Source: Wallemia ichthyophaga EXF-994
Taxonomy: Eukaryota > Fungi > Basidiomycota
NCBI RefSeq assembly: GCF_000400465.1
Contig: NW_008806295.1
Location: 1-32,000, forward strand
Length of the DNA: 32,000 nucleotides
Direction: 5' to 3'
Position 1 is the stretch's first letter. Each line of letters starts with the position of its first letter. A program made the translations under genes and the position numbers. This document shows positions 1-32,000 of the stretch, one piece after another. The notes under the pieces are model-generated. The model was not told the origin of the DNA, searched no databases, and saw only the letters and a list, made by a program, of their open reading frames with translations.

Positions 1-21
1 AACCTAACCTAACCTAACCAG

Positions 22-957
22 TTATGCTACTTCCTCGGAGTTATACAGTGGTTTTTGAAAAAGTTTGCATGGTTTTTCCAGAGAGTATTCACCATTAGCG
101 GTTGCGAAGCTATTAGTGTTACAGCTACACCATTTGTCGGACAGGCTGAGAGTGCATGCCTCATCAAACCATATGTTAAGGACATGACGAGTGCTGAATT
201 ACATGCACTGTTAACAGCAGGATTTAGTACAGTCAGTGGATCAACAATGTTGTCGTACATCAAGTTAGGTGTTGATAAGGTGCACATTGTCACATCGGCC
301 ATCATGTCGATACCATCAGCTATATCTATCTCTAATATGAGAATGCCAGAGGTGGAGACACCACTGTTTGCTAACACGGTGGTGGTGGATAGAGGAGATG
401 CCGAGTATAAGGAGCAAGGTAATTGGATTCTTGCCTTTTCGAATGGAGCGAAACTTGGAATATATGTTGCAGGATTAATCCTGACGAATATTCTATGCGT
501 TTTGGCGTTGTTATATGCGTTTGATGGCTTTTTGACGTGGATTGGACGGTCATTCTCGATTCATGATCCAACGCCGTTGACTTTAGAGTTGATATTGAAG
601 TACGTCTTCTACCCGATTAGTTGGTTGATGGGTACACCTTCAGCGGATGTACTAAAGACAGCAAATCTGCTGGGAACCAAGGTGATATCGAATGAATTCG
701 TTGCATATCAACAGTATAAGGATATGCAAGATCCATCATCACCCTCATATGACCCATTCACCAAACGTGGATCTACAATTACAGAGTTTGCGCTATGTTC
801 ATTTGGCAATGTAGCATCAGTTGGTATACAAATAGGTGTGATATCAGCACTAGCGCCATCAAAGAAGAAGGATGTTTCTAGGCTGGTAATATCAGCGCTG
901 TTCTGCGGAATAATATCGACATGCCAAACAGCAGCGATTGCAGGGTTCCTTTCATAG
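22..957 (+). CDS. Concentrative nucleoside transporter (CNT/SLC28, NupC-like), last exon; 5' part lies outside the window
   Basis: After the acceptor CCAG at 18-21 the frame reads LCYFLGVIQWFLKKFAWFF...GQAESACLIKPY...AGFSTVSGS...TKVISNEFVAY...FALCSFGNVASVGIQIG, which are typical CNT motifs. Stop TAG ends at 957. Confidence 0.9.
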   Translation, partial: LCYFLGVIQWFLKKFAWFFQRVFTISGCEAISVTATPFVGQAESACLIKPYVKDMTSAELHALLTAGFSTVSGSTMLSYIKLGVDKVHIVTSAIMSIPSAISISNMRMPEVETPLFANTVVVDRGDAEYKEQGNWILAFSNGAKLGIYVAGLILTNILCVLALLYAFDGFLTWIGRSFSIHDPTPLTLELILKYVFYPISWLMGTPSADVLKTANLLGTKVISNEFVAYQQYKDMQDPSSPSYDPFTKRGSTITEFALCSFGNVASVGIQIGVISALAPSKKKDVSRLVISALFCGIISTCQTAAIAGFLS

Positions 958-1073
958 GAGCTGATTTATGTATAAATGTTTTATTTCTTTAGGTCAAACG
1001 GATGATTAGAATATTTTCTTTGTCTTGATAATTTGATTTGTATTTTTTACAAGATTGTATTGTTCCTTCTGTG

Positions 1074-2723
1074 ATGTCGATAAGTGATCAAGGTGGGTTG
1101 TTTGAATGTTTAATTAAAATAGAAATTAACTCAAAAAATACCCAAAATACAGATGATTATGTCAACGATGAGCGTGTTGATTTCTTAGGCGAAGAGTTGT
1201 TCACTGCGCTGCATAGCCCAAAGGATAGGCTTTATATACTCAAGCAGAATGAGTTGCTGACCAAATTTATGAAGTCTGAGTGGGTTTAGCTTGAATTCAC
1301 AGCCATCATCCCACGTGCTAATCCCTCCACTCACAGCGACAGATCTATCGACTTATCTACTGGAAACTCCTACCAGAAATTGATTTTAATTAAACTTTCC
1401 ATCTACTTTGGCTTGGTTTACTCCACTGAGCCTTCAAAGTTAGGCGTCTTTCTCGTTAAATCCACTGATTCTGCAATCCCGGACAAGTCTTTGACGGATT
1501 TAGTGCCTTCTCCGGATAATAATCAGCAAACAAAAGTTCAGATTATGACTAGGGCTACTCCAGGTGTCTCTACTGGTGGTAGTACCGGTCCTAGCAGCCG
1601 CAATAGCCCTAGCAATACCCCTACACACTCACTCAAACAAGACAAAGCAGACAAGTCTAATATGTCATTAGAGGAGCGTGAGCAAGCCTATCTGGAAGCT
1701 CGGAGTAGGATATTTATGGACAACACCCCTCCCTCAAATGACTCGCAATCTTTTACTCCTCAAATTGACTCAACTGACGCGGTCGAAGAGGAGCCTTTTG
1801 GTCCTGATGACATTCCAAGAGACTTATCCAGGCTTCCCGGCTACTCTAGCTACTCTGGATTATCTGGATATCACAATAAAGGGGGCAATAGCGACTACAA
1901 CCAGTATCCCATCCCATACATGGCGCCCAATGTACAACCCAATCAAGCACAATTGCAAGCCCAAGCTCAGGCTCAGGCACATGCACATGCACAATTTCAA
2001 GCACAGGCTCAAATACAGGCTCAAGCACAGGCACAGGCCCAAGCTCAAGCACAAGCACAGGCTGCCATCGCCGCATCCACAGCCGCCCTCTCCGCTCAAT
2101 CAGCAGCTACAGGCCAGTTCTGGAATCCTTGGATGACTCCAAACTCATTTATGCCCCCTAATGGTGCACTACCAAACACCAACAGCAACGACGCGCTATT
2201 AAATAGTAGTGGATTTGGCTTCCCAAGTGCTACATCTACCCCGCAGTACAGATCGAATCCACAGAGCTACGCTGGTAATTTCAGACCTGGCAATGTTGCC
2301 AGTGGCGGTACTGGTGGTCCTGGTATTGGTGTTCAACAAAGGCCACCGCGTATGGCTAGACCACCCGGTACGCGTCCACCATATTCGCAGCCTCGTCCTG
2401 GTCGACCTGCTATGCCTAATTTGACCAGCCTGCCTAACATAGATGGGTTGTCTATAGGAGGAGAAGGCGTACCAGCACCAGCAACAACATTTGCACAAGC
2501 TAATGCACCAGCTTCTGCACCAACTCCTCCGCAGAAAAATGTTGCCAGCAGCGGTATATTCAACCTTGATCCGCAACTCATACAGCCGAAACAGCGGAGG
2601 AGTGTGAGCGAGTCTGTCGACGATACGCCCAACAATTCGACCTCGCAGCAGAACAACACACAGAACACAAGCAGACGAGCAACCCGGCGTCGCAAAGGAA
2701 CGGCGCAGAGTAACAACATATAA
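1074..2723 (+). CDS. R3H-like/SUZ domain RNA-binding protein with a low-complexity Q/A/P/N-rich C-terminus
   Basis: ATG at 1074, intron 1280-1336 (GTGGGT..CTAAT..CAG). Spliced frame gives KDRLYILKQNELLTKF...NSYQKLILIKLSIYFGL (R3H-like), then VQIMTR...SLEEREQAYLEARSRIF (SUZ motif). Confidence 0.8.
1944..2063 (+). repeat. Coding (Gln-Ala)n tract built from CAR-GCN hexamers
   Basis: Translates as QAQLQAQAQAQAHAHAQFQAQAQIQAQAQAQAQAQAQAQA. Confidence 0.9.
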
Positions 2724-2749
2724 TAAACGAACAGTGTACACAAATATAT

Positions 2750-3490
2750 CTATTTATTACAAGCCTCTATTGAGTTATTCATACATTCCATCAAAGACTG
2801 CAGAGCTTCTCTGTCAGATTGTTGCAGGTTTGAGAGTTGTGCAGGTAGACCGTGTATAGATCTTCCTGAGAGCGTGTTGGCATCGTAGCCAAGAACACGC
2901 TGTAAGACTACCTCTCTGTTCCGGGAGCCGTCTATGTCTATGCTGTCGAGTTGAGCAAGGAGATTTTTGAGGTTGGGGTGTGTTTGGAAGAGCTGTCGTA
3001 TTTCTGGGCTTGTAGCTATGCTGAGGACTTGGCTGCGTCTGAGCGGCTTAGGGTCGTTACGGGATAGTGCGTCAATGAATATTTTCTCATCTGGCTCTTC
3101 TGGCCACCTGAGAGAATGTAGAGGTCTGAGGGGAGCGTCGACTTGTTTTGATGTTTCTAATTGTTCTGGTGGTGGTGTCGTTGTTGTTGTTGCTGCTGCT
3201 GCTGCTGGCGTCGTTGTTGCTGCCACCGTCGCTGTCTGCTCGCTTTCGCTTTGCTTTCCATTATCTTTTACGTCGACGCTTCCACCCAATTCAGCTGTTG
3301 GCTGCGTTAGCATTGGGTGCTGGGTACTAGGTACTCTTCGCCCACCTTGAATCGCCTTGTAACATGGCAGCGAGCAGTAGTAAAGCCCAGTGGATGGATG
3401 TTGGTATTTGAACGGCTGAGCGTGGCAAACCTGGCAGCTCTTCTCCCTTTCCTTGTCCAGCTGCTGCTTCTTCTTCTTATAAGCGGGCAT
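2750..3490 (-). CDS. HIT1: Hit1/ZNHIT3-like box C/D snoRNP assembly factor with a degenerate zf-HIT
   Basis: N-terminal CQVC...KYQHPSTGLYYCSLPCYKA. The C-terminal LRRSQVLSIATSPEIRQLF...LKNLLAQLDS resembles the Hit1/ZNHIT3 C-terminal domain. Confidence 0.7.
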   Translation of the reverse strand: MPAYKKKKQQLDKEREKSCQVCHAQPFKYQHPSTGLYYCSLPCYKAIQGGRRVPSTQHPMLTQPTAELGGSVDVKDNGKQSESEQTATVAATTTPAAAAATTTTTPPPEQLETSKQVDAPLRPLHSLRWPEEPDEKIFIDALSRNDPKPLRRSQVLSIATSPEIRQLFQTHPNLKNLLAQLDSIDIDGSRNREVVLQRVLGYDANTLSGRSIHGLPAQLSNLQQSDREALQSLMECMNNSIEACNK

Positions 3491-3539
3491 TAAAGTATTC
3501 TATCAAGTTAAAGTATGTAAATTACAATCCTCGTCCTCT

Positions 3540-4320
3540 CTAGTGCTTCTTGTCTTCCGAAATCCACCAAATTGGATATCTGCGTGTGCCAAGGTTCTGG
3601 TGGTAGTGGTGTGAGCAGTGAGCAGGAATCACGACGGAAAGCGCAACTCACATTCCAGAAAAGCGCCCATCCCAACATGAGCAGAGTACTGACGAGGAGA
3701 TTGTACAAGAAGCGCCAGCTAGCAGACACAGCTGTTGGGTTAGTGATTGCGATCAGCGCCGTCGCGCCAGCGGGTGGGTGGATAGTGCCAGTGATCTGCA
3801 TGACGACGACAGCAGTGCCAGTGGCAAGACTAGCAGCGAGCCACGTCAGCTGTCCTACCTCCATTGCATCTGGGAATACGGTTGTGCTCGGGGTATAGCC
3901 GTCGTTGAGAGCGAACAACCGCTGGAATATCACGCCTGTCAATCCACTAAGGAAATGACCGAAAACCAGATTACGCGGTTGTGCTAAAGGGCTCTCAAAC
4001 GATCCAAAGAGAAGGACACAGGATGCACCCATCGATGGTACCACATAGGGATTCCACCCTACCAGGCTGTCGCTGTAGCTGAATACACCAACTAGCAGTG
4101 CTATACCGACAAAAGATCCAATCCATCCAAATACCAGCGTCTCCACTTCATTAGGTATCTTGCGGAAGGCGGGGAATAGCGGCGTTGGGATGTCAGTGTC
4201 CACGCTGCGATAGCCTAGGAAATGCGAAATTGGCGCAGGTAGACGCGCAAGCCACCGCTCTGACTGTGACGCGCGACAGAATTTCTTATCGAGTATTTTG
4301 AATGGGTTCAGTGTGCGCAT
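3540..4320 (-). CDS. HPP family integral membrane protein
   Basis: Motifs PSMGASCVLLFG...SPLAQPRN...GH and GTIHPPAGATAL. Intron 3651-3597 (GTGAGT..CAG) yields the C-terminus WNNLGTRRYPIWWISEDKKH*. The start at ATG 4320 is less certain. Confidence 0.85.
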
Positions 4321-4428
4321 TGATCGATCGTCGCGGATTGACTCAATCCAACACCGCGGTTCTAGACTTGCACTGTTGACAAACCAAAATGACAATACTA
4401 ATTACATATATAAACATCAATCGCTAAA

Positions 4429-6226
4429 CTAGTACAATTGCATACAATACGTCCTGTCTTTGAGTGCCTTCAATCCGAGCGCGTTAAAATCTTCAACACC
4501 TACCCATAGCTCATTCGCTACTTCAAGCTTGGAGAGCGTCGAGACTCCACACCACGCGAGGAATTGGCTATGTACATCTTTAGGAGGTGGAACGTGTTGG
4601 ACACGATCGACGAAGCCATATTGAGGTGACAGCTGTAACGCATCCTTCAACTTAACCTCCAATGCTTGGTTTACTCCCTTCAAATGTCCTCCTCCTCCTG
4701 TTAGGACGAGCGAGGTGCAGAACTTCTTGATGCGCTCTTCCGTTGTCGTTGTGGAGATGGAATTGAGGATGGCTAGATGCAGAGGCAATTTCGACGACTC
4801 GATCAATACATCTTTATCCTTCTCACATTCCATACTGGTCTTCTCTGTGGTATATTTCTCTTTGCCTCTCGCACCCTTCTTATCTTTCTCAATACTGCCT
4901 ACTCTGTTTATTGTCGAGATCTGCATCGCTTGACTAACACTCCCGCTACCAATGTCGAGAGTTTGAGGTGCATCTCCCCACAACTTGTGCGATGCGCGGT
5001 GTTTTTCCGAAAAGTTGACTAGCTGTGGATGGAACAGCAAATTAGGAGCCTTAATACCATCTTCGTAAACTCTGACGCTATACTTTTTGCTATTCTCGTT
5101 AGGTTTGCGCACGATAAAGTCGTGAGTCGTGATAGCGAGGTCGCTCTGCAGACGTGTAAGCTTAATCGAGCTGCACAAACGCTTCCCACCTCGTTCAACG
5201 TGCACGCCCTCTCCTTGAGATTCTCAAATATATTCCAATCACCCGCGTCAGCCATGTTGGTAGGCTGGTATGGGAAAGCGGCGTCAATGAGTAACTGGTG
5301 GAAGAAGAGGGTAATATCGTCACCACCATAAGCAAGTTCCATTCTAAATATGTTTAGCATTGGTTTTGTGCATCAGGCTTAACCTACCGACTCTCAGGTA
5401 TGACGACACCTTCTTCTACACAAGCGATAGAGGTTTTCTGGGCACCTATGTCGACAACACAGGCGCTAGATAAACCGCAACCGAAAGCTGTACCATTTGC
5501 CTCCTGTATTAGAAGGATCTGCTTACACCCAACGAGATTGAGGATAACGTTGGTCATTTCAGTGACATAAGTGGCAGTGTAGCTGTTGGGAATGATGAGA
5601 GCAATGCTGAGCGATTTTATGTCGGAGAGAGTGAAACTGAAAATGTTGGTAAGAATGTTTGAGAGTAGAGTATCTATATCTGCGAGAAGGAGACTGAGTG
5701 AGGAGTAATCTTGTGTGTTAAAATCGCCGCCAAGGAAAGGTCGTTTTATATCGTAGAACTGTTTTGCACTATCAGTTAGTTTGAAGACATTCTCGCCAAC
5801 TAAGACAGAAGGAAGAAAGGAGCTGTCGATGTTTGAGTCAATGTATTGATCGGACGAGTTAAGGTGGCTTGGGAGGACTTCAGGAACAACCTGCTGATTG
5901 AAGGAGATGGATTGCGACTGGCCCTGTGGATTTGAAACTAACTTGTTAGCTTTGAGAGCATTGTTGAGGTCATTAGATATGGCGGAGAGTGTGGTGGTGT
6001 ATTGCGAGGTGTTGAGGGAGGTGTGGGGAGAGTGAGAGCTGCTGCTACCCCTACTATCACTCTCAACGCTCTTCTTACGGGCAATAATCGAAGGAATCAA
6101 AAGGGGTTTATCAGCGTCAGATTGAGCAATGCGAATGAAAGTGGAGCCAGGTTGAATGATCAAAGTACGTTGATACTTTGTGTACTCGTGAGAATCTTCA
6201 CCTAATTTGCGTTTATGAGCCTCCAT
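4429..6226 (-). CDS. ARP8: Actin-related protein Arp8 (INO80 complex), 3 exons
   Basis: TLIIQPGSTFIRIA...P..IPSIIARK N-terminus, ACVVDIGAQKTSIACVEEG, LAYGGDDIT, LVLTGGG and W.GVSTLSKL...ELWV. Introns at about 5387-5344 and about 5190-5147. Confidence 0.88.
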
Positions 6227-6518
6227 TCTATCGTTAATGGATAGTTGAATATACTTGTTTGAAGACCACGATTGATTATCAGATTTCAGGTAATTAGAGG
6301 AAACGTTCTTTGTATTTAGATAAGGGATAGGCGTGTAGTTTGTAAATTTAAGAGAAGATTCATCTAAGCGTGGTTCTGGGTAGGTAGTTGGGTTTAGATG
6401 TTGTTGAGAATGATTGTTAGCGTATACAACATCCTTATCAATCTAAATGTCGTAATTAGTTTAATCGTTCTTTAATTTATAAGACTCGCCTTCTTTCTCG
6501 GCATCTTGGTGGTTGACA

Positions 6519-6722
6519 ATGAACAGTACGCTGATAAATCTCGCAATAAAAAGGAGCATAAGGAGGAAAATTAACGTTAGACTGTTAAACGATAATAGCA
6601 TTTCAAATGTAAAGCCAGGATTTATGAGGAATACACTTTATCCAGCTGGGTTGGCTGAGTACTTGGATTTCAATCTGGCAGTGAGAGAGGGGATAGATGA
6701 AAATGTTGGTAAGAATGTTTGA
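6519..6722 (+). pseudogene. Truncated 5' copy of bL9m (59 aa plus a short junction-derived tail)
   Basis: Identical to the start of 7579..8094 up to the junction at 6697, then reads DENVGKNV*. Confidence 0.8.
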
Positions 6723-7286
6723 GAGTAGAGTATCTATATCTGCGAGAAGGAGACTGAGTGAGGAGTAATCTTGTGTGTTAAAATCGCCGCCAAGGAAAGG
6801 TCGTTTTATATCGTAGAACTGTTTTGCACTATCAGTTAGTTTGAAGACATTCTCGCCAACTAAGACAGAAGGAAGAAAGGAGCTGTCGATGTTTGAGTCA
6901 ATGTATTGATCGGACGAGTTAAGGTGGCTTGGGAGGACTTCAGGAACAACCTGCTGATTGAAGGAGATGGATTGCGACTGGCCCTGTGGATTTGAAACTA
7001 ACTTGTTAGCTTTGAGAGCATTGTTGAGGTCATTAGATATGGCGGAGAGTGTGGTGGTGTATTGCGAGGTGTTGAGGGAGGTGTGGGGAGAGTGAGAGCT
7101 GCTGCTACCCCTACTATCACTCTCAACGCTCTTCTTACGGGCAATAATCGAAGGAATCAAAAGGGGTTTATCAGCGTCAGATTGAGCAATGCGAATGAAA
7201 GTGGAGCCAGGTTGAATGATCAAAGTACGTTGATACTTTGTGTACTCGTGAGAATCTTCACCTAATTTGCGTTTATGAGCCTCCAT
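6603..7286 (-). pseudogene. Truncated 5' copy of ARP8 (196 aa plus a tail read from the antisense strand of bL9m)
   Basis: Identical to the ARP8 N-terminus up to ...LSNILTNIF, then diverges at junction 6698/6697 into IYPLSHCQ...WLYI*. Confidence 0.8.
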
Positions 7287-7578
7287 TCTATCGTTAATGG
7301 ATAGTTGAATATACTTGTTTGAAGACCACGATTGATTATCAGATTTCAGGTAATTAGAGGAAACGTTCTTTGTATTTAGATAAGGGATAGGCGTGTAGTT
7401 TGTAAATTTAAGAGAAGATTCATCTAAGCGTGGTTCTGGGTAGGTAGTTGGGTTTAGATGTTGTTGAGAATGATTGTTAGCGTATACAACATCCTTATCA
7501 ATCTAAATGTCGTAATTAGTTTAATCGTTCTTTAATTTATAAGACTCGCCTTCTTTCTCGGCATCTTGGTGGTTGACA

Positions 7579-8094
7579 ATGAACAGTACGCTGATAAATC
7601 TCGCAATAAAAAGGAGCATAAGGAGGAAAATTAACGTTAGACTGTTAAACGATAATAGCATTTCAAATGTAAAGCCAGGATTTATGAGGAATACACTTTA
7701 TCCAGCTGGGTTGGCTGAGTACTTGGATTTCAATCTGGCAGTGAGAGAGGGGATAGAGAGCAGTGGTGGTGTAGGATTGCAATCACCCACAGCCACCGCC
7801 AACACCTCCACAGATTCATTCGATTTAACCACCTTACAAGATCAAACGATTCAAATAAACAGATCAACAATCGATAAACATAGAATTCATGGTTCAATCA
7901 GTGTTAAGGATATTCAGCAAATTTTGCTCAACGACTACCAGTTAAACACGTACAATAACGATGTATCCGTGGATATCGTGGATGATGATAGGCTTGTGAA
8001 TAGAAATCAAACAAAGTTAATCAAGTCAGTTGGTCATTATAAACTCATGTTGAATAACAAATTTACTTTAAATCTTGTAATCAACGACGTTTGA
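7579..8094 (+). CDS. MRPL9: Mitochondrial ribosomal protein bL9m (L9)
   Basis: Basic presequence, L9 N-domain INVRLL...VKPGFMRNTLYPAGLAEY, and C-domain RIHGSISVKDI...IKSVGHY. Confidence 0.8.
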   Translation: MNSTLINLAIKRSIRRKINVRLLNDNSISNVKPGFMRNTLYPAGLAEYLDFNLAVREGIESSGGVGLQSPTATANTSTDSFDLTTLQDQTIQINRSTIDKHRIHGSISVKDIQQILLNDYQLNTYNNDVSVDIVDDDRLVNRNQTKLIKSVGHYKLMLNNKFTLNLVINDV

Positions 8095-8129
8095 ATGTCT
8101 TCTCTCTTCTTGCACCTAAACAACCACCA

Positions 8130-9141
8130 ATGAAGCTAACAATCCTATCAACTACTTCAAAACCTTCTAATATCTTCCCTTTGAATGTTGACTTATCCGA
8201 TGGCTCTACTTTGCTTTCCCTTAAACTGAAAATTCATAAGAGTGTACCCAACTTTTCACCTTCAAGACAAAGGCTTTCAAATGTAAATAAGGAACCTTTA
8301 AAGGATGATTCTGCTTCTCTTTCCCATCTTAACATCCACAACGGTGATATCCTCTATATCAAAGACTTGGGCCCACAAGTTAGCTGGACTACTGTCTTCT
8401 TGGTTGAATACGCTGGCCCTCTACTCATACACCCTTTCTTCTACCACCTTAGCACTCTCATCTACAGAAAACACTTTACTCATTCAAACATGCAAGCTCT
8501 AGCTTATACCCTCATCCTTATTCACTTCTTCAAAAGGGAATTTGAAACAATCTTCATACACAGATTCTCTAACTCCACTATGCCCTTCTTAAATATCTTC
8601 AGAAACTCTGCTCATTACCACTTACTCTCTGGTCTTCTCATTGCCATCGCTATTTATGGTCCTTGGTACTCTTTGGAAGCCCTAAAACACTCTCACAGAT
8701 CAAATCCTTCTTATCTCGCTGCTTGGTCTGCTTTCTGGCTCGTATGTCCCATCTCTTTGTCTATGTTTCCTTCTCAATCTTTGCCCAGTTCTGTCAAATC
8801 TCTAACCTCATCACTCACCTTAAACTTCGCAATTTAAGACCACCAGGTACCAAAGAGCGCAACATTCCAACTGGCTATGGCTTTGATTTGGTTTCTTGTG
8901 CCAATTACTTTTTTGAAATTGGTTCTTGGGTCGCTATCTTAGGTATCACTGGTTCTTGGGCAGGTGTGTGTTGAATTATATCTAATTCACCCCTTTAACA
9001 CCAAAATCAGTCGCTATCTTCTTACTTGTGAGCGCTTTCACTATGGCCAAATGGGCAAAGAAGAAAGATGCATTGTACAGAAAGCAATTCGGTGACAAGT
9101 ACCCAAAGAATCGTCGTATCTTGATTCCTTACATTTGGTAA
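8130..9141 (+). CDS. TSC13: Very-long-chain enoyl-CoA reductase (Tsc13/TECR), 3 exons, about 305 aa
   Basis: Ubiquitin-like N-terminus, YIKDLGPQVSWTTVFLVEYAGP, HFFKREFETIFIHRFSNSTMP and VSCANYFFE. Introns 8742-8788 and 8964-9010. Ends YPKNRRILIPYIW*. Confidence 0.92.
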
Positions 9142-9256
9142 TGTTGTTTATCATTTTGTATTTTTTCCATTTATATTTGAAAATAAAATCTGGAGAAGTG
9201 TACTCATGTGTCTTTTATTATCTTTCATTTCGGACAAATTAAAGGATTTGATGGCC

Positions 9257-9262
9257 AAAAAA
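9257..9262 (-). terminator. RNA polymerase III terminator (T6) of tRNA-Asp
   Basis: A run of six T on the minus strand 2 nt downstream of the tRNA 3' end. Confidence 0.8.
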
Positions 9263-9264
9263 TT

Positions 9265-9336
9265 CTCCCTGTCTGGGAGTTGAACCCAGCTCTCCCGCGT
9301 GACAAGCGGGCGTACTAACCGATATACTAACAAGGA
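9265..9336 (-). tRNA. tRNA-Asp (GTC), intronless, 72 nt
   Basis: Reverse complement: acceptor stem TCCTTGT/ACAGGGA, discriminator G, anticodon arm CCCGC-TTGTCAC-GCGGG, T-arm CTGGG-TTCAACT-CCCAG. Confidence 0.97.
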
Positions 9337-10115
9337 TTGATAATTTCTCTTTTTCAAAATGAATAAAAATCTCAATTTAGTCTAACAACAAAATTCAATT
9401 TTATGCCTTTAAAAGCGTCTATTCGAACTTTACACACATATAGATACTTACCAACTACTAATCAAAGGAAAGGACCAAATTGAGCCCTCCATATTCACTC
9501 AAACGTTCTAAATATTTACTCATTTCCATCCTTATTGAGGTGAATAAGATAACAGACGTTATTAAATTCCCACAAAATGTGTGTTAGTAATAGTTTTATA
9601 TGCAAATCACCTGGTTTCTGATGGTTTACGGGATTGACTTGATTACTGGAGGAGATTAACTGACTAAAGGTGAAAAATGTCGAGGAACAACGAGCAATTG
9701 GATTGATTATTTTTAAAATCTCCCTAGACAATTTTTGTTCATATTGAATGTCACATTGCCCATATCAACATAATGGCATCATAATTGGTCCGAAAACGGC
9801 TAAGATACTCCGAGTGATTTGAGGGAAAGAGCGTGTATTGCAATGAGGGGCATATCAAACAGATACCACGACCTATGCACCGAATTCCCCTATCCGATTG
9901 ATGTGACTGTGGAGCTATACAAAACCAAGACCGGAAATTGAGACAGAAGTGTATCAACGCCAGAAAACGCCAATCAATGCCATTAAAATGTTAAATTCGA
10001 ATAATTTTGGTAAATTGAATCGAAAAAGTGGTTAGTAGATTCTACTTGAACACCCACCTTACACCAGAACCATCATCATCACTATAACCATTGTGAAGAT
10101 AACCGAGGATAGTTC

Positions 10116-13100
10116 ATGTCAACTTATTCAAATAAATCTAAAACGCTTCCACCCGCGCTGAGTAACGCAGGTAGCGCTCGTGGATCTTATAAGCCACCGC
10201 CTCCACCGAAATCAGTGCGATCGAGTCATTCTAAGAAATCTCATAGCAATAAGCCAGCAACTCAAAGTCATCCACCAAGTAGAATGGATTTACTGAGAGA
10301 GAAGAGCAACGTACACTCAATTGATAATTCGATACCTTCACCGGTGGAGTGAGTTTTGATTTTCTAATTTGGGCGAAATTATTCACTTAAAATCCCAATA
10401 GTGAGGCTAGAATTAACGATATCACTAACTCCGGATATCACCGTCCTCAAGATGAACCTAGCCTCCGCTCTGAGCTGTTGACTGACGTTCCAGAGGAGTA
10501 CGAGCATGGTAATGATACAAAGTTATCTGAATTACGCGCGAGATTGGAAGCCCTGGTTACTCAAGGCACTGGTCCAAACCTCGGTAGCTTTGGCATTGCT
10601 GCCGATCATGATGACATGGGTACCCTTAGAGCTCCATCAGTTGCCCCAAGTGCCGATGCAACTCCTAGAGATGTTCACGGTGGTCCGAAGAGTATCAAGA
10701 ACTACGCTCCTTCACTACACCAATCTCATTATGCTGAAATTATGGAAGAACACTCTCCAGAACAGCCAGAGCATGTTGAGAGACATACTGAGCGTGTTGA
10801 ACATTATCCGGAGCATTCAGAGAGGCATATCGAGCGCGTTGATGATCATCCACAGCATTTTGAGAGGCACGTTGAGCGTTCAGATCATCATCCCGAGTAT
10901 CATGATCAGAATGAGCATTCAAATCACCCTGATCATGTCAGTATACATCATTATCACCATGTCCATGATTCTCCACACGCAGCCACCCATTTACCCTCTC
11001 ACCCACCTTCTTTGATACCTTCAATTGCTCAGACTCGCGCTCCATCACGAATGGACTCGAGTAGGGGCTTTTCAGCAGTGCCTTCGCATCACCATTCACA
11101 CGCTCCTTCACAGCACCACTCACACGCCCCCTCACACCACTCACGCGCACCATCACATTCCTATACACCCTCACACCACCACCACCACTCACACACACCC
11201 TCATCCCATCGTTCACCTTCAAAATCAGACTCACCTTCACATTCACATTCTCATGATCCACACGATCATATCATCCATCACGATCATATCGTCCATGACC
11301 ACGACATACCGCCGCACATGGCACCATACGTGACGCAAGAAGCGGACAGACGCAGGGAGTCGTCGCAACTAGAGAGGGAGTTACTAGAGATCGTTGGTAC
11401 AGCAGAAGAATCTGAAAATGAAATGCGCAAAGTAATTTCAAGACTGCAGCGTAAATTACAAGACACGGAGCAGACGAAAGAGACTGATGTGGCGACTGTG
11501 AAATCGTTGCAGGATGCGTTGCGAGATGCTGAATCCCGCGGTATCGCTCTAACGCAAGCCCGGAAAGACGCTGAAATAGCCGCCGCTAATGAAGCACGAC
11601 GTATTGAAGGATATAGGTATAGAGATGGAGAGAGACATCGGGAGCTATCGCATGCGGGTGACATGATTCGGCAGTTGCAGGTAGATCTCGATGATGCGGA
11701 AGAGGAGGTATTGTTTCTGCGCCAGAAGGCACACAAGGCGGATATAGTAGTAAGTGAGCGACTTTTTTGGGCGATGTTGCTGACGAGCGATACTCAGGAG
11801 GCTGAGCGCCGAGGACGCAATCAGGAGCGGGAGAAGCGACGCAAGGAGAAAGACAAAGAGCGTGAGCGCAAGGCGTTAGCGGCGGCGAATGCGGCAGTGG
11901 TGACGAATCCAAATGGGGCAAGACACCACACTCACACGCCGCGCCATCATCGCACACCCAGCATAGCTACACCATCAACAGCTTCACCATCACCGCGCTT
12001 AGGCACAGACACACACAGCCGCTCGCGCACCAACTCGCTTTATGAGCCACGTCGCCGACCCAGCCAGCGTAATGCGTACCAGCAGGCGCAAGCGCACATG
12101 CGCCACCCTCACCACCCTCACCCTCACCCTCATCATCGTCATAGTCACAGCCAGCCATATAACCCACACCCAACACCGCCAATGACAGGCGCCGGACCGT
12201 ATGGGCCTGCGGGAGGTATCTATGAGAGTCCACCAGGAGGTGAGCTAGCGGAGCAAGCGTCGATACGAGCGCCTTCGACAGTGGCAGATCCGCGATTGGG
12301 ACCATACAGACCACCGCAGCCAGACCGAGTCGAGGACCTGTACAACTACTACGAACCCCCAGGATGGCCGCAAATGGGACGAGCGCCAACGATGACCGAC
12401 CGAGCTAGCGTACAACCTAACGGGAGTCCCGTTGAACCCAACCATACACCACTCAGTGTAGTTAACCAGCCGTCGCACCTGGATGGAGAGGAACACCCTC
12501 TCGCGCCAGGACACAGCGACGGCAATCGTTATCGGCGTGCAAGCGGAGCATACACACAACCCACACATGCGGCCAGCGAGCAGATCAGACGCTCTGCTGA
12601 ACCCTTACATACCCATGCAAATAGAGGAGGAGGAGCAGGACCCCCATATCATCCCGTTGTCGTCGAACCGGGACAAGGCGAAAGAGGAGAAACGGGGATT
12701 CAAGTACAAAATGAAATGGGTGCTGGATCAGCTCTAGGATTGGATATGGAAAGAGGGGGCATTCCTCATCATCATCATCATCACCAGCCTGTACCGGGCG
12801 GTTTGAGCAGAGGTCCTTCTCCTCTGCCGGAAATTAGTCTTGAGCCTCCATCTTTGAAAGGGACGCCTGTGCCGCACGCACCTCACGCCCATCACACCCA
12901 TCACACCCATCACGCACCGACGATGGATCCTACCGGTGTACCTCTTCCTGAATCTGTGTTTGGGGGGTCGACTGGAACGCATCATACGCATGGGACACAT
13001 GGGACGCATCACACTCAACCTGTTCACCACGCACACCATTCACACCACCCTGCTCACCCTCACCCTCACCATACTCACACTCAAATGCCCACACCCACTG

Positions 13101-13369
13101 GACACGCTCGCAATGTGCCACTGCCAGACTCGGTGATAGGGTCGCCTGTCATGTCGGGAGCGACGGCGTACCGAGGAATGGCACCGGTGGAACCGATGGC
13201 ACCGATACACCAAGCTGAACCATCGCGACCACCTTCAATGAGTGGGATGAGTGGGATGCCATTTGGCGGCGGTGGTAGTGGGTTCAGCGGCTATCCGGGA
13301 GAAGTGCACCCACTCAGTCAGGCAGCAGCCGGGATGCACGTCGAGGGTGCACACCCGCCTCCGCTATGA
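10116..13369 (+). CDS. Large His/Pro-rich low-complexity protein with a central coiled coil; function unknown
   Basis: ATG at 10116. Intron 10349-10401 (GTGAGT..CTAAT..TAG) joins in frame to the 963-codon ORF. A probable second in-frame intron lies at 11750-11797. Confidence 0.75.
10769..10897 (+). repeat. Coding 42-bp (14-aa) tandem repeat, about 3 copies
   Basis: EHVERHTERVEHYP / EHSERHIERVDDHP / QHFERHVERSDHHP. Confidence 0.85.
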
Positions 13370-13482
13370 CTAGATCGGGGCAGAGGGCTGTGGAGGGGGA
13401 TTGTAGAGCGGCTCAAGGAGTATTACTAGGGAGCGAATAGAAACTAATACATATAATTCAATTTCATTTTAACAAAGGCAAA

Positions 13483-13892
13483 TCACTTTGGTGTGCGTGG
13501 ACGACCTCCGCTGAGGGTGTTTCCAGACTGTTTCTCGTTCTTGTCGCCAAGCTTGGAAGCAACTGGACTTCCTTGTGGGTTGGCAGCCGTCGTGCCGCTT
13601 GCAAAAGGTTTGCCAGTCTTTGGGTGGGATAAGATGATGTCATACGCTATCCACCACTGCTCACCTCTTGTTCAATGCCCTGGGAAGAGGACACAGGATC
13701 AGGTCTAGAGCCGTCGTAGGCAGCGTCTGAGTGCGCAACTTCGTCTGGGTCGGGGCCACCAGGAGTAGTCTGCTCCTGCACACCGACGCCTTTATCTTGG
13801 GTTTTGGAGAGGGAGGATGGGGAGGTAGAGAGCGTTCTAATGTTTCTAGTGCTGGATGCTGTAATATTCCTAGTGCTGAGCCTTGTAAACAT
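13483..13892 (-). CDS. Small (about 120 aa) protein with a probable mitochondrial presequence; function unknown
   Basis: MFTRLSTRNITASSTRNIRTLSTS is R/S/T-rich with no acidic residues. Intron 13664-13618 (GTGAGC..AAG). Exon 2 reads TGKPFASGTTAANPQGSP...PRTPK*. Confidence 0.7.
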
Positions 13893-14024
13893 GATTGTCC
13901 AATGTAAGGAAGAAGGCTTGGATTTTGAAGGGTAAATTGTATTTCGAGGGGAGTCGAAATAAAGGATTTTCACTGCAAATTACTAGTCTCCTTGTGCACC
14001 TCTCTCCCGCACACTACCACCACC

Positions 14025-14444
14025 ATGTCGTTATCAAATGCTAAGGCAGCCACCCAAGGAATCGCAAAGGTGGCCACAAGCAGTGCCACAGGATCTGCAG
14101 CCAGAATTCTCCGTGGGAATGTCACCAAAGTCGGTAAAATGGATAAAACTGCGACTGTGTGTGTCGATAGGCAGGTGGAGCACAATCTAACCAATAAGGT
14201 GGGAAATAGCTGTACATTCTGCTTCCTCTAACCCTCGCAGCTCCTCACTCGCACTACAAAACTTCTCGTTCACGATCCCACAAACGCAATGCAGCTAGGC
14301 AACTCCGTTATCGTAAAGGCTTGCAGACCACTGAGCAAACGCAAACACTACACTCTAGACTCCATTCTCGATCCATTCAAGCACCAGCAACTCCCTAAAC
14401 CACACCAATTGCGTATTCCAATTCCCACCAAAAAGTGGTCTTAG
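14025..14444 (+). CDS. MRPS17: Mitochondrial ribosomal protein uS17m, 2 exons
   Basis: LRGNVTKVGKMDKTATVCVDR, intron 14199-14240, then TKLLVHDPTNAMQLGNSVIVKACRPLSKRKHY. Confidence 0.9.
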
Positions 14445-14522
14445 ATTTTTTTCCGTAATATTCTTATTATGCTTATATATGCTCATATTAGAAATATCAA
14501 ATGTTTGTCTATATGCTCCTTT

Positions 14523-16463
14523 CTACAACCTCATACTAGCTTCTACATCCACTCGCTTCTTCTCATTTGCACTTTTACTCTGCTGACTCTTACGCTCACC
14601 CGCAAACGCTTCCTTGGTCTCCTTCTTCTCCACCCGCCTACTCTGTTTACCACTTTTTGCTGCTTGTTTCCGTGCTTTCTTCTCTTCTTTTGTCTCATTT
14701 CTATCGCGGGCAATTGTAGTCTTCTTTGGGGTAGCGAGGGTGTCGCTGTGATAACTCTCGCCTTCACTATCACTCTGGCCATGATCACCCTGCTCACCTT
14801 CAACAACCTCCATTGGGAACCCTGTCTGAGGATCAACCACTATCTGCACTTTTTTCACCGGCGCAACGTCTTCCTTCTCAGCGAATGCGACGTGTTTCTC
14901 AGGTGTCTTGTGCTCCACCTTCTTCTGCCTCCTCCTACCCAATAAATCCTGTGAGCGGATTTGCTTAGGGTGGTTTTCAGTGTTGGTGTATGTAGAGAGA
15001 ATAGTCTCTGCATCCATCCTATCTTCTTTGGCATCGACGTCGAATGGCAGTGGGAGTGCGCTGTCATCTTCCTCCTCCTCCCCTTCTGCTATCCTGTGCG
15101 CCGATGTGACACGTTTCGAAGCTGCATCACTGTGCCTTTTCAATTGCTCTCCCCGAGGTGCCAAATCTGCCATGGCCAATCGCATAGTGTTGAGTTTTTC
15201 AAGTGGTGTCTCACCCTCCAACTTTTGCTTTACTTTTCCTCCAATTACCTCGTAATTATCGAGGAAATCGTCGAGGATGGTGTCGAAATCCTCACGAGAT
15301 GTTACATTGAGTTCGCTGGTGGGGTCAAAGTCTTCATCATCATCATCATCATCGTCAGGATTGTCATCATCCTCACTATTATACTCCTCTTCTATCCTAT
15401 CAAACTGCGCATCAAGTGACTGCAAGCCGTCATTGCGGAACATGGAGCTACTTGACATGGAGTATCCACTTGCGTCTGAACCAGCTTTACGTAACTTTCT
15501 CCTAGTCCTCGCTGCACCAATGCCACTTCTTAAACTACCTACTGTATCAGCACCTTCAGATCTATAGTCGCTCATGTCACTCATCTGTGACGGTTCATTG
15601 GTGTCCACTTCACTAGGTAATTCATCGTCATCCGAAGCAGCTCCGTCTTGAGGCTCCTGTTTGCTCGCTAATTTGAACTGTTTGAACCTCTCCATCCAGT
15701 CTGAGGTGTGGAATGGGGTGAGGTCTTCGCCAGCTGCTTTCGCGCGCTCGTACTCCGCTCTCTCGCGCTCTTTGCGCGCTGTAATAGCTGGGTCTTCCTC
15801 CTCATCAGGACCGAAGTCGACAATCTCGTCTGATCCTCTGACACCACCACTGACGAGGCCATCTAGCCATTGCGAGTTGATTGTGTCAGCATCTTGAGTA
15901 TTCCTTGATTCTTGTGCAACATTCAAATCATCCAACTCATCCAACTCATCTGCCCCTGGATCATCTTCCAAGTAAGCATCATCTTCTAATGCTTCAAGGG
16001 TTTGTCTAAGAGCAGGATCCATATCAGGATTAAAACCTTGCAACTCGAGTGGAATAGCAGTCTGGCTTTCATATGCCTTAAGCATAGCCTGCTGATGTTC
16101 TTCTTCCTGCTGTTGTTTCAACATGAAGCCCTTCTTGGCACTCTTTGCATCTTTTGCAGGTGCAGCTATCAACACGCTATCCAACTCATCTCCGTAAGCA
16201 TCCTGTCCGCCTATAGTACGCAGGTGTTGCGTGTAGTCGTACTGTGTATCGTCGTAGTAAATGCCGAAATTGGCTGCATCGCCTGCCTTTCCTTTGTTGT
16301 TCTTGTTGCCGTTATTGCTATTGCTCGCCTGCTCACTACCTTTCTCCACGCGCTTGAGCACACCCTCGTCTCTACTCGGATCTCGCCCTTCATCTCTCTG
16401 GGAACGGTGCACCAACTGGAATTTCTGTGCGCCTGGTTTTTTGAATATCGATACAGGTGCCAT
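14523..16463 (-). CDS. LTV1: Ltv1, 40S ribosome biogenesis factor
   Basis: FQLVHRSQRD, AANFGIYYDDTQYDYTQHLRTIG, GFNPDMDPALRQTLEALEDDAY, SMSSSSMFRN and ETILSTYTNTENHP. Confidence 0.92.
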   Translation of the reverse strand: MAPVSIFKKPGAQKFQLVHRSQRDEGRDPSRDEGVLKRVEKGSEQASNSNNGNKNNKGKAGDAANFGIYYDDTQYDYTQHLRTIGGQDAYGDELDSVLIAAPAKDAKSAKKGFMLKQQQEEEHQQAMLKAYESQTAIPLELQGFNPDMDPALRQTLEALEDDAYLEDDPGADELDELDDLNVAQESRNTQDADTINSQWLDGLVSGGVRGSDEIVDFGPDEEEDPAITARKERERAEYERAKAAGEDLTPFHTSDWMERFKQFKLASKQEPQDGAASDDDELPSEVDTNEPSQMSDMSDYRSEGADTVGSLRSGIGAARTRRKLRKAGSDASGYSMSSSSMFRNDGLQSLDAQFDRIEEEYNSEDDDNPDDDDDDDEDFDPTSELNVTSREDFDTILDDFLDNYEVIGGKVKQKLEGETPLEKLNTMRLAMADLAPRGEQLKRHSDAASKRVTSAHRIAEGEEEEDDSALPLPFDVDAKEDRMDAETILSTYTNTENHPKQIRSQDLLGRRRQKKVEHKTPEKHVAFAEKEDVAPVKKVQIVVDPQTGFPMEVVEGEQGDHGQSDSEGESYHSDTLATPKKTTIARDRNETKEEKKARKQAAKSGKQSRRVEKKETKEAFAGERKSQQSKSANEKKRVDVEASMRL

Positions 16464-16808
16464 AGAGTGAGTGTGATTATCAGATGATGGACGTTCAGGA
16501 CAACTAAATTTTTAAAGAAATCAAGTTAAGTGGAGATGATTGAGAGTGGGCGTGGGTGTGTTTGTGAAGTTCTTGTGTAGTTGGCAATCTCTTGATATCA
16601 GCTGTATTGAGTTGTGTGTGTCTGTGTCGATGGAGAAAAGGTGTTTGTGAATTTGAAAGAAATACTTGAGGATGGGGGAGTGTGTATATCAATAATACTA
16701 TGCCCATCTCTATAAATAAAATAATAAAATATTTACTTTAAATTTATTATGATTTCATTCTCGTTATCAGGTTCGCGCTTCCACTCTCACTCTTAACCAA
16801 CGACGCCG

Positions 16809-19368
16809 ATGACAGCGAATCTGAAGCGAGGAGCGAGTACAGAGAATGATAAGAAGGTGGGTGTTTTGTGGATTTCAGGGCTATTCATTCATCTTCCACA
16901 CAGCCAAAGAAAGCTAAACAGAATATTGGATCAGATTCTGAGTCTGAATTGAGTGACGTGCCTGATGAGCCACAACAACCACCACAAGTAGAACAAGTTA
17001 CTCAAGTCAAACAAGAATCGCCTTCAAATCTCAAACACGCATCAGATGTCACTCCCAAAGTAGAAAATACAAATGGCTTGGAAAATTCAAGTGATTTGGT
17101 TAATCTGAAGGAAATAGAGAATAACAAGGTTAGCAATGATCAAGACTTGAATACTTCGACTGTCTCCCCTAAGAAATCATCCAAATCAAACAAACCATCA
17201 GAAGACAGCGACTTTGATGAAAAACCAAAGGCTAGAAGTTCACGCAGATCAGCCAGCGCCAAGAAGGAGAAGAAGGAAAATGTCACCGATGATGAGAAGA
17301 AAACACCCAAGAAAACACCAAAGAATTCTTCCCAACCACCCAATCAAACACCGAATGGTGACGTTAAAGACGAAGGCGATGACGAGGATGATTACAAGTG
17401 GTGGGCTGAACAAGGCGGTTTCGGTGATGGTACTGAGAGATGGTCTACTCTAGAACACAACGGCGTATTCTTCCCACCTGAATACATACCCCTGCCTAAA
17501 CAAGTCAAAATGAAATATGATGGAAAATTAGTTGAACTGTCAAACGAGGCTGAAGAAGTTGCTGGTTTCTATGCTGCCGTCTTGGGGTCTGATCACGCTG
17601 CTGATGAGACATTCAACAAGAACTTTTTTCAAGACTTTCAGTCGGTTTTGAGGGATCATCCTCCACTCGACGGTACAAAGATTAAAGATTTCGAAAAATG
17701 TGACTTCTCCCCTATCAGAGAACATCTCGACATCGAGAAAGAAAAGAAGAAGGCAATGACTAAAGACGAAAAGAAGCACGCCAAAGAGCAGCGTGATGAG
17801 ATTGAAAACCCTTTTACTCACTGTCTCCTCGACGGTCGTAAAGAGAAAGTCGGTAACTTTCGCATAGAACCTCCTTCTCTGTTTAGAGGTCGCGGTGCTC
17901 ATCCTAAAAAAGGTAAACTCAAGCTACGTATAAGGCCAGAGCAAATCACTATCAATATCGGAAAAGACGCTAAGATACCAGATGCTCCACCAGGCACCAA
18001 TTGGGGTAGTGTCCAGCACGATAACACAGTCACCTGGTTGGCTACCTGGAAGGAAAACATCAACGGTGCTTACAAGTATGTCTACCTCGCTCCAGGTAGT
18101 ACTTTAAAAGGTCAGAGTGATATGAGTAAATTTGAAAAGTCTAGGGAGTTGAAGGTGTGTTTGCGCTGTTTCCATTATTTTGACTTTCTAACATGCACAC
18201 TCAACAGCACTACATCGGCAACGTCCGTGAAAGCTATGAAGCTGATTTACAAAATAAAGTCATGTTTGATAGACAGAGAGCCACAGCGGCATACCTTGTC
18301 GACAGACTTGCTTTGCGTGCTGGTAATGAGAAGGGAGAAGATGAAGCTGATACAGTTGGATGTTGTTCGTTAAGATGCGAGCATGTCATGCTACGACCAC
18401 CTAACCTAGTCACCTTTGATTTCCTGGGTAAAGATAGTGTGAGGTTTTACCAAGAGGACATTAAAGTCGACCCTCAAGTATTTAAGAATCTACGCATATT
18501 TAAAAAGGAGCCGAAAGGACCACAAGATCCAATTTTCGACAGAATTCATACTACAGTACTCAACAACTACTTCCGCGGGTTCATGAAGGGGTTGAGTGCC
18601 AAGGTGTTCCGTACATATAACGCGTCTATCACGTTCCAGGAGGAACTCAAACAGACTCCTAATGAGGGCACCGTGGCTGAGAAGCTGCTGTCATTCAACA
18701 GAGCTAATAGGAACGTGGCCATTCTGTGTAATCACCAGAAAAATGTGTCCAAGAGCCATGATGCAACGATGGATAAGATGGGCGATAGACTCAAGGCATT
18801 AAAATACCAACGCAGGAAGCTGCGTCAGATGCTTGCGCAGGTGGCGGACGATAAAAAGGTTTACAAGGACCACCCTAGTTTCAAAGACGAGGAATCAGAT
18901 CTAGAGGATGAGTGGATGGATGCGCATGAGGAGAACGAGCGTGATAAGGAGGTGGAAAGGCAGAAGAAGAAGTTTGAGAGGGATAATGAGAAGTTGCGCA
19001 ATGAAGATCAGAAGGAGATGAAGCCGGAGGATTTGGGGGAGAGGTTGCAGGAGGTGGAGGAAAAGTGGAAGACAGTCACCAAGGAACGCAGAGCTGGGAA
19101 ACCAGATGTCGGGAAAAAGAATCAGACACAACTCACAACTGCAATGCAAAAGATGGAGGATCGTCTCGAGGCATTCAGAGTAAATGCATCGAACAAGGAT
19201 GAAGTTAAGGATGTTTCGTTGGGAACGAGTAAGATTAACTACATAGATCCACGCATAACTGTGGCATGGTGTAAGGCATATGAGGTGCCTGTTGAGAAGG
19301 TATTTGCAAAGACACTGCTTACTAAGTTTACATGGGCCATGGAGACGAGTCCTGATTGGAAATTTTAA
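16809..19368 (+). CDS. TOP1: DNA topoisomerase I (type IB), 3 exons
   Basis: WSTLEHNGVFFPPEY, GNFRIEPPSLFRGRGAHPK, RAGNEK...DTVGCCSLRCEH and the catalytic SKINYIDPR motif. Introns 16857-16903 and 18155-18207. Confidence 0.97.
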
Positions 19369-19471
19369 AAGCACATGCATGAATAACTCAATATTGATAA
19401 AATTTGTTTATAAAAGTAAATTAAATTTAAATTACGTCATCTTCTCTTTTCGGTCGTAACTACCACGGCCG

Positions 19472-21633
19472 ATGTTTACAAGGAATAATTGGATTAGAGG
19501 GAGCAGGGCTGGAGTAACGGCTGCGAGGCTACCAGCGTATAGACCAGTGAATATTACCACCCGCCTCCAATCATCAACCAAAGCAAACGAGCAGCTGTTC
19601 CATCGATACTTTGTCAAACCAGCCAAATACGCGGCATACGGCTGTGGATCTATAGTATTCGGCATTTCGGCATTTGTTGCTGTGGGTTGCGCTACTCCTC
19701 CTCCACGCCATGTCTCATTAATCGCGTTAGATCATTTTCGCGCACGATGCCATGACCTGTGAGTGGCGTAGGGAGTGTTCAGGTGGCTAGAAACTCACGC
19801 AGCACACAGACGAAGGCTCGTACATCGACAGAGTAAACGCCAACCCAATCTCAATGGCCCCACAGACAGGTGGAAAGAAGAATCTGCCGATAACCCAAAT
19901 TTTCATGGACGATGAGGAGGATCCAGAGGCTCAGGCTATCTCTGAGAAGCCCCACCTCGTTATCATCGGGAATGGATGGGGTGGTATTGGTGTTTTAAAG
20001 GAATTGGAGCACGGGGATTACAAAGTTACAGTGATTAGTCCCGCCAATCACACACTCTTCACTCCACTTCTCCCCTCTGCCGCTGTCGGTACCGTTGAGA
20101 TCAGATCCCTGGTTGAATCTCTGCGTAAACTCGTGGCACGCGTCAGAGGCCATTACATTTCAGGCGCAGCTGCTGATATCGATTTGAGCAACCGTCTAAT
20201 TGAAGTTCACTCTAAGCGTCCAGATGGCTCCGTCGACCAGTTCTACGTCCCTTACGATAAAGTCGTCATAGCTGTCGGTGCCAACACCGCAAGCCACGGC
20301 GTGCCTGGTCTCGAGCACTGCTTCCAACTCAAGACAGTTGGTGATGTTCTGCGAATTAGACGTTCCATCATGCAGAATCTCGAGGCTGCTGCTCTGCCTA
20401 CCACTTCAGACCAGGAACGCAAACGTCTCCTCAGCTTCGTCATCTGCGGTGGTGGTCCGACGGGCATAGAAATGGCTGCGGAGATCTTTGATGTCCTTAA
20501 TGAGGAAGTCGGTAAGTACTTCCCCAAGCTTTTGCGCAAGGAGATTAGCGTCCACGTTATCCAATCGCGCGACCACATTCTCAACACGTTCTCAGAGAAG
20601 ATCTCTGAATATGCCGAGAAGAAATTTGCCAAGGATGAAATTAACGTCGTGCTCAATGCGCGCGTCAGTCGCGTCGAGAAGGACAAGATACTCTACACGC
20701 TCAAGACTGAGAAGGGCGACAAAACCGAGCACGTAATCCCAGCCGGGTTTATGTTGTGGTCAACGGGATTAGGTGGGTGAGAGTATTTCGGTGCGCACTC
20801 TCTGACTTTATTTGTTTCTCGTCGTTCGCAGGCATGAACCCATTCGCTAAGCGCGTCTGTGAGCAGCTCCCTAACCAGTTCCACAGCAAGGCTATCATCG
20901 TTGACTCGCACATGCGCGTTAAAGGCGCGCCTCAGGGCACTGTTTATGCTATAGGTGACAATGCAACCGTCGATAACAACCTCCTCGACGCTCTTCTCGA
21001 CCTCGTCGACGACTGCGATAGAGACCAAGACGGCCGCATCGATTTCGAGGAGTTTGAGATAATGTCACAGAAACTCCGCCACAGGTTCCCGCTGGCCAAG
21101 TCGCACTTGCAGAAGATTAAAAACATATTCCAGCGCTACGACAAAGATAAGGACAACGTGCTCGATTTGAATGAATTAGCCAGTCTATTTTCGGAGATTT
21201 CATCCAAGATCGTTTCCTTGCCTGCCACCGCACAGGTAGCGTCGCAGGAGGGCAAGTATCTCGGCAAGAAGCTATCCAAGCTGGCGTCGGCGAGAGAGAG
21301 ACTTTCTGGCACAGAGATTGTCAACCAGGCTGGAGATTTGGATGACGAGATCGTCTCGGTGCCTTTCAGCTACCGCCATCTTGGCAGCTTGGCCTATATC
21401 GGTAACTCGGCCGTCTTTGACTTTGGTTCACCAGAGCTGTCGTTCGCAGGCGGTCTAATTAGTCTCTATCTCTGGAGATCTATCTATTGGTCGGAGCAGG
21501 TGTCGAATCGTACTCGCGCTCTCGTCATGATCGACTGGATCAAGAGGGGTATATGGGGCAGAGACCTGTCTAAGGTGAGTGGAGTGTGAGGTGTGAGGTA
21601 TCGAGCACATGCTAACTGGTGTTACAGTTTTAA
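19472..21633 (+). CDS. NDE1: Mitochondrial external type II NAD(P)H dehydrogenase with an EF-hand insert, 5 exons
   Basis: IIGNGWGG and ICGGGPTGIEMAAE Rossmann motifs, PATAQVASQEG, and EF-hands DRDQDGRIDFEE and DKDKDNVLDLNE. Exons 19472-19681, 19731-19758, 19810-20772, 20832-21574 and 21628-21633. Confidence 0.9.
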
Positions 21634-21743
21634 AACAGGATCGTAAAAAGGTTCAATGATTTGAAAGATACATTTAATTAGAATTGATAGAAAATTTGCT
21701 GGAAAACTCGCTCTTTATTGCACAACTGCACTACACTAATCAA

Positions 21744-22878
21744 TTAGTCTACTAACCACGCCTTGCTTATGTAGTTGCGGATAGAATCTGCAAATATGAG
21801 CACCACTGTCTTGGAAGGGTCTTGGGAGATGGCGCTGCCCTGTTCGGTACGAAAGAACTGTAGTGCACCCGCTAAGCAGCTCCCCGCAGACCCACCAACG
21901 AGCAGGCCTTCTTCGCGGATAAGCTGACGCGTGCAATCGAAAGACTCCTCGTCGCCCGTCTTGACCCAGACATCTACAACACTTCTATCGAGTGTGTCTG
22001 GGAGGAAGTCATAGCCGATGCCTTGTGATATATAGTGAGTAGATCAAGTACACCGAATCGCACATCACACACCTTCAACAGCATAAGCGTGTGTTTCTCC
22101 ATTCAGCGACTCGGGCAAAGCAAGTGAACTACCGAGAGGATCAACGCCCACGACAAAGAGCCCATCTCTGAAACCGTTGGTTGGGGAGTGAGATGAGTTG
22201 TGAGTGCGCAATCCGCGCGCTACCCCAGTGATAGTCCCACCCGTACCCACGCCGCTGACGACAGCGTCTGCGATGGCATCGTGGCCCAATGAGAACTGAA
22301 TATCGCGAGCTATTTCTACAGATGTGCCCAGTTCGTGAGCAAGTGCATTATGTCTGTTAGTGTACTGGTTAAGCATGACTCCGCCGTCTACTTGGCGTAC
22401 CAGTCGCTTCGCCACGCCTATGTTACTATTGGGGGAGTCGCTCGGAGCATCATTGGGAGTACGTATAATGTGTGCGCCGAGTGCTCGCATCACTGTGACC
22501 TTCTCGCTGCTCATTTTATCCGGTATCGCTATCATTACCTTGTACCCGAGCCGTGCTGCCACTAGACACAACCCGATGCCCGTGTTGCCGGACGTTGGCT
22601 CTATTATGGTACTCTGCCCACGCACTAGCTCGCCCGCACGCTCCGCCTCGTCAATCATCCGCTCCGCTATCCGGTCTTTGAGACTGCCGCCAGGCGAGTA
22701 CGCCTCGACTTTGCCCACTAGTAGGCTTTTAGTGTCGTGTGCGGCACTCACACTCCTGTCACCTACGCAAATTGCACCGTATCGAATGCCGCGCTGCCAC
22801 CTTGTCGAGCCGGATCAGCGGCGTGTCGCCTATTACATCTAAACTCGAATCTAAAATGCCTTTCTTGCTCTTTGTCAT
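21744..22878 (-). CDS. CYS4: Cystathionine beta-synthase, catalytic domain only (about 344 aa), 3 exons
   Basis: IGDTPLIRL, PGGSLKDRIA (PLP lysine), IEPTSGNTGIGL, GVGTGGTITG, VEGIGYDFLP and DSIRNYISK. Introns 22766-22718 and 22072-22022. The gene symbol is tentative because the C-terminal domain is absent. Confidence 0.85.
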
Positions 22879-22964
22879 TGTCGCTGTGTAAAATGGCGTG
22901 CGTGCGTTGTTTCAAGGTGTTGCCGCTATTGAGCACCTGATACGGTCACACTATCACACTCTCT

Positions 22965-22976
22965 AATGACGTCATT
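22965..22976. promoter_or_regulatory. 12-bp perfect palindrome AATGACGTCATT (bZIP site: CRE/ATF or CYS3/MetR type)
   Basis: Read directly from the sequence, about 90 bp upstream of the CBS start codon. Confidence 0.55.
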
Positions 22977-23044
22977 CATCTTCTACTGCAAGTTGCTCAA
23001 GTTTAGCTGTGGCTGTGTGGCTGTAGAAGATAGGAGCAGTAGCA

Positions 23045-23056
23045 TTAGCCAATCAG
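23045..23056 (+). promoter_or_regulatory. CCAAT box (TTAGCCAATCAG, full NF-Y/Hap consensus)
   Basis: Located in the CBS/peptide divergent intergenic region. Confidence 0.45.
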
Positions 23057-23563
23057 TTCTTTCAAAAGCACATACAACACATCCTCAACAGCTTTCGTGC
23101 CAATCGAGCCGATAGAAGCCATCACACTGGCGTTGCAAATACCCTACCGACGTGTGGGATGTAAGGTAGAATTAGGATAAGAGTATCACCCGGATCCTGC
23201 TCTATGATGGCGTTAGACATTCACGATGCACACGCGAAATGCAAATAACGTGCAAGTAAGCACCGATGTACCGTCAAATACTTCTAACGCCAATATTTGC
23301 GACTATATCCGATCGGGCTATCTGATTATCTGATTTTCTGCTGGAGCCTGTTACAAGCAGGCACAATCGCTGTAATTAAAAATAGTGCTGTTCGCTCGCT
23401 TAGTCCGAAAGCTTAAGCTGCTAAAGAAGACATTGCCAACTTCTCCAAGTTGCTCTGTGCCACGGTATAAGCCATTTCTTTACTGTGAGAACAATCTTCA
23501 TGCACTCAAATAGATCCGTTATCTGAAAAGTCCCGCGATCTTTATCTCGCTTGCGTTGAATGT

Positions 23564-23592
23564 CTTTCGGAGATTAACCGAAAGGGTATAAA
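23564..23592 (+). promoter_or_regulatory. Inverted repeat CTTTCGG-N7-CCGAAAG followed by a TATAAA box
   Basis: Inverted repeat at 23564-23584 and TATAAA at 23587-23592, about 55 bp upstream of ATG 23645. Confidence 0.55.
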
Positions 23593-23644
23593 GTGTGCAC
23601 TTGCCAGCAGTATACTCCTCCGCCTCTCACAAAATTCTTCTGTC

Positions 23645-23898
23645 ATGTTCAGCAAAATCTTCTCTGTCGCTGCCATCCTCGCTCTCATTGGTGTCGCTGC
23701 TGCTCAGCCAGGTAGGTGTGTACGAAAGCAATACACTTGAGCTCACGCTCTCGCAGTTGCAAATGTCCAAGCTAGAACGTGCATGTGTGTTCCTAACACC
23801 ATGGGTACTGGTGAGTGAGCGCACTGCACAGACACTTGGTAACTGACTCAGATCTAAAAGGTTGTACAATGTCTCCAGAATGCTACTCTCAGAAGTGA
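23645..23898 (+). CDS. Small secreted Cys/Met-rich peptide precursor (55 aa), 3 exons, absent from the ORF track
   Basis: Exons 23645-23711, 23757-23810 and 23852-23898. Introns GTAGGT..CTCAC..CAG (45 nt) and GTGAGT..CTGAC..CAG (41 nt). Product: MFSKIFSVAAILALIGVAAAQPVANVQARTCMCVPNTMGTDLKGCTMSPECYSQK*. Confidence 0.8.
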
Positions 23899-24038
23899 GC
23901 CCTGAAACCTCAGACTTTCTTGTATACACACTACAACATTCTTTTCCCATTACTCCAAATTAAGACTACAGATTGTATCAAAATGACTATATTACAAAGA
24001 ATTTGTGGTGTCAAGTCAGGGATAAAATGGTAATATGA

Positions 24039-25952
24039 TTAGCTGGAGTGAACACTCTGACTGAGACTATGCCGAGAAAGCGTTGATTTGCGGTCAAGGA
24101 GAGCCTCAGTGCTTCTATGCATACGGAGATTATCACGAGAAGGTTGATATGGCGGATGGAGTTGTTGATATCTACCGAACTGCTGTTCTTCACTATTTTC
24201 CTCATTCTCGACCACATTTTTACGTTTGTCGAGTCTGAAATCGCCCATGAAGAGCAAAGCAACGACAATTGGGATGATGGAGATAACGACGGCTGGTATA
24301 TTCTGCAGACGCATATTATTAGCGAAAGCGTGAACAAGTTTGTCTCTTTGGGGTGTTCCAATCGCCCCTAGCATCCTGCCCAACTCGTGAGGAGAATCGG
24401 CATATTGAGACGCAGTCTCAACGCTCCATTCCGGGAACTGTTCGCAAATATACGGCACCAAATAAGCTGTGTTGAGTGCAGAAGATACTGAGCTGCCGAT
24501 AACACTGCCAATTTCAGCAAAGAGCAGAATAACAGAAACAGATAAGGAGAGATCCTGATGGGGGACGCTTCCCTGAGCGCCTACTTGTGTTGCTGCAGAC
24601 GCTACACCCCCTCCGCCACCCTGAAGTACCTGAGTCATGAGCAGAGCGGCAGTCGTGGGATGCACGCGCGCATACAGCATCAGAGCGTGTCCGAGCATGC
24701 GCGCACATAGCGCTGCTACAACAAACCCCCGCCAGCGCAGCTGGTATATTGACACCAACAACCCGAAAGCTATCGCGAAAAATGAAAGACAGAGATTCTG
24801 GGTCGATGTGAAATACAGCGCATTTGCGTCGCTCCAGTCCGTCGCTACGTATACGTATTGGGTCAGCGTGTTGAATGATAAGCTGAACGAAATGAAATCG
24901 CAAAGATTGATCATGCACGTTGATATGATGGTCCTGTTGGCGAGGAATCGTAGTGGGAGTATCGGGTGCACCGCGCTAGTGGCCTCCCAGTAGATGAAGG
25001 CGGGGAGGATAATTGTGGCCCCGACAGTCATCATGAAGGGAAGCGCGGTGCCATTCCACTGCAGGGAACTCTGTCCAACGAGAACTATCGGGAGAAATAT
25101 GTAAACGAGCCAGCCTAGCAAGAGGTAGAGACCGATAATGTCAACATCGCTGCAGATGTTGTAGATCTTGTGTGAGAGTGGCAGAGCTGCTTTGTGGATG
25201 TTAGGGTGGGCGTGTTGGCGGGCTTTAGATTGCGCGCGGAAGAGAATGAAGATTATTGGAAGGATCGCAGGAAGAAACAGACAAGCTTCAATGGCAAAAA
25301 TACCCCTCCAACCTACACCACCCTCGCTCAGCGCGCTGTTCACGGCCTTTCCCGAAAAGTAAAAGAGGACGAATTGCCAACCGCAGCCAGCAATACCGGA
25401 GAACAAACTACGGTAGCGGAGATTTGTGACGTCGGCGATGACGACCTGCAGCGCGATCTGGAAACCACTGTTGCCGAGTTGCCAGAGACATCTGCCTACG
25501 CTCAAACCAGAAACTGTAGGCGAAGCTGCGCAGATGAGGTATCCAAGAGACATGGAAAACATTGTGATGGAGAGTGATTCAGGGCGACCGGCGACATTGA
25601 GCAGCTTTCCAAAGAAAGGCTTGGCTGTGCTGTTGACAATGGATGAAGCTGCTAAAACCGCAAGCTGAGCTCTTGAATGTCCGATTTCGTTGAAAGCAGC
25701 GTTTGTTATGTAGCTGTTAGTGCCCTGATCGAAGGAAAAGATGAAAGATGCAAAGAAAATGCCAATAGAGAGAAGAATTATTGTACTTTTTGACAGAGAC
25801 TGCTGATCTTGAGACTCACGTCGTTATCTGATAATGATCTGACTCACAAATTGAGCGGCGATCACCTTCCGCACGCCATCTTGTGTATCGAAGGTATCTT
25901 CTGTGCCATTGTTGTCGACGTATCGCTCATCGTGTGCTTCTGTGCTGCTCAT
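24039..25952 (-). CDS. Siderophore-iron MFS transporter (SIT/ARN/MirB family), about 622 aa
   Basis: ATG 25952, QDGVRKVIAAQF, intron 25847-25803, then ...SFIFSFDQGT...TAKPFFGKL...GRPES..., VIADVTNLRYR, HPILPLRFLANRT and ATQVGAQGSVPHQDL. Confidence 0.85.
25824..25834. promoter_or_regulatory. Quasi-palindromic double GATA element TTATCTGATAA inside intron 1 of the siderophore transporter
   Basis: Matches ATCWGATAA on both strands. Further GATAA cores lie at 25971-25976, 26054-26062 and 26069-26073, upstream of the ATG. Confidence 0.5.
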
Positions 25953-26434
25953 CGACGTACTGATGATCAAAGATAATCAATCAGCCGCACGAGCCAGGGA
26001 AATTCAAAATTAGATCGAAATTTGCACCGATTGGAGGTATGAAGTGCGGAGGTCTCAGATAAATTCAATTATCAACTGATTTTCACACTGGGCTGTCTGA
26101 TTTTGAGATTTCCAGGTCGCTCTACGTATCACCATCAGCCGTGAAAAAGGATTTAAGGATTGGCAACTGTGGCGATTGTGTATCACACCTTGTAAAGTCA
26201 GCTCAGATAGTTAAAATCTTGAAATACTCGGAAGCACCCCTATTTACATCTACACGCTGTGATTCACTTTGAGTTCCACTTTTACAGCTCTGATATAGCT
26301 CTTGAAAATACGGCCAAGTACTGTTACCACCCAAAATGCACTCAGATTTTTGAGAATAGCTTTTTTTATTTTTCAATATTGCGCTCGAGTCGTAATGCAC
26401 ATGTCCGTCCGGCACACATTAAACACAAATCACA

Positions 26435-27237
26435 ATGATCTCTTATTATTTGATTCCAGCAGCATCTGTAGCAAAGTGGAGCTTTCTACCCTGCGCTCTC
26501 CTGGGTATGTTCATACCCGATACCCACTATACTGCCTTTCAAGATGGGGCAATATACTCTATCATCGACATAATCACTGAGTCTAATAACAGAATTCAGA
26601 CTTCAGCTTATGCATCCCGGATTCCAGATCATCTCAAAGTGAATTTGATATTTACATCTCTATTCTTATTTGGGATGATCATTTCGCGAACAAAACGTTG
26701 GAACAGTAATGAAAGATCATGTCTTAGGTCTTCAAGAATTTTCTTACTCGTCTACCAAATTCTATCCAATTTGAATTATTTTCCAAAGCATCTAAATACT
26801 GCCATCTTTATTTGCATAAGCATTTGGAAAATCATAAGTCAAAAAATTACGAGTGGAAGTGGCCACATATAAACATCAAAGAATGGCTTGCGGTATTTTA
26901 TCATACGATGAATATTATGCTGATTCGAAATCACATCCTTCATTTGATATCATTTTTCACTAGCGCCTTTATTATGGATCGAGATACAGTCGATTTCATG
27001 GCTATCAAGATGGCAATTTTCTTGGCTTCGCATATTATTATGGAGTTTTTCAAAATGATGTTGGTAGAGTACAGCGGCGCGTCGGAAGAGGATAACGTGA
27101 AGACGCAAGATGTATCGAAGACAAAGGAGGGAGATGTTGACGGAGAAGTATCATATGCGAAGGATGTAAAAGCAGGTGAAGAATTTGCGACGGATAAGAG
27201 CGTGGAAGCAGATAGGGAAGGCGCTGTCAAAACATAG
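26435..27237 (+). CDS. Hypothetical multi-pass membrane protein; the exon structure or frame break is unresolved
   Basis: Good start context (AAATCACA-ATG) and two hydrophobic ORFs in different frames that overlap over 26728-26872. No recognisable family. Confidence 0.4.
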
Positions 27238-27636
27238 AAGAAGATATAGACGTATGATGATATTTTAATAAACTGCATGTACTGTATTCCTTAAAAGGTC
27301 TCAATAACCACATCAGCATTGGCCACACACAAACAACATTATAAAATATCAACAACCACAGAGAGAGAATTAATACATTAGCGTTTCAAAATGTGAAAGT
27401 AACAAAAATGATGTGAAAGTAACGAAACACGAAGGGAGACGTTTCAAGGATGTTTATTTAGCTTTATTTGTGATTGTAGGGAGAAGAGTGGATTGGAGTG
27501 TGGATTAGATTACTATAGTGTCATAGCCTAGGTAGTTCGGTTGGCAAGTGTTGATGTAGGTGTGTTGTGTTGATTAGTAAGGGGTATATACAATTCTTAT
27601 GCTTGTATAATTGATAAAATCACTTTTTTGCTGCTT

Positions 27637-29193
27637 TTATTTGTCCTCCTTCTTCTCACTCTGATTTTCAGCGAGGTTCATCGACTTTATTGGATCATCT
27701 GAAGTATCAGTCAAACCACCCGAGGCGTCAATTTGACGTTCTTCTCCATCCTTTATTGGTACAATCTTCTGGGAATGCTGTTCGTTTGACTCATCGTCTG
27801 ATTCACTATCATCGGACAAAGAAGCGTAAACTAATTGACCATCTTTGTTTGTGACTGATCCTGACGGTTGAAATACTATTCCACCACTTTCCAAAGCTTC
27901 TTGGAGGGATGAGCCAGATGCACCAGCCATATTTGAAAGTATAGATAATGGAGAGTTACCAAATCTATTAGCATCGAATCCACCACCACTTTGTTCACTT
28001 GATTCGACTGGGAGTTGAGTTTTTTCAAAGATATCAGCAACAGATTCAGGAGTTTTGTGACCAATGTTGTTTTCCACTCTATCCTTGACCCACTTCCTCC
28101 ACTCCTCTTGAGAACGATCACCGAGGATTGCAACAATGGTGATCGTCATGTTGTCACAGCCAATACCACCTAATTCAGAGTCAGGAGCTAAGCATTTATC
28201 CATAATGTGTGCGCAGATATCCTTGAGTTCATCACCATTCGCGATGGCTCTTCTTGTAACGTCAATAACTTGTTGTGAGCTTAAACAATCCCAAATACCG
28301 TCACATGCGAGAATGAGGAATTCTTCTTCACCTGTGCATTCGTGTTCGATGATATCAGGTACAGCAGTGACGATTTGAGATTCAGGGCCCAAATCTGTGT
28401 TTTGTTTAAATTCGAAGTCACCAATGGCACGTGAGAGTGCAAGATTACCATTAACTCTACCGATTTCAACAAAACCGCCTGCTTTAACGATTCTATCGGA
28501 CTCCAAATCGTTTTGAGGTTTGTGATCGAACGAGAGAGAGAAATGTTGACCAGCTAGGGAGAGGACGGCTCTAGAATCACCAGCATTTGCACAAATGATT
28601 CTTCTGGCGTTGACTTTTGAATTTATAGCTGAAGGCTCAGGTGGAGTGATGAGTACGCTGACGGCAGTACAACCAGAAGGATCAGATGAAAGTTCAGGGC
28701 TTGCTTTGATGGCTTCGTCAGTATTGAGATAGCTGTTAATAAGAGCAGCGTGCCAGTCACCAGACTTGAACTCGGCAGACCTGGCTAATCTAGCGTAGAG
28801 AGTGGCACCAGTGTATCTAGCAACGTTTGAGCCACCGTGACCATCATATACGGCGAAGAATGCAGGCTTCTTTGAAATTTCTTTGTTTGATTCTTTGGTT
28901 TCAAAAGATTTTGCGTTGGAAGGATCCTCAACTTCTGGGGCGTGGGAGTCATGCGCCCTGTTTAAATCGAGGACGGCGGTGTGGGCGTCTTCCATGCCTG
29001 AATAGAGATTAATAGGGGAAACTAGGAAATTACTAGATTAACCCACTTATCCGCCATCCTTGCATTTCAGAAACGGCGTAAACAAAGTCAGCGTCTTCAC
29101 CAGTCGCATAAGATTTGTCGACGACCTTAGTAAATTAGATGAAGACTAGGAGATTACTAGTGAACCCACTGGAGCAGATAGAGTTGAGCCCAT
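27637..29193 (-). CDS. PTC2: PP2C phosphatase, Ptc2/Ptc3 type, 3 exons
   Basis: MGSTLSAP|VVDK...SEMQGWRI|SMEDAH, FFAVYDGHGG, CANAGDSRAVL, GRVNGNLALSRAIGDFEFK, ILACDGIWD and GCDNMT. Confidence 0.92.
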
Positions 29194-29245
29194 TTGAGAT
29201 ATTTAAGATGATTCTTGGTGGTACAAGTGCAAGAAGGTTAGTGGA

Positions 29246-30075
29246 TTAAAATTTAATTACAATGATTGATAAATTGTCAGTTGATAGGTTGTTCAAGGCG
29301 TAGTCTAAGAGTAATTGAGAAGCTTCCTCACCCGATTTACAGCGTTTGATAAGCTCAACGACTTGATTATCCGTTACAACATCCCATAATCCATCACAGG
29401 CGATGATAAGCCATTCATCTTCATCTGTTAAGTCTATCTCGGTTGTGTAAGGCGATCCAACGACATACTGCTTCATTGGGCTATCACCTAATGCTCTTGT
29501 TACCGCTAAAACACCATTTACGCGTCCGTTTAGGATATATCCACCTGCATCCATTATCCTCTTTTGCTCATTCTCATCAGATCCTTTATGATCATAAGTT
29601 AATCTAATAGCTTGACCACTTCTGCTGTTGATTTTTTAGTTTTAAAGGGATATGACGTAGATACGTGGGGTACACACCACAACACAGCCCTTGCATCACC
29701 AACGTTAGCCGTGTAGAGAGTACGAGTACCTTGTGGATTTTGTTTGTCCTTATTCACCACATCATTCACTCCATTCCCATATAAAATCAAGCTAACAACT
29801 GCGGTACACCCAGAACTCAACGATTGCTCATTATCAACTGATAAGAAAGACTGATTAAGATTATCAGATACGCTCTTAAATTTTGTAAAGTTGTTCAGAA
29901 TCGTTTGATGAAGATTATCACCGCAATAATCTGACAATGATTTACCTGCGTGGCCATCGAACAACCCAGCGTATAATTGATTTGAAACGTTATTGAAATC
30001 ATTCAACACGGTAACCTTATCCTCCATCGTTCTTCTAAATTTCTGATTTTGATCCTCTGAAATACCGATCGACAT
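29246..30075 (-). CDS. PTC1: PP2C phosphatase, Ptc1 type (about 258 aa), 2 exons
   Basis: [28 protein letters not shown], intron 29677-29625, [35 protein letters not shown] and STDNLS. Confidence 0.9.
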
Positions 30076-30188
30076 TGTTGATGATGGTGGCGATGTGAGT
30101 TGTGAACAAACCGCGATTTATATTTTGCACGCAATGTTTCACTTTTTCAAATATATTTAGTGTTCACTCATCTCTACCTCGTACTTCC

Positions 30189-31298
30189 ATGTCCACTTCC
30201 ACTTCATTAGATCATTTATCTCAATGTGACAGCATCATTTCTTCCATTCTGATTGACTTGGTTTGGGGTTTTAACGTTGTAAAGCCTGCTCAGTGTAGGC
30301 TAGATCTTGGACACTCAAAGGACACTATCATCGACATGGTCAGTAGATTAAATTACAACACCGCAAGGCTCGATCAGGGTTTGCTAGAACTCACTAGCAT
30401 AAAAGACTACCTCCGTAGAAAGAGGATCCTTTTCAAGAGCCTCTTTAAAGATCATTTACACGTTTATACCCTTCTATTCCACCCTTCCACTCCTTTTGAA
30501 GTTTGTTTCAATAGAAGACTCTCATCCTTAACTCACAAAGAAGAATACTCTTTGATTGCTACCAAAAACATCCCCTCAAACACTCCAGTCAAGAATTGCC
30601 TTGCTACCCTCACTAAAATCACGCCTAAACAAGACCAGTTCTTGACTGACTCTAATAATGACTGGAGTGTCCTCACTAGCCTTTCCTCAGGTACCCGCAT
30701 CTTCCTTGGCCCTGCCAGATTCGCAAATCACGACTGCAATAACAACTGCCAACTCCAACGCACCAAAGACCACATCAACCTCGTCACGATAAGGTGTATC
30801 CGTAAAGGTGATGAAATCCTACTCAATTACGGCCCGCACTACTTCGGAGAGAATAACGAAAAGTGCTTCTGTCGTTCGTGCGAGGCTGGCTGTAAGGGTG
30901 CATTCCGACATGCCAATAGTGCCAATAGTGTTAATAGTCCAGTTGACAACCAACTCCGGACGAGATTCAATAGCTACATACGCTCAAGCACAAACAGCTC
31001 AACTAACCACTCGCGATCACGCTCCTTGTCCTCAGGGAGCTCCTCCCTCACTCCCCTCTCCTCAGCCCCTTCCTGTCTCGACGAGATGCTATGCCAGAAC
31101 AATCACTGCACAAATGAAAAATTACCGGATAGTGCTGAGTGCTACACTTGCGACATTCATCGTAGGATTTACAAAAACTCCTGGCCCATGCGTAGTCGCC
31201 CGGTCGATACCATCCACACTCCCACCAACCAGAACCAAGACTCAGAAGACTCAGCAGTCTCGGAAGACTCCACAGACTCTGACTTTATGAGTGAATGA
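30189..31298 (+). CDS. SET9: Histone H4K20 methyltransferase Set9 (KMT5/SUV4-20 family)
   Basis: FLGPARFANHDCNNNC, GDEILLNYGPHYFGENNEKCFCRSCE, and the C-terminal C..CDIHRRIY...WP motif. ATG 30189 is preferred over GTG 30102. Confidence 0.9.
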   Translation: MSTSTSLDHLSQCDSIISSILIDLVWGFNVVKPAQCRLDLGHSKDTIIDMVSRLNYNTARLDQGLLELTSIKDYLRRKRILFKSLFKDHLHVYTLLFHPSTPFEVCFNRRLSSLTHKEEYSLIATKNIPSNTPVKNCLATLTKITPKQDQFLTDSNNDWSVLTSLSSGTRIFLGPARFANHDCNNNCQLQRTKDHINLVTIRCIRKGDEILLNYGPHYFGENNEKCFCRSCEAGCKGAFRHANSANSVNSPVDNQLRTRFNSYIRSSTNSSTNHSRSRSLSSGSSSLTPLSSAPSCLDEMLCQNNHCTNEKLPDSAECYTCDIHRRIYKNSWPMRSRPVDTIHTPTNQNQDSEDSAVSEDSTDSDFMSE

Positions 31299-31391
31299 AA
31301 CATAAGATCTAGTGTACAATTGAGACTTGTCATATCTAATCATTTTTGTAATGTATATTTCCTTAATCCGTTCCAACGCTTAACAGCTAAA

Positions 31392-32000
31392 CTACTCCAT
31401 CATTCCCTGGCTGTGAGCGAGTTTGTAGAATTCGCTCGATGTGTTAGACAGCAGCGAAGTGGGGCTATCCGACTCCACGACGCGACCCTCATCCATAACA
31501 ATAACCTGATCATAAGCGCTAATAGTGGATATTCTATGAGCGACGCTAATAACCGTGACGCCCTTGAGTGCAGTTTTGAGTAACGCGAGCAGTCTCTCAT
31601 CTGTCTTGGAGTCCATATTTGACGAGGCTTCATCAAGTAAGACGATTCTACGTTTCTGGAGGAGGATTCTAGCGATGCAGAGGAGCTGTCTTTCACCTGC
31701 ACTAAACTCCATCCCATCCGTCGTCACCTGCGTATCGAGTTTGTGTTCTAAGTCATTGACCTGTTTCGCCATACCGACATGGTCCAGCGCCCGCCATATA
31801 TCCTCTTGGCTAGCCCCCTCGCATCCCAAAATGAGGTTATCTTTCAGCGACGCATGCAGCAGGAAGGGGTCCTGGCTAATGGTGCTGATGCGCTTGCGCA
31901 GTGTGTGTAGTGGCACAGTCGCTAGATCTACCCCATCCACGATAATCCTGCCTGAGCGCAGCGGCTGACCACGGAGGAGAGCGTAGATAGTCGATGATTT
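31392..32000 (-). CDS. ABCC/MRP-type ABC transporter, C-terminal NBD2 (partial)
   Basis: The frame is open to the window edge: KSSTIYALLR (end of Walker A), ISQDPFL (Q-loop), FSAGERQLLCIAR (signature), IVLLDEASSNMD (Walker B) and SVAHRIST. Confidence 0.92.
   Translation of the reverse strand, partial: KSSTIYALLRGQPLRSGRIIVDGVDLATVPLHTLRKRISTISQDPFLLHASLKDNLILGCEGASQEDIWRALDHVGMAKQVNDLEHKLDTQVTTDGMEFSAGERQLLCIARILLQKRRIVLLDEASSNMDSKTDERLLALLKTALKGVTVISVAHRISTISAYDQVIVMDEGRVVESDSPTSLLSNTSSEFYKLAHSQGMME

Follow-up and report, generated by a model that had tools for sequence, protein, structure and literature searches.

The FIT1-3 products of Saccharomyces cerevisiae are cell-wall mannoproteins of the iron regulon, which act as secreted accessories of siderophore-iron uptake; they are large, Ser/Thr-rich, GPI-anchored repeat proteins. 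Small size, secretion, disulfide bonds, restriction to one lineage and diverged duplicates are typical features of antimicrobial, competition or signalling peptides. At the level of regulation, the nonamer ATCWGATAA was reported to be over-represented in SreA-regulated promoters, and the in vivo sites of Ustilago maydis Urbs1 (sid1) and of Schizosaccharomyces pombe Fep1 (str1, fio1-fip1) fit the same consensus (Schrettl et al. 2008). Wallemia ichthyophaga EXF-994 is an obligately halophilic basidiomycete, for which 7 GATA-domain proteins have been reported (Zajc 2013).

The window analysed here is a stretch of 32,000 nucleotides corresponding to positions 1-32000 of scaffold KE007245.1 (GCA_000400465.1); its coordinates equal those of the record, and the fetched locus is 100% identical. 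A first-pass annotation of this DNA had described, at 23645-23898, a three-exon gene for a secreted peptide that was said to be hidden and missed by annotation. This same span is already J056_002536 in the source record, a GenBank hypothetical protein of 52 aa encoded by a three-exon gene and also present in NCBI and UniProt; it has been listed since 2013 as GME4409_g, where its full 52-aa sequence is given and marked 'no significant similarity found' (Zajc et al. 2013, PMC3849046, Table S6). Comparison of the 55-aa spliced query with 5.8 billion proteins gave J056_002536 (52 aa) as the single match. The accompanying argument that annotation misses tiny genes was half right: the EXF-994 record has the gene, whereas the 2019 annotations of further W. 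ichthyophaga strains lack it, as those of W. hederae and W. mellicola lack its homologues. Joining 23645-23711, 23757-23810 and 23852-23898 yields exactly the 55-aa open reading frame that had been quoted, with the ATG at 23645, the stop codon TGA at 23896-23898, donors GTAGGT (intron 1) and GTGAGT (intron 2, at 23811) and CAG acceptors. The features of the locus, given with the 52-aa splice model, are as follows.

21744..22878, minus strand: PLP-dependent enzyme (PALP), GME4408_g, divergent neighbour of the peptide gene
23320-23326 and 23328-23334, minus strand: two ATCWGAT cores, about 315 bp upstream of the ATG
23326-23334, minus strand: full site ATCAGATAA, which includes the second core; extended site type of the SreA/Urbs1/Fep1 iron-responsive GATA repressors
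23587..23593, plus strand: TATA box TATAAAG, at -58 from the ATG
23645..23711, plus strand: exon 1, with the ATG, the signal peptide MFSKIFSVAAILALIGVAAA (23645-23704), Q-P and the first base of a Val codon; ends in phase 1
23712..23756, plus strand: intron 1, 45 nt, GTAGGT...CTCAC...CAG; position and phase common to all 4 homologues
23757..23810, plus strand: exon 2, VANVQAR-TCMCVPNTMGT, with Cys1, Cys2 and the invariant P-N
23811..23860, plus strand: intron 2 of the 52-aa model, 50 nt, GTGAGT...CTGAC...AAG; branch-point-like A at 23846, acceptor 14 nt further on
23861..23898, plus strand: exon 3, (G)CTMSPECYSQK and TGA, with Cys3, a conserved Met and Cys4-Tyr
24039..25952, minus strand: MFS transporter of the SIT (siderophore-iron:H+ symporter) family, GME4410_g, 621 aa, convergent with the peptide gene and 140 bp away
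25800-25847, minus strand: intron 1 of GME4410_g, containing the palindrome TTATCTGATAA (25824-25834)

To look for relatives, the region was compared by blastn with the loci around orthologous MFS genes, and the matched places were then read for full genes. Between species, the matches cover the three exons only. Complete three-exon homologues were recovered at the syntenic site, downstream of and convergent with the MFS gene, in W. hederae, which has two tandem copies, and in W. mellicola. Their peptides are the following.

W. hederae copy A: MKFFSVAALVALIGVAAAQPVADTNVEARTCMCVPNNPGPGCVMNADCYNQ
W. hederae copy B (locus L002, 8834-9105, minus strand, 0.7 kb upstream of copy A in tandem): MFSKLFSVAAVLAIVGVASASPVTEQAAIEARQCVPCIPNPPPMAGCQVNPACPPGS
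W. mellicola: MFSKIFSLAAILAVMNVAAAATPNDTCYCVPNSPGTGCTMTPACYQQ

The three species agree in reading frame, in the positions of the two introns and in the four Cys. Four Cys, a P-N pair and one Gly are invariant in all four members, and the three orthologues share T-C-x-C-V-P-N-x-x-G-x-G-C-x-M-x3-C-Y-x-Q with the Cys pattern C-x-C-x8-C-x5-C. Copy B of W. hederae is diverged and unannotated: CxC is replaced by CxxC, the core is rich in Pro, the second intron is in phase 0, and the Cys spacing is 2/9/5, versus 1/8/5 in the orthologues. Intron lengths vary freely across the four members (45/47/55/45 nt for intron 1 and 50/46/43/46 nt for intron 2). The TATA box, which had been said to lie at a normal distance and was found at -58, is placed at -42 to -61 in all four genes. 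A tblastn search for further paralogues within the window and beside the two SIT paralogues gave none.

The hydrophobic signal peptide was supported by rule-based inspection in W. ichthyophaga and in all homologues. The first 20 residues consist of an n-region MFSK, a 16-residue hydrophobic core IFSVAAILALIGV and A-A-A/Q (cut sites are marked here by a slash), and the same layout was found in the other members, with cut sites VAAA/Q, VAAA/A and VASA/S. Classical secretion calls for a short, positively charged n-region, a hydrophobic core at least 10 residues long and a small residue at each of positions -3 and -1; the small residues are conserved in all four members. The mature part of the W. 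ichthyophaga peptide is about 32 residues long with 4 Cys, and mature peptides across the family have 27-37 residues, net charges of +1, -2, -1 and -1 and no His; acidic residues are few in the W. ichthyophaga peptide. With 52 aa and 4 invariant Cys, the precursor has the traits of a small secreted cysteine-rich protein (<300 aa, an even number of conserved Cys). Since four invariant Cys are found in a secreted peptide, the conserved core most likely folds into a small two-disulfide knot.

Whether this gene is real can be judged from its evolution. Nei-Gojobori dN/dS values were 0.20 between W. ichthyophaga and W. hederae A, 0.33 between W. ichthyophaga and W. mellicola and 0.11 between W. hederae A and W. 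mellicola, with dS ranging from 0.9 to saturated. These ratios of 0.1-0.3, together with the conservation, indicate a protein-coding gene under purifying selection. The coding sequence carries no SNP in the other W. ichthyophaga strains examined. Within 23300-24038, the only SNPs between EXF-994 and some other strains are at 23489 and 23630, both in the promoter/5' UTR of the peptide gene. As a control, 300 shuffles of the 1.16-kb intergenic region were searched for ATG-started two-intron models of at least 45 aa with consensus-like sites: 1.7% gave any such model and none of the 300 gave one with a signal-peptide-like N-terminus, so that the structure of the peptide gene is not a product of chance. 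A chance spliced frame or a non-coding transcript might be suspected from the very short length, the orphan status in databases and the ab initio origin of the model; this reading is effectively refuted by the conservation of frame, introns, signal peptide, four Cys and TATA box at saturated synonymous sites, by the dN/dS values, by an RPKM of 236 and by shuffles that gave nothing comparable. J056_002536 is thus very probably a genuine protein-coding gene for a secreted peptide.

The two versions of the peptide differ in the acceptor of intron 2. The annotated model uses AAG at 23858-23860 and the first-pass annotation CAG at 23849-23851, 9 nt apart and both in frame; the distal acceptor (23860) drops 'DLK' relative to the 55-aa form. 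The deposited models, the 52-aa form included, are GeneMark-ES ab initio predictions without read support (Zajc 2013). Because of this origin the deposited model cannot settle the acceptor; the orthologues do. Intron 2 ends in ...GCTGACAATTCAAAG followed by GCTGT in W. hederae copy A and in ...ATTGACTATCAAATAG followed by GATGT in W. mellicola, each with a single AG lying 10-11 nt beyond a YTGAC branch-like site, and the peptide junction is G-x-G/C in both. In W. ichthyophaga the AAG acceptor reproduces G-T-G/C, whereas the CAG acceptor, which gives a 41-nt intron, lies 5 nt past the branch-like A of CTGAC and inserts three residues seen in no homologue, thereby breaking the invariant x8 spacing. 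Exact mapping of the SIT proteins to DNA gave only five introns of 38-48 nt, too few for statistics on the branch-to-acceptor distance. The orthologues have only the distal type of acceptor and the G-x-G/C junction, and for this reason the 52-aa splice form is, as judged from these comparisons, likely to be the major product; the 55-aa form may be a minor or even the major isoform, since alternative 3' splicing is frequent in W. ichthyophaga.

The first description held that this 55-aa precursor is cut after an Arg to release a 26-residue peptide of pattern C-x-C-x11-C-x5-C, in which 7 of 26 residues carry sulfur, and which could be a soft-metal (Cu) chelator or an antimicrobial. Its splice is in frame with a canonical YAG, an Arg does precede the core in 3 of the 4 members, and the Ctr copper transporter shifts in the same direction as the peptide gene (see below). 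The orthologue-supported acceptor gives instead C-x-C-x8-C-x5-C and a 23-residue core, W. mellicola reads ...TPND/TC without a basic residue before the core, and the number of Met in the core falls from 3 (W. ichthyophaga) to 2 (W. hederae A) and 1 (W. mellicola and W. hederae B). 'Cys/Met-rich' and 'released after Arg' are therefore descriptions that fit the predicted peptide of W. ichthyophaga and not the whole family. A net charge of +1 to -2 is not that of a typical cationic antimicrobial peptide. Considered as a whole, this version of the peptide is improbable.

The first-pass view that the pattern is not recognisable as a hydrophobin, defensin or knottin was supported, and the peptide matches no described family: Pfam, PDB-sequence and protein-database searches gave no real match. 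Phmmer over 1.84 billion representatives returned only J056_002536 itself and the spurious P0017, a 979-aa tandem-repeat translation whose score is inflated by three repeated weak matches and which was rejected as a homologue. A profile of the four members searched against 5.8 billion proteins found only the query protein, and the orthologues are therefore unannotated everywhere. No significant Pfam match was obtained for any of the four members at E up to 10, DUF5746 being sub-threshold in one member (16.9 bits vs a cut-off of 23.6); the PDB sequence profile search and a metagenome scan for the exon-2 signature gave no match, and the literature yielded no description of the peptide or of a C-x-C-x8-C-x5-C core family. 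On these searches, the family is restricted to Wallemia and has four members, three of them previously unannotated.

Known classes of small proteins were considered in turn. Hydrophobins have eight Cys in the order C-CC-C-C-CC-C (PF01185/PF06766), and the peptide has 4 Cys, no CC pair and no Pfam match at E up to 10. CS-alpha-beta defensins and knottins need at least 6 Cys and at least 3 disulfides; the peptide has 4 Cys, and its family profile has no PDB sequence match. Fungal Cu-metallothioneins are cytosolic, with about 25-30% Cys in CxC/CxxC clusters, whereas a signal peptide and 4 Cys in 32 residues are found here. A basidiomycete lipopeptide pheromone precursor would carry a C-terminal CaaX prenylation motif and no signal peptide; the family members do have a signal peptide, and they end in CYSQK, CYNQ, CYQQ or CPPGS. 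A Kex2-repeat or dikaritin-type RiPP precursor was discarded as well: the peptide has a single core and no dibasic site, and the neighbours encode PALP, SIT-MFS, PP2C and NDH2 and not UstYa/DUF3328.

The convergent neighbour GME4410_g is assigned to KEGG K08197, the SIT family, and KE007245.1 also carries a paralogue, 47% identical to it, under the name siderophore iron transporter 3. In W. ichthyophaga, W. hederae and W. mellicola alike, the peptide and SIT genes are arranged tail-to-tail, although the other flank differs in W. mellicola. In this last species, the place taken by the PALP flank in the two others is occupied by three tandem genes (locus L003, 10820-13317) for secreted Cys-rich proteins of about 155 aa (MQFLTILSLATAAFA...; CYQNQC...C.C...C..C) with no Pfam domain. 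Several gene models around the locus disagree between annotations. PP2C is modelled as 487+258 aa in EXF-994 and as 697 aa in the 2019 strains (loci L004-L007), a small ORF beside the SIT gene as 109 or 87 aa on identical or orthologous DNA, and PALP as 344 aa in W. ichthyophaga and 508 aa in W. hederae. For siderophore iron transporter 3, the deposited model of the 5' region (locus L008, 5001-5300; KE007245.1 about 45044-45343) consists of a tiny first exon and a long 'intron' which contains a CCGATAA/ATCWGAT cluster; the 5' exon is probably an annotation error within what is probably promoter or 5' UTR sequence.

A promoter comparison was performed on the four upstream regions of the peptide genes (about 450 bp each, otherwise unalignable) using an unbiased 7-mer search. 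A single 7-mer, ATCAGAT/ATCTGAT (ATCWGAT), occurred in every one of the four, where the null expectation was a mean of 0.13 shared 7-mers; the promoters are orthologues or paralogues, so these counts are not independent. The full ATCWGATAA lies at most 400 bp upstream of three of the four peptide genes, W. mellicola having the 7-mer cores only. The nonamer was also found in the 5' zone of 4 of the 5 SIT genes examined, counting the palindrome TTATCTGATAA present at each of the two SIT1 orthologues and the clustered sites of the SIT2 paralogue; none of the 17 remaining (non-SIT, non-peptide) genes of these loci has it upstream. All four ATCWGATAA sites in 14 kb of W. hederae sequence belong to the SIT gene or to one of the two peptide genes. 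HGATAR density reaches 9-15 per kb in the peptide-gene promoters, compared with 4.3-6.5 per kb locus-wide. The sites expected of an iron-regulon promoter (ATCWGATAA or clustered HGATAR) are thus present, as the 7-mer in 4 of 4 promoters and as the 9-mer in 3 of 4, versus 0 of 17 controls for the 9-mer.

The same element is not confined to iron genes. The window holds 7 ATCWGATAA sites (6276, 7336, 16477, 23326, 25824/25826 and 29861) against 0.8 expected from shuffles, most of them just upstream of gene starts and some near an actin-related gene, LTV1 and PP2C, and ATCWGAT is 4-fold over-represented across the examined loci. ATCWGATAA is thus a common promoter element in the W. ichthyophaga genome, beyond iron genes, and this general enrichment speaks against considering it as an iron-specific motif. 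At the actin-related gene, a direct repeat of 300 nt with 98% identity (5625-5924 and 6685-6984, 1060-bp spacing) looks like a partial duplication in tandem, covering the promoter and the 5' part of this gene; ATCTGATAA is located about 50 bp upstream of both ORF starts (6276-6284 and 7336-7344), so that these two sites represent one duplication.

Published expression data are available for the peptide gene (Zajc 2013, PMC3849046). GME4409_g gave 733 vs 126 reads, that is an RPKM of 235.6 at 10% NaCl vs 39.5 at 30% NaCl (log2 -2.58), in a contrast of salinity with one library each and with iron not varied. Genes lower at 30% NaCl alongside it include an L-ornithine N5-oxygenase (sidA-like, -3.75), a ferric-chelate reductase (-2.35) and SITs (-1.74 for GME4410_g, and -1.64). 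This down-at-30%-NaCl class comprises 425 of 4884 genes (8.7%). The co-variation is not iron-specific, since a Ctr copper transporter (-2.26), hydrophobins and expansin-like genes change too. The neighbours GME4408 and GME4411 do not figure among the genes listed as differentially expressed, and GME4407 shifts by just -0.47; since GME4408_g, the divergent neighbour, is not in that list, it is probably outside the unit formed by the peptide and SIT genes.

Taken together, these results lead us to favour, with some reserve, the view of a genus-specific secreted two-disulfide peptide that is probably part of an iron-starvation regulon. The link to iron is drawn from the conserved SIT neighbour, from the ATCWGAT(AA) element common to the promoters and from an expression that parallels that of iron-uptake genes. 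The peptide gene and the convergent SIT gene would form a co-regulated pair; a candidate SreA/Urbs1-type GATA factor would act on ATCWGAT(AA) sites to repress the two genes under iron sufficiency and would lift this repression under iron scarcity. Outside the cell, the secreted peptide would then contribute to acquiring iron or metal, for example as an accessory of siderophore-iron capture, a thiol reductant or a ligand. The parts of this scheme do not have the same standing. Membership of the peptide gene in an iron regulon is tentative and given slightly less than an even chance. A direct role of the peptide in metal handling is doubtful. Of the soft-metal chelator proposed initially, the idea of a metal persists indirectly, through iron regulation, but not soft-metal chelation itself: a simple chelator is unlikely because the peptide has no His and few acidic residues and its Cys are probably oxidised after secretion. 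A new kind of iron-acquisition factor, in which a ribosomal secreted two-disulfide or thiol mini-peptide would be switched on with the SIT by an SreA/Urbs1-type regulator and would help to capture, reduce or hand over iron or siderophore-iron, is a speculative extension to which we give a low probability.

The main competing explanation is that of a salinity-responsive surface or wall peptide unrelated to metals, in which case the motif would be a sign of GATA control of a general or nitrogen-related kind, and the SIT gene would be adjacent through chance synteny in a compact genome. The sole direct expression fact, a 6-fold difference between 10% and 30% NaCl, is one of salinity, and many secreted wall proteins (expansin-like proteins, some hydrophobins) are also higher at the lower salt limit; the 4-fold excess of ATCWGAT and the presence of ATCWGATAA near housekeeping genes speak for it too. 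It accounts less easily for the absence of the full 9-mer upstream of the 17 control genes, for ATCWGAT being the sole 7-mer common to promoters that cannot otherwise be aligned, and for a SIT adjacency that outlasts the synteny break in W. mellicola, and we consider it unlikely. Less probable still is a secreted antimicrobial, competition or signalling peptide, as might be proposed for a small, lineage-specific, secreted and probably disulfide-stabilised product with a tandem duplicate of diverged core in W. hederae; the peptide is neither cationic nor amphipathic, selection among the orthologues is purifying and not diversifying, and no processing-enzyme or immunity-gene context was found. 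The secreted Wallemia peptide with a probable place in iron starvation hence remains our preferred explanation.

Taken alone, the gene is unremarkable: its product, deposited earlier as a hypothetical protein, is one more small secreted Cys peptide confined to a single lineage. What is new is a Wallemia-only family with a conserved core and three unannotated members, a peptide that is probably three residues shorter than first described and whose Met-rich and Arg-processing features do not generalise, and a testable lead in the form of a peptide and SIT gene pair with an iron-repressor-type promoter element, moving with iron-uptake genes. Should the iron regulation hold true, the gene would offer a rare instance of a fungal iron regulon that includes a tiny secreted peptide; it would also point to a difference in iron supply between the two extremes of salinity at which W. 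ichthyophaga is studied.

Among described systems, hydrophobins, which are expanded in W. ichthyophaga, resemble the peptide in being small secreted Cys proteins, some of them salt-responsive, but have 8 Cys in a fixed pattern within about 100 residues, versus 4 Cys here. Fungal copper metallothioneins share with it a short length and the C-x-C motif; they are cytosolic, devoid of a signal peptide and far richer in Cys than a peptide with 4 Cys in 32 residues and no Pfam match. [quoted passage not shown] With the SreA/Urbs1/Fep1/Cir1 regulons, the locus has in common ATCWGAT(AA) upstream of the gene, an adjoining SIT, which is a classic target, with the same sites, and an expression parallel to that of sidA-like, ferric-reductase and SIT genes, while it differs in that the motif is also common elsewhere in the W. 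ichthyophaga genome and that we infer the placement of the peptide gene in such a regulon. The FIT1-3 proteins lack this Cys core and are related to the peptide neither in sequence nor in architecture; the likeness is a possible functional analogy only, that of a secreted non-enzyme which would be co-regulated with siderophore transporters, iron regulation of the Wallemia gene being itself putative. Were the peptide indeed an iron-acquisition factor, it would be a peptide accessory to siderophore uptake specific to the xerophilic and halophilic Wallemia.
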